In this document: piece after piece, positions 1-64,000 of the stretch | Numbering within the stretch: position 1 is the stretch's first letter | How the letters are laid out: every line of letters starts with the position of its first letter | Source: Candidatus Limnocylindrales bacterium | GTDB lineage: Bacteria > Chloroflexota > Limnocylindria > Limnocylindrales > CSP1-4 | NCBI GenBank assembly: GCA_035308445.1 | Contig: DATGGQ010000030.1 | Location: 52,598 to 116,597 of the forward strand | Reading direction: 5' to 3' | DNA: 64,000 nucleotides | Made by a program: the position numbers and the translations under genes | Notes under the pieces: generated by a model | The model's database searches: none | The model's input: the letters and a program-made list of their open reading frames with translations, nothing else | Told to the model about the DNA's origin: nothing

Positions 1-363
1 CGGCGTCGCCGGTTCGAGCTTCGCGGCCGTCAGGCACCAGGCGAACGGATTGAGGTCGTTGCCGACGCCGATCCGTCCCTCGGCCGCGGCCTGGAGCGGC
101 GCGGTCCCGCGGCCGGAGAAGGGATCGAGGACGACATCGCCCGGGCGGCTGTACCTGGCGACGAAGGCATGAGCGAGCGCAGCCGGGAAGCTCGCGAGGT
201 ACGAGCACATCGGATGGAACGAGTGGCCCCAGAGGCGGGGCTGGAGCTTCCAGTCCGGCTCGATCTGGAGCCGCGGGAGCTCGACCGGGAGGTCGAGGGC
301 CAGCTGGGAGGCCCCGGAATCAGCCGTGGCCGACGCTTCGCGATCGGATCGCGCGGCGGTCAT
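1..363 (-). CDS. DNA methyltransferase (N6/N4 family), N-terminal part. The gene runs off the 5' edge of the window.
   Basis: Minus-strand ATG at 361-363. Translation MTAARSDREAS...HSFHPMCSYLASFPAALAHAFVARYSRPGDVVLDPFSGRGT matches the H-P-x-x-FP...GD-VLDPF-G-SGTT block of N6/N4 DNA methylases. No stop codon in the window. Confidence 0.55.
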   Translation of the reverse strand, partial: MTAARSDREASATADSGASQLALDLPVELPRLQIEPDWKLQPRLWGHSFHPMCSYLASFPAALAHAFVARYSRPGDVVLDPFSGRGTAPLQAAAEGRIGVGNDLNPFAWCLTAAKLEPATP

Positions 364-491
364 CCGGGCTCGGCTCCTCGCTCGCGGCCCGCGCCGGGCC
401 GAGGGCCGGGGAGCATAGCACGGCCCCGGCTGCGCTCCGAACGGGTCGGAGCCGTCGCCGGGGCCGTCTCGCGCAGGCTGGCGCGCTCGAC

Positions 492-659
492 CTACAGGTG
501 GATCGCGCCGAGGAGCAACAGGACCACGAAGATCACGACGAGGAGGCCGAGCAGGCTCGTGCCGCCCGTGTAGTAGCCGCCCCATGCGTCGCGATAGCCG
601 TAGCCGATTCCGCCGAAGAGCAGGAACAGGACGATGAGGATGATCAGCAGCGTCAGCAC
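492..659 (-). CDS. Small Gly/Tyr-rich membrane protein (~55 aa), hypothetical
   Basis: GTG start at 657-659 preceded by AAGGAGG with 8 nt spacing. Product VLTLLIILIVLFLLFGGIGYGYRDAWGGYYTGGTSLLGLLVVIFVVLLLLGAIHL has two hydrophobic helices. The longer track ORF 492..863 carries an N-terminal extension that is antisense to the tRNA. Confidence 0.45.
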   Translation of the reverse strand: MLTLLIILIVLFLLFGGIGYGYRDAWGGYYTGGTSLLGLLVVIFVVLLLLGAIHL

Positions 660-785
660 GGATGTCGCCTCCTTCCGTGCCCGGCAAGGTAGCCGGAGCG
701 GCGCGCCGGCCGCGTCACGTCCGAGCCGGCTGGCGCGACGGTCATCTCGCAGCAGGTCGTCCGGTAGACTCGCGGCCCCGATCGC

Positions 786-862
786 GTCCCCGTAGCTCAG
801 TGGACCAGAGCGGCTGCCTTCTAAGCAGCGGGTCGCAGGTTCGAATCCTGCCGGGGACGCCA
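786..862 (+). tRNA. tRNA-Arg (anticodon TCT)
   Basis: Cloverleaf read by eye. Acceptor GTCCCCG/CGGGGAC, D-arm GCTC-AGTGGACCA-GAGC, anticodon arm GCTGC-CTTCTAA-GCAGC (anticodon TCT), T-arm GCAGG-TTCGAAT-CCTGC, 3' CCA encoded. Confidence 0.9.
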
Positions 863-916
863 CCCGCGCTGACCGCCCGAGTGGACCGATCGGTCGGGCA
901 GGGTAGAGTACCCGCC

Positions 917-1591
917 ATGGTCGCTCGAACGGGCCGCCTGCTCACCGCCGTGGGGGCGGTCCTGGGCTCGCTCGTCCTCGCCCATTCGATCGTGTTCCTC
1001 GTCCGCTACGGCTCGGCCTACGGCGAGGAGCTGGCCCACAACGGGCACGACCTGGCGTGGTCGATCGCCGTCTGGGCCTCGATCGTCCTCGGCGTGGGGC
1101 TGGCGCTCGCCGGCGCGATCCAGCTGGTCCGGCTGGCGCGGGCCGCGAACCGGACCGCGTCGATCGCTCCGAAGCGCTCGCCGACAGCCGCCGAGATCGG
1201 TCGGCTCGATCCCCGGGCCTTCGTCCGGTCGTGGCTCCGCATCGGTGGCGGCCTCGCGATCGCCGTCGCGATCCTCCTCACCACTCAGGAGAACATCGAA
1301 CGCGCCGGCGTCGGCCTCACCGTGCCGGGCGTCGGGCTGCTCGTCTCGCCCGAGTACCCGTGGGCCGTGCCGATCGTCGTCGGCGTGGGCCTCGCGGTCG
1401 GCTTCGTCCTCGCGCTGTTCCGCTGGCGCCGGGGCGTGCTCGTCGCGCGCCTCGCGGCCGCTCGGCGGGCGGCGCTCGTCGGCCGGACCTCGGCGCTGCG
1501 GCCGCGCATCCCGTGGGTCGAGCCGCGCCATGCGGCCATCGTCGCCCACCAGATCGCCGGTCGGGCCCCGCCCGCGGTCGTCGCCGCCTGA
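917..1591 (+). CDS. Hypothetical polytopic membrane protein
   Basis: ATG at 917 directly after the tRNA. 224 aa with ~4 predicted TM helices (LLTAVGAVLGSLVLAHSIVFLV, WSIAVWASIVLGVGLALAGAI...). GC3 codon bias is as expected for a real gene. No recognisable motif. Confidence 0.5.
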   Translation: MVARTGRLLTAVGAVLGSLVLAHSIVFLVRYGSAYGEELAHNGHDLAWSIAVWASIVLGVGLALAGAIQLVRLARAANRTASIAPKRSPTAAEIGRLDPRAFVRSWLRIGGGLAIAVAILLTTQENIERAGVGLTVPGVGLLVSPEYPWAVPIVVGVGLAVGFVLALFRWRRGVLVARLAAARRAALVGRTSALRPRIPWVEPRHAAIVAHQIAGRAPPAVVAA

Positions 1592-1665
1592 CCCGCGCGC
1601 TCACCAAGAGCGCATCGACCGATCCCGCCCCGGCCGGCATGGCCTGGGCCGCTCTGGAGATTCGG

Positions 1666-2418
1666 ATGTCTTCTCATCGCCTGCCCGCGCGGCCGAGGCT
1701 GGCCGCCATCCTCGCCGCTGCGGCGTGCCTGTCGCTCCTGCTGGCCGGGACCGCCCAGGCCCACATCGTCAAGACGTTCGGCGGCTACACCGTGGCCCTC
1801 GGCTGGAAGGTCGAACCGACCTATGTCGGTATCCCGAACGCCGTCCAGGTCATCGTCACCGACTCGAAGGGCAAGGCCGTCACCGACATCCCGGACGGTG
1901 ACCTGACGGTCGTCGTCAGCCTGTCCGGCCAGTCCTCGGCCGCGCTGCCGCTCAACAACGCGTTCGATTCGGACACGGGCCTTGGGATCCCCGGCGACTA
2001 CGAGGCCTCCCTCGACCCGACCGTGCCCGGCGACTACACGTTCCACCTGAACGGGAAGATCCACGGCGTGGCCGTCGACGAGACGGCCACCGCCAGCGAC
2101 TCCACGTTCAACTCGGTGGTCGACGGGAGCTCCGTGGACTTCCCGACGAAGCTGCCCTCGATCTCGGACGTCGCCACGGCCGTGAGCCGGCTCGAGGCGC
2201 GGGCGTCCGCGGCCCCCGCCGCGAGCTCGGGACCGGATGTGGCGGCCATGGCCCAGGCGGCCCAGACGGCCGCGAGCGACGCGGCCTCGGCGGCCGCGTC
2301 GGCCCAGGCCCAGGCGAGCACGGCCCTCCAGGTCGGCATCCTCGTCGGGGCTGTGGGGATCGTCGTCGGCGTCGCCGCCCTGTTCGTCGCCACTCGGCGT
2401 CGGACCGGCGCGGCGTAA
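1666..2418 (+). CDS. Secreted copper-binding protein, YcnI-like (DUF1775-type), with C-terminal membrane anchor
   Basis: GGAGA RBS 7 nt upstream of ATG 1666. Signal peptide MSSHRLPARPRLAAILAAAACLSLLLAGTAQA, followed by His as first mature residue (AQA|HIVKTF...). C-terminal TM helix LQVGILVGAVGIVVGVAALFVA plus RRRTG tail. Sits immediately upstream of the CopC-CopD fusion, as in Bacillus ycnI-ycnJ. The family call is an inference. Confidence 0.55.
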   Translation: MSSHRLPARPRLAAILAAAACLSLLLAGTAQAHIVKTFGGYTVALGWKVEPTYVGIPNAVQVIVTDSKGKAVTDIPDGDLTVVVSLSGQSSAALPLNNAFDSDTGLGIPGDYEASLDPTVPGDYTFHLNGKIHGVAVDETATASDSTFNSVVDGSSVDFPTKLPSISDVATAVSRLEARASAAPAASSGPDVAAMAQAAQTAASDAASAAASAQAQASTALQVGILVGAVGIVVGVAALFVATRRRTGAA

Positions 2419-2435
2419 CCACGCCGGGGCAGGGC

Positions 2436-4499
2436 ATGCGCCGCGCTGTCGCCGCATCGACCATCGCGCTCGTCTGGCTGGCGGTCCTCGCCGGCGCGAC
2501 GCTCGCGCATGCCCTGCCGCAATCCTCGGATCCGAGCCCCGGCTCGAGCCTCGCCCAGGCGCCGACCCAGGTCTCGATCGTCTTCGGCGAGCGGCCCGAC
2601 GCCAAGCTGTCGTCGATCCGGGTCCTCGACTCGTCGGGGGCCGCGGTGACATCGGGCCCGACGACAGTCGCGCCTGGCAACGCGGATGAGCTGGTCGTCC
2701 CGCTCAACCCGCTGCCGCCGGGCGTCTACACGGTCGCCTGGCGGACCGTCTCCGCGGTCGACGGCCACAACGCCACGGGGTCGTTTGCATTCGGTGTCGG
2801 CGGCCAGACCCCGCCGCCGAGCGAGGTCGGCCCCGGCCCCGGGACCACCGTATCCTCGGGGCCATCGGACGCCGCGATCGCCGCCCGGTGGCTGCTCTTC
2901 GTCGGGCTGATCGGCCTCCTCGGCCTGTCCTTCTTCGGGGCGGTCGTCGCCGGCGCGGCGCCGTTCGACCCTCGGCGCCTGGTGCCGATCGCCTGGCTGC
3001 TCGCCGCCGTGGGCACTGTGGCCGTGATCGTCGTTCAGCTGAGCGAAGCCGGCGTCGCGCCCGCGGACGCGCTCGGAACGTCCTTCGGACCCGTCATCAT
3101 CGAGCGGACGGCGGCCATGGTCGTCGCGGCCGCTGCCATCGCCGCGTTCATCATCCGGCCTCGCGCGGTCCGGCCGGCCCTCGCGGTCAGCGGGCTTGCT
3201 GCCGCCGGAGCGCTGCTCGCCGACGTCGGCGCCAGCCATGCCGCCGCCGGAGCGCTGCCGATCCTCTCGGTCGCCATCCAGTGGCTCCACGTGGCGGCGG
3301 TCGGGATGTGGCTGGGCGGCCTGGCCGGGCTGCTCGTGGCGACCCGGCGCGAGCCGGGCCCCGGGACGGCAACGCTCGTGAAGCGCTTCTCGTGGGTGGG
3401 CACCGCGGGCATCTCGATCGTCGCCGCCACGGGCCTGGTGCGAGCCATCCAGGAGGTCGGGACGATCGACCAGCTCCTGGCCACCGACTTCGGGCATCTC
3501 GTCATCATCAAGACAGGACTCCTCGGCATCCTGGCGCTGCTCGGCGCGTTCAACCACTTCGTCAGCGTCCCGGCCGCCGGGCGTCGACTCAGGGGCCTCC
3601 GACTGGTGGGATCCGGCGAGCTCCTCGTCGGCGCAACGGTGATCCTGTTCTCCGCTTCGCTCGTGAACCTGGCGCCACCGGTCGAGGCCGGCGGCGGTGG
3701 CGGCACTGGTCCGAGCGCGAGCCCGGCCGCGACCATCGGGCCGCTCGTGGTCAGCGGCAACGACTTCGGGACGTCGATTCGGCTCAGCCTCGCGGTCTCG
3801 CCAGGGCTCGCCGGGTTCAACACGTTCACGGCGACCGCGACCGATTTCGACACGGGCCAGCCGGTCGCGGCCACGAAGGTGAGCCTCCGCTTCGACCTGC
3901 CCTCGCGGCCGGACATCGGCTCGTCGTCGCTCGACCTGGCGCCATCCGGATCGAGCCCGGGCGTCTTCGTGGGGACCGGCCCGAACCTCTCGATCGCCGG
4001 CGCCTGGGCCGTGACGGCCCTTGTCGTGAACGGCACCGGCTCGGTCGAGGTGCCCCTGTCCGTGACGACCCGCTGCCCGACGAGCCCGTCGCCATCGCCG
4101 ACACCGATCGTGACCCAGAACGCCGCCCCGGGGCTGCCGACGATCTTCACCGAATCGCTCCCGGCCGGTCGATCCGCGCAGGTTTACCTGGACCCCGGGA
4201 CCGCCGGCCACAACGAGCTGCACGTGACGTTCTTCGATGCGAACGGCACGGAGCTGCCCGTCCAGAGCGTGACGATGTCCATCGGCCCGTCGAGCTGCGC
4301 GCAGTCGCCGCTGACCCCGCGCATGCTGGAGCCGGGGCACTTCGTCGCGGACGTCGACCTTCAATCCGGCACCGACGTCACGGAGATGACCGGACCAGCG
4401 CCCACCGGCGAGCAGCTCGCGGTCCAGATCCAGCTCACGGTCGACCCGGCGCCGCCGCCCTCGGCCGGCGCCAGCCCTCCGAGCTCCGTGCAACCATGA
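2436..4499 (+). CDS. Copper resistance protein, CopC-CopD fusion (YcnJ-like), with ~270-aa C-terminal extracytoplasmic extension
   Basis: N-terminal signal peptide then CopC fold motifs (AHALPQSSDPSPGSSL...VSIVF...VAWRTVSAVDGHNATGSFAFGVG). Central ~300 aa has 8 TM helices typical of CopD. The C-terminus (GGGGGTGPSAS...) holds two repeated beta-rich segments (NTFTATATDFDTGQPV.../ELHVTFFDANGTELPV...). Confidence 0.8.
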   Translation: MRRAVAASTIALVWLAVLAGATLAHALPQSSDPSPGSSLAQAPTQVSIVFGERPDAKLSSIRVLDSSGAAVTSGPTTVAPGNADELVVPLNPLPPGVYTVAWRTVSAVDGHNATGSFAFGVGGQTPPPSEVGPGPGTTVSSGPSDAAIAARWLLFVGLIGLLGLSFFGAVVAGAAPFDPRRLVPIAWLLAAVGTVAVIVVQLSEAGVAPADALGTSFGPVIIERTAAMVVAAAAIAAFIIRPRAVRPALAVSGLAAAGALLADVGASHAAAGALPILSVAIQWLHVAAVGMWLGGLAGLLVATRREPGPGTATLVKRFSWVGTAGISIVAATGLVRAIQEVGTIDQLLATDFGHLVIIKTGLLGILALLGAFNHFVSVPAAGRRLRGLRLVGSGELLVGATVILFSASLVNLAPPVEAGGGGGTGPSASPAATIGPLVVSGNDFGTSIRLSLAVSPGLAGFNTFTATATDFDTGQPVAATKVSLRFDLPSRPDIGSSSLDLAPSGSSPGVFVGTGPNLSIAGAWAVTALVVNGTGSVEVPLSVTTRCPTSPSPSPTPIVTQNAAPGLPTIFTESLPAGRSAQVYLDPGTAGHNELHVTFFDANGTELPVQSVTMSIGPSSCAQSPLTPRMLEPGHFVADVDLQSGTDVTEMTGPAPTGEQLAVQIQLTVDPAPPPSAGASPPSSVQP

Positions 4500-4506
4500 G
4501 GTCCCG

Positions 4507-4968
4507 ATGAATCGCCGATCGCCCCGCTTCGCCGGGCTCTCGTCCGTCCTGCTCCTCGTGGCGCTGGGCTCCGTGGCCTGCGGCGGTGGGGCGAGCCCCA
4601 CCACGGCGCCGGCGACATCGCCCGGGGCGAGCATCGTCTCGAGCTTCGGCCCCCGCCCGTCGTCGCCTGCCGTCGTGACGATCGTCGAGCCGACGAACGG
4701 CGCCCAGCTCAGCGGCCCGACCGTCCATGTCGTGCTGACCCTGACCGGGGCCACGATCGTGCCCGCGACGACCACGAGCATCAGCCCGACGACCGGCCAC
4801 ATCCACCTGTACGTCGACAACAACCTCGTCTCGATGAACTACGGCCTCACCCAGGACATCCCGGTGAGCCCCGGGACGTACGTCCTCAAGGCCGAGTTCG
4901 TGGCCGCCGACCACGCGCCGTTCAACCCGCGGGTCTACTCGGCCGAAGTCTTCTTCACCGTCAAGTAG
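4507..4968 (+). CDS. Lipoprotein with HxH motif (DUF4399-like), hypothetical metal-binding
   Basis: ATG 8 nt after the CopCD stop. Lipobox LVALGSVAC. Motif TGHIHLYVDNN. 153 aa. Confidence 0.6.
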   Translation: MNRRSPRFAGLSSVLLLVALGSVACGGGASPTTAPATSPGASIVSSFGPRPSSPAVVTIVEPTNGAQLSGPTVHVVLTLTGATIVPATTTSISPTTGHIHLYVDNNLVSMNYGLTQDIPVSPGTYVLKAEFVAADHAPFNPRVYSAEVFFTVK

Positions 4969-4973
4969 CGGCG

Positions 4974-5759
4974 GTGCGGCTCGCCCGGTTCACGGTCCCG
5001 CGAGCCGCCGCGGCCGCGCTCGCCGTCGGCGCCGCGTGGGCGCTCGGGGCGCAGCTCGCGTTCCCGACGCTGACCCCGCTCTACGACGGCCTGTCGCAGC
5101 TCGACCCGTACCGCTACCTGACCCCGACGGGGAGCCAGCCCGGCAATCCCGGGGGCTTCGCCTCGAAGCCCGGCCTCGACGCCAACGGCCAGAGTCGAGC
5201 CTTCGCCGCCCTCACACCCGAGAACCCGCCGCAGGCCCAGCTCATCGCGCTCGGTGGCGCCTTCGTCGCGCCAGCCGGCTCGACGTCGATGGACGTGACG
5301 ATCGAGCCCGTCCAGCCGCTCGACCAGCCGACGGCGGGGGCGATCGCCGGCAACGTCTACCGGTTCACGGTCGTGGACGATGCCGGGAACGCGTTCGGCG
5401 TCGCCCCGGGCGCCCAGCCGACGATCACGCTTCGGGAGCCCGATGGCGTGACGGACGCGGTCCTGGGCCACGACACCCCTGATGGCTGGGTCGCGCTCCA
5501 GACCGTGCATGGCGGCGCCCTCGGGCTGCTCCAGGCCCAGGTCACCGAGCTCGGCGACTATGCCGTGCTCACGGGCGTCTCGCCGCCGCTCGACCTCGGC
5601 CCGATCGCCGCGATCGGCCTCGCGATCGGGGTTCCGCTCGTCGCGGTCGCCGTCTATCTCGTGCTCCGGCTGCGTCGCGAGCGTCGGGCCCGGGCCATCG
5701 CCGCCGAATTGGCCCGCAACCGGGCCCGCGTGCCCTCCAAACGTCGTCGTCGCCGCTGA
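4974..5759 (+). CDS. Secreted membrane-anchored protein, paralog A of an unknown family
   Basis: GTG start 6 nt after the previous stop. Signal peptide, conserved blocks PLYDGLSQLDPY, PQAQLIALGGAFVAPAGSTSMDVTIEPVQP, GNVYRFTVV, ELGDYAVL, then a C-terminal TM helix and Arg-rich tail. Paralogous to 7892..8776. Confidence 0.6.
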   Translation: MRLARFTVPRAAAAALAVGAAWALGAQLAFPTLTPLYDGLSQLDPYRYLTPTGSQPGNPGGFASKPGLDANGQSRAFAALTPENPPQAQLIALGGAFVAPAGSTSMDVTIEPVQPLDQPTAGAIAGNVYRFTVVDDAGNAFGVAPGAQPTITLREPDGVTDAVLGHDTPDGWVALQTVHGGALGLLQAQVTELGDYAVLTGVSPPLDLGPIAAIGLAIGVPLVAVAVYLVLRLRRERRARAIAAELARNRARVPSKRRRRR

Positions 5760-5793
5760 TGGCGCACCATCCGGGTACAGACCAGGAGCCGAC

Positions 5794-7212
5794 ATGACCA
5801 CACCGCTCGTCCACCCACGCCGCCGCCCGTCGCGCCTCGGGCTCGGTATCGCCCTGCTCGCCATCGCCGCCCCCGTCGGCGGCTTCGTGCTCGTGAAGGC
5901 CGTCTCGGCCCAGCCGATCCGGATCGGCGCCGTGTTCCCGATCACCGGCAACGCCCGGGCGCTGGCCGTGCCCGAGCTGACCGGCGTCCGCATCGCGGTC
6001 GACATGGTGAACGCCGACGGCGGCATCGATGGCCGGCCCGTGGTCCTCGACGTCCGCGACCTCGAGAGCCGGGCCGACGCCGACGGGATCATGGCCGGCT
6101 TCGCCCGGGACGGCATCCGGCTCGTCATCGGCGCCTATTCGTCGGACCTGTCCATCGCCGCGAGCGCGGCGGCCGACAAGGCCGGGCTGCTCTACTGGGA
6201 ATCCGGCGCCGTGGCGGACCAGCTGACCGGCCGCGGGCTGCCCCTCGTGTTCCGAGTCGGGGCGAGTGGCACGAACCTTGGCTCCAACTCGGCGACGTTC
6301 GTCGCGACCCAGCTGGCGAGCCGGCTCGGCAAGGCGGTCGGCCAGACGCGGGTGGCGATCGTCAACGCGAACGACGCCTACGCGACGTCCGTCGCCGACG
6401 CGGCCGCGTCCACGGCAACGACGGCGGGCCTCGACGTGGTCGCCCAGGCGACCTACGACCTCGGGATGCCGGACTGGACTGGGCTGATGGACCAGCTGAA
6501 GGCGGCGCGCCCCGACGCGATCATCCTCGCCTCCCACATCCCCGATGGGGTCGCCTTCCGGCAGGCGATGCTGGCGTCGGGCCTCAGGGTCGGGGCTCTG
6601 ATCGGCTCGACGATGGCCGAGTGCGACCCGGACTTCGCCGGCGATCTCGGGGCTGATGCGATCGGCATCTTCGCCTCCGATCGACCGACGGCCGGGTTCC
6701 GGCCCGATGCGCTCGATCCGACGGCGAAGGCGGCGTACGACCGCTTCTCGGCGGCGTGGGCGGCGGCCACGGCCGCTTCGGCGGCGCCCACGGCGGCGTC
6801 GGCGGCCTCGGGGGCCCCGGCGTGGGGCAGCGGCGACCCGGCGTGGGGCAGCGGCGAGCCGTACACCTTGATCGGGCCGGCCGAATCGCCGACCGCGGAG
6901 GCCTCGGAAGAGGCCCTTGCCGGGTTCTCGGCGGCGTGGGCCTTGTTCACGGACGTCCTGCCGGCGGCGGCGAGCACCTCGCCGGGCCTCGATCCCGCGG
7001 CCGTGGCCTCGGTTGCCCGAGCGGTGGACCTGCCGACCGGCGCGCTGCCGAACGGCGCCGGCCTCCGGTTCTCGACGGACGAAGCGACGCTCGGCCAGAA
7101 CCTGCGGGCGGCCGCGGTGATCTGGCAGTGGCAGGCCGTCCGCCAGTACGCGTTCGTCTGGCCGCCGTCGTACGCGACCGGCGCCATCGCCTTCGTGCCG
7201 CTCGGCCGATGA
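5794..7212 (+). CDS. Periplasmic solute-binding protein, type-1 (LivJ / branched-chain amino-acid ABC-type family), orphan
   Basis: AGGAG RBS 6 nt before ATG 5794. Signal/TM anchor (LGLGIALLAIAAPVGGFVLV), then IRIGAVFPITGN...VIGAYSSDLSIAA, typical of the Leu/Ile/Val-binding fold. Low-complexity insert APAWGSGDPAWGSGEP. No permease or ATPase genes adjacent. Confidence 0.75.
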   Translation: MTTPLVHPRRRPSRLGLGIALLAIAAPVGGFVLVKAVSAQPIRIGAVFPITGNARALAVPELTGVRIAVDMVNADGGIDGRPVVLDVRDLESRADADGIMAGFARDGIRLVIGAYSSDLSIAASAAADKAGLLYWESGAVADQLTGRGLPLVFRVGASGTNLGSNSATFVATQLASRLGKAVGQTRVAIVNANDAYATSVADAAASTATTAGLDVVAQATYDLGMPDWTGLMDQLKAARPDAIILASHIPDGVAFRQAMLASGLRVGALIGSTMAECDPDFAGDLGADAIGIFASDRPTAGFRPDALDPTAKAAYDRFSAAWAAATAASAAPTAASAASGAPAWGSGDPAWGSGEPYTLIGPAESPTAEASEEALAGFSAAWALFTDVLPAAASTSPGLDPAAVASVARAVDLPTGALPNGAGLRFSTDEATLGQNLRAAAVIWQWQAVRQYAFVWPPSYATGAIAFVPLGR

Positions 7213-7895
7213 TCGCGGGGCGGACGGCCCGGCGATCGGAGAGGGCGGCGCTCGGCGCGGACAGCGCGACGCGAGGCGCTGAGGCGGCGGCGCTCGGCGG
7301 GGGTCGCCTCGCCGGTCATCCCGTGGCGGCTCGATGGCTTCGGCCGGCGGGGCTGCTCGCCGGCCTCGCGATCGTCATCGGGGCACGCTGGGCGGCGACG
7401 GTCGACGGCCTCGACGCGATCGGCGTCGGCGTGCTGTTCGGCGCCGCCCTGGTCTGGGTCGCGGTCGTCGGCAGCCAGGGCACGGTGGCGTTCCGCCGTC
7501 CGCGGGTCGCCGAGGTCGTCTACGGGGTTGTCGGCGGCACGGCGCTCATCGCGATCGCCGTCGTCGCGAGCTCATCGGTGCCGCGGCCGATCGGCGAGCC
7601 GGCGCCCTCGTTCGCTCCGTGGGCGGCGGTGACGCTGCTCGTGGCCGGGGCCGAGGAGCTCCTGCTCCGAGGCGTGCTCTTCCGAGCCGTCGAGCGCGCG
7701 GGCGGCGTTGTTGCGGCGGTCGCGGTCACGAGCATCGCCTTCGCCGTCATGCACGTCCCGCTGTACGGCTGGCACGTCGTGCCGCTCGACCTGGGGGTCG
7801 GGATCTTCCTCGGTGGCCTGCGGCTGGCCGGCGGCGGCTGGCTCGGCCCGGCCATCGCCCATGCGATCGCCGACCTCGCGACCTGGTGGCTGTGA
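7209..7895 (+). CDS. CPBP family intramembrane metalloprotease (CAAX protease-like)
   Basis: ATGA overlap with the solute-binding protein stop. Motifs EELLLRGVLF and FAVMH...H (the EExxxR / FxxxH pair of CPBP/Abi proteases). The true start may lie further downstream. Confidence 0.6.
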   Translation: MIAGRTARRSERAALGADSATRGAEAAALGGGRLAGHPVAARWLRPAGLLAGLAIVIGARWAATVDGLDAIGVGVLFGAALVWVAVVGSQGTVAFRRPRVAEVVYGVVGGTALIAIAVVASSSVPRPIGEPAPSFAPWAAVTLLVAGAEELLLRGVLFRAVERAGGVVAAVAVTSIAFAVMHVPLYGWHVVPLDLGVGIFLGGLRLAGGGWLGPAIAHAIADLATWWL

Positions 7896-8776
7896 CCGCG
7901 GCCGCGACCGGCCGGCGCTGGGGCCTCGTTCGGCGCCGGGCGGCTCTCGCCAGCATCGTCGTCGGGCTCGCCCTCGCCTTCGCGACCGCAGCGACCGGAC
8001 GCCTCGCCGGCCCGCCGCTCTACGACGGCGTGACCCAGGTCGAGCCGTACGTCTGGCTGGACCCACCCCCGAACCACCCCGGCAACCCCTCGAGCGGCGC
8101 GGCGACGCTGCCGGTCAAGGGCGGATCGAGCCCGCTGGTCACGGTCGCCACCCAGGAGCTCACGCCGCAGGCCCAGCTGTTCGCGGTTCCCGGAGCCCTC
8201 GTGATGCCGCCGGCCACGACCTCGCTGCAGGTCTCGATCACGCCGGTCCAGCCGACCGCCCTGCCGACCGACGGCCACATCCTCGGCAACGTCTACCGAA
8301 TCCTCGTGACGACGCAGGCCGGATCGCCTGTCACCGCGCCCGCGTCGGCCAAGGTCAGCGTCATCCTGATGGCCCCCGATCCGACGACGACCCAGGCGAC
8401 GATGGGCCTCTTCGCCAACGGCACGTGGACGACCCTCGACACGACGCCCGAAGGGCAGGCGGCCGAGTTCCTGGCCGTGATCACCCAGTTCGGGGACTTC
8501 GCGCTCATCGGACCCGGTGTCGGCCCGAGCGCCGTTGCCTCGGCCGGACCCGGCGCGACCGTCGCGGGCGGCACGCCGGTGATCGGCCCGCCGACCGTGG
8601 TCCCCGGCAGCGAGACGCCGGGCGGCGGGATCCCGACGGTCACGATCGCTGCCGGCATCGCGATCGGCCTTGTCCTGGCGGGCCTCGTCGCCGTCGCGAT
8701 GCTGCCCGGTCGACGCCGTCGCGCGGTCGATCGCGACGGCTGGTCGAGGCGGCCGCCTCCACGGACCCGTCGCTAG
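7892..8776 (+). CDS. Secreted membrane-anchored protein, paralog B of the same unknown family as 4974..5759
   Basis: GTGA overlap with the CPBP stop. Signal peptide, blocks PLYDGVTQVEPY, PQAQLFAVPGALVMPPATTSLQVSITPVQP, GNVYRILVT, QFGDFALI, then C-terminal TM helix and RRRR tail. Confidence 0.6.
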   Translation: MTAAATGRRWGLVRRRAALASIVVGLALAFATAATGRLAGPPLYDGVTQVEPYVWLDPPPNHPGNPSSGAATLPVKGGSSPLVTVATQELTPQAQLFAVPGALVMPPATTSLQVSITPVQPTALPTDGHILGNVYRILVTTQAGSPVTAPASAKVSVILMAPDPTTTQATMGLFANGTWTTLDTTPEGQAAEFLAVITQFGDFALIGPGVGPSAVASAGPGATVAGGTPVIGPPTVVPGSETPGGGIPTVTIAAGIAIGLVLAGLVAVAMLPGRRRRAVDRDGWSRRPPPRTRR

Positions 8777-10005
8777 GCGGTTTCCGCGACCACCGCCTCG
8801 CGCCGACCGCCGCCGGCGCGCTGGACCACCAGCTCGGCCGTCGAGCCCTGGACGAACAGCGTGAACAACACGATGCCGAACGCGATCTCCTGGAGCAGGC
8901 CGCGCTGCGGCAGGTCGGCCGGCAGCGAGAGGGCCATCGCCACGGCGACCGCGCCCCGCAGCCCGGCCCAGAACAGGACATGGAGCCAGCCCAGCGGCAT
9001 GTGGCCGGTGCCGCGGGCCTGCCCGATCAGGCGCGACGCGCCGCCGAGCAGGCCGTAGACGACGACGGCCCGGCCGACGACGATCGCGACGACCCCCCAC
9101 GCGATCCAGGCGGCCGCCTGGACGAGCGCCGCGAGCGAGATCGCCAGACCTACGAGCAGGAACGCGAACGCGGTCAGCAGGAAGGCGATGAACTCCCAGA
9201 CCGTGTCGAGCGCCTCCCGGGTCCGCTCGCTCATCCCGACCCGGCGGCCGTAGCTGCCGATCACGATCCCCGAGGCCAGCGTGGCAATGACGCCGGACTG
9301 GTTGAGCCCGTCGGCGAGCAGGTACGTGCCATACGCCGCGACGAGGGACAGGCTCAGCTCGATCGGGTGGTCGTCGACGAGGGCCATGAGGCGCGTCGCG
9401 ACGAACCCGCCCGCGACGCCGATCGCCGTGCTGGCCAGGATGGCGACCGCGAAGGCGCCCACCTCGTCGGCGAGCGTGACGCCGCCGGCCAGCGCCCGGA
9501 TCGAGATCGCGAAGATGACGAGGGCCGTTCCGTCGTTGAGCAGGCTCTCGCCCTCCACGACCGTCCGCAGCTCGGTCGGCGAGCCGAGCTGGCGGAACGT
9601 CGCGATGACGGCCACCGGGTCCGTCGCCGCGACGATCGAGCCCACGACGAATCCAAGGCCGAGGTCCAGGCCGGCGGCGACGTGGAGGACGACGGCCACG
9701 AACGCGGCGGTGACGACGACGCCGGGCACGGCCAGCAGGGCGACTCCGCCGAAGGATCGCCGCAGCTCGCCGAGATCAAGGCCGAGCGAGGCCTCGAACA
9801 CGAGGCCCGGCAGGAGGACGAGGAGCACCAGCTCGGGCGTCACCTGGAGCTGGGCCGGGCTCAGGTCGGCGGCCAAGAGGCCGACGAGGACGAGCGTCAC
9901 CGTGTACGGGATCGCGAGGCGCCGGACGACGATGGCCACGATCGCGGCGACCGCCACGAGGGCGACGAACAGGCGGATGGCGTCGAGCGTCGCGGCGCTG
10001 GTCAT
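8773..10005 (-). CDS. Na+/H+ antiporter, CPA1 family (NhaP-type)
   Basis: 410 aa with 10-12 TM helices. Motifs FEASLGLD, ATDPVAV, ESLLNDGTALV are typical of NhaP/CPA1 exchangers. Confidence 0.8.
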   Translation of the reverse strand: MTSAATLDAIRLFVALVAVAAIVAIVVRRLAIPYTVTLVLVGLLAADLSPAQLQVTPELVLLVLLPGLVFEASLGLDLGELRRSFGGVALLAVPGVVVTAAFVAVVLHVAAGLDLGLGFVVGSIVAATDPVAVIATFRQLGSPTELRTVVEGESLLNDGTALVIFAISIRALAGGVTLADEVGAFAVAILASTAIGVAGGFVATRLMALVDDHPIELSLSLVAAYGTYLLADGLNQSGVIATLASGIVIGSYGRRVGMSERTREALDTVWEFIAFLLTAFAFLLVGLAISLAALVQAAAWIAWGVVAIVVGRAVVVYGLLGGASRLIGQARGTGHMPLGWLHVLFWAGLRGAVAVAMALSLPADLPQRGLLQEIAFGIVLFTLFVQGSTAELVVQRAGGGRREAVVAETA

Positions 10006-10163
10006 CGTCGCCGGATGCTAGTACCCCCGCTGGCCTGACCGAAGTACGGCTTGGCGCAATCTCCACCGAACCGTACGTTCCTGCCGACAGCGAGCCGGTT
10101 CCGCACTCATCCTCATCCGACCTTCATCCGCCGGCCCGAACTGTCGCGAAAGGCCCACATCGA

Positions 10164-10358
10164 ATGGCGTCGTTGGCTGTCAACGAGCTTGGCAAGATGC
10201 TGACTGCGTCCGAGGTTGCGGAGATGCTCCATCTCCACGTCAACACCGTGAAGCGGCTCGGCGATCGGGGCGAGCTCAAGTACTACAAGGTCTGCAAGCG
10301 CGGCGACCGCCGGTTCCTCCTCGAGGATGTCCGGCGCTTCCTCGACAACAACCGCTGA
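10164..10358 (+). CDS. Helix-turn-helix DNA-binding protein, excisionase/MerR-like family
   Basis: 64 aa. MLTASEVAEMLHLHVNTVKRLGDRGELKYYKVCKRGDRRFLLEDVRRFL matches the excisionase-family HTH pattern. It sits alone in a 400-bp gap. Confidence 0.5.
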   Translation: MASLAVNELGKMLTASEVAEMLHLHVNTVKRLGDRGELKYYKVCKRGDRRFLLEDVRRFLDNNR

Positions 10359-10411
10359 CCGCGCGCAGGTCCTGACCGGACCGCCGGGGCCCGAGGCCCG
10401 CGGCGGTCTCG

Positions 10412-11623
10412 TCATTCCCGGGCCGGGATCAGCCGGGCCGCGAAGGCCGTCGCCACGAGGCAGGCGATGACGGCGACGACGATCGCCAGCTCGATCGAGC
10501 GGGCCGCGAGGAACCCGCCGATCGCCGCCCCGACCGGGTAGCCGGCGAAGTTGAACGACATCGAGACCGCGAACGCCCGACCCATCCAGGCCGGATCGGT
10601 CCGGCGCTGGCGGACCGTGAACATCGCCACGTCCATCGGCCCGTTGACCAGCCCGAACAGGCCCATCGCCACGATCGGCGCCGTGAGGCCGAGGGGCAGC
10701 AGAAGGATCGTGGTCGAGGCGGCCATGCCCAGCATCGGAACGGCGATGAAGGTCCGCTCCCGGCCGCGCGTGTCGAGCCGGCCCGAGATCAGCCCGGCGA
10801 CCACGCCGGTGACGCCCGAGACCGCGAACACGAGGCCGACGGTCGCCTGGTCGAGGCCCAGCCGGTCGAGGACGATCAGCGGGACGACGATCGAGACGAT
10901 CCCGCCCGAGATGTTCAGGGTCGTGATCGAGAAGCCGAGGCCGCGGATCGTCAGGTTGCTCCAGGCGTACCTGAGGCCGTCCCAGGCGTCGCGGAGGAGG
11001 CGCCCCGACGTGGCCGTCTCGGTCGGCGGATCCGGCACGCCGATGACGATGATCGCGGCCAGCGCGAAGACCGCCGCGATCACGAGGATCGCGAGCGGGC
11101 CGCCGGTGAGCCCGACGAGCAGCGCCGCGACCGGCGGCCCGATGATCGTGGCGACGACGTAGCCGTTCGAGTCGACCGCGTTCAGGCGCTCCCACAGGTA
11201 TCGCGGCGCCATCAGCGGGAAGAGGCTCCGGAGGCCGGTGGCGCTCAGGGGGCCGGTGAGCGAGGCGAGGCCCGAGATGAGCACGAGCAGCCACGCCGGC
11301 AGGAGGTCGCCGATCGCCAGGGCCGCGATGAGCCCGAGCGAGCCGGCGGCGATCACGAAGTCGAGGGTGATGAGCCGAGTCCGGCCGTGGCGGTCCAGGA
11401 GCGCTCCGGCAATCGGGCTGACGAGCAGCCCTGGCGCGATGCCGGCGAACGTGACGATGCCCGCCAGCTCCGGCGAGTGGTACCGACCGAGCGTGAACAG
11501 CACGAGAGCAAGCCCGAGCATCGACTGGGCGATCCGGGCCAGCTGCATCCCCGACAGCGCCCGCCCGAGGTGCGGCACGCCGAGCAGGGCCCGGTACGAG
11601 GCGGTGGGGTTGGGCTCCGTCAC
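10412..11623 (-). CDS. MFS transporter
   Basis: 12-TM protein with the conserved MFS loop (GALLDRHGRTR). Start set at in-frame GTG 11621-11623, because the 5' part of the track ORF is antisense to the divergent acyl-CoA dehydrogenase gene. The start is uncertain: ATG 11546-11548 is an alternative. Confidence 0.7.
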   Translation of the reverse strand: MTEPNPTASYRALLGVPHLGRALSGMQLARIAQSMLGLALVLFTLGRYHSPELAGIVTFAGIAPGLLVSPIAGALLDRHGRTRLITLDFVIAAGSLGLIAALAIGDLLPAWLLVLISGLASLTGPLSATGLRSLFPLMAPRYLWERLNAVDSNGYVVATIIGPPVAALLVGLTGGPLAILVIAAVFALAAIIVIGVPDPPTETATSGRLLRDAWDGLRYAWSNLTIRGLGFSITTLNISGGIVSIVVPLIVLDRLGLDQATVGLVFAVSGVTGVVAGLISGRLDTRGRERTFIAVPMLGMAASTTILLLPLGLTAPIVAMGLFGLVNGPMDVAMFTVRQRRTDPAWMGRAFAVSMSFNFAGYPVGAAIGGFLAARSIELAIVVAVIACLVATAFAARLIPARE

Positions 11624-11633
11624 GCTCCCTAGA

Positions 11634-12878
11634 ATGCCGAACGTGCTCGACTTCCGCCCGACCGACGAGAACCGGCTCGTCCAGCGCACCGTCCGGGACT
11701 TCGCCGAGGACGAGATCCTGCCCCACATCCGCGAGTGGGACGAGCAGGGCGAGGTCCACCGCGAAGTCTTCGGGCGGATGGCCGCACTCGGCCTGCTCGG
11801 CGCCCCGATCCATGGCCGGTGGGGCGGCGCCGGGATGGACTACATCTCGTGGGCGATGATCTGCGAAGAGCTCGAACGGGCCGATACGGCATTCCGGGTC
11901 GTCCAGAGCGTCCACGTCGGGCTGAACTCGCTGACGCTCATGCAATGGGCGACCGAGGCCCAGAAGCAGCGCTGGCTCGTGCCCCAGGCAAAGGGCGAGA
12001 AGCTCGCGACCTTCGGTCTCACCGAGCCGGGTGTCGGCACGGACGCGGCGAACCTGGCCTCGACGGCCCGCCTCGACGGCGACGCGTACGTGCTGAACGG
12101 CCAGAAGCAGTGGATCAGCCTCGCCGACCTGGCCGACCACTTCCTCGTCTTCGCCTCGGTCGACCGGTCGAAGGGCTGGCGGGGCGTCACCGCGTTCGTC
12201 CTGGAGCGGGGCATGCTGGGACTAACGACCGGCACGCTGCACGGCAAGCTGGGGATTCGGGCCGGCAACACGGGCACGATCTCGATGGAGAACGTGCGCG
12301 TCCCGGTCGAGCACCGGATCGGCGAGGAGGGCGAGGGCTTCATCATCGCGATGAGCGCCATCGACCAGGGCCGGTACACGGTCGCCGCCGGGAACGTCGG
12401 CCTCGCCCAGGCGTGCCTCGACGCGTCCCTGAAGTACGCCCACGAGCGGCAGACCTTCGGCGAGGAGATCGGTCGCCACCAGCTCGTCAAGCAGATGCTC
12501 GCGAAGATGCTCGCGGGGACCGAGATGGGCCGGCTGCTCGTCTGGCGCGCGGGCTTCCTGAAGAACCACGGCGTTCGCAACACGCGGGAGACCTCGCTGG
12601 CGAAGTGGCACGCCACCGATCACGCGGTGGCCAGCGCCCTCGACGCGATCCAGATCCACGGAGCGAACGGCTACTCGAACGAGTTCCCGGTGGAGCGCTA
12701 CCTGCGGAACGCGAAAGCGTCGGTGATCTACGAGGGCACCTCGCAGCTCCACACGCTCATCCAGGCCGACTACGCCCTCGGCTATCGCGAGGACCATCCG
12801 CTCCGCTGCGAGCCGCTCCCGGCCGAGGGCTTCGAGCGCCTGCCGGCGGCCACGGCGACCCAGACCGGCCGCGCGTGA
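11634..12878 (+). CDS. Acyl-CoA dehydrogenase (glutaryl-/short-chain-like)
   Basis: MPNVLDFRPTDENRLVQRTVRDFAEDEILPH...YEGTSQLHTLI. Full acyl-CoA dehydrogenase fold signatures are present, including the catalytic Glu region near the C-terminus. Confidence 0.85.
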   Translation: MPNVLDFRPTDENRLVQRTVRDFAEDEILPHIREWDEQGEVHREVFGRMAALGLLGAPIHGRWGGAGMDYISWAMICEELERADTAFRVVQSVHVGLNSLTLMQWATEAQKQRWLVPQAKGEKLATFGLTEPGVGTDAANLASTARLDGDAYVLNGQKQWISLADLADHFLVFASVDRSKGWRGVTAFVLERGMLGLTTGTLHGKLGIRAGNTGTISMENVRVPVEHRIGEEGEGFIIAMSAIDQGRYTVAAGNVGLAQACLDASLKYAHERQTFGEEIGRHQLVKQMLAKMLAGTEMGRLLVWRAGFLKNHGVRNTRETSLAKWHATDHAVASALDAIQIHGANGYSNEFPVERYLRNAKASVIYEGTSQLHTLIQADYALGYREDHPLRCEPLPAEGFERLPAATATQTGRA

Positions 12879-12894
12879 GCGGGCGCGCCGGCCG

Positions 12895-14937
12895 ATGACG
12901 CCGGGCGAGCGGCGCACCCTCGCGACCCTCGCCTCGACCTTTGTTCCCGCCGCCGACGGCGAGCGGATCGCGGCCCTCGCCGACGAGGCCCTTGCCCGGG
13001 CCGCCGACCCGGCCCAGGTCAGCCAGCTCCGGCTCGTGCTCCGAGCCCTCGAGCTCGGGCCCGCCAATGGCGTCATGGCCGGTGCCTGGGGGCCGTTAAA
13101 CCGGCTGGACGCGGCGGCCCGCGAGCGGGTGCTGCTTGCCTGGGCCACGTCTCGGGTCCCCCAGCAGCGCGCGGCATTCGCCGCGTTCCGGCGGCTGCTC
13201 ACGTTCCTGGCCTACGCCGATCCCGGCCCGCCGGAGGCGCCGAACCTCCTGCCCGCAAGCATCGGCTACGACCCGGACCATCCGCCGATCACCGATGACC
13301 TGACGCCGATCCGGCCGCTCGACATCGACCGGGCCACGCACGGCTCGGACGCCACGGTCGAGCTCGAGGCCGACGTCGTCGTCGTCGGCTCCGGGGCGGG
13401 CGGCGGCGTGGTGGCCGCGGAGGCGGCCCGGGCCGGGCGCTCGGTCGTCGTGCTCGAGGCCGGGCCGTTCGTCGACGAGGCGACCATGCCACGGATCGAG
13501 CTCGACGCGTTCTCGCGCCTGTACCTCAACCATGGCCTGCTCTCGACGTGGGATGGCGCCGTGACGATCCTCGCCGGATCCGGCGTGGGCGGCGGGACGC
13601 TCGTGAACTGGATGACCTGTATCGACGCCCCGGCCGATGTCCGGGCGGAATGGGCCGCCGAGCACGGGCTCGACGGGGTCACGGATGGCGAATGGGTCGA
13701 GGACGTGGCGACCATCGAGCGCGAGCTGGGCGTCGCACCGGCGACGGTCGTCCCGCCGAAGGACGAGCTGATCCTCCGGGGGGCGGCCGCGCTCGGCTGG
13801 GAGGCGGACCACATCCGGCGCAACGCGAGCGACTGTGGCGTCTGCGGGTCATGCCCCTTCGGCTGCGTCGTCGGCGCGAAGCAGTCGGGGATCCGGGTCC
13901 ACCTGCGCGCCGCGTCGGAGGCCGGCGCCCGAATCGTCGATCGTGTCCGCGTGACGCGCGTCCTCGTGGAGGGCGGGCGCGCGGTCGGTGTCGAGGGTCG
14001 CCTGCTGGCCGCGGACCCGTTCAGCCACCTGCCGGTCACCCGCGCCGGCGACCCGACCGTTGCCGAGGTCCGGCGCCTGGTCGTCCGGGCGCCGCAGGTC
14101 GTCATCGCCGCCGGCGCGCTCCGCAGCCCGGCGGTGCTCCAGGCCTCGGGGATCGGCCATCCCGCGATCGGCCGCCACCTGCGCCTCCATCCCGTGTCCC
14201 TCGTCGCGGCCCTCATGGCCGAGCCCGCCGACATGTGGCGGGGCACGATGCAGGCGGCACGCTCGGTCCAGTTCTCGATGCCGGAGCCGGGCCGCCGCGG
14301 CTACGTCATCGAGTCGGCGCCGGGGCACCTCGGGCTCATCGCCCTCGCCCTGCCGTGGGCCGGCGCGGCGGACCACGCGGAGCTCATGGCCCGCGCCCGC
14401 CGGGTCGCGCCGCTCATCGCGGTCACGCGCGACGGGGGCGAGGGCCGGACGACGATGTCGCGTGCCGGCCGCGTCCGGATCGACTACCGGTTGGACGCCG
14501 AGGGCGTCGCGACGCTCCGGCACGCACTCGTCTCGATGGCCCGGATCGGACGGGCCGCCGGCGGCGTGTCGGAGCTCGTCGGCGTCGGCAGCCCGATGGT
14601 CCGGCACCGGCTGGACGGCGCCGACGAGGCCTCCCGCTTCGCCCGCTTCGAGGTCGACCTGGGCGCGACGGACTTCGCCCCGAATCGCGGCTCGGTCTTC
14701 TCGGCCCATCAGCTGGGCACGGTGCGGATGGGTGGCCGGTCCGCCGACCACGCGGCCGACCCGCGAGGCCATGTCCGTTCCGGCACGGGAGCCGGGGGCG
14801 GCATCGTCCGCGGGCTCTACGTCGCGGATGGCTCCACGTTCCCGACCGCGATCGGGGTGAACCCGATGCTGTCGATCATGGCGATGGCCCGGCGGATCAG
14901 CCGGACGGTGCTCGCGGAGTCGTCGACAGGGGGTTGA
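12895..14937 (+). CDS. GMC-family FAD oxidoreductase with N-terminal extension (fatty-alcohol-oxidase-like)
   Basis: FAD motif VVVGSGAGGG and the C-terminal GMC signature (HQLGTVRMG...YVADGSTFPTAIGVNPMLSIMA). ~140-aa N-terminal domain. 16 bp downstream of the acyl-CoA dehydrogenase, so a likely operon. Confidence 0.8.
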   Translation: MTPGERRTLATLASTFVPAADGERIAALADEALARAADPAQVSQLRLVLRALELGPANGVMAGAWGPLNRLDAAARERVLLAWATSRVPQQRAAFAAFRRLLTFLAYADPGPPEAPNLLPASIGYDPDHPPITDDLTPIRPLDIDRATHGSDATVELEADVVVVGSGAGGGVVAAEAARAGRSVVVLEAGPFVDEATMPRIELDAFSRLYLNHGLLSTWDGAVTILAGSGVGGGTLVNWMTCIDAPADVRAEWAAEHGLDGVTDGEWVEDVATIERELGVAPATVVPPKDELILRGAAALGWEADHIRRNASDCGVCGSCPFGCVVGAKQSGIRVHLRAASEAGARIVDRVRVTRVLVEGGRAVGVEGRLLAADPFSHLPVTRAGDPTVAEVRRLVVRAPQVVIAAGALRSPAVLQASGIGHPAIGRHLRLHPVSLVAALMAEPADMWRGTMQAARSVQFSMPEPGRRGYVIESAPGHLGLIALALPWAGAADHAELMARARRVAPLIAVTRDGGEGRTTMSRAGRVRIDYRLDAEGVATLRHALVSMARIGRAAGGVSELVGVGSPMVRHRLDGADEASRFARFEVDLGATDFAPNRGSVFSAHQLGTVRMGGRSADHAADPRGHVRSGTGAGGGIVRGLYVADGSTFPTAIGVNPMLSIMAMARRISRTVLAESSTGG

Positions 14938-15949
14938 CGCTGGCAGCCGTGACGACCCCGCGCCGGAGCCCGAGCTCGTCCGCGGTTGTCGCCGGATCGG
15001 CACCCGCCTCCTCGGACGGCGTGGCCTCGGCCCGGCTCACGCGCCCGCGGGCCGTGACGATCATCGCCACGGCCCCGATGATCACGGCCGACGAGACGAG
15101 CGTCCGGAGGCTGATCGGCTCGGCCAGGAACAGCGTCCCGAGGCCGACCGCCACGACCGGGTTCACGTAGGCATACGTGCCGATGAGCGACAGCGGGGCG
15201 TGCCGCAGGAGCCAGCCGTAGGTCGTGTAGGCGAGCATGCTGCCGAAGGCGGCGAGGTACAGGATCGCGAGGATCGACTCGGGCGAGATCGCGGACGGGT
15301 CGAACGTGCCGCCCTCGCCGATCAGGAAGCCCTCGACGAGCAGCAGCACCGACGCCGCGAGCATCTGGAGGCCCGAGGCGATGAGCGGGCGATGGGGCAG
15401 GTGGGCCTTCCTCGCGGCGTAGAGCGAGCCATGCGCCCAGCCCAGCGGTGCCAGCAGCAGCACGACGAGCCCGAACGCGTCGAAGTGGTTGGCGCCCGTG
15501 CCCGTCGGCCAGACCAGGGCTGCCACGCCGGCGAAGCCGACCACGATCCCGAGGCCGACGATGGGGCCGGGCCGCTCCCGGAAGTACAGCCAGCCGAGGA
15601 CCACGAACCAGACCGGCATCATCCCGATGAGGATCGCGGCGATGCCCGACGGCACGGTGCGCTCGCCGAGGGCCACGAACCCGTTCCCGACGGCCAGCAG
15701 CAGCCCGCCGACGATCACGGAGTCGAGGAGCTGTCGGCGGCTCGGCCAGTGGCGCGCCTCGGGGCTCCGGACGAGGTCCCAGGCGACGAGGGCCGCGCCC
15801 GCGATCACGAACCGGATGGCCGCCATGAAGAACGGCGGCACGGTCTTGATCGCGATCGCGATCCCGAAGTACGTCGAGCCCCAGATGACGTAGATGACGC
15901 CCAGCGCCAGCCACAGCCGGAGGCCCGTCGCCCGCGCGGCAGTTGGCAT
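14897..15949 (-). CDS. EamA/DMT-family transporter
   Basis: 10-TM protein with duplicated EamA halves (LWLALGVIYVIWGSTYFGIAIA...). ATG 15947-15949 chosen over the upstream TTG. The 3' end overlaps the GMC gene by 41 bp, convergently. Confidence 0.75.
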   Translation of the reverse strand: MPTAARATGLRLWLALGVIYVIWGSTYFGIAIAIKTVPPFFMAAIRFVIAGAALVAWDLVRSPEARHWPSRRQLLDSVIVGGLLLAVGNGFVALGERTVPSGIAAILIGMMPVWFVVLGWLYFRERPGPIVGLGIVVGFAGVAALVWPTGTGANHFDAFGLVVLLLAPLGWAHGSLYAARKAHLPHRPLIASGLQMLAASVLLLVEGFLIGEGGTFDPSAISPESILAILYLAAFGSMLAYTTYGWLLRHAPLSLIGTYAYVNPVVAVGLGTLFLAEPISLRTLVSSAVIIGAVAMIVTARGRVSRAEATPSEEAGADPATTADELGLRRGVVTAASVNPLSTTPRAPSG

Positions 15950-16051
15950 AGTCTGGTGGTCCAAATCAGGTCGAGACTAGCATCCGGCCGGCCCGCTCGC
16001 CACGGTTCGATTTGGTTGCGATTGGGTCCGCCGGCGAGCCGGCGCCGTGCT

Positions 16052-16831
16052 TCAGGCAGCGAGCGAGACCGGGCGGCAGTGGCGGCACGGCCGGTAGCCG
16101 GCAACCGTGGCCGCACGGAGCGATCCGAACCTGACCCGGTGTCGAGGAGTGACCCGCCGGGCGTCGCGACACGTCGGGTGGCAGACGATGTGGGTCGTGT
16201 CCGAGCCCACGTACCGGAAGCCCTCGGCCGCCTCGGCCTCGAGACCGGGCACGTCGACGCCCTCGGCCGCGAGCACGCGGCGCTTGTTGTCCGAGCCGCC
16301 CATCGAGTAGTTCCCGATGTGGCCGTCGCTCCGGACGACGCGGTGGCACGGCACGACGAGCGGGACCGGGTTGCGGGCCAGGGCCGTCCCGACCGCTCGG
16401 ACGGCCTTCGGGTGCCCGATCTCGGCCGCGATCCAGCCATACGGCCGGACCTCCCCGCGGGGGATCTCGAGCGCCTTCCGCCAGACGGCAGCCTCGAACG
16501 ACGTCGAGCCGCGGAGATCGAGCTCGATCCTGGCCCGGCGGTCGCCGCCGAGGCGGCGGGCGATCGACCGCGCCAGCTTCGGTGGCAGAGCCTCCGCCCG
16601 CGAGGCCGGCCGGCCCGTGTGGTCCGTGAGCGCCTGCTCGAAGCGGGCCGGGTCGCCGGCCAGGGCCACCCACGACACGCCGCGCCCGTTCCAGGCGACG
16701 AACACCTCGCCGAGCGGCGATTCCGTCGCGGCAAATCGATCGGCGAGGCCGAGCGCCACGAGCGTGTTGGTGGCGAGCGAGGCCGGAGCCGTCGCGCGAA
16801 GGGTCGCGAGCTGCATCTCGAGGGTCGTCAT
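16052..16831 (-). CDS. ogt: Methylated-DNA-protein-cysteine methyltransferase (Ogt) with C-terminal Ada-type Zn-finger domain
   Basis: GGAGG RBS 7 nt before ATG 16829-16831. MGMT active-site motif PCHRVV and NPVPLVVPCHRVVRSDGHIGNY. C-terminal 65 aa HIVCHPTCRDARR...GYRPCRHC resembles the Ada N-terminal Cys4 zinc-binding module. ATGA overlap with the upstream ECF sigma gene. Confidence 0.8.
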   Translation of the reverse strand: MTTLEMQLATLRATAPASLATNTLVALGLADRFAATESPLGEVFVAWNGRGVSWVALAGDPARFEQALTDHTGRPASRAEALPPKLARSIARRLGGDRRARIELDLRGSTSFEAAVWRKALEIPRGEVRPYGWIAAEIGHPKAVRAVGTALARNPVPLVVPCHRVVRSDGHIGNYSMGGSDNKRRVLAAEGVDVPGLEAEAAEGFRYVGSDTTHIVCHPTCRDARRVTPRHRVRFGSLRAATVAGYRPCRHCRPVSLAA

Positions 16832-17481
16832 GCGGGCACCTCCGCGGTCGCCAGTGGGCGGCCGCCATGGATCGGGGAGCGGGGTCGCACGATGGAGGTC
16901 GAGGCGACGTCGATCTCTCGAGGCTCGAGGCGGAGGCGCATCCGCTCGAGGCCGCGGGCGACCTGGGCCTTGATCGTGCCTTCCGGTCGGCCCAGGGCTT
17001 CCGCCGTCTCGGCGACCGAGAGGCCGTCGACATGGCGGAGGACGACGGCGGCTCGCATCGTCGGGGACAGGTCGAGGAGGGCCGACGCGAGGTCGGCGAT
17101 CGCCTCCCGTCGCGCCATGGCCTGGGCGCCGGCGTCGCCGCCGTCGTCGGCGGGATCGAAGCCGGTCGCGAGCATCGGCTCGAGGGAGCGCGGCGGCCGT
17201 CGATCCTCGAGCCGGCGACGCCGGTTCCGGGCGAGGTTCACGGCGATCGAAGCGAGCCACGGTCGCAGCCGGAGGTCGCGCGTCCGCTCGGCGGGATAGC
17301 CCGCGATCGCCCGATACGCGCGGATGAGCGCGTCCTGGGCCACCTCCTCGGCGTCGCGAGGGTCGCCGAGGAGGCGGAAGGCGATCGTGAACAGCCGGTT
17401 CGAGTGATCGGCCACCAGGGCCGGGAACGCCTCGTCGAGGTCGGCCGCGAGCCGGCTCGCGAGGTGCGCGTCGGTGTCCAT
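16828..17481 (-). CDS. RNA polymerase sigma factor, ECF subfamily
   Basis: Region 2 (LIRAYRAIAGYP...WLASIAVNLARNRRRR) and region 4 (DGLSVAETAEALGRPEGTIKAQVARG) are present. The start is ambiguous: ATG 17479-17481 is chosen, GTG 17494-17496 is the alternative. Confidence 0.8.
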   Translation of the reverse strand: MDTDAHLASRLAADLDEAFPALVADHSNRLFTIAFRLLGDPRDAEEVAQDALIRAYRAIAGYPAERTRDLRLRPWLASIAVNLARNRRRRLEDRRPPRSLEPMLATGFDPADDGGDAGAQAMARREAIADLASALLDLSPTMRAAVVLRHVDGLSVAETAEALGRPEGTIKAQVARGLERMRLRLEPREIDVASTSIVRPRSPIHGGRPLATAEVPA

Positions 17482-17539
17482 CGCCTCTCTCAACACGGCC
17501 TCCGTCGGAACGGTTGCAGTGTGCGCGAGGCGGCCGCCG

Positions 17540-17920
17540 TCAGCCGGTGATCGTGATGGTCCCCTTCATCGACGAATGGATCGAGCAGTGGAACGGGTAC
17601 GTGCCGGCCTGGGTGAACGTCAGGCTGGCCGAGGAGCCGGTCGTGATGTGGCCCGTGTCGCAGCCGCCCGCGTCGAGCGTCACCGTGTGGTCCGTCGGAC
17701 CGGAGTTCTTCCACGTGATGACGTCGCCGACCTTTGCCGTCACGTTCGTCGGATTGAACTGGAAATCCGCGACGCCGGCCTCGACGGTGCCGGTCGCCGT
17801 GGTCACCGTGCAGCCGCCAGGTGCGGCGGCCTGCGAGCCACCTGCGCCACCCGAGCCGGAGCAGGCCGAGAGGGCCACGACGGTGAGCGCGCCGACGGCG
17901 AGGCGAGCGAAACGATGCAC
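17540..17920 (-). CDS. Cupredoxin (type-1 blue copper protein, pseudoazurin/plastocyanin-like) lipoprotein
   Basis: Lipobox ALSAC, copper ligands H (DHTV) ... C-x2-H-x4-M (HCSIHSSMKG). 126 aa. Confidence 0.75.
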   Translation of the reverse strand: MHRFARLAVGALTVVALSACSGSGGAGGSQAAAPGGCTVTTATGTVEAGVADFQFNPTNVTAKVGDVITWKNSGPTDHTVTLDAGGCDTGHITTGSSASLTFTQAGTYPFHCSIHSSMKGTITITG

Positions 17921-17990
17921 GGGAGAGGCTCCGATCGATTGGGCCGATGGTCGTTGGAATGTACGTCGGCAGGCCCGGTATGGTTCGCGC

Positions 17991-18833
17991 GTGCCCGAGT
18001 CCCTGCGCGATCCGGCGCTCGGCGAGCGCCTGCTCCTCCACGAGGCCCGGGCGCAACAGTCGCCCGGGCGCGAGCTCCGGGACCTGGGCGACGGCTGGCT
18101 CTTCTACGACCCGGCGGACCCAGAGCCATTCTGGAATCGGCTGATCGGCCCGCGCTGGCCGTCGGAGCCGGCACGGTTCGCCCGGCGGCTCGACGAGGTC
18201 GTCACGCTGTTCGCGACGCTCGACCGGATCGCCCACGTCCGACCGCTGCCCGCCGGCAACGAGCCCGCTGACATCGAGGCCCGGCTGCTCGCGTCGGGCT
18301 TCGACCGGATCGGGTCGGACCGGCGCATGGTCCTCGTCGACCCCGGGCCGGCCCGTCGTCTGGTCGCGGCGTGGGCGCCACGGCTCACCGGGCCGCTGAC
18401 GGTCGACCGACAGCCGGGTCGCCCGCTGGCGATTCGGGAGGGCTGGGCCGAGGACGCCGCCCTCGTGGTGGGCGAGGCCTTCGGCGTCGATCCGTTCCGT
18501 CGGGTCGCCCTCGAGACGGACATGCTCGCCTGCGCCGCGCGCCCCGGCTGCTCGGTCGTGCTGCTGCGCCACGATGGCCAGCCTGTCGCCGTGGCCCGGC
18601 GCGCGACGGTCGCCGGCGGCTCGTACCTGTCCTCGATCGGCACGCGGCCGGCCTGGCGAGGTCGGGGCTATGGCTCGCTGGTGACCGCGCTCGCCGTCGT
18701 CGAGGCCCTCGATGCCGGCGGCGAGCTCGTCCATCTCGCGGTCGACGTGCTGAACGCCCATGGACAGGGCTTCTACGAGGCGCTCGGGTTCGCCGTGCTC
18801 GGGGATCCGGTGGCGGATCTCGTGCTGCGATGA
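17991..18833 (+). CDS. GNAT-family N-acetyltransferase with N-terminal extension
   Basis: The only in-frame start after the divergent cupredoxin gene is GTG 17991. C-terminal acetyl-CoA-binding block SIGTRPAWRGRGYGSLV...GFYEALGF. Confidence 0.6.
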   Translation: MPESLRDPALGERLLLHEARAQQSPGRELRDLGDGWLFYDPADPEPFWNRLIGPRWPSEPARFARRLDEVVTLFATLDRIAHVRPLPAGNEPADIEARLLASGFDRIGSDRRMVLVDPGPARRLVAAWAPRLTGPLTVDRQPGRPLAIREGWAEDAALVVGEAFGVDPFRRVALETDMLACAARPGCSVVLLRHDGQPVAVARRATVAGGSYLSSIGTRPAWRGRGYGSLVTALAVVEALDAGGELVHLAVDVLNAHGQGFYEALGFAVLGDPVADLVLR

Positions 18834-19273
18834 CCGGCTGGTCTGGCAGCGAGGCCGGGCGGGCGATCATCGGGGCGGCGGAGGCGATCCTGGCCGACGC
18901 CGTGGCGCGAGATCGAAGCCTCGACGGCGGGCGAATCGCCGCGATCGCCTGGGCGACCGTCGACCTCGACCGTGCCGAACAGGAGCTGGGAGCGGCGCTG
19001 GGGGTCGAGCTCGCCGCCCGACCCTCCGCTCGGGAGCGGAAGCTCGGCGCGCGGGTGCGGTCGGCGAGCCCGTTCGCGGATGGGCCTGCGCTGCTCCTCC
19101 TCGAGCCGGACACCGAGGGGCGGCTCGCCGCGATTCTTGCCCGCCGGGGGGAGGGCGTCGCGCTGGTAGTGGTCGAGGCGGGCTACCGGACGCGGCGGCT
19201 CGTCGTCACCAGCGACCGCGGTGGACCACCTCGTCGAGCGCCTTCCGACCGCCTGCCTTCGGCGGGCGGGTGA
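18830..19273 (+). CDS. Hypothetical protein (possibly VOC/glyoxalase-like fold)
   Basis: ATGA overlap with the GNAT stop, so translational coupling. 147 aa. The last ~20 codons overlap the convergent nitroreductase gene, so the true stop/extent is uncertain. Confidence 0.4.
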   Translation: MTGWSGSEAGRAIIGAAEAILADAVARDRSLDGGRIAAIAWATVDLDRAEQELGAALGVELAARPSARERKLGARVRSASPFADGPALLLLEPDTEGRLAAILARRGEGVALVVVEAGYRTRRLVVTSDRGGPPRRAPSDRLPSAGG

Positions 19274-19727
19274 GGTCTGCCGGGTCGGCCGGGTAGCCGA
19301 ACGACAGGAGGTAGGGGCAGGCGAGCCCGTCGGGATAGCCGAGCAGCTCCTGGGCGAGGGCGGGGTCGTAGACGGTCGCCGGGCAGGACCCGATGCCCAT
19401 CGCCCAGGCGGCCAGCATCATGTTGTCGGCCGCGGCGCCGAGATCCCACAGGTCGGAGGGCGAGCCGTTCGCGCCGCGCGGGTCCGGGGTGATGAGGGCG
19501 ATCGCGACGGCCGCCCCCGCGAGATGGCCGGCGTACGGCCCGACCTTCGAGAGCTCCCCGAGCTGGGCACGATCGTCGATCACGATGAAGTCCCAGCGCT
19601 GGCTGTTCTTCGAGCTGCCAGCATGGCGGCCGGCATCGAGGATTAGCTCCAGGCGCTCGGTCTCGAGCGGGCGCGGCTCGAAGCGGCGGACCATCCGCTT
19701 CGTCCGGATCGCGTCCCAGGTGTCCAT
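19206..19727 (-). CDS. Nitroreductase-family protein
   Basis: MDTWDAIRTKRMVRRFEPRPL...SKNSQRWDFIV matches the nitroreductase N-terminal FMN-binding pattern. 173 aa. 3 bp downstream of the hydrolase gene. Confidence 0.75.
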   Translation of the reverse strand: MDTWDAIRTKRMVRRFEPRPLETERLELILDAGRHAGSSKNSQRWDFIVIDDRAQLGELSKVGPYAGHLAGAAVAIALITPDPRGANGSPSDLWDLGAAADNMMLAAWAMGIGSCPATVYDPALAQELLGYPDGLACPYLLSFGYPADPADLTRPPKAGGRKALDEVVHRGRW

Positions 19728-19730
19728 CGG

Positions 19731-20843
19731 CTACTCGGTGATCCGGCCGGTGGCGACCGGCTCGGGATCGGGTGACGCGATGGCCCGGACGAGGGTCCGG
19801 ACGCCCCCGGGCTCGCCCTCCAGCGCCGAGAACCCGCGGTCCTCCCGCTCCGGCATCCGCGTGGCCGGGACGTCCGCGGCGAGGGCAGCGGCGGCCTCGG
19901 GCGTGAACGGGCCGTCCAGCCAGCGCGTCAGGAACAGGCCGATGGCCCGCCGGTACGAGGGGAACTCGAAGAGCCAGCTGTGGTGGCCGCCCGGGATCGT
20001 GAGCGCCTCGATCGGCAGGGCCGCTGGATCGTCGCCTCGCGCTCGGCGGGCGATCGCGACCAGCCGGTCCTGGTGCCCCGGCGGGACCACGCGATCGTCG
20101 CTGCCGTTGATGAGGAGCACCGGGCCCCGGTACTGGGCGATCGCTCGGGCCGCCGACACGGCCGACACCCGGTGCCCGCGCGGCTGCAGGAACACTTGCG
20201 TGGTGAGCCACGCCAGCGGGTAGGCGATGACATTCGGGATCGGGAGGCTGGCGAGGTGAAACGTCTGGCGAGTCAACCGGTAGGGGTCGGCCGGCGAGGC
20301 GATCGCCACGACGGCCCGAACGCGCGGCTCGGCCGCCGCGGCGAGCAGCGCCCCGATCGCGCCCATCGAGTGACCCAGGACCCCGACCGCCGACACGTCC
20401 GGCCGGTCGAGCAGCCAGCGGACGCCGGCCAGGCTGTCCGCGCCGAACTCGCCGGCGGTGAGCGGCAGGACCTCGCCTGGGTTCTCGCCGTGGCCGCGGA
20501 CGTCGATGGTCAGGACGTGCATCCCGATCCGGCGGAGGATCAGCGCGTTCGGCAGCGTCCTGTCGCGCGCCGACTCCCAGCCGTGGACGAGCAGCACGGC
20601 CGGCCGCGGGGCATCGGCGCCCTCGGCCGGGATCCACCAGCCAGGCAGCGTTCGGCCCTCGACCGTCGGCACGTCGACGCGGGTGAATGGCAGGCCGAGG
20701 CTCGATGGGTCGGACTCGGGGAGGTGCCGTCGCGGGTACCCGGCCCGGGCGCGGTAGGCATGCGCGAACCGCCACGCCCCGAGCGGGATGAGGCCGATCG
20801 CCGCGGTGATGCCGGCCCGGCGGCCGGTGATCCGGGAAGCCAC
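19731..20843 (-). CDS. Alpha/beta-hydrolase (S9/BAAT-like esterase or peptidase), membrane-anchored
   Basis: Nucleophile elbow GHSMG. Catalytic Asp/His region (NGSDDRVV...GGHHS). N-terminal TM segment. Start placed at GTG 20841-20843, because the upstream part of the ORF overlaps the divergent DnaJ gene. The start is uncertain. Confidence 0.7.
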   Translation of the reverse strand: MASRITGRRAGITAAIGLIPLGAWRFAHAYRARAGYPRRHLPESDPSSLGLPFTRVDVPTVEGRTLPGWWIPAEGADAPRPAVLLVHGWESARDRTLPNALILRRIGMHVLTIDVRGHGENPGEVLPLTAGEFGADSLAGVRWLLDRPDVSAVGVLGHSMGAIGALLAAAAEPRVRAVVAIASPADPYRLTRQTFHLASLPIPNVIAYPLAWLTTQVFLQPRGHRVSAVSAARAIAQYRGPVLLINGSDDRVVPPGHQDRLVAIARRARGDDPAALPIEALTIPGGHHSWLFEFPSYRRAIGLFLTRWLDGPFTPEAAAALAADVPATRMPEREDRGFSALEGEPGGVRTLVRAIASPDPEPVATGRITE

Positions 20844-20904
20844 GACGTAAGGGGACGCCGGGCCGGGGAGGCTGTCAAGCGAGGCCCGTCGATACACTTC
20901 CCTC

Positions 20905-21573
20905 GTGCCGAAATGGGATCCCCATGACGTCCTCGGAGTGCCCCGGAATGCCTCGCAGGCCACGATCAAGGCCGCCTGGCGCAAGCTGGCCCGGGAGCAT
21001 CACCCCGACCTGACCGGCGGCGACTCGCAGGCAGCGCGGGCGGCAACACGACGGATGGCCGAGATCAACCAGGCCTACGAGCAGCTGCGGATCGGCCGGC
21101 TGGGGCAGGGGAACGGGACCGAGGCTGCGGCGACCAGGCGGCGCTGGCCGCCGGCCGAGAAGCCGACGCGGCCGGTCACCGGCCGGCTGGACACCTCGGG
21201 CACCTTCCGCCCGCGGAACACGACGACCGGACCGGCCCATCGCCCGGCCGGCCGCCCGCCGATCCGCGTCGACCGCCTCGATCGCGAGCCGCTCCGCGCC
21301 TCCCATCCGACCGGCCCGCTGAATCGGTCGCGCCAGCGCAACTTCAGCCCGCCGCCGCCGCCGAGCCTCGACGACGCCCTCGCCCTGACGATCGCATTCG
21401 GCAAGTTCCACGGTCACACGCTCGGGGAGATCGCCAGCTTCGAGCCCTCGTACATCGACTGGCTGGCCCGGACGATCGCCCGTGACCCGGAGCTCGTCGC
21501 GGCCGCCCGCGTCGTCCAGGAGGACCTCGACCGGCGCAGCGTCGCTCGCCGGCCGCGGCCGGTCGGAGCCTGA
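20905..21573 (+). CDS. J-domain (DnaJ-like) protein
   Basis: N-terminal J domain with HPD motif ([32 protein letters not shown]). The rest is low-complexity. GTG start. Confidence 0.65.
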
Positions 21574-21575
21574 CC

Positions 21576-22211
21576 ATCCGAGCGCGTCGGGCGGTCGTCG
21601 CCGCCCTGCTCGGGCTGCTCGTCGCTGCCTGCGCCGGTGGTGGCGCCGGGGCGACGTTCTCGACCTCCGGCCCTTGCCTCGCCGACGGGCGGGCGCCCGG
21701 GGCGTTCCCGGCCCTCGAGGCGCTGGCGCCAACCTCGCTGTCCGGCACCCCGCCGACGTCCGTCGACTCCGGGCGGAACTGCTCGGACGCGGCGCTCGGG
21801 ACGCTCGTCGAGCGCGGGGTCCGGGAGCTGGACTTCGGTGGCGCGACCTGGGACTACGGCCACGGCGCGGGCACCTCGATCGCGGTGCTCGCGCTGCCGT
21901 CGGGGCAGCTGCCCCTGGCCTGGACCGAGGAGTTCTATCTCGCCGGCGCGATCAACGGGACGAAGACCGACAACGTCAAGTCGTCGCATCCCAAGGTCCC
22001 GGGGGTGGCCGACGCCTTCCGGATCGATGCCCTGAACGACGACTCGCAGCAGGCGATCGTGGTCTGGCAGGCCGGGGACGACGTCCGCGTGGTGATCGTC
22101 GCGAGCCCGATCGGCCCGACGGCCTCGATGGCCGAGCACGATGCGCGGGTCGCGGCCGCGATCCAGGCTGCCTTGCAGGCCTCGGGGATTCCGGTACCGT
22201 CGCCGTCATGA
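21576..22211 (+). CDS. Lipoprotein, hypothetical; apparent non-canonical ATC start
   Basis: The frame is open from 21486. A perfect lipoprotein signal (I)[18 protein letters not shown] begins at ATC 21576, which lies 8 nt after GGAG. There is no ATG/GTG/TTG upstream of the signal peptide in this frame. The C-terminus is coupled to the mutase gene by ATGA overlap. Confidence 0.5.
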
Positions 22212-23896
22212 CGGACCGCGACTCCTGGCAGGAGCGCCGCCGGGCCTGGAAGGTCGAGCGCCTCGACCTCGCGCTGGCCCGCTCGCCCGAGCGGGCGAAG
22301 CGCTTCGCGACCCTCGGCGAGATCGAGCTCGATTCGCTCTACGGGCCGTGGTCCTGGCCGGCCGACTTCGATCCGCTCCGCGACGTCGGCCTGCCCGGCG
22401 AGCCGCCGTTCACCCGCGGCATCCACCCGTCCGGCTACCGCAGCCGCCTCTGGACGATGCGGATGTTCGCCGGGTTCGGCGCGGCCGAGGACACGAACGC
22501 CCGGTTCAAGTCGCTGCTGGCCGCGGGCCAGACGGGGCTGTCCATCGCCTATGACATGCCGACGCTCTACGGCTACGACACCGACCAGCCGGAGGCCGAG
22601 GGCGAGTTCGGGACCTGCGGCGTCGCGGTCTCGTCCCTGGCCGACATGGAGGTCCTGCTGGCCGGCCTGCCGCTCGACGGTGTCTCCACGTCGATGACGA
22701 TCAACTCGCCGGCCGCCCCGATCTGGGCGATGTACATCGTCGCGGCCGAGAAGGCCGGGTTCCCGCGCTCAACCCTCGAGGGCACGACCCAGAACGACAT
22801 CCTCAAGGAGTTCGTCGCCCAGAAGGAGTTCCTGTTCCCGCCCGAGCCGTCGATGCGCCTCGTCACGGACACGATCGAGTTCGGGACGCGGGAGCTGCCG
22901 CGCTGGAACACGATCTCGATCTCGGGCTACCACATCCGCGAGGCCGGCTCGACGGCGGTCCAGGAGCTGGCATTCACGATCGCCGACGGGATGGCCTACG
23001 TCGAGGACGCCCTGGCCCGGGGGCTGCGGGTCGACGACTTCGCGCCACGCCTGAGCTTCTTCTTCAACTCCCACAGCGACTTCTTCGAGGAGATCGCGAA
23101 GTACCGGGCGGCTCGGCGGGTCTGGTTCAAGCTCATGAGCGAGCGCTACCACGCGGAGAACGAGCGATCGACCTGGATGCGCTTCCACACCCAGACGGCC
23201 GGTGTCTCCCTGACCCCGCAGCAGCCCCTGAACAACCTGACGCGCGTCGCGATCCAGGCGCTGGCGGCGGTCCTCGGCGGCACGCAGTCGCTCCACACCG
23301 ACGCCTACGACGAGGCGCTCGCCGTGCCGACCGCCGGGGCCGCGCTGCTCGCCCTCCGGCAGCAGCAGATCCTCGCCGAGGAGACCGGCGTGACCGGCAC
23401 GATCGACCCGCTCGGCGGGTCGTGGTTCGTCGAGGCGCTGACGAACCAGGTCGAGCGCCAGGTCTGGCGGTACATCGACGAGATCGATCGCCGGGGCGGC
23501 ATGGTCAAGGCGATCGAGGAGGGCTATCCGCAGCGGGAGATCGCCGACTCGGCCTATCGCTTCCAGCGCGAGCTCGACGACGGCGAGCGCCGGATCGTCG
23601 GGGTCAACGCCTACCTCGACGACCGCGAGGAGACGACGGTGCCCGTGCTCGAGGTCCCGGCCGGCTCGCTCGAGGCCCAGCTGGGCCGCCTCGCCCGGAT
23701 CCGGCGCGAGCGGGATCCGGCCGCCGTCGAGGCGGCGCTGGCCGGCCTCCGGGACGCGGCGTCGAGGGCCGGCTCGTCGGAGACCAACCTGATGCCGCAC
23801 TTCCTGCGCTGCGCGGCCGCCTACGCGACGCTCGGGGAGCAGTGCGGCGTCCTTCGCGGTGTCTTCGGCGAGTACCGCGAGCCGGTCGCGGTCTAG
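22208..23896 (+). CDS. icmA: Acyl-CoA mutase large (catalytic) subunit, likely isobutyryl-CoA mutase IcmA, not methylmalonyl-CoA mutase
   Basis: 562-aa methylmalonyl-CoA-mutase-family TIM-barrel domain with no B12 domain. Substrate-specificity positions read RMFAGFG (Phe where methylmalonyl-CoA mutase has Tyr) and FVAQKEF (Gln where it has Arg). This is the isobutyryl-CoA mutase pattern. Confidence 0.8.
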
Positions 23897-23916
23897 GGAT
23901 CGACGGAGGGCCCGCG

Positions 23917-24396
23917 ATGTACCTCAATGCGCTGGAGTTCCTCGAGGAGGAGCGCGAGGGCTGGCGGCCCTTCGAAGCCCTCCTCGACCTGAGCGACGAG
24001 CAGCTCGGGGTCGGCGTGTCCGGCCCGGACCGCTGGTCGGGGCGGGACCTGATGGCCCACCTCGTCCACTGGCAGGCCGGCTGCCTCGACGTCGCACGGG
24101 AGCTGGCCGTCGGTCCCCACAGCCCGACGAAGGAGCGTCAGGATCGCGAGTGGGACGAGCGCGCCGACGCCATCAACGACGAGATCACGGTCGAGTGGGC
24201 CAAGCTCCCGATGTCCGAGGTCCGGCGTCGGTTCGAGACGACGCCCGGGGAGCTCCGCGGCTACCTGACGGTCGTGCCCGAGACGCGCTGGCTCAAGCAC
24301 GCCGACTACCTGGCGTACTTCCTGAACGAGACCACCGACCACTACGCCGACCACACGGCCGATCTCGAGGTGATCCTCGAGGCCGCCCGGTCGTGA
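23917..24396 (+). CDS. DinB_2 / mycothiol-maleylpyruvate-isomerase N-terminal-like domain protein
   Basis: GGAGGG RBS 7 nt before the ATG. Motif DLMAHLVHWQ. 159 aa. Paralog of 32210..32671. Confidence 0.6.
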   Translation: MYLNALEFLEEEREGWRPFEALLDLSDEQLGVGVSGPDRWSGRDLMAHLVHWQAGCLDVARELAVGPHSPTKERQDREWDERADAINDEITVEWAKLPMSEVRRRFETTPGELRGYLTVVPETRWLKHADYLAYFLNETTDHYADHTADLEVILEAARS

Positions 24397-24409
24397 CGGT
24401 TCGAGGCTG

Positions 24410-24730
24410 GTGACCGGACCGACCCTCGCCACGACCGTGGCCGGCCTCGCCGCCGGGCTGGACACCCAGGTCGTCATGGCGGGCGGCTCGATCACCTGGA
24501 GCCGAGGCGAGACCGCCTTCGCCGTGCTCCACGGATCGGCGGTCGAGCTGCGCCTCGATCGGGCCGTGGCGGCGGCAGCGCTCAGGACGCCAGACACCGC
24601 CCCATCCCCGCGCGGGCCGGAGTGGGTCTCGTTCGCCCCGTCGACCCTCGAGGGCCACGATCTCGACCGGCTCGAGGCCTGGTTCGGCCTGGCGTACCGG
24701 CGCGCCGAGACGGCAGCCCCGCGAACCTGA
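24410..24730 (+). CDS. Hypothetical small protein
   Basis: GTG start. 106 aa with coding-like GC3 skew. No motif recognised. Confidence 0.35.
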   Translation: MTGPTLATTVAGLAAGLDTQVVMAGGSITWSRGETAFAVLHGSAVELRLDRAVAAAALRTPDTAPSPRGPEWVSFAPSTLEGHDLDRLEAWFGLAYRRAETAAPRT

Positions 24731-24742
24731 CACCCTGCGCTG

Positions 24743-26113
24743 ATGCCCGCCTACGACGCCTTCGATCGCTACGTCGCCGACCACCTCGCTGCCTGGACCG
24801 GGGAGCTCGCCGAGTTCTGCGCGATCCCGTCCGAGGCCACGGACCCGGCGGCGCTCGAGGCCGCGGCGGACTGGGTCGCGGCGCGCTACCGGCGCCTCGG
24901 TCACGGGACCACCGTCGACCTCGTCACGAACCGGGGGGACCCGCCGCTCGTCGTTGCCGAGATCGGATCCGGGCGGACGGTCGTCGCGCTCCAGCACTAC
25001 GACGTCCAGCCCGCCTCGCCGTGGCATCTCTGGACGACGCCGCCCTACCAGCCCGACGTGCGGGACGGGCGCCTGTATGCGCGCGGGGCATGCGACAACA
25101 AGGGCGAGCTCATGGCCCGGATCTGGGGGCTCGAGGCCTACCTGGCCACCGTCGGCGAGCTGCCATGCCGGGTCCGATTCCTGACCCAGGGCCAGGAGGA
25201 GGGCGGCGGCGACTCGTTCCCGCGGCTCCTGGCGATGCGGCCCGGGAGCCTCGAGGGCGACGCCGCCCTGAGCGAGGGCGGCGGGCTCGACGTCGAGGGC
25301 CGGCCCGTGGTCTTCGCCGGCGTCAGGGGCATGGTCACGGTCGAGCTGGTCTGCCGGACGATCGCGTATGACGCCCACTCGAGCCTCGCGAACCTGCTGC
25401 CGAGCGCGCCGATCCGGATGGTGCAGGCCCTCTCGACGTTCTGGGACGCCGAGGGTGTCCCGGCCATCGAGGGCCTCAAGGCGCAGGTCCGACCGCCGAC
25501 GTCGGCCCAGCTCGCCGTCCTCGAATCGGCCCCGGCCGGCGCGCTGGAGGCCGAGCTGATGCCGGAGTTCAAGGTCGATCGGTTCGTCGCCGGCCGCACC
25601 GGCCAGGCGGCTGTTCGCGCGCTGGCCCTCGATCCGACCGTGAACGTTCAGGGCCTCTGGTCGGGCTACACGGGTCCTGGCGGGAACACGATCACGCCGG
25701 CCGAGGCCCATGCCCGGGTGGACATCCGGCTCGTGCCCGACATGGATCCCGAGACGACGGTGGCGACGCTGCGGCGGCACCTCGAGCGCCACGGATTCGG
25801 CGATCTCGAGGTCGTCGAGAACGACGATCGCTACCGCGCCTGGTGGACGACGCCGGACCACCCGCTCATCCAGGCGTCGGCCCGTGCGTCCGAGGCCGCG
25901 ACGGGCAAGCGGGCGGTGCTGCAGGTGTCCGCCGCCGGCACGGAGCCGATGTGGGACGTGGCCGCCGCGCACGAGCTGCCGATGTCGACGATCGGGGCGA
26001 CCGACCCGGACATCCGCGTCCACGCGCCGGACGAGAGCTACAGCCTCGACAACGCCGCGACCGCGGCCCGGATGTTCGGCCGCTTCCTCGACGAGTTCGC
26101 CGCGCTGGACTAG
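24743..26113 (+). CDS. M20-family metallopeptidase (dipeptidase / ArgE-DapE-CPG2 type)
   Basis: Metal-binding blocks HYDVQP, GACDNKG, QEEGG and the dimerisation domain are present. 456 aa. Confidence 0.85.
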   Translation: MPAYDAFDRYVADHLAAWTGELAEFCAIPSEATDPAALEAAADWVAARYRRLGHGTTVDLVTNRGDPPLVVAEIGSGRTVVALQHYDVQPASPWHLWTTPPYQPDVRDGRLYARGACDNKGELMARIWGLEAYLATVGELPCRVRFLTQGQEEGGGDSFPRLLAMRPGSLEGDAALSEGGGLDVEGRPVVFAGVRGMVTVELVCRTIAYDAHSSLANLLPSAPIRMVQALSTFWDAEGVPAIEGLKAQVRPPTSAQLAVLESAPAGALEAELMPEFKVDRFVAGRTGQAAVRALALDPTVNVQGLWSGYTGPGGNTITPAEAHARVDIRLVPDMDPETTVATLRRHLERHGFGDLEVVENDDRYRAWWTTPDHPLIQASARASEAATGKRAVLQVSAAGTEPMWDVAAAHELPMSTIGATDPDIRVHAPDESYSLDNAATAARMFGRFLDEFAALD

Positions 26114-26130
26114 CCGGCGCCGGGAATCGA

Positions 26131-26158
26131 GACGCCCCGGCGGGCCCGCCGGGGCGTC
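26131..26158. terminator. Bidirectional rho-independent-like hairpin between convergent genes
   Basis: Near-perfect palindrome GACGCCCCGGCGGG/CCCGCCGGGGCGTC between the M20 stop (26113) and the thioredoxin stop (26176). Confidence 0.5.
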
Positions 26159-26175
26159 GCTGTCTGCGAGGTCGC

Positions 26176-26547
26176 TCAGGCCGCGGACGATGCGCTGTCG
26201 CTTGCCGGAGCGGCCTCGACCTTCGGATACGAGGCCAGCTGGAACTGCGACTCCAGCTGCTCGGCCGGGCGGAACCCGACGACGCCCATCGGCTGCTTGC
26301 CCGGGGCGAAGAAGGCGATGGTCGGGATCGACATGATGTTGAACGCCCGGGACAGGCCGGGGTTCGCGTCGACGTCGACCTTGACGATGTCGATCGAGCC
26401 CTCGTACTTCGCGGCGAGCTTCTCCATCTCGGGCGCCACGAGCTTGCAGGGCCCGCACCAGGCGGCCCAGAAGTCGACGACCACGGGCCTGTCGTTGTGG
26501 AGCACGACGTCCTCGAACGTGGCGTCGGTGGCGGTCTTGATCGCCAT
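26176..26547 (-). CDS. Thioredoxin
   Basis: WCGPC active site. AAAGGA RBS. 123 aa with a short Ala/Ser-rich C-terminal tail. Confidence 0.85.
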   Translation of the reverse strand: MAIKTATDATFEDVVLHNDRPVVVDFWAAWCGPCKLVAPEMEKLAAKYEGSIDIVKVDVDANPGLSRAFNIMSIPTIAFFAPGKQPMGVVGFRPAEQLESQFQLASYPKVEAAPASDSASSAA

Positions 26548-26588
26548 CTGGATGGGTTCCTTTCTCCCGCTGGGCGGGACTCGTCGTC

Positions 26589-26936
26589 CTAGCGGGCGAT
26601 CGATTGGAGCAGGTGATAGGCCTCGAGGACACGGGTGTCGGCGAGGCGGTAGAAGACGGTGCTGCCCTCGCGGCGCGTGGCGACGAGCCCCGCGGACCGG
26701 AGGACGGCCAGGTGCTGGCTCATGTTCGGGACCTGGCACCCGACACGCATCGACAGCTCGCTGACGGACAGCTCGCCGTTCGCGAGGGACTCGAGGACGC
26801 ACAGGCGCTTCGGGTCGGCGAGCGCGCGGCCGATGACGGCGGTGCGCTCGTAGCTCGCTTCGGACGCGGCCGGCGCCGCGATGTCGATGACCATCGCGAC
26901 CATCATGTCACTGGTTGCGCAATCGCGCAAGTCCAT
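26589..26936 (-). CDS. ArsR/SmtB-family transcriptional regulator
   Basis: wHTH LADPKRLCVLESLANGELSVSELSMRVGCQVPNMSQHLAVLRSAGLV. Directly upstream of thioredoxin on the same strand. The start could be any of Met1, Met11 or Met12. Confidence 0.65.
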   Translation of the reverse strand: MDLRDCATSDMMVAMVIDIAAPAASEASYERTAVIGRALADPKRLCVLESLANGELSVSELSMRVGCQVPNMSQHLAVLRSAGLVATRREGSTVFYRLADTRVLEAYHLLQSIAR

Positions 26937-26977
26937 CGGCTGTCCGAACGGTCGGAGCCGGCCGCTATCCTCGCCCG

Positions 26978-27991
26978 ATGGCCGACCTCATCGCCTCGCC
27001 CGAGCGGATCGCCGCGGCCCGAGAGCGCATGGCCGGCAAGGTCCACCGGACGCCGATGCTATCGTCGAGCACGGCCGCCGCGTTCGTCCGGGCCCAGACG
27101 GGGGTTCGCCTGGCCGACGATCGGGTCTACCTGAAGGCCGAGCACCTCCAGAAGACCGGCTCGTACAAGCCGCGGGGCATGGTCAACAAGGTCGCAACGC
27201 TCGGGCTGGACGAACGTCAGCGGGGCGTGATCACGATCTCCGCCGGCAACGCCGCCCAGGGCTATGCCTACGCCGGCCACGTCGAGGGCGTGCCGATCAC
27301 CGTCGTCATGCCGCTCGCCGCGAACCCGGCCAAGGTCGCCGCGTGTCGCGGCTATGGCGCCGAGGTCATCCTCATCGGCTCGACATTCGAGGAATCGTGG
27401 GCCCAGATGGAGCGGATCGGGGCCGAGCGCGGCCTCGTGTTCTGCCATCCGTTCGACGACCTCGACGTGATCGCGGGCCAGGCCTCGGTCGGGCTCGAGA
27501 TCCTCGAGGACCTCCCAGATGTCGACCTCGTCATCGTCGGGATCGGCGGCGGCGGGCTCGTCTCGGGGGTGTCGACGGCGATCCGCCGGGCACGGCCGTC
27601 GGCCCGGGTGGTCGGCGTCGAGCCCGAGCTGGCCAACGGGATGGTCCTGGCGCTGGCCGCGGGCCACCCGGTCAACATCGCGCCGCGGAGCGTGGCGGAC
27701 GGCCTCAACGGCCCATATGCCGGCGAGCGGAACATCGCCGCGGTCCAGGCGTTCGTGGAGCAGGTCGTCGTCATCGACGACGCCACGATCCTCGCCGGCA
27801 TGCGGTTCGCCCTGGAGCGGACGAAGCAGGTCGTCGAGCCCGCGGGAGCGGCCGGGCTGGGGGCGCTGCTGACCGGGCAGATTCCGATCCACGACGGTGA
27901 GCGGGTCTGCGTGATCCTCTCGGGTGGCAACCTCGACCTCACGAAGCTGGCCGACTACCTCGAGCGGGCGGCGCCCCTCACCGCACCATGA
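26978..27991 (+). CDS. PLP-dependent threonine/serine dehydratase (threonine ammonia-lyase family)
   Basis: PLP-lysine region (SYKPRG), glycine-rich loop GIGGGGL. 337 aa, catalytic domain only. Confidence 0.8.
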   Translation: MADLIASPERIAAARERMAGKVHRTPMLSSSTAAAFVRAQTGVRLADDRVYLKAEHLQKTGSYKPRGMVNKVATLGLDERQRGVITISAGNAAQGYAYAGHVEGVPITVVMPLAANPAKVAACRGYGAEVILIGSTFEESWAQMERIGAERGLVFCHPFDDLDVIAGQASVGLEILEDLPDVDLVIVGIGGGGLVSGVSTAIRRARPSARVVGVEPELANGMVLALAAGHPVNIAPRSVADGLNGPYAGERNIAAVQAFVEQVVVIDDATILAGMRFALERTKQVVEPAGAAGLGALLTGQIPIHDGERVCVILSGGNLDLTKLADYLERAAPLTAP

Positions 27992-29808
27992 CCGACGCCC
28001 TGGAGCCAGCCGAGCCCGCGAACCCGGCCGAGGCCGCGGCACCCGCGCCGGCCGCAGTCGCGGCACCCGCGCCGGCCGTTCCGAGTCCGGAGGTCGAGCC
28101 GCCGCTCCGGGCCTACGAGCTGCCGAGCGCCCGCCAGGTCGTCACGTTCGGGCTGTCGCTCGCGTACCGGGCGAGCTCCGAGCTCCGCCGGGCATCGATC
28201 TACATCGGCCTGCTCACGCTGGCCCTTCTCGGCCCGCCGATCGTGTTCCTCATCGAGCTCATCGCCCACTTCCAGGTCACCGACGCGAGCACGTTGGCGG
28301 GCATGTTCGCCTCGCGCGACCCCGCCACCGTGGGGCCGCTGCTCCTCTTCGTGGTCCTCCTCTACCTCGCGATCGTCGGCTGGCTTGCGGTCTCGGTCGA
28401 CGGCCAGCTGATCGCGGTGGCCCTCCTCGCGGCCCGCGAAGGTGACCGGTCGTTCACCCTCCGCGAGGCCACGGTGAGGGCGAGGCAGGTCTTCTGGCGA
28501 CTCGTCCGGGGCTCCATCCTCGTCGGCCTGGTCACGGGGATCCTCCAGCTCGTGCTGGGCGCCGCGTTCTCCGCGGCGTTCACGAGCGGCACGGGCACCA
28601 GCGTCGTGCTGTCCGTCCTCGGGGCGATCCTGGTCGCCCCGCTGGGCTTCCTCGCGACCGGGGTCGTCCTCGGCGACGTTGGGGCGGTGGAGGCACTGCG
28701 GCGCTCGATCCGGCTCGCCCGGACGCGGCCCCGGATCGCCCTCGTCGTCGCCCTCTTCACGCTCCTGAGTGCGGCGATCCAGCTGTTCGCGCTGTCCGCC
28801 GGCCTCGACCTCTTCGTCGGCGCCGCGAGCGTCGTCCACCTCGGCTTCAGTGGTGGGGCCGGACCGCTGGCCGTCGTGATCCTCGGCGGCCTGGCCTTCG
28901 TGATGGCGTTCGGCAGCCTGAGCTTCACCGTGGCCGCGCTCGTCGCCGCACCGCAGGTCGCCGCGTTCCTCGGCCTGACCTTCTACACGGGGGGCCTCGA
29001 TCGAGCCCGCGAGATCCCGGCCGGGGCGCCGAAGTTTCGATGGGTGACGCGGCCGATGATCGCGGTGATCGTCCTCGTGATGCTGGGCTCCGGCTACGGC
29101 GTCGCCTCGGTGCAGGGCGTTGCGCCGATCCCGCGAAGCTGGATCGTCGATGACCTCGCGACCGTGAGCGCCGGCCGGACGGTGTTCCAGTCGGGCGCGC
29201 CCGTGACGGTGACGGATCCGGCGGGCGACCAGACCTGGCCGGCGACGCCGCTCGACATCCTCGGGGCGACCTACGCCCTCGCCCCGACGGTGCCGGACTG
29301 GGTCCTGGGCGACGTCTTCGACTGCAACGCGGCGGGGGTCACCTGTGGAACCTCGAGCAACGGCGCCGCGGCCTTCGACGACGGGGCGCTGGTGTTCGTC
29401 ATCCGCCTCGCAGGTCCGGTACCCGCCCTCGCCGGCGACGACACGAGCGACGTCGGACCGGTCCTCGAGGGGAGCGGCCTCGCCCCGGCCCCCGACCTCT
29501 CGAACCTCCTCGCGCCGGCCAACGAGGCGTTCGTCACCGAGGCCTACCGCGGGCAGATCGTCGTCACCGACTACGCCTACCAGGACGGCAAGTGGGCGTA
29601 CTACCAGACCTCGTCCCGCTCGCGCTGGTTCGGGAACGACCTCATGACGATCATCCCGTTGAAGTACATCTCGCAGCCGACAGCCTGGGATGCGATCGCC
29701 TGGCTCACCAGGGCGACGGGCACGGGCTCGAGCCGCGACGAGCTCCGATCGGACAAGGGCCCGCTCCGCCCGTTCGAGACCCCACCGACCCTCTACCTGC
29801 AGCCGTAA
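27988..29808 (+). CDS. Hypothetical polytopic membrane protein with large C-terminal extracytoplasmic domain
   Basis: ATGA overlap with the dehydratase stop. ~8 TM helices in the first 400 aa, then a Cys-containing soluble domain (DCNAAGVTCGTSSNG...). Confidence 0.6.
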   Translation: MTDALEPAEPANPAEAAAPAPAAVAAPAPAVPSPEVEPPLRAYELPSARQVVTFGLSLAYRASSELRRASIYIGLLTLALLGPPIVFLIELIAHFQVTDASTLAGMFASRDPATVGPLLLFVVLLYLAIVGWLAVSVDGQLIAVALLAAREGDRSFTLREATVRARQVFWRLVRGSILVGLVTGILQLVLGAAFSAAFTSGTGTSVVLSVLGAILVAPLGFLATGVVLGDVGAVEALRRSIRLARTRPRIALVVALFTLLSAAIQLFALSAGLDLFVGAASVVHLGFSGGAGPLAVVILGGLAFVMAFGSLSFTVAALVAAPQVAAFLGLTFYTGGLDRAREIPAGAPKFRWVTRPMIAVIVLVMLGSGYGVASVQGVAPIPRSWIVDDLATVSAGRTVFQSGAPVTVTDPAGDQTWPATPLDILGATYALAPTVPDWVLGDVFDCNAAGVTCGTSSNGAAAFDDGALVFVIRLAGPVPALAGDDTSDVGPVLEGSGLAPAPDLSNLLAPANEAFVTEAYRGQIVVTDYAYQDGKWAYYQTSSRSRWFGNDLMTIIPLKYISQPTAWDAIAWLTRATGTGSSRDELRSDKGPLRPFETPPTLYLQP

Positions 29809-29832
29809 GGCGCGCGTCGGGGCGACGCGCCA
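29809..29832. terminator. Candidate hairpin terminator between convergent genes
   Basis: GGCGCGCGTCGG-GGCGACGCGCC inverted repeat between the 29808 (+) stop and the 29846 (-) stop. Confidence 0.35.
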
Positions 29833-29845
29833 CGGACGGGCGGTC

Positions 29846-30274
29846 CTAGCCGGCTCCGAGCTCGTCCAGCCGCTCGTCGTCGATCCCGAGGTGGTGCGCG
29901 AGCTCATGCACCACCGTCCGGCGGACCTCGGCCTCGAGCTCGTCTGGATCGGGGAAGTCCCATTCGAGCGGTGCCCGGAACAGCGTGATCCGGTTCGGGC
30001 TCAGCGCCCAGTCGGCGGCGTAGGCCGTGCGGGGCACGCCCTCATAGAGGCCGTACATCGAGTCGTCGAGGGTCAGGCCATTGTCGAGCAGCTGCTCGTC
30101 GGAGGGCTCCTCCTCGACGATGACGGCGACCTCGCCGAGAGCCGCCCGGAAGGGGTCCGGGATCGAGGCCAGGGCTCGATCGACCAGCGCGTCGAAGGCC
30201 GCTCCGCGTCGGGCTTCGCGGGCCGCCCGCGCCGGCCCACGGCGTCGGCCCGAGCCGCGCACGCGTTTCGTCAT
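29846..30274 (-). CDS. Zincin-like metallopeptidase family protein (DUF1025-type)
   Basis: HELAHHLG zinc-binding motif. 142 aa. Confidence 0.65.
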   Translation of the reverse strand: MTKRVRGSGRRRGPARAAREARRGAAFDALVDRALASIPDPFRAALGEVAVIVEEEPSDEQLLDNGLTLDDSMYGLYEGVPRTAYAADWALSPNRITLFRAPLEWDFPDPDELEAEVRRTVVHELAHHLGIDDERLDELGAG

Positions 30275-30330
30275 CGGCGGCAGGATGCCACGCCTGGAAC
30301 CCGCCGATCGCTGGTCGCTACGATCCGAGC

Positions 30331-31413
30331 GTGAAGGCCGTGTACACGCCGCGCCACAAGGCCCACGACGTGAGCTACGAGACCTACCTCGGCAGGGCGA
30401 TTCCGGCGAACGAGGTCGTCGCCCGGGCCGAGCTGATCCGCCAATCGCTGGTCGCCGACGGTGGATTCGAGCTCGTCGGGCCCACCGACCACGGCGTCGA
30501 GCCGATCCTGGCCGTGCACGACCCCGGCCTCGTCCGGTTCCTCGAGACGGTCTGGGCCGATGTCGAGGCCGAGAACTCCGGTACCGAGGCGCTGATCGCC
30601 GACACGTACCCGGTCAAGGCGATGTTCGAGGGCATGAGCCCGGAGCAGGTGGCGGCCCTGCCCGAGCCGACGGCGCCGGGCGGTCGCGCCGGCTGGTGGG
30701 GCCTCGACACCGCGAACCCGATCGTCGCGGGCACGAACGACGCGGCCCGTGGCGCCGTCGACGTCGCCCTCACGACGCTCGACCTGGTGCTGGAGGGCGA
30801 GCCGATCGCCTACGGGCTGTGCCGGCCGCCCGGGCATCACGCCGGCCGGTCGATGGCCGGCGGCTACTGCTTCTTCAACAACGCCGCGATCGCGGCGGAG
30901 GCGTACACCCGGGCGAGCGGTGAGCCGGTCGCCATCCTCGACGTCGACTTCCATCACGGCAACGGGACGCAGCAGATCTTCTGGCGCCGCGGCGACGTGT
31001 TCTATGCCTCGCTCCATGGCGATCCGCGGCGCATCTACCCGTTCTACCTCGGCCACGCCACCGAGACCGGTGAGGGGCCGGGCGCCGGGGCGAACCTGAA
31101 CCTGCCCCTGCCCGCAGGAACGGGCGACGAGTCCTACCTCGCGGCGATCGACCGGGCGCTCGCGGCGATCGACGCCCGGCCCGGCTCGCTGATCGTCGTC
31201 TCGCTCGGCTTCGACACCTACCGGGACGACCCGATCTGCGACTTCGCCCTGACCACGCCCGGCTACCACGAGATCGGTCGGCGCGTCGCGGCGCTCGGAC
31301 GCCGGCTGGTCGTCCTCCAGGAGGGCGGCTACTACGGCCCGGCGCTCGGGCCCAACGCGGTCTCGTGGCTGCGCGGCGCGGCGGGCCGGGAGCCCGCCGC
31401 GACCGCTTCTTAG
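30331..31413 (+). CDS. Histone deacetylase-family protein (acetoin utilisation AcuC / acetylpolyamine amidohydrolase-like)
   Basis: HDAC fold motifs [23 protein letters not shown]-like region. GTG start. Confidence 0.8.
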
Positions 31414-31448
31414 GTCGGAACGGGAACCGGGCGTACCATCCGCGGGTC

Positions 31449-32138
31449 ATGGCGGATCTGCCCAATCACGTCCGCAAGCTCGTGGCCGAGATCGAGACCG
31501 AGATCGGCGAGGCCGGCTCCAATGGCCACGTCGCCGAGGCGATCCAGGGCTCGGGCTCCCTCCACGAGCCGGGTGGCCCCGTCGAGGAGGCCGTGCGGGA
31601 GATCCTGGTCGAGGTCGGCGAGGACCCCGATCGGCCGGGCCTCCGCGGGACGCCGGACCGGGTCCATCGGATGTACGCCGAGCTGACGGCCGGCTACCAC
31701 GTCGATCCCGACCGGCTGGTGAACGACGCGATCTACGACGTCGGCTACTCCGAGATGGTCGTCGTCAAGGACATCCCGTTCTACTCGCTCTGCGAGCACC
31801 ACCTGCTGCCCTTCTTCGGGAACGCGTCGGTCGCCTACATCCCGAAGGGCCGGGTGATCGGGCTCTCGAAGATCCCGCGCGTCGTCGAGATGTACGCCCG
31901 CCGGCTGCAGGTCCAGGAGCGGATGACCCAGCAGATCGCGGAGTTCCTCGACGACCGCCTCGGGCCGCAGGGCGTCGGCGTGGTCATCGAGGCCACGCAT
32001 CTGTGCGCGGTCATGCGCGGCATCCGGAAGCCCGGCACGATCATGACGACGGCATCGGTCCTCGGCCTCTTCCGGACGCGCGACCGCACCCGAGCCGAGT
32101 TCTACAGCCACCTCGAGCGACGTCCGCCGAGCTCGTAG
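31449..32138 (+). CDS. folE: GTP cyclohydrolase I
   Basis: Conserved FolE core ([44 protein letters not shown]). 229 aa. Confidence 0.85.
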
Positions 32139-32209
32139 CCCGCGGAGCGCCGGGGATCGCGGAGCGCCGGGATCGCGTCCGGTCGCGGACGCGGGAAACA
32201 GGGGGAGCT

Positions 32210-32671
32210 ATGAACGTTGCGACCGAGCAGCCGACCGTCAAGCAGCTCATCGCCACCATGGACGACGCCTGGGCGCCGTTCCACGACGCCGTCCGGGCCC
32301 TCCCGGCCCAGCTCCTCGAGCAGCGGCTCGGCGAGAACGGCTGGACGCGGAAGCAGATGCTGGCCCACGTCGCCGCCTGGCACGACATCACGGTCGAGCG
32401 CCTCAGCGGATTTCATGAGACCGGCGAGCCGGCCCCGTTCCTCGAGGACGAGGACGCTGTGAATGCCCGTGCTGCTCGAGGTGCCGAAGGCCGGACGACC
32501 GGCGAGGTCCTCCTGACCCTCGACGAGTCGTTCCGCCGCCTCCGCCGCGAGGTCGCCCGGCTCAGCAACGAGGACGCGGTCGCGTTCGACGCCTGGGCGG
32601 CCCGCATGATCGCGGGCAACTCGTTCGGCCACTACGGCGAGCACCTGTCCGACCTCATCGTCCGCCGTTAA
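32210..32671 (+). CDS. DinB_2/ClbS-like (DUF1706-type) protein
   Basis: GGGGGAG just upstream of the ATG. Motif MLAHVAAWHD. 153 aa. Paralog of 23917..24396. Confidence 0.6.
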   Translation: MNVATEQPTVKQLIATMDDAWAPFHDAVRALPAQLLEQRLGENGWTRKQMLAHVAAWHDITVERLSGFHETGEPAPFLEDEDAVNARAARGAEGRTTGEVLLTLDESFRRLRREVARLSNEDAVAFDAWAARMIAGNSFGHYGEHLSDLIVRR

Positions 32672-32683
32672 TACAGGCACGGC

Positions 32684-33030
32684 CGCCGGCGCGAGCACGT
32701 CCGGCGACGGGAGCACGGTCTGCCGACGGGAGCACGGTCTGCCGGCGCGAGCACGTCCGCCGGCGCGAGCACGTCCGCCGGCGCGAGCACGTCCGCCGCT
32801 CGGGCACGTCCGGCGACGGGAGCACGGTCTGCCGTTCGAGCACGTCCGCCGGCGCGAGCACGTCCGCCGGCGCGAGCACGTCCGCCGTTCGAGCACGTCC
32901 GCCGCTCGAGCACGTCCGCCGTTCGAGCACGTCCGCCGGCGCGAGCACGTCCGGCGACGGGAGCACGGTCTGCCGTCGCCGGCTCGGGCACGGTCGCCCG
33001 ACTCTGGGACGTCGCCGGCTCGGGCACGCG
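32684..33030. repeat. Spacer-less tandem repeat array, ~17 copies of a 17-19-bp unit (two unit types)
   Basis: Direct read of the sequence: unit A GAGCACGTCCGCCGGCGC and unit B GAGCACGGTCTGCCG(A/T)CGG are interleaved with no unique spacers. Unit length varies, so no reading frame is maintained. Confidence 0.85.
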
Positions 33031-33262
33031 CCATCGGATGGTGGCACCCGGGGCCGTCCGCCTCGGGCGGTCGCCGTCGACCGCTATCGGCGGTCATGAG
33101 ACGTGGGCACGCGTCATCGGACGGTGGCAGCCGGCGCCGCGGCCCTCGCTCGCCCAGGTTCGACTCGCATCCGCTGTCCGATGACGCGCTGGCGAGCCAA
33201 TACGCGGTTGTTGGTCGGTTACGAGACTCCTGCGGCCACGCGGTCAGCTCAGGAGTCCCTTG

Positions 33263-33565
33263 ATGTCGCGTTTGCCTGTCAGGGGGATCGAGCACGGGCG
33301 GAACGTGGTCGGCAGGCGGATCGAGCACGGGCGGAACGTGGTCGGCAGACGGATCGAGCGCGAGCGGAAGGTGGTCGGCAAGGCGAGGCGAGCGCTTGGC
33401 GAGGGTGTTCGTAAGCCGCACGTGAGCTCCAGCCAATCGGCATCGGTCATGCTCGGACCGTGCCGGTTCGGGACTCGATCGCCGCGCGCGGAGAGCGACG
33501 CAGTCGCCTCCTCAGGCTCCGTGCCGCAGAAGAGCTCGTCGCTGCCCGTCAGGCGGCAGGTCTGA
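33263..33565 (+). CDS. Candidate small ORF spanning the 33-bp iterons; may be non-coding
   Basis: AGGAG 7 nt upstream of ATG 33263. Translates the three iterons as 11-aa repeats GIEHGRNVVGRR. Overlaps the XRE gene start by ~105 bp in another frame. Codon usage after the repeats is poor. Confidence 0.25.
   Translation: MSRLPVRGIEHGRNVVGRRIEHGRNVVGRRIERERKVVGKARRALGEGVRKPHVSSSQSASVMLGPCRFGTRSPRAESDAVASSGSVPQKSSSLPVRRQV
33285..33383 (+). repeat. Three tandem 33-bp direct repeats (iteron-like) upstream of the XRE regulator gene
   Basis: GATCGAGCACGGGCGGAACGTGGTCGGCAGGCG x2 exact, then a diverged third copy GATCGAGCGCGAGCGGAAGGTGGTCGGCAAGGCG. Confidence 0.85.
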
Positions 33566-34107
33566 GCAGCCGCGAGGTCGCGCGCCGTGTCGGCGTGAGC
33601 CCGGACCGGATCCGCCGCGTCGAACGAGCGGAGGCCAGGTCGGCGACGATCGACCTCGTGGCGCGCGCAGCGATCGCGGTCGGGCTCGATCTCGCGCTGT
33701 CGCTCCACCCGAACGGAGATCCGGCTCGCGACCGCGGTCATCTGGCACTTCTCCGTCGCCTTCGCGCTCGAGTTGCAAGCGTGAGGTGGAGAACGGAGGT
33801 CCCGATCCCGATCGCAGGCGATCTGCGGAGCGCCGACGCCGTCGTGACGATCGCGGCGGGCGAGATCATGATCGAAGCCGAGACGCGCGTGAGCGACGTG
33901 CAGCTCGTGGAGCGGCGCTCGGCAGCCAAGGGCCGGGACCTCGGCGCGCTCCGCGTCGTCCTGCTGCTCGCCGACACCGCCCATCACTGGACGCTCCTTC
34001 GCCAGCACCCAGAGCTCCGGCAGCGCTACCCGATCGGGACCTGCGAGGTCCTGGCGGCGCTCCGGGCAGGACGCGACCCTGGTGGCGACGGCTTGGTCAT
34101 CCTCTGA
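33460..34107 (+). CDS. XRE-family helix-turn-helix transcriptional regulator with uncharacterised C-terminal domain
   Basis: HTH LSSREVARRVGVSPDRIRRVERAE. 215 aa. GTG start, with no alternative canonical start in frame. Confidence 0.6.
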   Translation: MPVRDSIAARGERRSRLLRLRAAEELVAARQAAGLSSREVARRVGVSPDRIRRVERAEARSATIDLVARAAIAVGLDLALSLHPNGDPARDRGHLALLRRLRARVASVRWRTEVPIPIAGDLRSADAVVTIAAGEIMIEAETRVSDVQLVERRSAAKGRDLGALRVVLLLADTAHHWTLLRQHPELRQRYPIGTCEVLAALRAGRDPGGDGLVIL

Positions 34108-34164
34108 CCGATACCTGCCACTGGCACGGATCGATGGGCTTCCCGGGGTGGCACAATCCCGCCG

Positions 34165-34569
34165 ATGCCAGATCGCCCGATCAAGGTCCTGATCGCGAAG
34201 CCCGGCCTCGACGGTCATGACCGTGGCGCGAAGGTCCTCGCCCGCGGCCTTCGCGACGAGGGCTTCGAGGTCGTCTACACCGGCCTCCGGCAGACGCCCG
34301 AGATGGTCGCCACGGCAGCGCTCCAGGAGGACGTCGACGTCGTTGGGCTGTCGATCCTGTCGGGCGCCCACATGACGCTCGTGCCGCGGGTGACGAAGCT
34401 GCTCAAGGAGCGCGGCATGGACGACGTGCTCGTGGTCGTGGGCGGGATCATCCCCGACGAGGACGTCCCGAGCCTCAAGGCGGCCGGGGTCGCCTCGACG
34501 TTCGGTCCGGGCACCACGATCGCCGAGGTCGCCGAGTTCCTCCGGGCGCACGCCCGCCAGCCCGCCTGA
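34165..34569 (+). CDS. icmB: Cobalamin (B12)-binding subunit of acyl-CoA mutase, likely isobutyryl-CoA mutase small subunit
   Basis: B12-binding Rossmann domain with DxHxxG motif ([11 protein letters not shown]). 134 aa, the size of IcmB/HcmB small subunits. Followed by meaB. Confidence 0.8.
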
Positions 34570-34570
34570 C

Positions 34571-35638
34571 GTGCCCGCGCGCGGCGAGTCCGCGCCGGAG
34601 GCGCGTGCCGGTCACCTGGCCGAGTCCGCGCTGGCGGGCGACCGTCTCGCCCTCGCGAGGCTCCTGACCGCCGTCGAGAACCGGACGCCGATCGCGGAGG
34701 CGGCCCTCCGCCAGCTCTACCCCAAGGGCGGCCGGGCCCACCTCGTCGGCATCACCGGGCCGCCGGGCTCGGGCAAGTCGACCCTCGTGTCGGCGCTGAT
34801 CGCCGAAGCCCGGGCACGTGGCCGGCCGGTGGCGGTCATCGCCGTCGATCCGTCGAGCCCGATCACCGGCGGGGCCCTGCTCGGCGACCGGGTCCGGATG
34901 CAGGCGTACTCGGCAGACCCCGACGTGTTCATCCGGTCGATGGCGGCCCGCGGCCACGCCGGCGGCCTGTCCGCGACGACGACGACGGCCGCGGCGGTTC
35001 TCGACGCGGCGGGGTTCGATCTGATCCTCATCGAGACCGTCGGGACCGGACAGTCGGAGGTCGAGGTTGCCGCGGCGGCCGACACGACCGTCGTGCTCGA
35101 GGCGCCCGAGATGGGCGACGAGGTTCAGGCGATCAAGGCCGGCCTCCTCGAGGTCGCCGACATCGTCGTCGTGAACAAGGGCGATCGACCCGGTGCGCAG
35201 CGGACCGCGTCGCAGCTCCGGGCGATGCTCGTGGCGAGCTCGCGGGTCACGGCGCCGAACGGCCACCACGGGCGAGCGCACAGCGTGTCGGCACACGCCG
35301 CCGATGCGGGAGCATCGGCGGCCCCGGCGACCGCGCCGGACGGCCACCGGCGGCCGAAGGAGCCGCTCGTCATGGTCACGACGGCGACGACCGGGGATGG
35401 CGTCGCCGAGCTCCTCGACGCGCTCGACACCCATCGCCGGCAGGTCGCCGCGGCGCCCGATGCCGCCGCGCGCCTGGCCCGGGCGTCGTCCGAGGTCTGG
35501 TCGCTCGTCGGGGATCGGGTCCGCCAGCGGCTCACGGACGGCAATCGCAGAGCCGCGACCGAGGCGTTGCTGCGGTCCGTCGCCGCCCACGAGCTCGACC
35601 CATATGCCGCCGCGGACCGGCTCCTGGCGGCGCGGTAG
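34571..35638 (+). CDS. meaB: Methylmalonyl-CoA-mutase-associated G-protein chaperone MeaB/ArgK
   Basis: Walker A GITGPPGSGKST, switch regions, NKGD motif (VVVNKGD). GTG start 2 nt after the icmB stop. Confidence 0.85.
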   Translation: MPARGESAPEARAGHLAESALAGDRLALARLLTAVENRTPIAEAALRQLYPKGGRAHLVGITGPPGSGKSTLVSALIAEARARGRPVAVIAVDPSSPITGGALLGDRVRMQAYSADPDVFIRSMAARGHAGGLSATTTTAAAVLDAAGFDLILIETVGTGQSEVEVAAAADTTVVLEAPEMGDEVQAIKAGLLEVADIVVVNKGDRPGAQRTASQLRAMLVASSRVTAPNGHHGRAHSVSAHAADAGASAAPATAPDGHRRPKEPLVMVTTATTGDGVAELLDALDTHRRQVAAAPDAAARLARASSEVWSLVGDRVRQRLTDGNRRAATEALLRSVAAHELDPYAAADRLLAAR

Positions 35639-35648
35639 GCTCGCGCCG

Positions 35649-36512
35649 ATGTCGTTCGAGTACGTCTTCGTCGCGGGCGCCGGGCTCATGGGCCACGGCA
35701 TCGGGCAGGTCCACGCCGCGATCGGGAAGCAGGTCGCGCTGTACGAGCCCGACCTCGGGCGAGCAGAGGCCGGGCGCGATCGGATCGCCGGCAACCTCGA
35801 CCGATCGGTCGCGAAGGGCCGGCTCTCTCAGGCGGACCGCGACGCCATCCTCGGGCGGATCCACGTCACGGACCAGCTCGACGAGGTTCGGAACGCCGAC
35901 CTCGTGATCGAGGCGGTCTTCGAGGATGTCGCCGTCAAGCAGGGGCTGTGGCGCCAGCTCGACGAGCGGGCTCCCGAGGACACCATCTTCGCAACAAACA
36001 CGAGCTCGATCTCGATCGACGAGCTGGCCGAGGCGTTGAGCCCGGCCCGCCGCGGGCAGTTCGTCGGGATGCATTTCTTCAGCCCGGTGCCGGTGATGCC
36101 TCTCGTCGAGATGATCCGCGGCGAGGCGACGACCGACGCCGCCGAGGGGCAGATCCGTGCTCTGGCCGACGAGCTCGGCAAGAAGCTGATCGTGTCGGCC
36201 GATCGGCCCGGGTTCATCGTCAACCGGATCCTCATGCCGATGCTCGCCGAGGCGATGCGGATCCTGGAGGAGGGGAGCGCGACGGCCGAGGACATCGACA
36301 CCGGCGCGAAGGTCGGGCTCAACCACCCGATGGGCCCGCTCGAGCTGGCCGACTTCATCGGGCTCGACGTCTGCCTGAACGTGATGAACGTGCTCCACGA
36401 GGGCATCGGGGAGGAGCACTACCCGGCGCCGAAGGTGCTCGTGGATCTCGTCGCCGCAGGGCATCTCGGCCAGAAGACCGGCCGGGGGTTCCACACCTAC
36501 CCGCGTGGCTGA
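35649..36512 (+). CDS. 3-hydroxybutyryl-CoA / 3-hydroxyacyl-CoA dehydrogenase (NAD-binding)
   Basis: N-terminal Rossmann VFVAGAGLMGHGIG. C-terminal 3HCDH dimerisation domain (GFIVNRILMPM..., HPMGPLELADFIGLD). Confidence 0.85.
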   Translation: MSFEYVFVAGAGLMGHGIGQVHAAIGKQVALYEPDLGRAEAGRDRIAGNLDRSVAKGRLSQADRDAILGRIHVTDQLDEVRNADLVIEAVFEDVAVKQGLWRQLDERAPEDTIFATNTSSISIDELAEALSPARRGQFVGMHFFSPVPVMPLVEMIRGEATTDAAEGQIRALADELGKKLIVSADRPGFIVNRILMPMLAEAMRILEEGSATAEDIDTGAKVGLNHPMGPLELADFIGLDVCLNVMNVLHEGIGEEHYPAPKVLVDLVAAGHLGQKTGRGFHTYPRG

Positions 36513-36522
36513 CGGTTTCCGC

Positions 36523-37710
36523 GTGTCTGACGGCGGGCTCACCGCGGAGGAGCGGCTCCTCCGCGACACCGCCCGGGAGTTCGCCCAGCGCGAGGTCGCG
36601 CCGACCGCCATCGAGCGCGACGAAGCCGAGCGCTTCGACCGATCGATCTTCAGCCGCATGGGCGAGCTGAGCCTGACCGCGGCCCCGATCCCCGAGTCGG
36701 CGGGCGGCGCCGGGTTCAGCTACCTCGGCTGGACGCTCGTCATGGAGGAGCTCGGGGCGGCCGACATGGCGAGCGCGGTCATGCTGTCCGTGCACATCCT
36801 GTCCCAACTCCCGGTCGTGACGTTCGGGAGCGAGGAGCAGCACAGCCGCTGGCTGCCGCCGATGCTCGCCGGCGAGGCGCTCGGGGCATTCGGCCTCACC
36901 GAGCCGGGCGGGGGCAGCGACGCGGCGGCGCTCCGGACCCGCGCGACCCGCCACGCCGGCGACGGCTCGGAGCTCCCGGCCGCGGCACCAGCGTCGGATG
37001 TCGTCTCGTACAAGCTCTCCGGCACGAAGATCTGGATCTCGAACGCGCCCGAGGCCGATCACTACCTCGTCTTCGCGACGATCGACCCATCGAAGGGGTC
37101 CAAGGGCATCACCGCGTTCCTCGTCGAGAAGGAGACGCCAGGCTTCCGGTTCGGGGCCCACGAGAAGAAGATGGGCATCCGGGCCTGCCCGGCGGCGGAG
37201 CTGGTCTTCGAGGGCGCCGAGGTCCCGGCCGCGAACCGGTTGGGCGAGGAGGGTCGCGGGTATCGGATCGCGCTGTCCGCTCTCGCCGAGGGCCGCATCT
37301 CGATCGGCGCCGGGTGCGTCGGCATCGCTCGCTCCGCGCTCGAGCAGGCCGCCGCCTACCTCCAGCAGCGGAAGGGGTTCGGCGCACCGCTGTCGGAGCT
37401 GCAGGGGCTCCGGTTCATGCTCGCCGAGATGGCGCGCGACGTCGCCGCGGCTCGAGCCCTCGTGCGCGATGCCGCGCGAGCCAAAGATCGCGGCGAACCG
37501 ATCGGCGTGCCGTCGTCGCTCGCGAAGTGGACGGCGTCGGACGCCGCCATGAAGGTGGCCACGGACGCCGTCCAGCTCTTCGGCGGGAGCGGCTACTCCC
37601 GCGAGACCGGGATCGAACGCCTGATGCGCGACGCGAAGGGCGCCCAGATCTACGAGGGCACGAACCAGATCCACCGGCTGATCGTGGCGGAGAATCTCCT
37701 CGCGACCTAG
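36523..37710 (+). CDS. Acyl-CoA dehydrogenase (short/branched-chain type)
   Basis: Full acyl-CoA dehydrogenase fold (GAFGLTEPGGGSDAAAL...YEGTNQIHRLIVAENLL). The start is ambiguous: GTG 36523 is chosen, GTG 36505 is possible. Confidence 0.85.
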   Translation: MSDGGLTAEERLLRDTAREFAQREVAPTAIERDEAERFDRSIFSRMGELSLTAAPIPESAGGAGFSYLGWTLVMEELGAADMASAVMLSVHILSQLPVVTFGSEEQHSRWLPPMLAGEALGAFGLTEPGGGSDAAALRTRATRHAGDGSELPAAAPASDVVSYKLSGTKIWISNAPEADHYLVFATIDPSKGSKGITAFLVEKETPGFRFGAHEKKMGIRACPAAELVFEGAEVPAANRLGEEGRGYRIALSALAEGRISIGAGCVGIARSALEQAAAYLQQRKGFGAPLSELQGLRFMLAEMARDVAAARALVRDAARAKDRGEPIGVPSSLAKWTASDAAMKVATDAVQLFGGSGYSRETGIERLMRDAKGAQIYEGTNQIHRLIVAENLLAT

Positions 37711-37762
37711 GCGTCTGGGCCGTCCAAGGGGGCGCCGCCCCGCCGGGATGTAGGATCGGTTC

Positions 37763-39004
37763 GTGGCCATGCAGCGTTCGAGCCCCAACGGGCAGGTCTT
37801 CCTCGTCAGCGCGGCACGCACGCCGATCGGCAAGTTCGGTGGGCTGCTCTCCACCACCCCGGCCGTCGAGCTCGGCGGGGTCGCCATCCGCGCGGCCGTC
37901 GAGCGGGCCGGCCTGCCGGACGGGACGGCGATCGACGAGGTCCTCATGGGCCAGGTGATCCAGGCCGGCGCGGGCCAGGCACCGGCCCGTCAGGCGGCCC
38001 TGAACGCCGGCCTCGCCGAGACGACCTCCGCGACCACGATCAACCGCGTCTGCGGCTCGGGCTTGAAGTCGATCATGCTGGCCGCGGCGGAGATCCGGGC
38101 GGGCGATGCCGAGGTCGCCGTCGCGGGCGGAATGGAGAACATGAATCTCGCCCCGTACCTCCTCCCCAACGCCCGCTTCGGCTATCGACTCGGGGACGGG
38201 AAGGTCGTCGACTCGACGGTCCACGACGGGCTGTGGTGCTCCATCGAGGGCTGCCACATGGGCACGCACGCGGAGCGCGTCGCGATCGCCGAGCACGTCA
38301 GCCGGGTCGACCAGGACGCGCTCGCCCTCACGAGCCACCAGCGGGCGATCGCCGCGATCGATGCCGGCCGGTTCACCGACGAGATCACGCCCGTGACGGT
38401 GACCGATGCCAGGGGCCGCGAGACCGTCGTCGACACCGACGAAGGTCCGCGGCGCGACACGTCGCTGGAGGCGCTCGCCCGGTTGAAGCCGGCCTTCGAC
38501 CTGCCGACCGGGCCGGACCGCGGCGACGCCACGGTCGGGACCGTGACCGCCGGCAACGCTCCCGGCATCACCGACGGCGCGGCCGCCACCGTCGTGGCCA
38601 GCGAGCGGGCCGTCGAGCGGCTCGGGCTCAGGCCGATGGCCCTGATCCTCGGCTATGCCCAGGCCGAGGTCGCCCCGAAGTGGCTGTTCCTCGCCCCGGT
38701 CGAGGGCGTGAAGAAGCTGCTCGACAAGGTCGAGATGCCGATCGACGCCTTCGACCTCGTGGAGATCAACGAGGCGTTCGCCGCCCAGACCCTCGCCGAC
38801 GGCCGCGAGCTCTCGTTCGATTGGGATCGCGTCAACGTGAACGGCGGCGCGATCGCGCTCGGCCACCCGATCGGCGCGTCGGGTGCCCGGATCATGACGA
38901 CGCTCCTGTACGAGCTCCGCCGACGGCAGGGCCGGTACGGGCTCGCGACCCTGTGCCTCGGCGGCGGCGGCTCCGTCGCCATGGCCGTCGAGCGGGTCGA
39001 CTAG
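37763..39004 (+). CDS. Acetyl-CoA C-acetyltransferase (thiolase II)
   Basis: Active-site Cys block NRVCGSGL, His/Cys C-terminal blocks GGAIALGHPIGASGAR, CLGGGGSVAMAVE. Confidence 0.9.
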   Translation: MAMQRSSPNGQVFLVSAARTPIGKFGGLLSTTPAVELGGVAIRAAVERAGLPDGTAIDEVLMGQVIQAGAGQAPARQAALNAGLAETTSATTINRVCGSGLKSIMLAAAEIRAGDAEVAVAGGMENMNLAPYLLPNARFGYRLGDGKVVDSTVHDGLWCSIEGCHMGTHAERVAIAEHVSRVDQDALALTSHQRAIAAIDAGRFTDEITPVTVTDARGRETVVDTDEGPRRDTSLEALARLKPAFDLPTGPDRGDATVGTVTAGNAPGITDGAAATVVASERAVERLGLRPMALILGYAQAEVAPKWLFLAPVEGVKKLLDKVEMPIDAFDLVEINEAFAAQTLADGRELSFDWDRVNVNGGAIALGHPIGASGARIMTTLLYELRRRQGRYGLATLCLGGGGSVAMAVERVD

Positions 39005-39035
39005 CTCCCGCACCGAGCGGCGAGCCGGTCGGGCC

Positions 39036-39989
39036 ATGAAGGTCGCGGTCTTCGGGGCAGGCGCCGTCGGGTCGTATCTCGGGAGTTGCCTGGCCAAGGC
39101 CGGCGCGGGCGTCCACCTCATCGCCCGGGGCAAGCACCTCGACGCCCTCCGCCGCAGCGGGCTCACGCTCGTCACCCCACGCGGCAGCGAGACGGTCCGC
39201 GTGGCCGCGACCGACGACCCCGCCGGGGTCGGGATCGTCGACGTCGTGCTGTTCGCCGTGAAGGCCTACGACACCGAGTCGGCCGCGAGGCGGCTCAAGC
39301 CGCTGCTCGGCCTGCGGACGGCGGTCGTGTCGCTCCAGAACGGGATCGAGAACGAGGACCAGCTCGCCGCGATCATCGGCCCCGATCACGTGGTCCCGAT
39401 GGCCGTCTACATCCTTGCCGCGATCGAGGAGCCAGGGGTCGTCCGGAGCGGTCCGGCCCGGGTGGTCCTCGGCGAGTATTCGCCGGGGCCGCCCTCGAAG
39501 CGGGTCGACGATCTCGCCGAGATGTTCCGGCTCGGCGGCGTCGAGGCCGAGGTCACGGCCGATGTCCGCGTGGCCAAGTGGCAGAAGTACACCTTGCTCG
39601 TCGGGTTCTCGGCCGTCAGCGCTGCCAGCCAGCTGCCGCTCGGCAGCATCCGCCAATCTCCCGCCGCCGTGGCGATGATGCGAGCCGTCATGCAGGAGGC
39701 CTTCGAGGTCGCCACCGCGTTGGGCGTGGCGCTGCCCGACGACCAGGTCGAGCGGTCGATCGGGCGGGTCCTCGCCCAGGCCGATTCCGAGGGCGCCTCA
39801 CTGCGGAACGACCTGCTCAAGGGCCGGCGGATGGAGCTCGACGCCCTCCAGGGCGCGCTGATCCGGCTCGGACGCCAGGCCGGTGTTCCGACGCCGTGGA
39901 CCGAGGCGGCCTACGCGATCCTCGAGCCGTGGGCGATCAAGAACGGCTCCAGCCAGGCCGGCAACCCGGACGTGGCCCGGCTGACGTAG
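39036..39989 (+). CDS. 2-dehydropantoate 2-reductase-family (ApbA/PanE-like) NAD(P)H reductase
   Basis: MKVAVFGAGAVGSYLG Rossmann motif. Conserved Lys/Asn/Glu region (VAKWQK...). 317 aa. Confidence 0.75.
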   Translation: MKVAVFGAGAVGSYLGSCLAKAGAGVHLIARGKHLDALRRSGLTLVTPRGSETVRVAATDDPAGVGIVDVVLFAVKAYDTESAARRLKPLLGLRTAVVSLQNGIENEDQLAAIIGPDHVVPMAVYILAAIEEPGVVRSGPARVVLGEYSPGPPSKRVDDLAEMFRLGGVEAEVTADVRVAKWQKYTLLVGFSAVSAASQLPLGSIRQSPAAVAMMRAVMQEAFEVATALGVALPDDQVERSIGRVLAQADSEGASLRNDLLKGRRMELDALQGALIRLGRQAGVPTPWTEAAYAILEPWAIKNGSSQAGNPDVARLT

Positions 39990-40024
39990 GGGTCGATGAG
40001 CCTCGGCCGACTTATCCTGAGCGC

Positions 40025-41560
40025 ATGACCGACACCCTGGCCCCGGCCGCCACCAGCGGCACCGGCGCGGCCCCCCGGACCTTCCAGCTGTACATCGCCG
40101 GCGAGTGGGTCGACGGGGTCGGCGGCGAGACGTTCGAGAGCCTGAACCCGGCCGATCGCCGCGACGTCATCGGGCGCTTCCAGCGGGGCACCGCCGCCGA
40201 CGTGGCAATGGCCGTCAAGGCCGCCGAGATGGCCCTGCCGCGATGGAAGGCGACGCCTGCCCCGAAGCGCGGCGAGCTGCTCTACCGTTTCGGCGCCCTC
40301 ATGGCCGAGCACAAGGAGGAGCTCGCCCGGGCCATGACCCGGGAGATGGGCAAGGTGCTCGCCGAGGCGAGGGGCGACGTCCAGGAAGGCATCGACATCG
40401 CCTTCCTCATGGCGGGCGAGGGTCGCCGGATGGCCGGTGAGACCGTGCCTTCGGAGCTGCCGGACAAATGGGCGATGAGCATCCGCCAGCCGATCGGGAT
40501 CGCCGGGATCATCACGCCCTGGAACTTCCCGATGGCGATCCCGTGCTGGAAGACGATGCCGGCGCTCGTGACCGGCAACACGGTCGTGTTCAAGCCGGCC
40601 AGCGACACGCCCCACTGCGCCACGCTTCTCGTCGAGCTGATGGCCGAGGCCGGTATCCCGCCCGGCGTCGTCAACCTCGTGACGGGAGCCGGCGCCGACG
40701 TGGGCGACGCGATCGTCGAGTCGCCGGACGTCCGGGTGATCTCGTTCACCGGCCACACCTCGACGGGCAAGCACATCGCCGAGCGGGCGGCCCACCGGCT
40801 CAAGCGAGTCTCGCTCGAGCTCGGCGGCAAGAACGCCGTTGTCGTGATGCGCGACGCCGACCTCGACCTCGCCACCGACGGGATCATCTGGTCGGCCTTC
40901 GGCACGACCGGCCAACGCTGCACGGCCGCGTCGCGGGTCATCGTCGAGGAGCCGGTCGTCGAGGACCTGCTCCGGCGCCTGGAGGCCCGAGCGACGAAGC
41001 TCGTCCTGGGCTCCGGGCTCGACGAGCGGGTCGACGTCGGACCGCTGATCAACCCGGCGGCGGTCGAGAAGGTCGGCTCGTACGTCGAGATCGGTCGGAC
41101 GGAGGGGGAGCTCGTCATCGGCGGCGCGACGGCAACGGACGGCGCGCTCGCGAACGGCAACTTCTTCCAGCCGACGATCTTCGCCGGCGTCGGGCCGATG
41201 GACCGGATCGCCCAGGAGGAGATCTTCGGACCGGTCCTCTCGGTGGTGCCCGTCCCGGACTACGCCGCCGCGGTCACCGCCCTGAACCAGACGAAGTACG
41301 GGCTCTCCTCGTCGATCTTCACGCGCGACACGAACACGGCGTTCCGGGCGATGCGCGACTTCGAGACGGGGATCGTCTACGTGAACGCGGGCACGACGGG
41401 CGCCGAGACCCACCTGCCGTTCGGCGGCTGGAAGGAGACCGGCAACGGTCACCGCGAGGCCGGCCACGCCGCGCTCGACACCTACACCGAGTGGAAGGCG
41501 ATCTACGTCGACTATTCGGGCCGGCTGCAGCGAGCCCAGATCGACAACCAGCCGGGCTGA
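40025..41560 (+). CDS. NAD(P)-dependent aldehyde dehydrogenase
   Basis: Aldehyde dehydrogenase catalytic Cys (GQRCTAAS), Glu (LELGGKNA), and a full-length 511-aa fold. Confidence 0.85.
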   Translation: MTDTLAPAATSGTGAAPRTFQLYIAGEWVDGVGGETFESLNPADRRDVIGRFQRGTAADVAMAVKAAEMALPRWKATPAPKRGELLYRFGALMAEHKEELARAMTREMGKVLAEARGDVQEGIDIAFLMAGEGRRMAGETVPSELPDKWAMSIRQPIGIAGIITPWNFPMAIPCWKTMPALVTGNTVVFKPASDTPHCATLLVELMAEAGIPPGVVNLVTGAGADVGDAIVESPDVRVISFTGHTSTGKHIAERAAHRLKRVSLELGGKNAVVVMRDADLDLATDGIIWSAFGTTGQRCTAASRVIVEEPVVEDLLRRLEARATKLVLGSGLDERVDVGPLINPAAVEKVGSYVEIGRTEGELVIGGATATDGALANGNFFQPTIFAGVGPMDRIAQEEIFGPVLSVVPVPDYAAAVTALNQTKYGLSSSIFTRDTNTAFRAMRDFETGIVYVNAGTTGAETHLPFGGWKETGNGHREAGHAALDTYTEWKAIYVDYSGRLQRAQIDNQPG

Positions 41561-41573
41561 GGGCCGGCCCGCG

Positions 41574-41912
41574 ATGTCGACCTTCGAGGACGTCCGGCGG
41601 ATCGCCCTCGCCCTGCCCACGGTCGAGGAGGTCGTCACGTGGGGCTCGGACCTGACCTTCCGGGTCCGCGGCAAGATCTTCGCCATCGGCGGCGAAGGCG
41701 CGGAGATCGTGTCGATCAAGGCCTCGCCCGATGCCCAGGCCGACCTCCTCGCCCTCGACGCGACGACGTTCTCGAAGGCCGCCTATACGGGCCGCTTCGG
41801 CTGGGTGAACGTCCGCCTCGCGGGCGTCGACGAGCCGATGCTCGAGGAGCTGCTCGCGAACGCCTGGCGTCAGACCGCGCCGAAGCGCGTGGTCCGCGAA
41901 GCCGACCGTTAG
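41574..41912 (+). CDS. MmcQ/YjbR-family small protein
   Basis: 112 aa. FEDVRRIALALP...GKIFAI pattern typical of the MmcQ/YjbR family. Confidence 0.55.
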   Translation: MSTFEDVRRIALALPTVEEVVTWGSDLTFRVRGKIFAIGGEGAEIVSIKASPDAQADLLALDATTFSKAAYTGRFGWVNVRLAGVDEPMLEELLANAWRQTAPKRVVREADR

Positions 41913-41951
41913 GGCTCGCCGGCCGGCTCTTGGGGTATCCTCCGCCTCCGC

Positions 41952-42026
<75 letters not shown>

Positions 42027-42307
42027 CGTTCCCGATCGCGCAAGAACCAACGACCCCCCGGGCAGGCGCCCGAGGGGTCGTCGTCGTTCCCGTGGCGACC
42101 GCACTCGCCGCCTGGTGATGACGATGCCCCGAGGCTGTCGCGGCGGCAGCCCGCCGTCGAGAGGCGCGTTCGTCATCCGACGGCGTGCGGATGGCCTATG
42201 CGGCCGGGCACCACCGAATCAGGGCTGCAGCCCGATGGCGAGGCGGCGCCTTAGATCGACGGTCGCTCCATGGCCGGCACCCGCCGGCGACCGCTGGAGC
42301 GATCGAC

Positions 42308-42820
42308 ATGCTGCAAGCCCACGAGCGACAGGTTGCCGAGGCCTATGAGGCCCACCGCGGGCCCCTCGTCCGCCATCTCACCGCGATCACCCGCGACCCC
42401 GCCGACGCGGAGGACCTCGCCCAGGACGCGTTCCTCCGGCTTGCCGCAGAGGTCGCGGCCGGCCGCGCACCCGACGACACGGGGGCATGGCTGCACCGGG
42501 TCGGCTGGAACCTGGCCATGAGCCGGGGCCGGCGTCGGTCGGTGGCCGACCGGCGAATCGCCGAGCTGGCCCGACCGAGCGAGCCCAGTCAGCCCGACCG
42601 CATCGTCATCGGCCGCGAGGCTGGCACGACCCTGGCGTCGGCGCTCGAGACCCTCCGACCCGTCGAATCCGAGGCGATCCTGCTCGCCGCGAACGGCCGT
42701 CGTGGTGACGAGGTCGCCGCGGCGCTCGGCCGATCGGCTGGCGCGACCCGCACCCTGCTCTGTCGCGCCCGGGCGAAGCTGCGCCTCGTCCTCGATCAGG
42801 AGGCCCTCGTTCCCGCCTGA
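42308..42820 (+). CDS. RNA polymerase sigma factor, ECF subfamily
   Basis: Region 2 (DLAQDAFLRL...WLHRVGWNLAMSR) and region 4 (LAANGRRGDEVAAALGRSAGATRTLLCRARAKL). GGAG RBS. Confidence 0.75.
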   Translation: MLQAHERQVAEAYEAHRGPLVRHLTAITRDPADAEDLAQDAFLRLAAEVAAGRAPDDTGAWLHRVGWNLAMSRGRRRSVADRRIAELARPSEPSQPDRIVIGREAGTTLASALETLRPVESEAILLAANGRRGDEVAAALGRSAGATRTLLCRARAKLRLVLDQEALVPA

Positions 42821-42844
42821 CGCGATGCGTATCATCGGCGGGCC

Positions 42845-45838
42845 GTGGTCGACCTCCTCGAACGGCGCGCGTTCGTCGGGCGCGAACGGGAGCTGGCGCG
42901 TCTCGTGGCGCTGCTCGACGATGTCATCGACGGCTCCGGCCGGACCGTCATCGTCGCCGGCGAGGCCGGGATCGGGAAGTCGCGGCTGGTCTCGCGGTTC
43001 GTGACCGTCTCGGTGGACCGGGCTCGCGGCGAGACGGGCGCCTGCCTTCCGCCCGGCAGCGGGGCGCTGCCGTACGGGCCGTTCGTCGAGATCCTCCGGG
43101 GGATCGTCGCCGACATGCCGCGCGAGCGCCTGCCCGCCCTGCTGGGGCCGGGACGCGGCGTCCTGATCCGGCTGCTGCCCGAGCTCGCGAGCCGCGAGGC
43201 CGAGATGACCGTGGGCCTCGACGGCGAGGCCGATCCCTCCGCGCAGGGCCGGCTGTTCGAGCTCATCCTCGGCGTCTTCCAGCGCCTCGCCGGCGAGCGC
43301 CCGCTGATCCTCGTCGTGGAGGACATCCAGTGGGCCGACGCCTCAACTCGCGAGCTCCTCGGCTTTCTCGTCCGAGGCCTCGCCCACGATCGGGTCCTGA
43401 TCGCCCCGACCCTCCGCACGGACCCGGACGATCTCGGTCCGGCGACCCTCGACCTCGTCGCCGAGCTGGAGCGCGACGATCGCGTCGATCGGGTCGACCT
43501 CCGGCCATTCGATCGGGGCGATGTCGCGGAGCAGGTCCGCGTGCTGCTCGACCACCGGCCCGAGCTTGACCTCGTGGATCGGCTGGTCGCGCGGAGCGAT
43601 GGCAATCCGTTCTTCGTCGAGGAGCTGCTCCTGGCCGGTGCCGAGGACCGGGATGACCTGCCGCCGGTCGTTCGGGACGTCGTCGCCGCCCGATTGCTCG
43701 GGCTGTCGGACGAGACCCGGCGGGTCCTCCGCGCCGCGACGGTGATCGGCCGGACCGTCGACGAGGACCTGCTGATCGAGGTCCTCCACCTCGATCGCGA
43801 GCGAGTGGCCGCGGCGCTCCGGGAAGCCATCGTCGCCGGCGTCCTCGAACGCGATCGTTCGGCTCCCGAAGGCCCGCCGGCCTTCCGGCACCAGCTCCTC
43901 CGCGAGGCGGTGGCCGCCGAGCTGTTCCCGGGCGAGCGACGAAGCCTCCATGAGGCCTGCGCCGAGGCGCTGGTCCGACGGATCGCGGACGGGCGTGGCC
44001 TGGTGTCCCCGGCCGACCTCGCCCGGCACTGGGACGCCGCGGAGCAGCCGGCGCGGGCGCTCCGGCCGATGGTCGAGGCGGCCCGAGCCGCCGAGGCCGT
44101 CTACGCCTGGCCCGAGGCCCTCGCGTCCTGGCAGCGGGCCCGGGCCCTGTTCGCTTGCGTCGCCGACGGCCCCGACCTCGCGTCGATGTCCCTCGCCGAG
44201 CTCGAGAGCCACGCCGGCGACTGTGCGGTCCTGGCGGGCGAGTACGGCGAGGCCATCGCCCTTGGCCGCGCGGCGATCGAGGCGATCGACGCCCAGGCCG
44301 ATCCGGCGGCCGCCGGGGTGCTCCACAACCGGCTTCGGTGGTACCTCTGGGAATCGGGCGACCGGCGTGGCGCGGCGGCCGCGGTCGAAGCGGCCCTCCA
44401 GCTCATTCCCGCGGAGCCGCCTAGCCAGGCGCGGGCCGCGGCACTCGCCCAGCACGCCGGGATCCTCCTGTTCGCCGGCCGGTACGAAGAGTCGGCCGCG
44501 GATGCGCGGGCCGCCATCGACATGGCGCGCGGGCTGCAGACAGTCGGGGAGGAGGCGCTGGCCTCGGGCGTGCTGGGCTGGGACCTCGCGGCGCTCGGTA
44601 ACGTCGAGGGAGGGGTGCGGCAGTTCCGGGAGGGCCAGCGGATCGCCGAGGCGATCGGCTCGGCCGAGGGGATCGCCCTCGCGGCCATCAATCTCGTGGC
44701 GCTCCTCGACCGCGTCGGGCGATCGCGCGAGGCGCTCGAGACGGCAACCGCGGCACGGGCTACCGCAGCCCGGATCGGGCTCGACCGGACGTACGGCGCG
44801 CTGCTTCTCGGATACGCGGCGAAGGCGCAGCTGGCGCTCGGGCTCTGGCGCGAGATAGACGTCGCGACGTCAGGCGCCCTGCGCGTCGGTGCGGCGCCTC
44901 GCGGCGAGCTGTGGATCTCGATCAACCGGGCCCGCCTCCTCGCGGCGACCGGGCGGTTGGACGAATCGGCCGCGCTGCTCGACCGCGCACGGACCCTGGA
45001 GCGACGCCTTGGCGGGACCGAGTTCGCCGGGGCGTTGCTCCTGGCCGATGCCGAGCTCGCCGAAGCCCGCGACGACGTCGACTCGGTCCGGCGCGCCGCG
45101 GATGCCGGGACGGATCTGGCCAGCCAGCCGGGACCGCCGGACCCATCGCTCGCGTGGCTCGCGATCGCGATCATCCGGGTCGAGGCCGACGCCCTGGATC
45201 GGGCGATGGTCGGCCCGGCCGATGCCGGGCCCCGTCGCCTCGCGCGGGAGCGGGTCGAGCGTGTCGAGCGGGTCATGCGGCAGGTCCTCGGGCGCCGCCC
45301 CGAGCTCGCCGCGGGCGATCGCTCGGACGCGATTCGCGACCTCCTCGAGGCCGAGCGATCGCGGCTCGGCGGCCGACCCCGCCCTGACCGCTGGGCGAGC
45401 GTCGCGGCCGCGTGGACCGCCCAGGACCGGCCGTACGTCGCGGCCTACTGTCGGTATCGCGAGGCGGCCGCGATCATCGCGACCCATGGCGATCGGGAGG
45501 TCGCCGCGGAACGCCTCCGCCAGGCGCGGGCCATGGCGGCCGCCCTCGGTGCGGCGTCGCTGGTCGCGAGGATCGACGCCCTCTCGAGGGCGGCTCGGTT
45601 GTCAGCCGGCCCGGCCGATGCCGCGACGAGCCAGCCGGCGGACCCCTACGGGTTCACGGCGCGCGAGCGCGAGGTGCTCGATCTCGTCGTCCTGGGCCGG
45701 ACGAACCAGCAGATCGCCGAGCTGCTCTTCATCACCCGCAAGACCGCGAGCGTCCACGTCTCGAACATCATGGCCAAGCTCGGCGCGACGAACCGGGGCG
45801 AGGCGGCGGCGATGGCCCGCCGCCTCGGGCTCGCCTGA
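42845..45838 (+). CDS. LuxR-family large ATP-binding regulator (LAL / MalT-like STAND NTPase + TPR + LuxR HTH)
   Basis: N-terminal P-loop VAGEAGIGKSRL. Long helical repeat middle. C-terminal LuxR HTH REREVLDLVVLGRTNQQIAELLFITRKTASVHVSNIMAKLG. 997 aa. Confidence 0.8.
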   Translation: MVDLLERRAFVGRERELARLVALLDDVIDGSGRTVIVAGEAGIGKSRLVSRFVTVSVDRARGETGACLPPGSGALPYGPFVEILRGIVADMPRERLPALLGPGRGVLIRLLPELASREAEMTVGLDGEADPSAQGRLFELILGVFQRLAGERPLILVVEDIQWADASTRELLGFLVRGLAHDRVLIAPTLRTDPDDLGPATLDLVAELERDDRVDRVDLRPFDRGDVAEQVRVLLDHRPELDLVDRLVARSDGNPFFVEELLLAGAEDRDDLPPVVRDVVAARLLGLSDETRRVLRAATVIGRTVDEDLLIEVLHLDRERVAAALREAIVAGVLERDRSAPEGPPAFRHQLLREAVAAELFPGERRSLHEACAEALVRRIADGRGLVSPADLARHWDAAEQPARALRPMVEAARAAEAVYAWPEALASWQRARALFACVADGPDLASMSLAELESHAGDCAVLAGEYGEAIALGRAAIEAIDAQADPAAAGVLHNRLRWYLWESGDRRGAAAAVEAALQLIPAEPPSQARAAALAQHAGILLFAGRYEESAADARAAIDMARGLQTVGEEALASGVLGWDLAALGNVEGGVRQFREGQRIAEAIGSAEGIALAAINLVALLDRVGRSREALETATAARATAARIGLDRTYGALLLGYAAKAQLALGLWREIDVATSGALRVGAAPRGELWISINRARLLAATGRLDESAALLDRARTLERRLGGTEFAGALLLADAELAEARDDVDSVRRAADAGTDLASQPGPPDPSLAWLAIAIIRVEADALDRAMVGPADAGPRRLARERVERVERVMRQVLGRRPELAAGDRSDAIRDLLEAERSRLGGRPRPDRWASVAAAWTAQDRPYVAAYCRYREAAAIIATHGDREVAAERLRQARAMAAALGAASLVARIDALSRAARLSAGPADAATSQPADPYGFTAREREVLDLVVLGRTNQQIAELLFITRKTASVHVSNIMAKLGATNRGEAAAMARRLGLA

Positions 45839-45845
45839 GGCTCGC

Positions 45846-46826
45846 CTAGGGGGTCAGGCCGCCGCCCAACAGCTGCTGGACCATCGGGCCGACGAGCTGC
45901 ATGAGCGGGATGTCGACCGAGGAGGCGGGCGTGTCGAGGCTCGCTCCTGGATCGGGCGTCTTGAACGTGACGTTGACATCGAACGTCTGCGTCGCGTCGG
46001 ACTTCGAGGCGCCCTTGACCTCGACCGCGATGATCCGGCTGCTCGAGTGATCGAGCCACAGGTCGATCGTGAAGGTCGCGTTCTGGGCGGCGCTGATGAC
46101 CTGCTGGACCTCGGCCTGGGTCGACGGGTTCGTCGCCGCGCCGCTCGCGGCGAGCTTCTGCCAGTCGACCTGCACCGAGAGGTGGTCGGCGTTCGTGCCG
46201 GCGTGCTGCTCGGTGCCAACGTAGGTGAGCGTCACCCCGGCGTCGGTGAGGACGGCCTTGAGGTCGGCCGCGCTGCCGATCGAGGCCATCGGCGCCGTCG
46301 AGGCGCCGGCGGCGCCACCGGCGCCACCGGCGAGCGCCCCGAGCGAGGCGAAGTCGGCCGCCGTGGCGAGCTTGAGCCAGCCGGTGAGGTCGCCCTGGGG
46401 GGCCGTGCCGCCGGTGCTCGCCATGAGCAGGGTCACGAGCGACGGTGCGAGCGGGCTCTTCACGTACAGCGCGCTGCCGTCCCACAGGACGTCGAGGTCG
46501 ATCGTGTCGCCGGTCACGCCGAACTGGGCCAGGTCCGAGGCCGACGGCACGACGCTCGGCACGAGGGCCGAGACCGGCAGGGACACGTGGAACAGGCCCT
46601 TGCCGGCCTTCGTGTCGACGACGAGGCGGACGGCGCCTGGCTGCAGATTGATCGAATCGCTGCCGTTCTGGACCGAGAGCGCAAGGTCCACCTGAACCTG
46701 GTCCCAGCCGGCGTTCTTGGCATTGAAGGCGAGCTGGTAGGGGTCCGCGGTGGTCGTCGTGCCGGAGCACGCGACCGCAACCATCGCGATCACTGAGATC
46801 AGGCCGGCCGTGAACAGGCGGCGCAT
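45846..46826 (-). CDS. Lipoprotein, hypothetical
   Basis: GGGAGGGA RBS. Lipobox MVAVACSG. 326 aa, Ala/Gly/Thr-rich, no motif recognised. Confidence 0.6.
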   Translation of the reverse strand: MRRLFTAGLISVIAMVAVACSGTTTTADPYQLAFNAKNAGWDQVQVDLALSVQNGSDSINLQPGAVRLVVDTKAGKGLFHVSLPVSALVPSVVPSASDLAQFGVTGDTIDLDVLWDGSALYVKSPLAPSLVTLLMASTGGTAPQGDLTGWLKLATAADFASLGALAGGAGGAAGASTAPMASIGSAADLKAVLTDAGVTLTYVGTEQHAGTNADHLSVQVDWQKLAASGAATNPSTQAEVQQVISAAQNATFTIDLWLDHSSSRIIAVEVKGASKSDATQTFDVNVTFKTPDPGASLDTPASSVDIPLMQLVGPMVQQLLGGGLTP

Positions 46827-46982
46827 GCTGGCGTTCCCTCCCCGGAGCCGGACGCCCTCGCGACCGGTCGCGGGTCATGGTAGGGCGTCGTCCGGGCCGT
46901 GTCGGTGATAGGCTCCGACCGTCCTTGAAGCCGGTCCCGTGAGGCCGGCGTACCGGTCCCGTGAGGCCGGGCAGGAGGCTCG

Positions 46983-48158
46983 ATGGCGGCGCCCCGCACC
47001 ATCGGCGGCGAACCTCGCCGCGTCCAGCAGCCCGCCCTCACCCCCATTTCCTCTGCCGTCGTCGATCCGCGCATCGGCGATCGCGGCCCGGCGCTGCTCG
47101 CGCTCGAGGACGGCACGATCTTCCACGGAGTCGCGTTCGGCGCGCCGATCGCGGCCGGTGGCGACCTCGTCGTCAACACGAGCCAGACCGGCTACCAGGA
47201 GGTCTGCACCGACCCCTCGTACGCCGGCCAGGTCGTCGTCATGACGTATCCGCTGATCGGCAACTACGGCCGGGTCCTCGACGACGACCAGTCGCTCCGG
47301 CCGTGGCTCCGCGGGCTCGTCGTGGCGAACGCGACCGCGGCGGTCCTGGACGACGCGCGGCAGCTCGCGGCCCTCCTCCGGGAGCACGGCATCCCGGCCA
47401 TCGCCGGCGTCGACACGCGGGCCCTCGCCCGTCGCCTCCGGAGCACCGGCAGCCTCCGCGGGCTCATCGTCGAGCCGGGCGCGCTCGACCGGGATCGGGC
47501 GATCCGCCGGGCGCGGGCGGTCCTCCGGTGGGAAGACCAGGACTTCGTCGGCCAGGTCTCGCCGACGTCGGCCGCCGAGATCGGGCTGGGCGAGGACGGC
47601 CCGCTCGTGACGATCGTCGACCTCGGCCTGAAGGCGAACATCGTCCGGTCGCTGCGGCGCCGGGGCGTCCGCGTCCGGATCCTGCCGCATACCGCGCGGC
47701 CCCAGGACGTGCTCGACCCGGAGGTCAGGGGCGTCGTGCTGTCGCCCGGGCCGGGAGATCCGGCGCGGCTGGACGCCCAGGCGGCCCTGGCCCGAGCGAT
47801 CATCGAGGCCCGGCGGCCCCTGCTCGGAATCTGCCTCGGTCACCAGATCGTCGGCCGAGCCGCCGGCGCGGAGACGCGACGCCTGCGGTTCGGTCATCAC
47901 GGTGCGAACCACCCGGTCCGCGACGTCGACACGGGCTACGTTCAGGTGACGGCCCAGAATCACGAGGTCCAGGTCGTCGGCGACACGCTGCCCGCCGCGA
48001 GCGGGTTCCGGGTCAGCCAGGTGAACCTGAACGATGGCTCCGTCGAGGGTCTCCGCCACCGGGAGCTGCCGATCGAGACCGTGCAGTACCACCCCGAGGG
48101 CGCGCCGGGCCCGCTCGACGCGCTGGCGGTCTTCGACCGGTTCGTGGCGGCGCTCTGA
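46983..48158 (+). CDS. carA: Carbamoyl-phosphate synthase small (glutaminase) subunit
   Basis: Glutamine amidotransferase triad region (GICLGHQ...HPE). The N-terminal CPSase small domain is present. ~30-aa N-terminal extension. Confidence 0.85.
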   Translation: MAAPRTIGGEPRRVQQPALTPISSAVVDPRIGDRGPALLALEDGTIFHGVAFGAPIAAGGDLVVNTSQTGYQEVCTDPSYAGQVVVMTYPLIGNYGRVLDDDQSLRPWLRGLVVANATAAVLDDARQLAALLREHGIPAIAGVDTRALARRLRSTGSLRGLIVEPGALDRDRAIRRARAVLRWEDQDFVGQVSPTSAAEIGLGEDGPLVTIVDLGLKANIVRSLRRRGVRVRILPHTARPQDVLDPEVRGVVLSPGPGDPARLDAQAALARAIIEARRPLLGICLGHQIVGRAAGAETRRLRFGHHGANHPVRDVDTGYVQVTAQNHEVQVVGDTLPAASGFRVSQVNLNDGSVEGLRHRELPIETVQYHPEGAPGPLDALAVFDRFVAAL

Positions 48159-51100
48159 TGACCGACCGGCCGCGGTCCGTCCTGATCATCGGCTCGGGGC
48201 CGGTCGTGATCGGCCAGGCCGCCGAGTTCGACTACGCCGGGACGCAGGCCTGCCGGGCGCTCCGCGCCGAGGGCGTCCGAACGATCCTCGTGAACTCGAA
48301 CCCGGCCACGATCATGACCGATCCCGGCGTGGCCGATGCCGTCTACCTCGAGCCGCTGACCGTGCCGGCGATCGAGGCCATCATCGCGATCGAGCGGCCG
48401 GACGGGCTCCTGGCGGGGCTCGGCGGCCAGACCGGGCTCAACCTGGCTATGGACCTCGCCAGAGCAGGCGTCCTCGAACGCCACGGGGTCCGGCTGCTCG
48501 GGACGCCGCTCCGGGCGATCGAGATGGCCGAGGACCGCGAGGCGTTCCGCGACCTGCTCGAGCGGATCGGCCAGCCATATGCCCCGTCTCGGATCATCGA
48601 GGGCGACAGCGCCGAGGCGCGGCAACGCTCCACCGAGCGAGCCCTCGCCGAGATCGGCCTGCCGGCGATCGTCCGTCCCGCCTTCACGCTCGGCGGCACG
48701 GGCGGGGGCATCGTCGAGACGGAGGCCGACTTCCGAGAGCGCGTCCGCTCTGGGCTCCGCGCCAGCCCGATCGGCCAGGTCATGGTCGAGCAGTGCCTCG
48801 TCGGCTGGCAGGAGATCGAGTACGAGGTCATGCGCGACGCGGACGACACCTGCATCGCGGTCTGCTCGATGGAGAACGTCGATCCGCTCGGCGTCCACAC
48901 GGGCGACTCGATCGTCGTCGCGCCCGTGCAGACGCTGCCCGACCCGGTCCACCAGCGGCTCCGGAGCGCCGCCCTGGCGATCATCCGGGCGCTCGGCGTC
49001 GAGGGCGGCTGCAACGTCCAGTTCGCGCTCTCGCCGGACTCCACGGAGTATGTCGTCATCGAGGTCAACCCCCGGGTCAGCCGCTCGTCGGCGCTCGCGT
49101 CGAAGGCCACTGGCTATCCGATCGCCCGCGTGGCGGCCCAGATCGCCATCGGCCGGCGGCTCGCCGAGATCCCGAACGTCGTGACGGGCACGACGGTCGC
49201 GGCCTTCGAGCCGGCGCTCGACTACGTCGTCGTGAAGCTGCCGCGCTTCCCGTTCGACAAGTTCCCGACCGCCGATCGGAGCCTCGGCAGCCAGATGAAG
49301 GCGACCGGCGAGGTCATGGCGATCGACCGGACGTTCTCGAGCGCCCTCAACAAGGCCCTCCGCGGGCTCGAGCAGGCCGGCGCCGGCTTGCTCGCCGAGG
49401 ACCCGGCCTGGCGGGCCACCCTCGACTACCTCGCGGCCGCGCTGGCAGATGAGGATGACGAGAGCATCGAAGATGCGGTCATTCGCTGGGTCGGCGAGCG
49501 CGGCGAGGCCTGCGAGTCGACCCGCTTCGCCCAGCGATCGGCGGCGCCGATCGTCCTGAGGCGGTTCCTCGCTCCATCCGACTCGCGCCTCTGGCGGGTC
49601 CTGGCGCTGCTGCGGCGAGGCGTGCCCGAGGCCTCGATCCACGTCGCGACCGGGATCGCTCCGTGGTTCGTGGCGGAGATGGGCCGGAGCGTCGACGTCG
49701 AGGCGCGGGTGCGGGCGCTCGGGCCGTCGATCCTCGAGGCGGCCCACGACGACGCGGCGGCCGCGACGCTCGTCACGGCGAAGCGCTTCGGGCTCGGCGA
49801 TGCCGAGCTGGCCGCGCTGGCCGGTGCGCCGGTCACGGCGAGCGCGATCCGGGACGTCCGGCTGCGCCTCGGCCTCGTCCCGGGCTTCGCGATGGTCGAC
49901 ACCTGCGCCGCCGAGTTCGCCGCCGAGACGCCCTACTTCTACTCGACCTACGCCGCGTCCGGCTCGGAGCCCGAGGCGCCGGCGGTCCCGCGTCCGGCGG
50001 CGCTCGTCATCGGCAGCGGGCCCGTCCGGATCGGGCAGGGGATCGAGTTCGACTACTGCGCGGTCCAGGCCGCAGACACGCTCCGCCGCGAGGGCTGGTC
50101 AGCGGTCATGATCAACTCGAACCCGGAGACGGTCTCGACCGACTTCGACGCCTCGACCCGGCTGTACTTCGAGGCACTCGATTCGGAGAGCGTCAGGTCC
50201 GTCATCGACGCCGAGAGCCCCACCGGGTCCGCCACCCTCCCGGCCTTCGTCGCCTTCGGCGGCCAGACGCCGCTGAACCTGGCGGCGCCGCTCGCGGCCG
50301 GCGGGGTCCCACTCCTCGGTAGCGACCTCGAGGCGATCGACCAGGCCGAGGAGCGCACCCGGTTCGCGGCCCTCCTCGATCGGCTGGGCATCCCCCAGCC
50401 CGAAGGCGGGATGGCCCACTCGGTGGAGGAGGCGCTGACGATCGCGGAGCGGATCGGCTACCCGGTCATCGTCCGGCCGAGCTTCGTGATCGGCGGCCTC
50501 GCCATCGACTTCTGCTACTCGCCGGACGACCTCGTCCGGCAGCTGGCCGCGGCCACGGTCGTCGATCCGGACCGGCCCGTCCGGATCGATCGCTATCTCG
50601 AGGGCATCGAGGTCGACGTCGACGCGATCTCCGACGGCGTCGACGTGCTGATCCCCGGGCTGCTCGAGCACGTCGAGCGCGCCGGCGTCCACTCCGGCGA
50701 CTCGGTCGGGCTGTTCCCGCCCCAGACGGTTGGCGCTGCCGACCAGGGCCTCATCGTCGCCACGATGCGCCGGATCGTGCTGGCCCTCGGGGCGACCGGC
50801 CTCGTGAACGCCCAGTTCATCGTCCGCGAGGACGGCGTCTACCTGATCGAGGTGAACCCGAGGGCTTCACGGACGGTGCCGTTCCTGTCGAAGGTCACGG
50901 GCGTGCCGATGGTCGAGCTCGCGGTCCGGATCGCCCTCGGCTCGACCCTCGCCGAGCTCGGCTGGCCCGACCGCCTGCTCGAGCCGCCGCCGTTCGTGGC
51001 GGTCAAAGCGCCGGCGTTCTCGACCGCGAAGCTGCGCGGCGTCGATCCGTCGGTCGGGCCGTTCATGCAGTCGACCGGCGAGGTCATCGGGATCCACGTG

Positions 51101-51646
51101 GACCCGCGTGTGGCCCTTGCGAAGGCGCTCCGCGGCGCGGCGCTCGTCCCGCCGCGGGCGCACCTGGGCCACGACGACCCGGCGCCGCTGGCCCTGCTCT
51201 CGATCGCCGACCGCGACAAGGGCCATCTCCCGCGGCTCGCCCGCGCGCTCGACCGGGCCGGCTACCGCCTCGCGGCCACGGACGGCACGCGGGCGGCGCT
51301 CGAGGCCGCGGGCTTCGAGGCCCGGCGCGTGGCCCGCCTCGCGTCGGACGAATCCGAGGCCGCGGGCGTCCCAGACATGATCGGGATGATCCGCTCGGGT
51401 CGCGTCCGGCTCGTCGTGAACACGCCGACGCCGCGCTCCGGACCGGTACGTGACGCGGCCGAGATCCGCCATGCCGCGATCGGCGAGGGCGTGCTCTGCC
51501 TCACCGCGATCGAGACGGCCATCGCCGCGGCCGAGGCCCTCGACCCGGAGGTCGCGGATCGGCTGGCGGAGGTGCGCTCGCTCGACGCCTGGCTGGCCCT
51601 CCGCTCGCCGCTCGCGCGGAACCAGGCGGAGGCCGCCGCGACCTAG
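48158..51646 (+). CDS. carB: Carbamoyl-phosphate synthase large subunit
   Basis: TGATG junction with carA. Two ATP-grasp halves (VLIIGSGPVVIGQAAEFDYAG and LVIGSGPVRIGQGIEFDYC), the oligomerisation domain and the MGS-like domain. 1162 aa. The track shows carA and carB merged into one 1561-aa ORF only because a longer upstream start was used. Confidence 0.95.
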   Translation: MTDRPRSVLIIGSGPVVIGQAAEFDYAGTQACRALRAEGVRTILVNSNPATIMTDPGVADAVYLEPLTVPAIEAIIAIERPDGLLAGLGGQTGLNLAMDLARAGVLERHGVRLLGTPLRAIEMAEDREAFRDLLERIGQPYAPSRIIEGDSAEARQRSTERALAEIGLPAIVRPAFTLGGTGGGIVETEADFRERVRSGLRASPIGQVMVEQCLVGWQEIEYEVMRDADDTCIAVCSMENVDPLGVHTGDSIVVAPVQTLPDPVHQRLRSAALAIIRALGVEGGCNVQFALSPDSTEYVVIEVNPRVSRSSALASKATGYPIARVAAQIAIGRRLAEIPNVVTGTTVAAFEPALDYVVVKLPRFPFDKFPTADRSLGSQMKATGEVMAIDRTFSSALNKALRGLEQAGAGLLAEDPAWRATLDYLAAALADEDDESIEDAVIRWVGERGEACESTRFAQRSAAPIVLRRFLAPSDSRLWRVLALLRRGVPEASIHVATGIAPWFVAEMGRSVDVEARVRALGPSILEAAHDDAAAATLVTAKRFGLGDAELAALAGAPVTASAIRDVRLRLGLVPGFAMVDTCAAEFAAETPYFYSTYAASGSEPEAPAVPRPAALVIGSGPVRIGQGIEFDYCAVQAADTLRREGWSAVMINSNPETVSTDFDASTRLYFEALDSESVRSVIDAESPTGSATLPAFVAFGGQTPLNLAAPLAAGGVPLLGSDLEAIDQAEERTRFAALLDRLGIPQPEGGMAHSVEEALTIAERIGYPVIVRPSFVIGGLAIDFCYSPDDLVRQLAAATVVDPDRPVRIDRYLEGIEVDVDAISDGVDVLIPGLLEHVERAGVHSGDSVGLFPPQTVGAADQGLIVATMRRIVLALGATGLVNAQFIVREDGVYLIEVNPRASRTVPFLSKVTGVPMVELAVRIALGSTLAELGWPDRLLEPPPFVAVKAPAFSTAKLRGVDPSVGPFMQSTGEVIGIHVDPRVALAKALRGAALVPPRAHLGHDDPAPLALLSIADRDKGHLPRLARALDRAGYRLAATDGTRAALEAAGFEARRVARLASDESEAAGVPDMIGMIRSGRVRLVVNTPTPRSGPVRDAAEIRHAAIGEGVLCLTAIETAIAAAEALDPEVADRLAEVRSLDAWLALRSPLARNQAEAAAT

Positions 51647-51932
51647 GCCGCGGCGGCCTCGCCATGGCTGCATGCCGCGGCATCGGACCCGTCGCACTGA
51701 CCGTGACCGGGCAGCTGGCCAGCCCCGGCATGCACGGCGCGAAGGGCGCGGACGTGGGTCCGCTCCGCGACACGGAAGGTTCCCTGGTGGGCCGAGGCCT
51801 CGGCCGGCATGGTGCGATCGTCGGTGGCCTCGTCATCGGTGGCTCGAGCTCGGCGGGCGCCTCTGCCTCTGCGAGCAGCTCCTGGTGGCGGCTTCCCGTG
51901 AGGAACCGCAGGTCGTCCATCAGCCCGATCAT
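51501..51932 (-). CDS. Doubtful small ORF downstream of the ArsR-like gene, preceded by a 22-codon upstream ORF
   Basis: AAGGGAG 7 nt before ATG 51930-51932. Only the first ~30 codons (MIGLMDDLRFLTGSRHQELLAEAEAPAELE) look coding. The rest is antisense to the carB 3' end, so the real stop is unknown. Confidence 0.2.
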   Translation of the reverse strand: MIGLMDDLRFLTGSRHQELLAEAEAPAELEPPMTRPPTIAPCRPRPRPTREPSVSRSGPTSAPFAPCMPGLASCPVTVSATGPMPRHAAMARPPRPRSRRPPPGSARAASGGPARRRASAPPPADPRPPGRGPRPRRWPSRSR

Positions 51933-52032
51933 CGCTCGACTCCCTTCCCGACCTTCTCGATCGTCATCTCAAGGTTGTTAGTCATCGATCTAATCATTGG
52001 TCGTCCGCCTTTCAGGACAGCAACAATCGGAG

Positions 52033-53127
52033 TCAGCCGACCAGGAAGCGCGTCAGGTCGCCGAGCGCGTCCTGGAGCCGTTCGCGGCGGAGGCTGTAAT
52101 ACACGGCCGAGCCGGCCTGGACGGCGGTCACGAGGCCGGCGGCGCGGAGCTGGACCATGTGGTGCGTCACCGTGGGCTTGCTGATGTCGAGGAGCGCCGC
52201 GAGCTCGGTGCCGTACAGGTCCTTCTCGGCGAGGGCCTTGAGGATCCGGAGCCGGGTCGCGTCGCCGAGGGCTCGGTGGAGGCGCAGGACCGATGGCGGC
52301 GGCGAGAGGGGATCCACGTCGAGCGCGGCGTCCGCGACCGGATAGCCGGCGAACCGCCAGTCCGTCCCGCCGAACAGGTAGTTGAACGGCCGCGAGAAGT
52401 ACGACGGGGCGAGGATGACCCGCCGGATCGCGGGCTCCGGCATGATCCGGATCCCGCCGGTTGTCTGCTCGACGAGCTCGACGCCGCCGAGCCGCTCGCG
52501 ATCTGCGGCCCGCAGGTCGTAATCGCGCTGGATGATCCCGGCGACGCGAGGCTCGACGGTCGCGAACGCTGGCGCCCACGCCTCGAGCAGCGCGACGAGG
52601 CCGTCATAGGCGGCGTTCGGGTCGGCGAGGATTCCGGCCAGCGCCTCGGACTTGTGGCCGTCGACGCGGGCCAGGATGGCATCGGTGGCCGATCGATCGC
52701 CGGCGAGCGCTCGCTTGAGCTCCGCGTGATCGACGTCGTGCATCTCGCCGACGAGGTGGGGGAACAGATCCTCCGGCGATGTCGCCCGGATGGCGGCGAC
52801 CACGTAGGCCGCCGTGCGGAGCTCGGGATGATCGACGAGGAACCCGGCCAGGTGGATCGTGACCATCCGGCCCGGGGTGCCGTGGGCGAGGAACTGGCGT
52901 GAGGCCTCGGGCAGCGCGGCGAGCGCATCGGCGAGCCAGGTCCGGTCGGCCTCCGGCAGGTCATCCGTCGTGCCCGAATCCTCGGACAGCGAGAGGATGA
53001 AGTCGAAGGCCGGCCGGACGTCCCACTCGATCGAGAAGGACGCGGACGCCGCGGTGAAGTCCCGCACGGGCGGGCTCGCCGGACGCTGGCTCGGGCGCGT
53101 GGCGGCTCGTGGTCCGCGACTCGCCAT
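52033..53127 (-). CDS. ArsR-family transcriptional regulator with ~250-aa N-terminal sensor-like domain
   Basis: AGGAGG RBS. C-terminal wHTH LGDATRLRILKALAEKDLYGTELAALLDISKPTVTHHMVQLRAAGLV. 364 aa. Confidence 0.7.
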   Translation of the reverse strand: MASRGPRAATRPSQRPASPPVRDFTAASASFSIEWDVRPAFDFILSLSEDSGTTDDLPEADRTWLADALAALPEASRQFLAHGTPGRMVTIHLAGFLVDHPELRTAAYVVAAIRATSPEDLFPHLVGEMHDVDHAELKRALAGDRSATDAILARVDGHKSEALAGILADPNAAYDGLVALLEAWAPAFATVEPRVAGIIQRDYDLRAADRERLGGVELVEQTTGGIRIMPEPAIRRVILAPSYFSRPFNYLFGGTDWRFAGYPVADAALDVDPLSPPPSVLRLHRALGDATRLRILKALAEKDLYGTELAALLDISKPTVTHHMVQLRAAGLVTAVQAGSAVYYSLRRERLQDALGDLTRFLVG

Positions 53128-53241
53128 TGTTCAAGGTCCTCCTGACGACTGTTCGATGCGCATCTAACACCACGTTCCCGGCGATGTCAAGCGGGGACGG
53201 TCGGGATCCGGTCGTCACGGGCCGTCGTATCCTCGGAGGCC

Positions 53242-53625
53242 ATGGCAGGTTCGCGAGCCATCATCCCGACGCGCTGCAACATCGGCGCGGCCGAGCTGTC
53301 CCGGCGCCGGGTCGTGGCCATCGTCCTGACGGGTGCCACGGCGGTCGTCGCCGTCGCGCTGCTCGCCGCTGGCCTGCCGCACCTCGCCCGGATCGGGCTG
53401 TGGCCGTTCGCCGCCGGGGCCGGCGTGTCGTGGCTGCAGGTGACGCGCCGGTTCTGCGTCCGATTCGGCGCCCAGGGCGTCGAGAACTTCGGGCCGCTGG
53501 GTGCCGAGATCCCCGTGGATCCGGCCCAGCGCGCGGCCGATGCCCGTAGGGCCACGCTGATGATCCTCGAGGGCGTCCTCGCCGGGCTCGTCGTCACCAC
53601 CCTCTTCGTCGTCCTGCCGCTCTGA
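53242..53625 (+). CDS. Hypothetical small membrane protein
   Basis: Divergent from the ArsR-like gene. Two TM helices (VVAIVLTGATAVVAVALLAAGL; LAGLVVTTLFVVLPL). All overlapping frames look like antisense junk. Confidence 0.4.
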   Translation: MAGSRAIIPTRCNIGAAELSRRRVVAIVLTGATAVVAVALLAAGLPHLARIGLWPFAAGAGVSWLQVTRRFCVRFGAQGVENFGPLGAEIPVDPAQRAADARRATLMILEGVLAGLVVTTLFVVLPL

Positions 53626-53658
53626 GGCCCGCAGGCGCGCCTGCGCTAGCATCCCGGC

Positions 53659-54966
53659 GTGCCCGTCCCCACCGTCGAGTTCAGCGATGAGCGCCTGCCC
53701 AACGGCCTGCGCCTGATCGTCGCCGAGGACCACCTCGTGCCGGTCGCCGCGGTCAACCTCTGGTACGCCGTCGGCTCGAAGCACGAGGAGCCGGGCCGGA
53801 CGGGCTTCGCCCACCTCTTCGAGCACGTCATGTTCCAGGGCTCGGCCCACGTCGGGAAGGCCGAGCACCTCGCGATCGTCCAGGCGGCCGGCGGCGTCGG
53901 CAACGGCAGCACCTGGCTCGACCGGACGAACTACTACGAGTCCGTCCCGGCCCACGAGGTCGAGCTCGCCCTCTGGCTCGAGGCCGATCGCATGGGCACG
54001 CTCCTCGACGCGCTATCGCAGGACAACCTCGACAACCAGCGCGAGGTGGTGAAGAACGAGAAGCGCCAGTCGTACGACAACCGCCCGTATGGCTCGTGGA
54101 ACGAGAAGCTGCTCGCCGCGCTGTTTCCGCCGAGCCATCCCTACCACCACCCGACGATCGGCTCGATGGACGACCTGAACGCGGCGTCGCTCGATGACGT
54201 CAGGGCGTTCTTCCGACTGCACTACGCGCCGAACAACGCGGTCGTGTCGGTCGTGGGCGACGTCGACCGCGCCCGCGTCCGCGCCTGGACCGAGCGCTAC
54301 TTCGGCGCCATCCCCGCGAACCCCGACCTGCCGGTTCGCCTGCCCGACCTGACGCTGCCGCCGGTCCTCGGCGCGGCGATCCGGGAGGTCGTGCCGGATC
54401 GCGTCCCGCTGCCCCGGATCTACTGGGGCCTGCGCGCCCCGGTCTATGGCGACCCCCGCCTGGAGGCCCTCGACATGGCCGGCCAGGTCCTCGCGGGTGG
54501 CAAGGGCAGCCGGCTCCACCGCCGGCTCGTCCGCGACGACCGCATCGCCCAGGACGTCGCGTTCTTCACGATGGGCTTCACCGGCGGAGCCTCGGTCTCC
54601 GCCGGCTGGGCCACGGCCCGGCCCGGCGTGGATCTGGCCATGCTCGAGTCCGCGTTCTGGGAGGAGCTCGAGCGCCTGACCGTCGAGCCGGTGACGGACG
54701 ACGAGCTCGACCGGGCGAAGGCCCTCACCGAGGCCGACGAGCTCGGGGCGCTCATGCGGGTCGACGAGCGGGCCGACCGGCTCTCGATGTACGCGACGCT
54801 GTTCGACGACCCGGGCCTCGTGAACCGGATCCTCGGGCGCTACCTGGCCATCACGCCCGCCGACATCCAGGGGGTCGCCCGGGACGTCTTCCGCCCGGAC
54901 AACCGGGTCGTGCTCACGTACGTGCCCGCGGCGATGAACGAGCAGCCCGGAGAGGCTGCCGCGTGA
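53659..54966 (+). CDS. M16-family zinc metallopeptidase (insulinase/pitrilysin-like), active subunit
   Basis: Inverted zinc motif HLFEH (HxxEH) plus the downstream Glu region. 435 aa. Confidence 0.85.
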   Translation: MPVPTVEFSDERLPNGLRLIVAEDHLVPVAAVNLWYAVGSKHEEPGRTGFAHLFEHVMFQGSAHVGKAEHLAIVQAAGGVGNGSTWLDRTNYYESVPAHEVELALWLEADRMGTLLDALSQDNLDNQREVVKNEKRQSYDNRPYGSWNEKLLAALFPPSHPYHHPTIGSMDDLNAASLDDVRAFFRLHYAPNNAVVSVVGDVDRARVRAWTERYFGAIPANPDLPVRLPDLTLPPVLGAAIREVVPDRVPLPRIYWGLRAPVYGDPRLEALDMAGQVLAGGKGSRLHRRLVRDDRIAQDVAFFTMGFTGGASVSAGWATARPGVDLAMLESAFWEELERLTVEPVTDDELDRAKALTEADELGALMRVDERADRLSMYATLFDDPGLVNRILGRYLAITPADIQGVARDVFRPDNRVVLTYVPAAMNEQPGEAAA

Positions 54967-56366
54967 CGGACACGACGGTCGTCGCGGAGCGGCCGACGCC
55001 GGGCGAGCCCCGCCCGTACACGTTCCCGACATTCGACCGGGTCGCGCTGGGCAACGGCCTCGGCGTCATCGCCGTGGATCTGCCAGGGCGCGAGCTCGTA
55101 TCGGCCTCGCTGGTCCTCCCGGCCGGTGCCGTGGACGAGCCGGACGCCGAAGCGGGCGTGACCAGCCTCATGGCCCGCGCGCTCGCCGAGGGCACGAAGC
55201 ACCACGATGCGATCGAGCTCGTCGAGGCGACCGAGCGGCTCGGCGCGTCGCTCCATGCCGAGGCCGGCTGGGACGCGCTGTCGGTGAGCGTCGACGTTCC
55301 GGTCGAACGGCTGGACGCGGCCCTCGACCTCGCCGGCGAGGTCCTCGCCGAGCCCGTCTTCCCGCCGAACGAGGTCGAGCGCCTCCGCGAGGAGCGCCTG
55401 AACGACCTCCTCCAGGCCCGGGCCGATCCCCGCCGTCGGGCGGAAGAGGCCTTCATCGACACGATCTACGACCGCGCGTCGCCATATCGACGACCGTCCG
55501 GCGGGACCCGCGACACTGTCGTGCGCCTTGACGCCGCCGCCTGTGCGGCAGAGCTCGGCCGCCGGTTCGAGCCCAGCCGAATGACCCTGGTGCTCGGCGG
55601 GGATTTCGAAGGGGTCGACGTGCTGGGCCTCGCGAACGCCCACTTCGGCGCCTGGACGGCGAGCCCGACGTCGGAGCTGCCGGGCCCGATCACCTCGCGG
55701 TCGGCGCTCGAGGGCCGCCGCCAGCGCCTCGTCCGCATCGACCACCGGCCCGGTTCCGTGCAGACGGAGATCCGGATCGGGCACGTCGGGCTACCGCGGC
55801 GGATCGACGACTTCCACGCGCTGTCGGTGATGAGCGCCATCCTCGGCGGCCTCTTCGACTCGCGGCTGAACCGCAGGCTCCGCGAGGAGAAGGGGTACAC
55901 GTACGGCGCGAGCGCCGGGTTCGACCTGCGGCGAGCCGCCGGGCCGTTCGCCGCCCGGACCGCGGTGAACACCGACGTCACGGTGCCCGCGGTCCTGGAC
56001 ACGCTGGCCGTCCTCGAGGGCATGGGGGCCGGCGACGTGACGGATGCCGAGCTGCGCGCCGCCCGCGACTTCCTCATCGGCGTGTTCCCGCTCCGCTTCG
56101 AGACGCCGCCAGCCGTGGTCGGCGCGATCGGCGGGCTCGTCGTCCACGGCCTGCCATTCGACGAGCTCCGTCGCTACCGCCCGGCGATCTCGGCGGTCAC
56201 GGCCGACGACGTCGTGGCCGCGGCCCGAGCCCACGTTCGGCCGAACGATGCCGCGATCGTGCTCGTCGGCGACGCCGACGCGTTCCTGCCTGCCCTCGAG
56301 GCCGCCGACCTCGGGGAGATCGTCGTCGACCGCGAGCCGCTGCCGGGGGACGCTGCCTCGGGCTGA
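54963..56366 (+). CDS. M16-family peptidase, non-catalytic partner subunit
   Basis: GTGA overlap with the upstream M16 gene. M16 fold without the HxxEH motif. 467 aa. Confidence 0.8.
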   Translation: MTDTTVVAERPTPGEPRPYTFPTFDRVALGNGLGVIAVDLPGRELVSASLVLPAGAVDEPDAEAGVTSLMARALAEGTKHHDAIELVEATERLGASLHAEAGWDALSVSVDVPVERLDAALDLAGEVLAEPVFPPNEVERLREERLNDLLQARADPRRRAEEAFIDTIYDRASPYRRPSGGTRDTVVRLDAAACAAELGRRFEPSRMTLVLGGDFEGVDVLGLANAHFGAWTASPTSELPGPITSRSALEGRRQRLVRIDHRPGSVQTEIRIGHVGLPRRIDDFHALSVMSAILGGLFDSRLNRRLREEKGYTYGASAGFDLRRAAGPFAARTAVNTDVTVPAVLDTLAVLEGMGAGDVTDAELRAARDFLIGVFPLRFETPPAVVGAIGGLVVHGLPFDELRRYRPAISAVTADDVVAAARAHVRPNDAAIVLVGDADAFLPALEAADLGEIVVDREPLPGDAASG

Positions 56367-56414
56367 AACCTTTCCGGTTCCGGTCGCCTCAAGGATGCGG
56401 GCCGGGTACGCAGG

Positions 56415-57095
56415 GTGCGTGCCGACCGGATCACCGCCGAGATGACGAACGGAACGTCCGGATGGCTGGGCAGCGACGCCACGATGACCGCGATGCCGGT
56501 CGCTCCCTCGACCGGCCATGCCGAGTGGAGGTCGCCCATCGACGCCAGGGCCACGGACGCCGTCGATGAGCGCGCGATCGCGGCCGCGGTCCTGGCCGGC
56601 GACACGGAGGCCTACCGGCTCCTGGTCGACCGGGAATCGAGCGCGGTCGTGCGGGCGTGCCTGCGCGTGCTCGGCGATCTCGGGGAGGCTGAGGATGTCG
56701 CCCAGGAGGCGTTCGTGATCGCCTATCGATCGCTCGCGATGTGGCGTGCCGACGGGCCGTTCGGGGCGTGGCTCTCGCGGATCGCGATCCGGCTCGCCAT
56801 TCGTCAGCTCGGTCGCCGGCGGCCCGTCTCGTGGATCGAGCCCGATCCCGACGCCGAGGCCCAGACCGATCCCGCCGATGCGGCCATCCGCGGGGAGCGC
56901 GCCGACCAGGTTCGGGCGGCCGTCGCGTCGCTCGGCGATCCGTATCGCGAGACCGTCGCGCTCCGGTTCTTCGCCGATCGGTCGCTCGACGAGATCGCGG
57001 CCGTGACCGGGCGGCCGCTCGGGACCGTCAAGACGCATCTCCGGCGCGGGCTCATCCAGCTGCGCGACCGGATCGAATCGGGCGGCCCGCGGTGA
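56415..57095 (+). CDS. RNA polymerase sigma factor, ECF subfamily
   Basis: Region 2 (EDVAQEAFVIAYRSLAMWRADGPFGAWLSRIAIRLAIRQ) and region 4 (SLDEIAAVTGRPLGTVKTHLRRG). The start is uncertain: GTG 56415, ATG 56442 or ATG 56484. Confidence 0.75.
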   Translation: MRADRITAEMTNGTSGWLGSDATMTAMPVAPSTGHAEWRSPIDARATDAVDERAIAAAVLAGDTEAYRLLVDRESSAVVRACLRVLGDLGEAEDVAQEAFVIAYRSLAMWRADGPFGAWLSRIAIRLAIRQLGRRRPVSWIEPDPDAEAQTDPADAAIRGERADQVRAAVASLGDPYRETVALRFFADRSLDEIAAVTGRPLGTVKTHLRRGLIQLRDRIESGGPR

Positions 57096-57757
57096 TCGAT
57101 CGCCGCCCGCGATTCGACTCCGCCGAGGTCCGCAGTGACGATGGCGCCGTCGGCGAGGACGAGCTCCGTCTCGCCTCGGAGGCTGCTCGGCTCGTCGAGC
57201 AAGCGGCCTCGCGCACGTCCGCGGCCCGCGTCGACGTCTCGTTCGGCGACCGGGTGATGGCCGCCGTCCATGCCGAGCCGATTCCCAGGCGCGGCGGCTT
57301 CCTGGTGCCGTTGCGCCGCCAGCCGGACGCCCGGGGCTTCGTCGCGAGCCTCGGCGCGGCCGTCCGAATCGCCGGAGGCGTCGGCTTCGGGCCTCGGGCT
57401 CGGGCGACGGCCCTAGCCTACGTGCTGGTCATCATGCTGGTGCTCGGCTCGGTTGGCGGAGCCGCCGCGTACGGAGCGGCGGGCGTGTTCGGCTGGCTTC
57501 CCGTTCCAGCAGCAAGCGCCGGCCCGACGGTGCCGCCGAGCGCGCCGGCCAGCACGATCCGCCCACGGGAGAGCGAGGAGCCCTCCGGCGAGCCGGAGGA
57601 GTCGGAGTCACCGGCCGAGACCCGCGACGCGGGCGAGGGCGCCGGCCCCGGATCGACGCCGGAGACCAACGGCGCGGGCCAGACGGAGCACGATGACGAT
57701 GGCCCCGACTCGTCGTGGTCGGGCACGGGCTCAGGAGCGGGTGCCGGCTCCAGCTAG
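57092..57757 (+). CDS. Putative anti-sigma factor (single-pass membrane protein, acidic C-terminal tail)
   Basis: GTGA overlap with the sigma factor stop. One TM helix ALAYVLVIMLVLGSVGGAAAYGA. Low-complexity Glu/Ser/Gly-rich C-terminus. Confidence 0.55.
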   Translation: MIDRRPRFDSAEVRSDDGAVGEDELRLASEAARLVEQAASRTSAARVDVSFGDRVMAAVHAEPIPRRGGFLVPLRRQPDARGFVASLGAAVRIAGGVGFGPRARATALAYVLVIMLVLGSVGGAAAYGAAGVFGWLPVPAASAGPTVPPSAPASTIRPRESEEPSGEPEESESPAETRDAGEGAGPGSTPETNGAGQTEHDDDGPDSSWSGTGSGAGAGSS

Positions 57758-58423
57758 CGTCTCCTCGGAGTCCGCGGCCTCTGCCATGGCGGCTTCCGCT
57801 GCGGCCACCGCCGCCTTGCGACGCGCCCGGGCGGCCTTCGGCGCCCCGGTTCCCTCGGTGGCGACCCCGAGGATCTGGCTGCGCTGGATCAGCGCGAACG
57901 GGTAGCGACCCGCGAGCCGGCGATCGGCGAGCCAGCGAACGCGGACGTTGGCCATCGGGATGAACTTCGGGTCGGTGCTGTCCACGAACTGGATGAGGCC
58001 GCCGGACTCGTGGATGAAGGCATAGCCGTAGATGATGTGAGCCCGGGTCATCACGACGAGGCGCCGCATCTGCTTCGGGATGACGACATGGCCGTCGTTC
58101 GCCTCGCCGAGCGGGGCCACCACGAGCTGGCCGACGATCGCGACGTCGTCGAGCCGGACGCGGAGCTCCGGCAGGGTGATCCGGGTGGGCGCGCCCGTCC
58201 GATCGAGGAGCACGACGTCCCGCAGGCGGAAGAACCCGTCGAGCAGGTTGACGTAGTCCGAGATCCGCCGGAATCGCCCGACGTCGGCGACGCCGGACGC
58301 CCGCAGGTGCGTGCCGATCAGCTCGAGGTAGGCCTCGTTCGCCTCGCCCGGCGCACCCAGCGCGCCGGCGGTTCCGTCGGCCCCCGGGCCTGAGCCCCAG
58401 GGATCCCCGAACGCGTCGCTCAC
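57731..58423 (-). CDS. Hypothetical protein, last gene of the Tad-like operon
   Basis: GTG start 4 nt after the TadG-like stop. 230 aa with coding-like composition (RISDYVNLLDGFFRLRDVVLLDRTGAPTRITLPEL...). Confidence 0.5.
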   Translation of the reverse strand: MSDAFGDPWGSGPGADGTAGALGAPGEANEAYLELIGTHLRASGVADVGRFRRISDYVNLLDGFFRLRDVVLLDRTGAPTRITLPELRVRLDDVAIVGQLVVAPLGEANDGHVVIPKQMRRLVVMTRAHIIYGYAFIHESGGLIQFVDSTDPKFIPMANVRVRWLADRRLAGRYPFALIQRSQILGVATEGTGAPKAARARRKAAVAAAEAAMAEAADSEETLAGAGTRS

Positions 58424-58427
58424 CGGC

Positions 58428-60161
58428 CTACTGTACGAGGCCGTAGGCGAACGGCGTCGCGAACGCGTTCCGGCGGTAGGCGAAGTAGAAGTTGTTGTTG
58501 CCCGCGAGGGTCAGGTCCCAGCACACGAACTGGAGGGTGTTCTGGGCATCCGCACCACCGCCGGTGCCGCACGACGATCCGCCGAAGTCGACCTCGGCTC
58601 CGGCCGCATACACGGTCCCGGAGAGGACGACGCACGATCCGCCGGTCATGCCGACGATCGGCTGGGTGGTCGAGGCGCTCGGCGCCGGCGTCCGGGCCTG
58701 CCAGACGACGAGGTTCTTGTAGCTCGCGAAGGTCGTGCTGTTGGCCGTGGATCCGTTCGAGGCCACCGTGTCGTAGGTCGGGTTGTAGGCCCGCAGGAGC
58801 AGGACGCCCTGCGAGCCGTTGTTGATCGTGTCGGCCGACGAGCCGTTCGTCGACCACGTCCCCGGGCTGTCGGCCGGCGCGTTATAGATCAGCACCCCGC
58901 AGCTCGACAGCGCCGCGGCCGGCGTCGGGGTCGCGGTCACCACCTGGCAGTCGTTCTGCCAGTTGGTCCCGACCTGCGTCGTCGTGAGCTGGCACGAGCC
59001 GTTGTTGTTGTTGGTCGGGTTGCAATAGCGGGTGATGGCGTTGGCGTCGGTGCAGGAGTTCGCGACGGACGTGCCGATGCAGTTCCCGGTCAGTGACGGG
59101 ATCGCGATGATCTGGGCCGCGGAGCTCTTCAGCTGCACGCCGCCGCCGGCGATGTAGTACACGCCGGGCCGGAGCAGCAGCGTGGACGGCTGGCTGCCGT
59201 TGGCCGCGAGCAGGCCACCGGTGTAGGTGCCCGGCGAGAGGACGCAGGCGACCTTCGTGTTCTTGCAGTGCCCCTGGCCGGTCGTCGCCACGTCCTCGGC
59301 GGGGAGCGAGCTCGTCGTCCCGAGGCAGTCGGTGCCGCTCGTCGCATGGCACGGCTTGATGAGGCCGGCGAGTGGATCCGGCAGCAGCGGCCGGTAGTTC
59401 TCGGTCGGGGTCGGCGTGATCTTCGAGACCGTACCGGACGAGACCTGGCCGCCCGTCAGGAGCCGAGCGCCGTTGAGCATCGTCATGCTGAACGCCGAGT
59501 TCTGGGCCTTGACCGAGCCGTTGCTGCTGGTGGACAGCGTGCAGGTCGAGTCGACCATGATCGAGCCCTCGTAGGTGAGGGTCACGCCGCCGTTGATCAG
59601 GTACGAGGAACAGCCCGTTCGCGTGCCATGGCCGGTCCAGTTCGGGTCCGAGGGGTCGAGCAGGGCCACGGAGTAGTCGCCGTTCGTGATCTGGCCGTTG
59701 ATCCCGGTGCTGCTCGTGGCGACGGTGTTGGCCGAGGCGCCGAACCACGAGGGCCCGTTCAGCGACAGGTTGACGGTGACCGCGACGCTGCCGTAGGCCG
59801 ACGTGCTGGGGCAGGACATCGTCATCCGAGAGGTGACCTGGGCCGCCGTCCAGCCGAGGTTCGTCATCACGCTGGCCTTGGCCGCGGTGTAGAGATCGTT
59901 GCCGGAGCCCGATGACGCGATGCGGGTCGACGTGCAGCGGTACTCGCCGCTGGCGCCCTGCATCATGATGTTGGCCGCCGCGAGGGCCGCCGAGTCGCCG
60001 GCGTTCTGGAGCTGGCGCCGCAGGACGAGGTCGCCGGCCGCGCTATACAGGACGGCGGCGAGCAGCGTGATCGTCGTCAGCATGAGCGCGAAGAGCACGA
60101 GCACCTGGCCTTGCTCGGTCGGCCGCTCCGGGCCACCCTTGGCCTTCGTCCAGCGTCGCAT
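58428..60161 (-). CDS. TadG-like Flp-pilus-assembly/pseudopilin protein with large Cys-, Ser-, Thr-, Asn-rich extracellular domain
   Basis: ATG 60159-60161. N-terminus MRRWTKAKGGPERPTEQGQVLVLFALMLTTITLLAAVLYSAAGDLV is the TadE/G N-terminal helix. 577 aa with more than 20 Cys and long S/T/N/G tracts. Confidence 0.65.
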   Translation of the reverse strand: MRRWTKAKGGPERPTEQGQVLVLFALMLTTITLLAAVLYSAAGDLVLRRQLQNAGDSAALAAANIMMQGASGEYRCTSTRIASSGSGNDLYTAAKASVMTNLGWTAAQVTSRMTMSCPSTSAYGSVAVTVNLSLNGPSWFGASANTVATSSTGINGQITNGDYSVALLDPSDPNWTGHGTRTGCSSYLINGGVTLTYEGSIMVDSTCTLSTSSNGSVKAQNSAFSMTMLNGARLLTGGQVSSGTVSKITPTPTENYRPLLPDPLAGLIKPCHATSGTDCLGTTSSLPAEDVATTGQGHCKNTKVACVLSPGTYTGGLLAANGSQPSTLLLRPGVYYIAGGGVQLKSSAAQIIAIPSLTGNCIGTSVANSCTDANAITRYCNPTNNNNGSCQLTTTQVGTNWQNDCQVVTATPTPAAALSSCGVLIYNAPADSPGTWSTNGSSADTINNGSQGVLLLRAYNPTYDTVASNGSTANSTTFASYKNLVVWQARTPAPSASTTQPIVGMTGGSCVVLSGTVYAAGAEVDFGGSSCGTGGGADAQNTLQFVCWDLTLAGNNNFYFAYRRNAFATPFAYGLVQ

Positions 60162-60172
60162 CTGTCCCCTCG

Positions 60173-60703
60173 TCAGTTGTTGATCAGGACGGTGGAATGG
60201 GCGTTCACCGTGAAACCGCTGAGGCCCAGGAGGCGGCCCGTGAGGATCGGGACCGTTGACTGGACGGTGACCGTCACGTAGGTCCCGCGGACGTTCGTCA
60301 CGCCCGACTGGTCGGTGTCGCCGCTGCACGAGGTCGTGGTGTAGTAGCAGACCCACACCGTGGAGCTGCCGCCCGAGGCGATGAAGTAGGCCTTCGTCGC
60401 ATCCCGGATCGGCTGCTTCGAGTCGGGCGACCACGCCGGGCAGCCGGTGGCCGGCGTGCCCGACAGGCCCGGACCGACCGGGCAGCTGGTCAGGAACGAG
60501 CCACCATGAATGGACGCATATCGCGCGCCCTCCCGAGCGGCGTTCGTGATGTCGTCCGTGGCCCAGACGACCCGCCCGACGTCGATCATCCCGAAGACGA
60601 CGAGCAGGAAGATCGGCAGGACGATCGCGAACTCCGCGAGGCCCTGGCCGGCGTCGAACCGGTCGCCCCGGCGACGGTGAGCCAGGCGGCGAAGCAGGTG
60701 CAT
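60173..60703 (-). CDS. TadE-like protein (Flp pilus assembly pseudopilin)
   Basis: TadE motif RGDRFDAGQGLAEFAIVLPIFLLVVFGMIDVGRVV. ATG 60701-60703 lies 1 nt after the upstream TadE-like stop. Confidence 0.7.
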   Translation of the reverse strand: MHLLRRLAHRRRGDRFDAGQGLAEFAIVLPIFLLVVFGMIDVGRVVWATDDITNAAREGARYASIHGGSFLTSCPVGPGLSGTPATGCPAWSPDSKQPIRDATKAYFIASGGSSTVWVCYYTTTSCSGDTDQSGVTNVRGTYVTVTVQSTVPILTGRLLGLSGFTVNAHSTVLINN

Positions 60704-60704
60704 C

Positions 60705-61277
60705 TCAGCGCCCCACAATGGTCGAGACCGTCCGGTCGGTTCGAACGACCCACGTGCCGTTCTGGAGCCACGGGTAGGACACGAACATTCGGAACGGGAT
60801 GCAGGCGGTGACGTCGACCTTGGCAACCGGGTACTGGTTGCTGCCGCCGTCCGCTACGCTGACGTCGGGGCTCGAGAGGCTGGCCCAGACCTTGGGCGAC
60901 GTGCAGTCCGTCTGGGACGAGGACTTCGTGAAGGTCCGGCCGGTCGCCCCGTCGAGGATCGTCTTCGCGTCGGTCGTCGGTGCCGAGCTGCACGGATACG
61001 TCGAGCAGTAGTTCGTCGAATCGGTCGAGTCGTAGTAGCCGCCGCCGCTCGAGGACAGGGCCGGGTCGCTGGCGACGTACTGGGCCGCGTCGCGGGTCGC
61101 GGACTCGAGGTCGATCCACTGGAAGAACAGCCGGGCGTAGTCGACGCCCATGCCGAGGAGGGCGAGCATCACCGGCAGCACGAGGGCGAACTCGGCCAGG
61201 GACTGGCCGCGGCTCGGGCGGTGGCGTGGGCGCCGGCCGGCGGGATCGCGCGGGGATCGAGTCAGTGGACTCCTCAA
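60705..61277 (-). CDS. TadE-like protein (second copy)
   Basis: Motif RGQSLAEFALVLPVMLALLGMGVDYARLF. The only in-frame start is TTG 61275-61277. The start is uncertain. Confidence 0.6.
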   Translation of the reverse strand: MRSPLTRSPRDPAGRRPRHRPSRGQSLAEFALVLPVMLALLGMGVDYARLFFQWIDLESATRDAAQYVASDPALSSSGGGYYDSTDSTNYCSTYPCSSAPTTDAKTILDGATGRTFTKSSSQTDCTSPKVWASLSSPDVSVADGGSNQYPVAKVDVTACIPFRMFVSYPWLQNGTWVVRTDRTVSTIVGR

Positions 61278-61385
61278 GGTCGACCTGGTCCTCGCTCGGG
61301 TACGTACGTACTACGCGGGCAGTTTCCCGGCGGCACCTTGCAACCTACGTTGGAACGGTGCGTTCGCGCATAGCCCGGAAGGACC

Positions 61386-62000
61386 ATGGCGGCTCGCGAG
61401 ATGGTCCCTGCGCGCGGCGAGTACGCTCCCGGCGTGATCGTCGTCGTGCGGGGCCGGACCCCCGATAGCGCGGCGTCTGACCTCGCCCGCACGACCGCCG
61501 AGCGGGTGGCCTCGGCGGGCGATGCCGTCGAGCTCGTGGCGGCGGTCCCGGCCGATGCCGGCGGGGATCGATACCTCCTCGGGTTGCGCACGGCGAAGGT
61601 CGGGCACGCGGCGGTGCTCCGGACGCCGGCGCCGGCGCTGGAACCGGCCGACCTCGACCTGGCGCTTCGCTACCTGCCCGACGTCCGGGCGATCGTCCTC
61701 GTGGATCCCTCACCGGGCACAACCGGGATCGCTGCCGCGTCGGCCGCCTGGTCGGGCGCCGGGCTAGTGGTCGTCGGGGCCGGGGCGGACGGCTCGGACG
61801 GCGCGGACGACCCCGGCGGATCCGAAGGCGACGATCGGACGATCACCGTGGCCGGACCCGCCGCCGATCCCGACGGCGCGTTCGCGGGCTTCGTCGCGGC
61901 GCTTGCGATCCGGCTCGCCGGTGGCGCGAGCCCGGCCGGCGCGTGGGCGGACGCGACAGGCGCGCTCGGGGTGGAGGCGGTCAGCCCTTCCGGGTCCTGA
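61386..62000 (+). CDS. Hypothetical protein
   Basis: ATG start, divergent from the Tad-like operon. 204 aa, Ala/Gly/Asp-rich with coding-like GC3. No motif recognised. Confidence 0.4.
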   Translation: MAAREMVPARGEYAPGVIVVVRGRTPDSAASDLARTTAERVASAGDAVELVAAVPADAGGDRYLLGLRTAKVGHAAVLRTPAPALEPADLDLALRYLPDVRAIVLVDPSPGTTGIAAASAAWSGAGLVVVGAGADGSDGADDPGGSEGDDRTITVAGPAADPDGAFAGFVAALAIRLAGGASPAGAWADATGALGVEAVSPSGS

Positions 62001-62742
62001 GCGCGGCTTCGGGGAACAGCTGCGGCTCCACGGCGGTATCTGCGGATCCCGCCGCCGGATCCGACCCGACCGGGGCCACCAGGTCCGGACCGTCGTTCCG
62101 GACGTCGTTGACGAGGCGGCTGACCCGGTACATCCGCAGCTCGTCGTCGCCGGCCGGCTCGAGCAGGCCTCGCAGCTCGCGCAGGTCGCTCGGCTTCGTC
62201 AGCGTCGGGTCCAGCCATTGGTCCCAGGCCGACTCGGGGATGAGCACCGGCATCCGGTTGTGGACGGGCTTCATCATCTCGTTCGGCCCCGTCGTCAGGA
62301 TCGTGAACGAGCGCGTGACCGCGTCAGTCTCCGGGTCCTTCCAGCCGGCCCACAGCCCGGCGAGTGCCAGGGGCCGGCCGTCGGGCTTCACGACGGCGAA
62401 CGGCGTCTTCACCTTGCCGTCGCGCTGCCACTCGTAGAACGCGTCGACCGGGACGAGGCAGCGCCGCTTCCCGAACGCGTACCGGAACGCCGGGTTGCGA
62501 TCGATGGTCTCGGAGCGAGCGTTGAACATCCGGTTCCCGGTGTCCTTCGACTCGGACCAGTGGGGGATGAGGCCCCACCGGAACGCAGTGACCGCCCGAT
62601 GCTCGTCGCGCTGCACGACGACGGCGGCATCGTCGGTCGGCGCGACGTTGAACCGCCCTCCGGGCAGGTCGACCCGGTCCTCCGCGCCGAAGATCTCGGC
62701 GAGCTCGGATGTCGAGCGCTCTTGGGCGAACCGGCCGCACAT
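61981..62742 (-). CDS. SOS-response-associated peptidase (SRAP/YedK family), abasic-site DNA-protein crosslink enzyme
   Basis: Invariant N-terminal MCGRF (Cys2 nucleophile) and the downstream SRAP blocks (NARSET, FYEW). 253 aa. Confidence 0.8.
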   Translation of the reverse strand: MCGRFAQERSTSELAEIFGAEDRVDLPGGRFNVAPTDDAAVVVQRDEHRAVTAFRWGLIPHWSESKDTGNRMFNARSETIDRNPAFRYAFGKRRCLVPVDAFYEWQRDGKVKTPFAVVKPDGRPLALAGLWAGWKDPETDAVTRSFTILTTGPNEMMKPVHNRMPVLIPESAWDQWLDPTLTKPSDLRELRGLLEPAGDDELRMYRVSRLVNDVRNDGPDLVAPVGSDPAAGSADTAVEPQLFPEAALRTRKG

Positions 62743-62767
62743 CGGTTTCCAAGTATCCTCCGGCGCG

Positions 62768-64000
62768 ATGGATGCACCCGGCATTAACCCGCCCCCGGCG
62801 GGGATCGCGGACCTCGACGCAGCCCGGGCGTCGCAGGGACCCCTTCCCGCCGCGGTTGCGCACGCCCTGCTGGATCGGGGCCGGGAGCGACTCGATGTCG
62901 GCGAGCCGCAGCAGGCCCTCGCGGACTTCCAGCGGGTCGTCGGGCACGGTGATCCGGCGCTGACCTCCGAGGCCTGGCTCGGCACGGGCGATGCGCTGTA
63001 CCGCCTCGACGCCGAGGGCCAGGCCCTCCGCGCCTGGGACGCGGTCACGAAGCTGCCCGAGACGCCGAGCACGTACCGGGCCTGGCGCAGCATCGCCGGG
63101 GCGCGGGTGCGGGCCAACGAGCTGGCCGAGGCTCGCGACGCGTATCGCGAGGCCGATCGACGGGCCCCGGCCGCGGACAAGGCCGAGATCGCGAGCCGGC
63201 TCGGCTGGCTGAACAAGGAGCTGGGCAACAGCGGCGCGGCCAACCGCTATTTCGCCCGGAGCCGCGGATCCGGGCTCGTGATCGGCGCGGCGCTCGGCGT
63301 CGTCGCGATCACCGTCCTGGTCTCGGTCGTGGCGTTCCTGCAGGCCCCGGCGACGACGTGGCCGGATTCGGGCCCGCCGGCCGGCTCGCTGTATGCCCTC
63401 CTCTGGCTGGATCCGACGCTCGTCGTCCAGGGCCAGGTCTACCGGCTGCTGTCGGTCGTCCTGCTGCACTCGCCCGACCCGACGTTCTTCCTCATCCACC
63501 TCGGGTCGAACATGTACGCGCTGTACCTCGTCGGCCCGATCGTCGAGCAGATCTGGGGCTGGCGGATGTTCCTGACGTTCTACGTCCTGACCGGGATCGC
63601 CGCGTCGACGGCGAGCCTGGTCTTCTCGGCGGCGCCGGCGGTCGGCGCCTCGGGCGCGATCTTCGGACTGATCGGGATCCTGTTCGCCGGCACGCGGGTC
63701 CACCACCCGATGCTCGATCGGCGGACGCGGGCGATCGTCGGCCAGCTCGGGTTCCTGATCCTGCTGAACCTCGGGATCGGGTTCGCCGCGGGCGGGTTCA
63801 TCGACAACGCCGCCCACATCGGCGGCCTCGTGTCGGGGATCTGGCTGGGGCTCGTCGTCCAGCCCGGCAAGGTGCCGACGCTCCGGTCGGTCTGGCAGCA
63901 CCCGGGCGGCCAGCCGACGACCCAGTCACCGCTGCTGGTCGCGGCCGGAATCCTGCTGCTCGTCGCCGTGATCGCCCTCGGCCTCGCCTTCGCTGGCGTC
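62768..64000 (+). CDS. Rhomboid-family intramembrane serine protease with N-terminal TPR-like cytoplasmic domain. The 3' end runs off the window.
   Basis: ATG 62768. Helical N-terminal domain, then TM helices with the rhomboid catalytic GASGAIFG (GxSG) and the His in NAAHIGG. No stop before 64000. Absent from the ORF track because it is incomplete. Confidence 0.75.
   Translation, partial: MDAPGINPPPAGIADLDAARASQGPLPAAVAHALLDRGRERLDVGEPQQALADFQRVVGHGDPALTSEAWLGTGDALYRLDAEGQALRAWDAVTKLPETPSTYRAWRSIAGARVRANELAEARDAYREADRRAPAADKAEIASRLGWLNKELGNSGAANRYFARSRGSGLVIGAALGVVAITVLVSVVAFLQAPATTWPDSGPPAGSLYALLWLDPTLVVQGQVYRLLSVVLLHSPDPTFFLIHLGSNMYALYLVGPIVEQIWGWRMFLTFYVLTGIAASTASLVFSAAPAVGASGAIFGLIGILFAGTRVHHPMLDRRTRAIVGQLGFLILLNLGIGFAAGGFIDNAAHIGGLVSGIWLGLVVQPGKVPTLRSVWQHPGGQPTTQSPLLVAAGILLLVAVIALGLAFAGV

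Follow-up and report, generated by a model that had tools for sequence, protein, structure and literature searches.

The window, that is, the whole 64,000-nt stretch of DNA analyzed here, carries a gene for a single protein in which a complete O6-alkylguanine alkyltransferase bears an Ada-type Cys4 zinc domain at its C-terminal end, and this gene overlaps the end of a gene encoding an ECF sigma factor. Judging from the sequence features described below, we consider the chances about even that the alkyltransferase protein acts as a cytoplasmic anti-sigma factor and alkylation sensor that loses its activity once it has itself been irreversibly alkylated. The features of the locus are summarized in Table 1.

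Table 1. Features of the sigma/alkyltransferase locus and its neighbors (window coordinates)
Feature	Position	Strand	Remarks
EamA-family transporter gene	14897..15964	(-)	PF00892, E 2.5e-33; 87 nt downstream of the alkyltransferase gene
Alkyltransferase/Ada-zinc gene	16052..16831	(-)	259 aa; ATG 16831-16829
Ada-type Cys4 zinc domain, aa 201-254	16070..16231	(-)	PF02805
Zinc Cys codons	C217 16181-16183; C221 16169-16171; C249 16085-16087; C252 16076-16078	(-)	
Alkyltransferase catalytic/DNA-binding domain, aa 112-192	16256..16498	(-)	PF01035
Active-site Cys162 codon	16346-16348	(-)	in PCHRVV
Alkyltransferase N-terminal (ribonuclease-like) domain, ~aa 31-105	16517..16741	(-)	NCBIfam Ada alignment, Foldseek
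N-terminal segment, aa 1-31	16739..16831	(-)	add-on not in canonical Ogt/Ada-C; model helices 2-9 and 17-26
ATGA stop/start overlap, sigma/alkyltransferase	16828..16831	(-)	translational coupling
GGAGGT, putative ribosome-binding sequence for the alkyltransferase gene	16838..16843	(-)	within the last sigma codons; 6 nt before the ATG
ECF sigma gene	16828..17481	(-)	217 aa; ATG 17481; TGA 16830-16828
Predicted ECF-type promoter GCAAC-N18-GTT	17492..17517	(-)	-35 GCAAC 17517-17513; -10 cGTGTT ending 17492
Cupredoxin gene	17540-17920	(-)	PF13473 and PF00127; upstream of the sigma gene, same strand

Domain architecture of the alkyltransferase/Ada-zinc protein

Pfam assigned DNA_binding_1 to the catalytic region (E 6.5e-31, 106.5 bits; cutoff 27) and Ada_Zn_binding to the C-terminal region (E 1.5e-9, 38.2 bits; cutoff 23), and the NCBIfam ogt model TIGR00589 scored 96.2 bits (cutoff 46.4). 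The NCBIfam Ada model aligned aa 29-190 of the protein with Ada 187-348; the score of 113 bits lay below the cutoff of 345 for the Ada equivalog. The Ada_Zn_binding match spans profile positions 12-64 of 65, whereas positions 1-11 are unmatched, i.e. the first N-Ada helix is missing, and in an AlphaFold2 model this helix is replaced by the C-terminal helix of the alkyltransferase and a linker. C217, C221, C249 and C252 align with C38, C42, C69 and C72 of E. coli Ada (PDB N-Ada structure 1adn, E 1.3e-5), and the zinc domain was superimposed on 1u8b over 51 columns with an rmsd of 1.8 (Foldseek). No HTH_AraC or HTH_18 match was found in the protein at E<=0.01 (Pfam). The initial annotation had read the protein as an MGMT domain first and an Ada-type Cys4 zinc domain last, with no AraC HTH; Pfam (with PF02805 above its curated cutoff), Foldseek and the 1adn alignment agree with this reading.

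The AlphaFold2 model of the 259-aa protein (mean pLDDT 95.2, pTM 0.88) forms a single compact unit containing the two-domain alkyltransferase fold. In Foldseek comparisons the model matched Ada-C 1sfe (TM 0.81 over 166 columns) and 4wx9 (TM 0.79), and against Ada-C, M. tuberculosis OGT and human AGT the fold reached TM values of 0.73-0.84. Y131, R145, N154, C162, H163, R164, Y175 and E190 align to M. tuberculosis OGT and Ada-C and are invariant or nearly so in 22-114 diverse homologues; the catalytic Cys-His-Arg is kept in every examined representative, with the exception of frameshifted or truncated ones. All sequences compared are from uncultured organisms. Where the domain is present, the four zinc cysteines are invariant (114 homologues). 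In 79 family sequences there is no exception at C162, C217 or C221, and C249 and C252 are kept in 97-99%, with one gapped sequence per column. The Cys4 set proposed for the C-terminal tail is thus retained in orthologues (97-100% in the 79 sequences). The zinc module is nevertheless an accessory of only part of the alkyltransferase family: roughly one in two representatives is coupled to a sigma factor without having it.

These data also bear on the possibility, already raised in the initial annotation, that a frameshift or an assembly error joined an ogt gene to a small zinc-finger gene. Some database relatives (P0200 and P0224) are frameshifted chimeras, and this explanation otherwise finds no support. 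Both domains occur in 120/120 homologues among the matches listed, which come from many samples (at least 71% identity; 258-287 aa), the same uninterrupted architecture and length are seen in 80 genomes, and the modeled protein is compact. Because both domains are present at similar length in all listed homologues, we regard the fusion as genuine and the probability of an artefact as negligible.

Coupling of the sigma and alkyltransferase genes

The sigma factor consists of regions 2 and 4 only (Sigma70_r2, E 1.2e-13, and Sigma70_r4_2, E 3.3e-13, in Pfam; sigma70-ECF TIGR02937 in NCBIfam) and is 47-48% identical to the module sigma factors of loci L091 (an Acidimicrobiales MAG) and L093. Its start is most likely ATG 17481 and not GTG 17496: a conserved ATGGAC after the promoter sets the start, and the GTG is disfavored because it sits within the conserved -10 element. 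The sigma C-terminal sequence ...AEV.. is kept in near relatives while the remaining tail varies, and the GGAGGT in the last sigma codons probably serves as the ribosome-binding site of the alkyltransferase gene. The ATGA coupling to the ECF sigma gene, pointed out in the initial annotation, proved to be real and strongly conserved, with a 4-nt overlap (ATGA or GTGA) in 76/79 closely related loci. Distant look-ups showed mostly overlaps of 1-14 nt, with gaps instead in L089 (91 nt) and L094 (14 nt). Gene overlaps occur among ordinary co-expressed proteins too.

A sigma gene lies directly upstream of the alkyltransferase gene in all of the 79 close loci, and an ECF sigma gene occupies this position in 9/9 distant alkyltransferase look-ups; starting from the sigma side, look-ups chosen blind found the alkyltransferase gene directly downstream in 3/3. 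The search for a conserved neighborhood therefore recovered the pair in 79/79 close and 12/12 distant look-ups. It was found across Chloroflexota and Actinomycetota, the distant loci including Ktedonobacterales, Acidimicrobiales and an Actinobacteria MAG, with other neighbors that differ. Apparent natural sigma-alkyltransferase fusions in the representative library were also considered: P0200 and P0224 are the chimeras mentioned above and were discarded, and P0190 looks like a deletion fusion.

DNA repair genes adjoin the pair in several lineages, namely a canonical ogt and an Oxygenase-NA (AlkB-like) gene in L088, an Oxygenase-NA gene in L159, where the sigma, alkyltransferase and Oxygenase-NA genes all overlap, and fpg in L091 and L094. 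The ogt, Oxygenase-NA and fpg genes at these loci lend weight to the earlier suggestion that the response to alkylation is wired in an alternative way. As for a repair enzyme placed under the control of a sigma factor, the coupling stands; however, the relation is probably not that simple, given that relatives carry a true zinc anti-sigma domain (see below).

Such a pair could reflect plain co-expression, whereby a bifunctional repair enzyme for O6-alkylguanine and methylphosphotriesters is the first target of a sigma factor that is controlled otherwise, at the level of transcription or through an unlinked partner, and the two proteins never touch. This reading accords with the intact set of catalytic residues and with the existence of ECF sigma factors without an anti-sigma factor, as described in a summary of ECF groups (PMC8999054). 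On the other hand, the one-to-one adjacency in every sampled lineage is a pattern typical of sigma/anti-sigma pairs, and the separate canonical ogt in L088 would make a second, purely catalytic copy redundant.

Predicted promoter and extent of the transcription unit

With its end 10 nt ahead of the sigma ATG, the motif GCAAC-N18-GTT would leave the sigma mRNA nearly leaderless. This pattern has a single match in the 64-kb window (0.27 expected), and with a matrix derived from 66 orthologous sites the same site scored 33.2 bits and was the sole site above 10 bits; neither scan revealed a further promoter copy in the window. Of 66 loci, 64 have an 18-nt spacer and 50 have 10 nt between GTT and ATG, and the same motif precedes the sigma start in the distant loci L089-L093 and L159. 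We infer that GCAAC-N18-GTT works as a promoter dependent on this sigma factor, and autoregulation is proposed because the promoter is conserved with fixed geometry. When a 15-base pattern was scanned metagenome-wide, most matches were chance occurrences in low-GC contigs, and 7 of the 120 matches listed were true sigma promoters. Two similar high-GC matches upstream of a PhoD-like gene (L165 and L193) were judged uninformative.

The cupredoxin gene does lie upstream on the same strand, as had been noted; however, it was rejected as a member of the unit, because the conserved promoter stands between it and the sigma gene, and in related loci its position is variable or the gene is missing. The EamA gene is possibly the third gene of the transcription unit, although this assignment is uncertain. 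It is found downstream in nearly all close loci, is divergent in L092, and in Ktedonobacterales sits immediately ahead of the sigma gene, preceded by the same promoter motif. A search of the interval between the alkyltransferase and EamA genes turned up no terminator-like site, although such a search is a weak test in high-GC DNA.

Probable homology of the N-terminal segment to anti-sigma domains

The N-terminal add-on carries a pattern, L..L...AP..L...VL...GLAD, that is conserved across distant relatives. In homologues of 37-48% identity, Pfam found zf-HC2 followed by DNA_binding_1 and Ada_Zn_binding; an HxxxCxxC motif together with a bundle of helices 1-3 occurs in homologues P0144, P0145, P0166 and P0209, and in 12/150 representatives. 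The N-terminal profile of these ZAS-type homologues matches RsiW (5wuq, E 1.5e-7), RslA (3hug) and ChrR (2q1z). An AlphaFold2 model of P0145 contains a bundle of three helices and, after a linker, a fourth helix that continues into the alkyltransferase fold; the top 50 matches of a structure search with the ZAS-type model were all to alkyltransferases or N-Ada.

The window protein itself has no HxxxCxxC, no helices 1-3 and no match to any anti-sigma Pfam model, zf-HC2 (PF13490) included. Its aa 1-28 were aligned by hhalign with positions 44-71 of the anti-sigma domain of the ZAS-type homologues (probability 89%, E 2e-6), and its model helix 17-26 corresponds to helix 62-70 of P0145. Because a search of solved structures with the short window-type N-terminal profile by itself yielded no significant match, the link to anti-sigma domains is drawn through the ZAS-type homologues. 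These alignments suggest that aa 1-31 are homologous to the end of helix 3 and to helix 4 of class I anti-sigma domains, and would thus form a helix-4-like remnant. Helix 4 is the element of class I anti-sigma domains that binds sigma region 2 and excludes RNA polymerase (PMC7406223). Taken together, the zinc anti-sigma domain of the homologues and the helix-4-like remnant in the window protein suggest a sigma/anti-sigma pair, and a Pfam scan of the window detected no other anti-sigma candidate gene nearby. The N-terminal helices are confidently packed in the model (pLDDT 82-97), and on this predicted structure they could be a structural part of the subfamily's N-domain and not a free binding helix.

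This packing, as well as the lack of a recognizable anti-sigma Pfam domain in the window protein, would again fit plain co-expression. However, that reading leaves aside a conserved N-terminal add-on with probable homology to part of an anti-sigma domain and relatives in which a complete zinc anti-sigma domain is fused to the same enzyme, and we regard it as doubtful, though worth keeping in view.

An anti-sigma factor of this kind might instead be a thiol or zinc switch similar to RsrA, sensing oxidation or electrophiles at the Cys4 site or the active-site thiolate, with repair chemistry being incidental. Zinc-thiolate sites are reactive, the ZAS motif is present in relatives, and genes for a copper protein and for oxidoreductases lie nearby in the window. 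Yet the coupling to sigma persists in the roughly one half of the family that has neither zinc site, and the full set of residues for DNA binding and base flipping (Tyr, Arg finger, Asn hinge and Glu), needless for a pure thiol switch, is conserved. Moreover, the cupredoxin linkage is not conserved, whereas DNA-alkylation repair genes recur nearby. Such a switch therefore appears improbable.

The opposite sign of regulation would apply if the self-methylated protein bound near the promoter and aided the sigma-RNA polymerase holoenzyme as an Ada-like co-activator. E. coli Ada, which turns into an activator when Cys38 of its zinc domain is methylated, is a precedent, and the zinc domain of the window protein is homologous to that of Ada and well conserved. 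Nevertheless, a sequence-specific AraC HTH is absent, the coupling to sigma is the same in members that lack the zinc domain, and the N-terminal segment is probably homologous to an anti-sigma element that inhibits, which makes co-activation quite unlikely.

Proposed mechanism and its implications

The reading of the protein as an anti-sigma factor would imply an autoregulated module of two genes, or perhaps three with EamA, in which the promoter drives a nearly leaderless sigma gene and a coupled gene for a soluble alkyltransferase-family protein. The unmodified protein would hold the sigma factor, at least via an N-terminal helix presumably descended from anti-sigma helix 4. In anti-sigma domains, this helix lies over sigma regions 2.1/2.2 and prevents RNA polymerase binding. 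During repair of alkylated DNA, the alkyl group would move irreversibly onto Cys162, and in the zinc-bearing subtype the methyl group of a methylphosphotriester would probably also be taken onto Cys217. Inter-domain rearrangement and destabilization of the alkylated protein would then free the sigma factor; alkylation-triggered conformational change, destabilization and degradation are established for alkyltransferases (PMC5751216), and we infer sigma binding and its release on alkylation. The freed sigma factor would transcribe its own operon and supply sigma and fresh alkyltransferase 1:1 until unmodified protein exceeds free sigma. In a stricter version, the protein would be a suicide anti-sigma factor, in which each repair event spends one inhibitor and frees one sigma factor, with Cys162 reading O6-alkylguanine and zinc-bound Cys217 reading methylphosphotriesters; we give this version somewhat less than an even chance.

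If the mechanism holds, it would add to the bacterial adaptive response a third architecture, one that is based on a sigma factor and is widespread in Chloroflexota and Actinomycetota, and bacteria without an AraC-type Ada could still mount an inducible alkylation response. It would also be the first demonstration that a DNA-repair enzyme can serve as an anti-sigma factor, and would introduce a sensory principle new to sigma/anti-sigma pairs, in which DNA damage drives an enzyme to modify itself irreversibly. The family may further illustrate how a complete anti-sigma domain can shrink to one helix attached to an enzyme. For synthetic biology, the sigma factor, promoter and alkylating-agent sensor would constitute a compact orthogonal part.

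Comparison with known systems

The pairing of a sigma factor with MGMT is itself already known and is catalogued as ECF122, for which a summary (PMC8999054) gives a conserved 6-O-methylguanine DNA methyltransferase neighbor, no known anti-sigma factor and a mechanism listed as unknown. The window module resembles this group of the Casas-Pastor et al. 2021 classification in its combination of sigma factor and methyltransferase, a likeness drawn from the description of the neighborhood. The ECF122 summary in PMC8999054 mentions no Ada-zinc fusion, ZAS-fused forms, helix-4-like N-terminus, overlap or promoter, and ECF122 is not mentioned in the main text of the original classification paper. The ECF122 reference is WP_057211282.1, and no Cellulomonas sequence was among the sigma homologues found. 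No report of an alkyltransferase serving as an anti-sigma factor turned up in literature searches. How ECF sigma factors with no known regulator are controlled is a standing problem in the field, ECF122 being among them, and the present evidence offers a concrete candidate regulator and signal.

E. coli Ada, too, is a suicide protein that unites a Cys4 zinc methylphosphotriester acceptor with an O6-alkylguanine alkyltransferase. Its self-alkylation switches on its own gene and repair genes, and its four zinc cysteines and PCHR site align with those of the window protein. In Ada, however, the zinc domain is N-terminal and accompanied by an AraC HTH, whereas the window protein has the reversed domain order, no HTH and no first N-Ada helix. 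Ada acts by promoter binding, whereas the proposed output of the window module would be the release of a dedicated sigma factor. Other arrangements of the same two chemistries exist in Gram-positive lineages, as AdaA/AdaB in B. subtilis and as AdaA-AlkA and Ogt in M. tuberculosis; these systems use an AraC-type activator, and none is known to use a sigma factor.

The arrangement of the genes is shared with class I zinc anti-sigma factors (RsrA-sigmaR, RsiW-sigmaW, RslA-sigmaL and ChrR-sigmaE), each encoded directly downstream of, and coupled to, an autoregulated ECF sigma gene. RsrA is a soluble sensor inactivated by covalent thiol modification. The window protein differs from this class in lacking helices 1-3 and the zinc motif and in having a DNA repair enzyme as its sensor moiety, and the signal proposed here would be an irreversible alkyl transfer from DNA. 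Compared with canonical Ogt/MGMT, the window protein has the same fold and the complete set of catalytic residues, but differs in its extra N-terminus of about 30 aa, its C-terminal zinc domain and its pairing with a sigma factor.

Gene organization and domain architecture

Three consecutive minus-strand genes of the window (~73% G+C) encode a cupredoxin, an ECF sigma factor and a 259-aa alkyltransferase protein. In a Pfam scan, this protein matched an O6-alkylguanine alkyltransferase domain (aa 112–192, E 6.5e-31) and, behind it, an Ada metal-binding domain (PF02805, aa 201–254, E 1.5e-9), both above the curated thresholds; the first helix of N-Ada was the sole part of the zinc domain that was missing, and no AraC domain was found in the protein. 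The initial annotation had described an alkyltransferase domain followed by an Ada-type zinc domain without an AraC helix-turn-helix, a gene start overlapping the sigma stop codon and a cupredoxin gene upstream on the same strand, and had suggested the search for PF02805. Because gene order, overlap and both Pfam domains were confirmed, that observation was fully correct. The predicted GGAGGT ribosome-binding site of the alkyltransferase gene is located inside the sigma coding sequence.

Coordinates of features in the window and in related loci (L-handles)
Feature	Position	Strand	Remark
Cupredoxin gene	17540-17920	-	PF13473 and PF00127 matches
ECF-type promoter (predicted)	17492-17517	-	GCAAC-N18-GTT, conserved motif upstream of sigma genes
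ECF sigma factor gene	start ATG 17481	-	Sigma70_r2 and Sigma70_r4_2; first gene upstream of alkyltransferase gene
Alkyltransferase gene (259 aa)	16052-16831	-	ATG overlaps sigma TGA as ATGA
EamA-family transporter gene	14897-15964	-	87 nt downstream of alkyltransferase gene
GNAT-domain ORF (439 aa)	17514-18833	+	mechanical call
GMC-family FAD oxidoreductase gene	12895-14937	+	convergent with module
tRNA-Arg(TCT)	786-862	+	no bearing on finding
tRNA-Lys(CTT)	41952-42026	+	no bearing on finding
EamA gene, L085	1826-2794		
EamA gene, L092	1452-2342		
EamA gene, L095	4209-5201		
GMC oxidoreductase gene, L082	5787-7700		more distant locus
GMC oxidoreductase gene, L095	5241-5579		
Oxygenase-NA gene, L088	1611-2318		
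Canonical ogt, L088	4585-5103		
Oxygenase-NA gene, L159	1366-1932		
fpg gene, L091	2388-3173	-	
fpg gene, L094	3808-4683	-	

The initial annotation had also considered that the zinc-site cysteines might not be conserved, or that a sequencing frameshift had fused two genes; neither was found. C162 (of PCHR), C217 and C221 did not vary among the 79 family sequences that came from 80 genome loci; C249 and C252 were kept in 97–99%, the shortfall being one gapped sequence per column. Among the matches listed (71–100% identity, many samples), all 120 homologues contained both domains and had a similar length; a database protein with 100% identity comes from a 'Candidatus Limnocylindrales' (Chloroflexota) metagenome-assembled genome. 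The base-flipping and catalytic residues (Y131, R145, N154, C162-H163-R164, Y175 and E190) are conserved, and in the alignment C217, C221, C249 and C252 pair one-to-one with C38, C42, C69 and C72 of Ada. The AlphaFold2 model was confident and compact (pLDDT 95.2, pTM 0.88); its residues ~28–190 superposed on Ada-C (1sfe, TM 0.81) and on M. tuberculosis OGT, and residues 206–254 on methylated N-Ada (1u8b, 51 columns, rmsd 1.8).

Conservation of the sigma/alkyltransferase pair

The sigma gene was directly upstream in all 79 close loci that had upstream sequence, with the identical 4-nt overlap in 76 of them; the three exceptions resemble frameshifted assemblies. Among 1.84 billion cluster representatives searched, 223 relatives fell below E 1e-30, many of them just 37–55% identical. 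We looked up nine distant relatives, spanning the Ktedonobacterales, a Chloroflexota genome (locus L089/L090, encoding a homologue with an N-terminal zinc anti-sigma domain, hereafter ZAS-type), an Acidimicrobiales genome and subtypes that carry or lack the zinc domain, and found an ECF sigma gene immediately upstream in every case, the remaining neighbours being different. Conversely, in a search with the Acidimicrobiales sigma factor, the three homologues that we chose without regard to context all had an alkyltransferase gene immediately downstream. The window sigma factor is 47–48% identical to those of the Acidimicrobiales locus L091 and the distant locus L093, and the three share an N-terminal LAxDLDxAF motif. 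Judged by their sequences, the paired sigma factors form one family.

Apparent fusions of the two proteins were also encountered. The homologue P0190 (287 aa) appears to be an in-frame protein in which the alkyltransferase catalytic and Ada zinc domains follow immediately on sigma region 2; it may have arisen by a deletion that fused the genes, or be a chimera of the assembly. Two further candidates, P0200 and P0224, were rejected as frameshift-ridden read-throughs.

Promoter and transcription unit

An alignment of the sigma-gene upstream regions from 69 loci showed a strongly conserved ECF-type promoter motif, GCAAC-N18-GTT (–10 region cGTGTT). The spacer was 18 nt at 64 of the 66 sites scored for spacing, and the distance from GTT to ATGGAC was 10 nt at 50 of them; this distance is conserved in distant phyla too, and the promoter geometry is the same at the distant sigma loci. 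The position of the promoter in the window makes ATG 17481 the most likely sigma start, and since only 10 nt separate the –10 element from this ATG, the sigma mRNA would be leaderless or nearly so. Only one such site occurs within the 64-kb window. In 684 kb of related loci there were 103 exact matches versus ~3 by chance (scaled from 0.27 expected per 64-kb window), and nearly every locus with a match has one just upstream of the sigma gene. We infer that the promoter is driven by the paired sigma factor.

Matches at other positions were observed in some loci. In one subclade (L021, L023, L025, L026, L028, L032, L035, L039, L048, L049, L053, L059, L061 and L071), the sigma coding region contains a second exact GCAAC-N18-GTT, ~302 nt beyond the main promoter; this match may serve the downstream gene as an internal promoter or may simply result from the conserved ...NRARV.RV... 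coding sequence. In two related metagenome contigs (L165 and L193, 72–73% G+C), the motif lies ~100 nt upstream of a gene for a Tat-signal PhoD-like phosphatase, with no sigma gene nearby, and is probably a chance match or part of another ECF regulon.

The cupredoxin, which has an LSAC-ending lipoprotein-like signal at its N-terminus by inspection, was placed correctly by the initial annotation, and its membership in the unit was rejected: the promoter lies downstream of its gene, which in related genomes is adjacent, 1–2 kb away or absent. We therefore regard it as a mere neighbour. The GNAT-domain ORF overlaps the cupredoxin gene on the opposite strand; some related loci match it only from residue ~150, which hints that its true start may be later (~17970), the gene then being divergent from the cupredoxin gene; others match from residue 3–13 onward. 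The GMC oxidoreductase gene is syntenic in most close loci and in the more distant L082.

The EamA gene accompanies the pair in at least three arrangements: downstream in almost all close loci, directly ahead of the sigma gene and preceded by the same promoter motif in Ktedonobacterales, and divergent in L092. It may belong to the transcription unit and to the regulon; its product could, for example, export an alkylating or toxic metabolite.

DNA-repair genes beside the pair

In the L088 lineage, a canonical 172-aa ogt lies just downstream of the pair and a gene for Oxygenase-NA (PF09859, an AlkB-like 2OG dioxygenase) upstream. In L159, a contig of 77% G+C, the same promoter is followed by the sigma, alkyltransferase and Oxygenase-NA genes, each overlapping the next by 4 nt. 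Both actinobacterial loci (L091 and L094) have a convergent formamidopyrimidine-DNA glycosylase (Fpg/Nei) gene immediately downstream of the pair, and ruvABC is near the pair in L093. The neighbourhoods with ogt, Oxygenase-NA or fpg support a putative role in alkylation damage. The alternative wiring of the adaptive response that had been suggested originally, a sigma-coupled enzyme with an Ada-like sensor, is partly supported, namely by the conserved pair and the neighbouring repair genes; we leave the cupredoxin out of the unit and sharpen the reading to a proposed anti-sigma role.

Probable anti-sigma ancestry of the N-terminus

Canonical Ogt and Ada-C begin at about residue 28 of the 259-aa protein, and the extra N-terminal segment has a pattern, L..L...AP..L...VL...GLAD, that is kept across the whole subfamily. 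In 12 of 150 representatives this segment is extended to a full domain, in which the pattern C...H-x3-C-x2-C is invariant. Pfam called the zinc anti-sigma motif zf-HC2 in four of the five extended proteins scanned, with no such match in the fifth (P0167), and a profile of the extended domain matched the anti-sigma domains in the solved structures of RsiW (E 1.5e-7, all 71 positions), RslA, DdvA and ChrR. In the AlphaFold2 model of the homologue P0145 (pLDDT 94.8), three helices are followed by a linker of lower confidence and then by a fourth helix (62–70), which leads without a break into the first strand of the alkyltransferase fold. Residues 1–28 of the window protein aligned to domain positions 44–71 (profile–profile probability 89%, E 2e-6), a stretch running from the end of helix 3 across the linker and through helix 4; its model has helices at 2–9 and 17–26 that match this stretch. 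Helix 4 of class I anti-sigma domains binds sigma regions 2.1/2.2, prevents binding to RNA polymerase and bears most of the co-evolving contacts (PMC7406223). No other anti-sigma candidate was found near the pair in the Pfam scan of the window. We infer that the alkyltransferase protein may physically bind the sigma factor and be its partner, not just its cargo.

The simplest rival is plain co-expression, in which the protein is only a bifunctional repair enzyme. In its favour, Pfam recognised no anti-sigma domain in the window protein itself, and its N-terminal helices, which the monomer model packs with confidence, may be purely structural. We consider this rival viable, though less likely than the anti-sigma reading.

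Proposed mechanism

We propose that the alkyltransferase protein serves as a soluble anti-sigma factor that senses damage through its own repair chemistry. The active-site cysteine accepts the alkyl group irreversibly, and, frameshifted or truncated sequences aside, all representatives examined retain it. From archaea to humans, alkylation rearranges the interface of the N- and C-terminal domains and destabilises alkyltransferases, leading to their degradation (PMC5751216). In the window protein, the helix-4-like element is attached directly to this N-terminal domain. Release of the sigma factor would induce the sigma/alkyltransferase operon, which would respond to alkylating agents, and translational coupling would resupply sigma factor and fresh alkyltransferase protein equally. 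Such a response would scale with the damage and limit itself.

The Ada-type zinc site might serve to detect methylphosphotriesters as a second lesion. Its domain is absent from about half of the representatives, which are equally sigma-coupled, so the site is not essential to the principle; nor is it a substitute for the ZAS motif, since 11 of the 12 ZAS-type proteins carry both. A thiol or zinc redox switch, or an Ada-like positive role, appears less probable still than plain co-expression.

Comparison with known systems

The association of a sigma factor with a methyltransferase is already catalogued as such. The ECF122 entry in a review of non-canonical ECF sigma factors, citing the 2021 reclassification, lists 6-O-methylguanine DNA methyltransferases as conserved nearby (example from Cellulomonas) and the mechanism as unknown (PMC8999054); by the gene neighbourhood described there, the window sigma factor resembles this group. 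In the literature we found no alkyltransferase anti-sigma factor, ZAS–alkyltransferase–Ada-zinc architecture or reversed Ada arrangement, and databases name these proteins simply 'methylated-DNA--protein-cysteine methyltransferase'. What the present analysis adds to the catalogued gene association is a clear, testable mechanism with a putative anti-sigma role. The lack of an AraC domain and the reversed domain order place the 259-aa protein outside the Ada regulator family. In its proposed logic, the system would nevertheless resemble Ada, a suicide sensor that induces its own gene, and in its proposed output the RsrA-type pairs, in which a soluble anti-sigma factor is covalently inactivated.

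Follow-up and report, generated by a model that had tools for sequence, protein, structure and literature searches.

Genetic code table 11 includes ATC as a start, and natural bacterial genes with AUC as their only start are, to our knowledge, hardly documented. Confirmed natural near-cognate starts are very few, namely those of the E. coli genes infC (IF3) and pcnB, both AUU (10.1101/063800). When measured in E. coli, AUC and CUG each initiate at ~1-2% of the level of AUG, and the AUC-initiated protein carries an N-terminal Met (10.1101/063800); start-site profiling work counts AUC among the usable start codons (10.1101/520783). In S. meliloti, Ribo-seq coverage is centred on the ATC start of a uORF that precedes hfq, and reporter expression from this uORF was weak (PMC13285730). 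Translational coupling works efficiently only where adjacent genes overlap or lie very close together, and it needs no more of the upstream gene than its final 15 nt (PMC10666635).

Here we describe a predicted lipoprotein gene that lacks a usable ATG, GTG or TTG. It lies in a window of 64,000 nucleotides (the whole stretch of DNA that was analysed, G+C ~74%) from the metagenome-assembled genome of an uncultured soil bacterium, Candidatus Limnocylindrales. Like infC and pcnB, it would be a natural gene with a conserved near-cognate AUH start and a Shine-Dalgarno (SD) sequence in place of AUG, GUG or UUG. However, infC and pcnB use AUU and encode translation and RNA factors, whereas the candidate codon here is AUC, belongs to a predicted exported lipoprotein and stands 2 nt past an upstream stop; autoregulation of the kind seen for IF3 has no sign in the lipoprotein gene. 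The E. coli AUC and CUG reporters and the S. meliloti hfq uORF demonstrate that initiator tRNA can decode AUC and that ribosome coverage can centre on a natural ATC. The former are artificial constructs and the latter is a small uORF of unclear role, whereas in the clade described here a conserved gene of 211 codons would depend on ATC as its sole start. The locus also resembles the -4/-1 overlaps used in coupling (ATGA, GTGA, TGATG) in that both genes lie on the same strand, stop and start are a few nt apart, and the signals lie in the final 15 nt of the upstream gene. Orthologues of the lipoprotein gene themselves use the classic GTGA, ATGA or TTGA overlaps known for coupling (PMC10666635). 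In such overlaps the restart codon overlaps the stop, whereas the proposed restart in the window is non-canonical and 2 nt downstream, and its coupling is putative. In the literature we found no paper on start codons of Limnocylindria or on an ATC-initiated lipoprotein.

Gene order at the locus

The lipoprotein gene is flanked by genes for a J-domain protein and a methylmalonyl-CoA mutase family large subunit (Table 1). The upstream gene has Pfam matches to DnaJ (9.1e-14) and ExoX-like_C (8.2e-08) and is annotated in GenBank as HLX35147.1, 'J domain-containing protein'; at related loci a J-domain gene likewise stands 5′ of the lipoprotein gene. The downstream gene matches PF01642 (E 1.4e-209) and TIGR00641 (7.6e-217), and its ATGA overlap with the lipoprotein gene, described in an earlier note on this DNA, is indeed present at 22208-11. 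A 4-nt overlap of this kind joins the two genes at 10 of the 12 related loci with returned gene calls, the exceptions being L093, with a 1-nt overlap, and the contig of P0003, on which the mutase is called later. No SD is evident upstream of the mutase ATG. At the Rfam gathering threshold, the window and six orthologous loci gave two tRNAs only, and no known RNA element such as a cobalamin riboswitch upstream of the operon.

Table 1. Coordinates of the junction, the lipoprotein gene and its neighbours in the window.
Feature	Position	Strand	Remarks
Frame 0 (lipoprotein)	21486 to TGA 22209-11	+	closed upstream by in-frame TGA 21483-85
J-domain protein with ExoX-like C-terminal motif, 222 aa	20905..21573	+	TGA stop 21571-73
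SD-like GGAG	21565..21568	+	7 nt before ATC; supplied by GGA, the penultimate J-domain codon
Near-cognate CTG, in frame	21570..21572	+	overlaps the J-domain stop (cTGA); two codons 5′ of ATC; rival initiator
ATC, proposed initiation codon	21576..21578	+	2 nt past the J-domain stop
Lipoprotein signal peptide	21576..21632	+	n-region RARR, h-region, lipobox VAA/C (cleavage before C); Cys codon TGC 21630-32
Full lipoprotein CDS, 211 codons and stop	21576..22211	+	mature domain with DcrB/PsbP/Mog1-like fold
GTG, first canonical in-frame start	21885..21887	+	start in the public annotation; 108-aa fragment without signal peptide
Methylmalonyl-CoA mutase family large subunit, 562 aa	22208..23896	+	ATG overlaps the lipoprotein stop (ATGA, 22208-11)

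The sequence upstream of GTG 21885 is coding and conserved

The earlier note had held that the frame from 21486 to 22211 contains no ATG, GTG or TTG before the signal peptide and that GTG 21885 is the first of them; a check of the in-frame codons agrees. A run of 103 codons without these three is in itself unremarkable, as the family as a whole has ~2 such codons per 100. The missing start is a genuine anomaly because the stretch that lacks it is demonstrably coding. GC content at codon positions 1/2/3 is 0.74/0.68/0.92 for 21576-21884, a signature that matches the rest of the gene (GC3 0.92-0.93 for the gene). A GC-by-codon-position scan over all long ORFs of the window showed coding-like sequence 5′ of the first canonical start in this gene alone, and a genome-wide habit of non-canonical starts was rejected for the window.

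A protein search returned 260 homologues (best E 9.1e-87), all of them unnamed proteins; those that bear an organism name come from Limnocylindrales or other Chloroflexota MAGs. The family appears to be confined to Limnocylindria-like Chloroflexota and fixed beside a B12-dependent mutase gene. An alignment of 21 sequences has 48 invariant columns, many of which are encoded 5′ of 21885 (including C21, F30, G34 and C36), and the most conserved segment of the family also lies 5′ of this GTG. The lipobox Cys (Cys21 of the alignment) is invariant in 21/21 sequences. An AF2 model built from this alignment (pLDDT 87.8, pTM 0.79) is confident from residue 40 and shows a single compact alpha/beta domain, with strands and helices across residues 40-204. 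The protein has no Pfam or NCBIfam match at E<=0.01, and the DcrB (PF08786) and PsbP (PF01789) profiles were not matched. In the model the likeness to DcrB and PsbP is at the fold level only; compared with envelope proteins of the DcrB/PsbP/Mog1 fold (the DcrB lipoprotein, the PknH ectodomain, TiME and MTC28), there is no detectable sequence relationship, at 8-17% identity.

These data bear on the public annotation. GenBank HLX35147-49 are the three proteins of the window, and HLX35148.1 is a 108-aa 'hypothetical protein' that begins at GTG 21885. This codon is the first canonical start in frame and the choice of the gene callers, and its product would be cytoplasmic. However, starting here would cost the protein its signal peptide and, as the earlier note had warned, half of its length, which amounts to about half of the compact domain of residues 40-204 together with the best-conserved segment. 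No SD precedes the codon, and canonical-start orthologues all begin 5′ of the signal peptide. We consider this start scarcely credible, and the suggestion that orthologues might begin at the downstream GTG does not agree with the region 5′ of it being the best conserved.

The earlier note had also raised a decaying gene, which would have lost its start and be untranslated or a pseudogene. The absence of a canonical start fits such decay, as does a protein to which neither a function nor a Pfam or NCBIfam family is assigned. Against this, the frame has no frameshifts or stops and GC3 is maintained at 0.92; the signal peptide, the lipobox, the 48 invariant columns and the fold are kept across lineages; the start-less state persists in lineages that have diverged to ~55-60% identity; and the downstream mutase is joined to the gene by ATGA. 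Decay is thus very improbable. Judged by its conservation, 21576-22211 is a real, conserved, intact and functional gene for a predicted lipoprotein.

Signal peptides encoded from the junction

The lipoprotein signal that the earlier note had recognized at 21576 has its lipobox Cys codon at 21630-32 and passes the lipoprotein rule, which we applied as a regex version of PROSITE PS51257. The positive charge falls within the first 7 residues whether the peptide begins at ATC (M-RARR) or at CTG (M-TIRARR), and is followed by an uncharged hydrophobic stretch and a lipobox of the form [LIVM..][..][AGS]C. The Cys is residue 19 of the ATC peptide and residue 21 of the CTG peptide, where positions 15-35 are allowed. 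The CTG 21570 start therefore gives a signal peptide in the window that is equally valid under the rule. The product is a predicted lipoprotein that would be exported, lipidated on the Cys and cleaved. A Tat signal was also considered, as RR-A-V-V in the window resembles a twin-arginine motif, and was rejected since the RR is not conserved in relatives.

Usable canonical starts are absent in eleven lineages

We compared 94 related loci, drawn from assemblies of genomes and metagenomes and from ENA and Logan, and located in each the lipobox Cys, the upstream stop and every candidate start. Eleven distinct lineages, the window and ten others (L027, L082, L001, L087/88, L034/90-92, L028, L036/37/93, L094, L003 and L089), have no canonical start able to yield a signal peptide. 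In these lineages ATG, GTG or TTG occur only inside the hydrophobic core, and the peptides that they would give fail the PS51257-type rule. The signal peptide and lipobox are nevertheless retained, and peptides that start at the junction pass the rule in all eleven lineages, the window included; when the start is placed at ATC, the window and 9/9 other lineages with ATC and no usable canonical start pass.

The earlier note had further listed a base-call error. With this or an assembly error, the true codon would be ATG, or the true overlap GTGA, and the gene ordinary. One substitution would restore a canonical start, and the source is a metagenome-assembled genome. However, a 384-kb IMG contig encodes identical proteins for all three genes, save for the writing of the first residue, and the 108-aa call for its lipoprotein gene also begins at the downstream GTG. 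The ten further lineages, at 55-72% protein identity to the window and from four data sources (NCBI, JGI, ENA and Logan), are in the same state, so that 11 lineages from independent assemblies share it. ATG at the position of ATC, for which the earlier note had proposed to look, is present in no orthologue examined. An error is hardly conceivable on these grounds. With high confidence, we conclude that a canonical start is unavailable and that initiation takes place at a non-canonical codon within 21570-21578.

ATC and CTG as candidate initiators

Two candidate codons lie in frame within this interval, ATC 21576 and CTG 21570. The CTG had been overlooked in the earlier note. It is a serious candidate because some orthologues, with proteins that begin V/M-T-I-R, have at the homologous position the GTG or TTG from which they are called. 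Initiation at CUG 21570-72 would have terminating ribosomes step back 1 nt and reinitiate as at ATGA or GTGA, and would make ATC codon 3 (Ile).

We anchored the loci on the stop of the J-domain gene in order to tabulate the junction. It reads NTGA-C[GC]-ATC in 12 lineages and TGA-C-ATC in 2 (L082 and L003), and 14 of the 15 lineages of this junction type retain an ATC 1-2 nt past the stop. The codon that follows ATC varies (CGA, CAC, CGT, ACG, CGG, GCC, CTT, CGC or CCG). The first base of NTGA is C in the window, L027, L087, L001, L034, L028, L037 and L094, G in L083, L084 and L040 (GTGAC[CG]ATC), and T in L033 (TTGACGATC). This base is the synonymous third base of the last codon of the J-domain gene (GTN, GCN or GAC), with C the commonest. 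A start codon would not be expected to vary among C, G and T at its first base, with C prevailing, as this position does in lineages that keep ATC.

The spacer is 1 nt shorter in L082 and L003 (CTGA-C-ATC), which puts CTG out of frame and leaves ATC in frame as the only in-frame near-cognate codon at the junction, while their lipoproteins remain intact. L082 belongs to the immediate subclade of the window in the tree. Its CTG frame meets a TGA before the Cys. From the Ile onward, the peptide in its ATC frame, IRLAGRHVSHVRA, can be aligned with P0004 (EIRLVGGQVEGHVRA), so that no compensating indel is present; L003 may carry such an indel within its first few codons. Among the closest JGI homologues, the gene coordinates alone of P0001 and P0008 fit the standard 2-nt spacer in frame, and the called protein of P0003 reads L-T-I-R across the junction.

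The junctions with C at the first base of NTGA and no ATC point in the same direction, as each has another canonical start with the single exception of L089. Seven of them start a few codons downstream (L004, L005, L006, L007, L042, L029 and L064), and four use an 8-nt overlap start, GTGGCTGA or ATGCCTGA (L002, L030, L039 and L058). In L089, a single 1.2-kb Logan contig, AGC replaces ATC, CTG is kept, and further in-frame CTG and ATC codons are present. CTG is thus never the sole candidate save in L089.

Initiation at CUG draws on four points: CTG stands where L083, L084, L040 and L033 have GTG or TTG, the NTGA overlap is the commonest coupling geometry (PMC10666635), CUG is about equal to AUC as an initiator in E. 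coli (10.1101/063800), and L089 retains CTG but not ATC. Set against these are the shifted frame of CTG in L082 and L003, an N that varies freely and is mostly C, the other canonical starts at loci apart from L089 that lack ATC, and the GGAG, which is 1 nt from CTG and too close to act as an SD. The reading at ATC has its own difficulties. AUC is a poor initiator where measured (E. coli), and orthologues with a canonical NTG likewise retain the Ile, so conservation of ATC could be partly at the protein level. Overall, the comparison favours ATC 21576 over CTG 21570; we think it probable that the lipoprotein gene starts at ATC, and give CUG a minor though real chance.

The same table addresses a fusion to the J-domain protein through programmed frameshifting near 21570. 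Frame 0 is open for 28 codons 5′ of CTG, where it overlaps the end of the J-domain gene. However, 21486-21569 has a GC of 0.93/0.96/0.57 at positions 1/2/3 of frame 0 and is non-coding in that frame, and a signal peptide has to be N-terminal. Since the frame relation between the J-domain and lipoprotein genes differs in L082 and L003, no single direction of frameshifting fits, which excludes a fusion for practical purposes.

A Shine-Dalgarno-like element accompanies ATC

The earlier note had placed a GGAG before ATC with an 8-nt spacer; the GGAG stands, and the spacer is in fact 7 nt (21569-75). Its duplex with a generic anti-SD has an energy of -5.8 kcal/mol. Every ATC lineage has an SD-like purine run (GGAG, GAGG, GGGG or AGG) 6-8 nt before ATC, with energies of -3.8 to -9.6 kcal/mol. 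The run arises from a changed penultimate codon of the J-domain gene, which is GGA, AGG or CAG in place of CCG or AGC. Mean duplex energies are -6.4 kcal/mol for start-less lineages with ATC and -6.2 kcal/mol for lineages with both NTG and ATC, as against -1.3 kcal/mol for canonical NTGA junctions without ATC and -2.9 kcal/mol for those with a downstream canonical start. The run is weak or absent in most lineages without ATC, L004 and L035 being exceptions. The element cannot serve the NTG, since it is only 1-2 nt away and thus too close. Its length of only 4 nt and the lack of an SD at many genes of this genome count against the reading at ATC. By its distribution among the loci, ATC with its SD-like element is a conserved unit. 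The option of AUC-type initiation in the earlier note thus gains support from the 14 of 15 lineages with ATC, the frame in L082 and L003, and the accompanying SD-like element.

Proposed initiation by reinitiating ribosomes

In the mechanism that we propose, the near-cognate AUC 21576 would be read by initiator tRNA as fMet, with AUC rather than CUG as the inferred codon. The GGAG 7 nt upstream, within the last codons of the J-domain gene, would set the ribosomal P site on AUC. Ribosomes that finish the J-domain gene at UGA probably reinitiate on the AUC by translational coupling, which is plausible because the codon is only 2 nt past the stop and efficient coupling demands an overlap or a very short distance. 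The geometry is that of coupled genes: both are on the same strand, and the TGA at 21571-73 is followed by ATC 21576 after a 2-nt gap and overlapped over 4 nt by the CTG 21570 reading. After export, the Cys would be lipid-modified and the signal peptide cleaved, which would leave a DcrB/PsbP-like domain on the outer face of the membrane. An AUC or a CUG start would yield the same mature protein, since the signal peptide is removed after export, and this may be a reason why the exact start is free to shift in evolution.

A weak start codon would hold the output of the lipoprotein low. Since no SD is evident before the mutase ATG, the ATGA overlap may pass this limitation on to the mutase as well. 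Selection against internal canonical starts after a weak start was examined and rejected: in-frame ATG, GTG or TTG within the first 100 codons past the Cys average 1.7 for the ATC group as against 1.5-2.7 for the other groups, which is no difference.

A more far-reaching reading is that an SD with AUC 1-2 nt past a stop forms a dedicated, efficient restart module, in which post-termination ribosomes are held by the SD and start-codon proofreading is relaxed, and that orthologues with GTG or TTG overlaps also start at AUC. We regard it as doubtful. If true, the family would be the first natural and conserved one in bacteria that is initiated at AUC, and would be evidence that termination-reinitiation is tolerant enough of near-cognate codons to maintain them over long evolutionary times.

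Evolution of the junction and significance

The related loci show several solutions to starting this gene. At 25 distinct, more distant loci, a TA[GC]GCT-type -10 box lies 6-8 nt before a GTG or ATG, and all of their starts are canonical; the box suggests a leaderless transcript from a promoter of its own. A leaderless transcript that begins at ATC was rejected for the window, which, unlike these distant orthologues, has no TANNNT box upstream of 21576. Behind the J-domain gene, loci start at a canonical NTGA overlap that lacks an SD, at a new codon downstream, or at ATC with an SD. The last state spans a clade that has diverged to ~60% protein identity and is also found in L003, which lies outside this clade in the tree, implying that it has been stable for long or arose more than once. 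On this comparative evidence, the case is a new conserved example of known near-cognate initiation, and neither a new mechanism nor an artefact.

The absence of a canonical start has consequences for annotation. The lipoprotein is truncated by gene callers that accept only ATG, GTG and TTG, and a predicted envelope lipoprotein is consequently recorded as a small cytoplasmic hypothetical protein. Many orthologues are shortened in the same manner, with called proteins that begin inside or after the signal peptide (P0014 'MLVGCG...', P0018 'MDGRAPG...', P0051 'MCLVDGR...' and P0061 'MTGPCLV...'). Similar truncation probably affects other genes of high-GC uncultured lineages. With three solutions at one junction (NTGA without SD, SD with ATC, and a downstream start), the family offers a comparative system for how the loss of a start codon is compensated, one that also bears on whether reinitiating ribosomes accept near-cognate codons.

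Start-site signals in distant orthologues and in the window

Among the more distant orthologues, 25 distinct loci share a TAGGCT/TACGCT box that is conserved 6-8 nt upstream of the lipoprotein GTG or ATG, within the 16 nt before the start codon (L008-L012, L014-L018, L020, L021, L024, L026, L046, L050-L052, L054, L059, L062, L073, L075, L078, and L079, all related loci compared as DNA). The box looks like a -10 promoter element for a leaderless mRNA. It is also the reason why the translated upstream region carries a conserved 'R-Y-A' or 'R-*-A'. In the window, several genes have a TANNNT box (TAGCAT, TAGTCT, TAGGAT, or TATCAT) 6-9 nt upstream of the start codon and no Shine-Dalgarno (SD) sequence. 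A clear SD was found at only a few window genes, such as the AGGAGG upstream of the ATG at 53127 (-). This pattern suggests that leaderless transcripts are frequent in the Limnocylindrales genome to which the window belongs. Rfam and ARAGORN searches over the window returned nothing beyond tRNA-Arg(TCT) and tRNA-Lys(CTT).

Features in the window, in window coordinates
Feature	Position	Strand	Remark
tRNA-Arg(TCT)	786-862		Rfam/ARAGORN
tRNA-Lys(CTT)	41952-42026		Rfam/ARAGORN
Gene with TANNNT box, no SD	10005	-	
Gene with TANNNT box, no SD	15964	-	
Gene with TANNNT box, no SD	37763	+	
Gene with TANNNT box, no SD	42845	+	
Gene with TANNNT box, no SD	53659	+	
J-domain/ExoX_C gene	20905-21573	+	
Rejected longer mutase ORF	21482-23896	+	804 aa, GTG start
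HLX35148.1	21885-22211	+	108 aa, start GTG 21885
First ORF past mutase	23920-24396	+	
Second ORF past mutase	between first and third		106 aa
Third ORF past mutase	24743-26113	+	456 aa

Exceptional junctions

L089 is the sole exception within the ATC clade, the lineages that keep an ATC 1-2 nt past the stop of the J-domain gene with an SD-like run upstream. Its junction (~530-620) reads CTGACGAGC, with ATC replaced by AGC and without a canonical start, and further in-frame CTG and ATC codons lie downstream. The start site of L089 may have shifted, its low-coverage contig may contain an error, or the copy may be dead. In L004 (~2350-2440), the GGGAG element is retained, a CTG stands where the ATC would be, and an ATG follows six codons downstream. 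This locus adjoins L003 in the tree ordering and could be a transitional state linking the two start solutions.

Conserved gene order and the mutase frame

Comparison of window positions 19731-23896 with L082, L087, L090, and the contigs of two homologous proteins (P0001 and P0003) revealed a conserved order: a divergent alpha/beta hydrolase, a J-domain/ExoX_C protein, the lipoprotein, and the MCM-family mutase. The J-domain protein of the window consists of an N-terminal J domain, a long Pro/Arg-rich linker, and a short ExoX-like C-terminal motif (PF20600), and this combination is an unusual architecture. Gene calls were available for 12 related loci. In 10 of these, the lipoprotein stop and mutase start overlap as ATGA; in the other two, the overlap is 1 nt (L093) or the mutase is called ~200 nt later (P0003 contig). 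A predicted exported lipoprotein and a cytoplasmic B12-dependent mutase form a fixed, probably translationally coupled pairing; that it serves cobalamin handling is pure speculation.

The 804-aa ORF was considered as a longer mutase and rejected. Its first 242 codons are the lipoprotein gene read in an Arg/Ser/Pro-rich off-frame, and the ORF is an artefact of the mutase frame remaining open upstream in DNA of 74% GC. By eye, the next ORFs after the mutase include no gene for a B12-binding small subunit or a MeaB-type GTPase. The first of them, beginning MYLNALEFLEEEREGW, may resemble a DinB-like protein, and the third looked like a putative M20-type peptidase on visual inspection.

Annotation of the lipoprotein family

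The GenBank entry HLX35148.1 covers only a fragment of the lipoprotein gene. Gene calls beginning within or past the signal peptide were also found for many orthologues, namely P0014, P0015, P0018, P0021, P0024, P0028, P0033, P0051, and P0061. Because calls start within or past the signal peptide, the lipoprotein family appears cytoplasmic and shorter than it really is.

What the first reader, a model, noticed from the sequence alone, without database searches (positions are those of the whole stretch)
32672..33460. ~800-bp non-coding region packed with three different repeat families between a ClbS-like gene and an XRE regulator
The window is otherwise tightly packed, with typical gaps under 100 bp. 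This interval has no credible ORF. It contains (i) a spacer-less array of ~17 copies of a 17-19-bp unit in two interleaved variants (GAGCACGTCCGCCGGCGC and GAGCACGGTCTGCCGNCGG) at 32684-33030. (ii) An imperfect 27-bp direct repeat pair (CACGCGCCATCGGATGGTGGCACCCGG at ~33028, CACGCGTCATCGGACGGTGGCAGCCGG at ~33108). (iii) Three 33-bp iterons at 33285-33383. Because the unit length varies, the array cannot encode a repetitive protein; the six-frame ORFs crossing it (RTCSRRRTCS... and STSAGASTSAG...) are artefacts. Spacer-less minisatellite-like arrays of this size are uncommon in high-GC bacterial chromosomes. This one could be a VNTR locus that varies in copy number, a structured non-coding RNA, or a regulatory or recombination hot-spot.
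Basis: seen in the sequence. Interest (0 to 1): 0.7.

Follow-up and report, generated by a model that had tools for sequence, protein, structure and literature searches.

The report
Lineage-specific intergenic minisatellite in a Limnocylindria MAG
The repeats are real: a non-coding stretch upstream of a regulator gene in an uncultured Chloroflexota bacterium has ballooned through several local tandem duplications. Nothing found here suggests it is more than an ordinary, fast-evolving bacterial minisatellite.

Summary
Window 32672-33459 has no credible gene. It holds a spacer-less array of 17 units of 17-19 bp (32675-32979) plus 3 degenerate units to 33028, an 83-bp-period duplication, and a 33-bp triplet.

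The source is a 'Candidatus Limnocylindrales' (Chloroflexota) metagenome-assembled genome. Relatives keep the gene order folE-DinB-[slot]-B12-binding-MeaB. Five of them carry the same XRE gene in the slot, each with a long upstream gap of 305-431 bp where both flanks are assembled (>=347 bp in L130, whose contig starts inside the gap).

None has the 18-bp array. Only the closest (83% XRE identity) aligns in the gap, and it has one copy each of the 27-bp element and the 33-bp unit. Two relatives show 2-copy duplications of 16-19 bp at the DinB-proximal end.

The unit was found nowhere else as non-coding DNA. The array folds worse than shuffled sequence, and Rfam gives nothing. No motif is shared among the orthologous upstream regions.

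Best reading: a lineage-specific minisatellite grown by slippage and unequal exchange, probably seeded at the hairpin after DinB. Copy-number variation could not be tested.

Side finding: the 'XRE regulator' is an HTH fused to a PD-(D/E)xK nuclease-fold domain, and it is mis-split in the public annotation.

The parts
32210..32671 (+). Left flank: DinB_2/DUF1706 (ClbS-like) gene, 153 aa. Its stop codon lies 3-6 nt before the first repeat unit.
   Evidence: Pfam DinB_2 4.3e-9 and DUF1706 4.6e-6. 100% identical to NCBI HLX35160.1 'DinB family protein [Candidatus Limnocylindrales bacterium]'.
32675..32979 (+). Spacer-less array of 17 units (17-19 bp), consensus GAGCAC(G)GTCCGCCGGCGC. There are three unit types: A (..TCCGCCG + GCGC/CTC/TTC), B (..TCCGGCGACGG) and C (..GGTCTGCCG..). 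They are ordered A B C C A A A | B C A A A A A A | B C. The A-type unit contains the 8-bp palindrome CGCCGGCG.
   Evidence: TRF period 18 x16.9 and period 89 x3.3. Unit table and alignment: the first ~14 positions are near-invariant, and the last 5 positions plus 2 indel columns vary. Palindrome count.
32951..32982 (+). Perfect 10-bp-stem hairpin CCGGCGACGG-(12 nt)-CCGTCGCCGG formed by the last B+C unit pair, with no T-run after it. It is the likely ancestral post-DinB hairpin from which the units were copied (inference).
   Evidence: DNA fold -17.1 kcal/mol, z -3.75, 0 of 200 shuffles as good. The earlier B+C pairs are degenerate versions with z about 0. Relatives L131 and L134 have GC hairpins directly after the DinB stop (read).
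32975..33028 (+). Degenerate tail of the array: three ~17-bp units (GTCGCCGGCTCGGGCACG).
   Evidence: TRF period 17 x3.0, 73% matches.
33022..33178 (+). 83-bp-period direct duplication (33022-33095 / 33105-33178, 70% identity). Each copy starts with the 27-bp element CACGCG(C/T)CATCGGA(T/C)GGTGGCA(C/G)CCGG (33025-33051, 33108-33134). The second copy is the ancestral one.
   Evidence: the repeat finder D4. L130 has one copy (GCGCGTCATCGCACGGTGGCATCCGG), aligned to the window's second copy as the best-conserved block of the gap.
33110..33188 (.). Inverted repeat CGCGTCATCGGACGGTGG / CCGCTGTCCGATGACGCG (18 nt, 89% complementary, 43 nt apart). It is a candidate operator pair or hairpin (inference only).
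   Evidence: the repeat finder I2.
33280..33385 (+). 33-bp unit x3.2 (CAGGCGGATCGAGCACGGGCGGAACGTGGTCGG), ending 75 bp before the XRE start codon.
   Evidence: TRF and D5. Two of the copies are an insertion relative to L130.
33386..33459 (+). Promoter-proximal segment conserved with L130 (..GTGAGC.CCAGCCAA..), immediately upstream of the XRE start.
   Evidence: Alignment A1. The window's GTG start at 33460 aligns with the ATG in L130.
33460..34107 (+). Right flank: a 215-aa protein with an XRE HTH (aa 23-80) and a C-terminal PD-(D/E)xK-fold domain. This is a real single gene that public annotation mis-splits.

Best explanation
The interval is the long, fast-evolving upstream region of a resident XRE-HTH/PD-(D/E)xK gene. 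In this lineage it roughly doubled in length through at least three independent local tandem duplications. The largest product is a non-coding minisatellite of about 20 units of 17-19 bp.

Proposed mechanism (inferred, not shown):
- The array grew in place by slipped-strand mispairing and unequal exchange.
- It started from the GC-rich hairpin that follows the DinB stop codon.
- The B and C unit types are copies of the hairpin's left arm and of its loop plus right-arm start.
- The A-type unit carries an 8-bp palindrome (CGCCGGCG) that would favour misaligned pairing.
- Blocks of about five units (89 bp) were then re-duplicated.

I think the array has no sequence-specific function. At most it lengthens the DinB 3' region and moves the DinB end further from the XRE promoter region. 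It should behave as a copy-number-variable (VNTR) locus.
For: Shown:
1. The locus is chromosomal and syntenic. The order folE-DinB-[slot]-B12-binding-MeaB is kept in nine related contigs. Five have the XRE gene in the slot. The upstream gap is 305-431 bp in the four where both flanks are assembled, and at least 347 bp in L130, whose contig starts inside the gap. The window's gap is 788 bp.
2. None of the relatives' gaps holds the array or even the G[AG]GCACG core.
3. The window aligns only with the closest relative, L130. That alignment shows the array, one copy of the 83-bp unit and two copies of the 33-bp unit as extra DNA in the window.
4. Small duplications recur at the same end of the gap. 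L134 has 16 bp x2.2 at 100% identity starting 69 bp after the DinB stop. L130's contig begins inside a 19-bp x2 repeat.
5. The layout is a higher-order 89-bp period with mixed unit lengths and unit types shared in blocks, as expected from unequal exchange.
6. Only the last B+C pair forms a significant hairpin (z -3.75); the earlier pairs are degenerate.
7. No function-type signal was found: no Pfam hit, no Rfam hit, array folding weaker than shuffles, no promoter or terminator consensus, and no motif shared among orthologous gaps beyond shuffles.
8. The unit is not dispersed. There is no other copy in the window. The only matches in JGI metagenomes are in-frame Ser/Thr-rich linker codons of unrelated proteins. 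There are none in viral contigs. The only plasmid-collection match examined, in Burkholderia, is a coding PEVPDV repeat.
9. The assembly is self-consistent. The longest exact internal repeat is 51 bp and no k-mer of 55 or more is repeated. A k=31 Logan contig of the same sequence ends at 32712, exactly where the first repeated 30-mer ends.

Background: slippage as the main driver of bacterial VNTR change is stated in PMC10174486.
Against: - Copy-number polymorphism, the defining behaviour of a VNTR, was not observed. All retrievable records are the same sequence.
- The first ~14 positions of the unit are almost invariant while variation sits in the last 5. The same 7-bp core recurs in the 33-bp repeats and at the head of the 27-bp element. 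This could reflect a bound site rather than recent homogenisation.
- 'No function' is an argument from absence. Expression and binding were not testable.
- The origin from the hairpin is a reconstruction from one genome.
- The whole sequence comes from short-read metagenome assemblies.
Confidence: 0.6

Rival explanations
1. The units are protein-binding sites. The array, the 27-bp elements and the 33-bp repeats would together form an extended operator, decoy or nucleation platform for the adjacent XRE-HTH/PD-(D/E)xK protein or another DNA-binding protein. Copy number would then tune regulator occupancy or expression.
For: The core G(A/G)GCACG is shared by all three repeat families. Half of all plus-strand copies in the window lie in this interval. 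The 5' two-thirds of the unit is nearly invariant. The 33-bp repeats are spaced about 3 helical turns apart, 75-180 bp upstream of an HTH gene. The 27-bp element is the best-conserved block shared with L130, and it has an inverted partner.
Against: The core is absent from the upstream gaps of all five orthologues, although their HTH proteins are 65-83% identical. No k-mer is shared among those gaps beyond shuffles. Successive units fall at all helical phases, because the 17-19-bp spacing is not a multiple of 10.5 bp. The array lies more than 430 bp from the start codon, beyond the conserved part of the gap. Near-invariance is equally expected from recent duplication.
Confidence: 0.15
2. The array is part of the DinB 3' UTR and acts as an RNA element, either a terminator or a 3'-end stabiliser built from stacked hairpins in the manner of REP/BIME elements.
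For: The array begins 3-6 nt after the DinB stop. It ends in a perfect 10-bp GC hairpin (z -3.75). Relatives have GC hairpins directly after the stop. The A-type unit contains an 8-bp palindrome.
Against: The array as a whole folds worse than shuffles on both strands. Individual A-A and early B-C junction hairpins are not better than shuffles. There is no T-tract terminator and no Rfam match. The unit is not dispersed as REPs are. One hairpin would suffice, so about 280 bp of extra units needs no functional explanation.
Confidence: 0.1
3. The array is the decayed remnant of a coding repeat, that is, a pseudogene of a protein with an S-T-S-A-G-A-type low-complexity linker.
For: The identical nucleotide motif AGCACGTCCG(C/G)CG encodes STSG/STSA linkers in three unrelated proteins found in metagenomes. 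One of them varies between 2 and 5 copies. All six frames are open across the array.
Against: No relative has a gene at that position between DinB and XRE. The flanks show no residual coding signal and no Pfam match. Six of the 17 units are 17 or 19 bp, scattered along the array. That would need many independent frameshifts while the sequence stayed about 85-100% conserved.
Confidence: 0.04
4. The array, or its length, is an artefact of short-read metagenome assembly.
For: The source is a MEGAHIT-style k141 metagenome contig. A second contig breaks at the array. No long-read confirmation was available. The JGI metagenome scan did not return this array.
Against: No k-mer of 55 or more is repeated inside the interval, so a k=141 path is unambiguous. 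The Logan break falls exactly at the first repeated 30-mer, as expected for a real array in a k=31 graph. The proteins on both sides are recorded together on contigs of 182, 315 and 384 kb, so several assemblies run through the interval. Assemblers collapse tandem repeats rather than invent 17 diverged units.
Confidence: 0.08

Closest known systems
Bacterial intergenic minisatellites / VNTR loci, as used for MLVA typing (e.g. Xanthomonas minisatellites, PMC10174486; mycobacterial MIRU-VNTR, from my own knowledge)
   Same: Head-to-tail repeats with units of 10 bp or more in a GC-rich chromosome. Locus-specific, non-coding, with imperfect copies. Change is attributed to replication slippage and recombination.
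   Different: Copy-number polymorphism has not been demonstrated here. About 20 copies with a higher-order 89-bp period is at the large end for bacteria. The organism is an uncultured Chloroflexota (Limnocylindria), for which no such locus turned up in the paper library.
REP/BIME extragenic palindromic repeats
   Same: Extragenic and GC-rich. Contains a palindrome, sits just after a stop codon, and ends in a stable hairpin.
   Different: REPs are dispersed in hundreds of copies and clustered in alternating orientation. This unit is strictly direct, confined to one locus, and overall not better folded than shuffles.
Plasmid/phage iteron or centromere arrays (e.g. F sopC, R1 parC, oriV iterons; from my own knowledge)
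   Same: Contiguous direct repeats of 11-43 bp without spacers, next to a DNA-binding-protein gene.
   Different: There is no rep or par gene. The setting is a conserved chromosomal neighbourhood. The repeats are absent from orthologous loci. No match was found in the plasmid or viral collections.
CRISPR arrays
   Same: Short direct repeats in a non-coding interval.
   Different: There are no spacers at all, the units are 17-19 bp, and no cas gene is among the neighbours.

Membership tests
Bacterial minisatellite / VNTR locus | Head-to-tail tandem copies of a unit of 10 bp or more | tested here: met
   TRF period 18 x16.9, score 353. 17 regular units plus 3 degenerate ones.
Bacterial minisatellite / VNTR locus | Confined to one locus, not a dispersed element | tested here: met
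   No other copy in the 64-kb window. JGI metagenome, viral and plasmid scans returned only unrelated coding repeats or nothing. The rest of the source genome was not available.
Bacterial minisatellite / VNTR locus | Copy number differs between strains | not testable with these tools
   All retrievable records are the same sequence. The closest relative's contig ends at the homologous position.
Repetitive protein-coding sequence | Constant unit length divisible by 3 within one open frame, with coding composition | tested here: not met
   Units of 17, 18 and 19 bp are intermixed. No Pfam match. No gene at this position in relatives.
Structured non-coding RNA (Rfam family or novel) | Match to a covariance model, or folding better than composition predicts, or conservation or covariation in relatives | tested here: not met
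   Rfam gathering threshold gives none. At the E-value threshold the best hit is E 1.6 (mir-1292, 20 bits against a gathering score of 90). z is +2.3 and +2.1. No homologous array exists in relatives, so covariation cannot be tested.
CRISPR array | Repeats separated by unique spacers of similar length, usually with cas genes nearby | tested here: not met
   Units abut without spacers. The neighbouring genes are folE, DinB, XRE, B12-binding and MeaB.
REP/BIME | Many dispersed copies of an imperfect palindrome across the genome | tested here: not met
   One locus only within 64 kb. Hairpins formed by unit junctions are not better than shuffles, except the last one.
Replication iterons / partition centromere | Adjacent rep or par gene and a mobile-replicon context | tested here: not met
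   The neighbourhood is syntenic housekeeping DNA. The XRE protein has no plasmid or viral relatives in the collections searched.

The most novel reading that the evidence does not exclude
The neighbouring protein is an HTH fused to a PD-(D/E)xK nuclease-fold domain with its acidic motif residues invariant. It might recognise the GAGCACG-containing units and the 27-bp element and nick or cut nearby. Repeated break repair would then make its own upstream region a self-inflicted duplication hot-spot. This could account for four separate tandem duplications within 1.3 kb, and for small duplications at the same place in two relatives that also carry the gene. That would be a regulator-nuclease that generates a variable array of its own binding sites.
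Probability: 0.06. Interest if true: 0.65.

Novelty: new member of a known kind. Interest (0 to 1): 0.22.

Why it matters
If the main reading holds, this matters little. It is one more bacterial minisatellite, of use mainly as a strain marker for an uncultured Limnocylindria population and as a warning that the locus breaks short-k assemblies.

Two by-products are more useful.

1. The public annotation of this MAG splits a conserved 215-aa gene into a spurious antisense 165-aa ORF and a 108-aa fragment.
2. That gene defines a widespread Chloroflexota family that joins an XRE HTH to a restriction-endonuclease-like domain, sitting in a variable slot between DinB and the B12-binding/MeaB genes.

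The locus would become interesting only if the protein turned out to bind or cut the repeats.

Tried and rejected
1. Genome-contig scan with the loose pattern GAGCACG-N10-12-GAGCACG-N10-12-GAGCACG. None carries the full unit more than twice, and most have 18-bp spacing, so they are probably coding repeats. The pattern was badly chosen.
2. Metagenome scan with two full units. It gave 4 hits, all in-frame STSG/STSA linkers of unrelated proteins: an oxidoreductase-like ORF, a secreted protein, and a DnaK-like C-terminus next to groES.
3. Viral-contig scans for the unit, the 27-bp element, the 33-bp unit and the XRE family. All were empty.
4. Plasmid collection. The protein has no match. The only DNA match examined, in Burkholderia, is a coding PEVPDV x44 repeat; the second, weaker match (Nonomuraea) was not looked at.
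5. The idea that the 141-aa gene filling the slot in L003 and L004 has a remnant in the window. tblastn found nothing.
6. A small upstream ORF over the 33-bp repeats (plus frame from 33260, GIEHGRNVVGRR x3), suggested by GC3 periodicity. Rejected: the periodicity follows from a 33-bp unit, L130 lacks two of the copies, and substitutions against L130 are not concentrated at third positions.
7. The minus-strand 165-aa ORF called in public annotation. Rejected in favour of the plus-strand XRE gene.
8. A conserved operator motif among the six orthologous upstream regions. Nothing exceeded shuffles.
9. A crude GC3-based gene map to list all gaps in the window. It was too strict to be useful.
10. 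Retrieving a second strain through the cluster member P0243. It proved to be the same protein with V in place of M at the start, and the look-up failed.

Full report
**1. What is in the sequence**

The window has 72.6% G+C. Between the stop codon of a DinB_2/DUF1706 gene (32210-32671, plus strand; Pfam 4.3e-9) and the start of an XRE-type HTH gene (33460-34107, plus strand; HTH_31 1.6e-7) lie 788 bp without a credible gene.

Tandem Repeats Finder reports the following:
- 32677-32979: period 18, 16.9 copies, 83% matches, score 353.
- The same stretch as period 89 x3.3, score 429.
- 32975-33028: period 17 x3.0.
- 33280-33385: period 33 x3.2, 90% matches.

No other tandem repeat in the 64-kb window scores above 89. 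Outside this neighbourhood nearly all have periods divisible by three.

Cutting the array at the GAGCACG anchor gives 17 regular units of 17, 18 or 19 bp, followed by three degenerate ones. The first ~14 positions are nearly invariant. Variation and indels sit in the last five positions.

Three unit types occur, in the order A B C C A A A | B C A A A A A A | B C. This is a higher-order structure.

All three repeat families share the core G(A/G)GCACG. 17 of the 34 plus-strand copies of GAGCACG in the window lie in this interval, and none of the 20 minus-strand copies does.

**2. Coding potential**

None of the ORFs crossing the interval has a Pfam match. The mixture of unit lengths moves any reading frame every few units. 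The codon-position GC pattern typical of this genome disappears between about 32700 and 33240.

The 33-bp repeats mimic a coding periodicity, but this follows from a unit length divisible by three. The frame is not conserved in the closest relative.

**3. Source and assembly**

The window is 100% identical over 12.5 kb to ENA metagenome contig ERZ27279685 k141_25529, which is 182 kb long. The DinB protein equals NCBI HLX35160.1 from a 'Candidatus Limnocylindrales bacterium' MAG.

A Logan contig (k=31) from SRR5579862 is identical but stops at 32712. That is exactly the end of the first 30-mer that recurs in the array (32683-32712 = 32933-32962). This is what a de Bruijn graph does at a real repeat.

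The longest exact internal repeat is 51 bp, and no k-mer of 55 or more recurs, so a k=141 path through the array is unambiguous. The proteins on both sides are recorded on contigs of 182, 315 and 384 kb.

I could not establish whether these assemblies rest on independent reads. No second strain was retrievable.

**4. Comparison with relatives**

DinB homologues (54-71% identity) and XRE homologues (52-83%) come from Chloroflexota metagenomes. Nine related contigs keep the order folE-DinB-[slot]-B12-binding-MeaB.

The slot varies between relatives:

| Slot content | Locus |
|---|---|
| Empty (20-bp gap) | L005 |
| 141-aa minus-strand gene | L003, L004 |
| 158-aa gene | L135 |
| XRE gene | L130, L131, L132, L133, L134 |

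So the XRE gene is a resident of this neighbourhood and not part of an insertion. Its full-length reading (215 aa) is backed by more than 100 homologues of about 216 aa. The window's GTG start aligns with an ATG in L130.

In every relative with the XRE gene the upstream gap is long. It measures 305, 357, 431 and 360 bp in L131 to L134, and at least 347 bp in L130, whose contig starts inside the gap. The sequence of these gaps is poorly conserved: mean column identity is 51%, and no shared k-mers exceed shuffles.

Only L130 (83% protein identity) aligns with the window. Window 33100-33280 and 33386-33459 correspond to L130 40-347. The 18-bp array, the first copy of the 83-bp unit and two copies of the 33-bp unit have no counterpart in L130.

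None of the relatives' gaps contains the G[AG]GCACG core on the plus strand. Two relatives show small duplications at the DinB-proximal end. L134 has 16 bp x2.2 at 100% identity, and L130's contig begins within a 19-bp x2 repeat. A contig starting inside a repeat is what an assembly break at a larger array would look like.

**5. Tests of function-type hypotheses**

- *RNA structure.* The array folds worse than dinucleotide shuffles on both strands (z +2.3 and +2.1). Rfam returns only two tRNAs elsewhere in the window at gathering threshold, and chance-level hits at E up to 10.
- *Promoters and terminators.* No consensus site was found. That scan covers only sigma-70-type promoters and T-tract terminators.
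- *Local hairpins.* Only the last B+C pair forms a significant one (32951-32982, perfect 10-bp stem, -17.1 kcal/mol, z -3.75). The A-A junctions and earlier B-C pairs do not differ from shuffles.
- *Dispersal.* No other copy is in the window. A two-unit pattern found four places in JGI metagenomes, all in-frame Ser/Thr-rich linkers of unrelated proteins. Viral contigs gave nothing. The plasmid collection gave two weak matches; the one examined, in Burkholderia, is a coding repeat.
- *Genome scan.* My scan of the genome collection used too loose a pattern and was uninformative.

**6. Interpretation**

The simplest account is that a long, weakly constrained upstream region of the XRE gene expanded in this lineage by several independent tandem duplications. 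The largest produced a minisatellite.

The unit types suggest where it came from. B carries the left arm, and C the loop and the start of the right arm, of the terminal hairpin. Relatives have GC hairpins immediately after the DinB stop (read). The array probably grew between the stop codon and an ancestral post-DinB hairpin, by slippage and then by unequal exchange of blocks of about five units. The palindrome CGCCGGCG in the A-type unit would favour misalignment. This is inference from one genome, not a demonstration.

Replication slippage as the main driver of bacterial VNTR change, and the routine existence of minisatellite loci in GC-rich Xanthomonas, are documented in PMC10174486.

The main rival is that the units are binding sites for the neighbouring regulator. 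It rests on the shared core and the invariant 5' part of the unit. It is weakened by the absence of the core in all orthologous gaps and by the variable helical phase of the units.

**7. The neighbouring protein (side finding)**

D121, D126, E139, E141, Q148 and K157 are invariant in the family alignment. Sequence searches alone gave only a weak NucC hit (E 0.05).

Public gene calls split this gene into a spurious antisense 165-aa ORF (33244-33741) and a 108-aa fragment.

An HTH-nuclease-fold protein next to a duplication-rich region invites the speculation that it causes the duplications. I rate this at about 6%.

**8. Verdict**

This is a real feature and an ordinary kind: a new member of the bacterial intergenic minisatellites, in an uncultured Chloroflexota lineage. 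Copy-number variation and any function remain untested. Interest is low.

Noticed in passing
window 33244-34107: Public annotation (NCBI HLX35161.1/HLX35162.1, and the ENA gene calls) splits the 215-aa plus-strand XRE gene into a spurious minus-strand 165-aa 'hypothetical protein' (33244-33741) and a 108-aa C-terminal fragment (33781-34107). More than 100 full-length homologues show the single plus-strand ORF 33460-34107 is correct.
   Followed up: yes
[not shown]
   Followed up: partly
window 32672-34164, compared with L003, L004, L005, L130-L135: The slot between DinB and the B12-binding/MeaB genes is a gene-content hot-spot among Limnocylindria relatives. It may be empty, or hold a 141-aa gene, a 158-aa gene or the XRE-nuclease-fold gene, sometimes with an acetyltransferase or an O-methyltransferase as well.
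   Followed up: partly
window 34149-34159; L003 2197-2207 and 3238-3248; L004 5913-5923; L005 5464-5474; L135 3067-3077: The 11-mer TGGCACAATCC lies 5-6 nt before the ATG of the B12-binding-domain gene in the window and four relatives. In L003 it also lies before the methyltransferase gene. It looks like an extended -10 element placed for a leaderless or near-leaderless mRNA. It is not exact in the relatives L130-L134.
   Followed up: partly
window 32141-32177: A further small tandem duplication (17 bp x2.2, 95% matches, CGCGGAGCGCCGGGGAT) sits in the folE-DinB gap. It is the fourth separate non-coding duplication within 1.3 kb.
   Followed up: no
L126 3000-3060 (minus strand) and L128 84-185: Two JGI metagenome contigs carry what appears to be the same oxidoreductase-like ORF, with 2 versus 5 copies of an 18-bp AASTSG-encoding repeat. 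This is a coding VNTR in an unrelated high-GC organism.
   Followed up: no
window 6749-7299: A cluster of 21-bp-period repeats (three TRF rows, scores 70-88), presumably a repetitive coding region. Not examined.
   Followed up: no
L130 1-38: The contig of the closest relative begins inside a 19-bp x2 repeat (GGGGCGCSGAGCTCCTCGG) at the position homologous to the end of the window's array. This may be the edge of its own unresolved minisatellite.
   Followed up: partly
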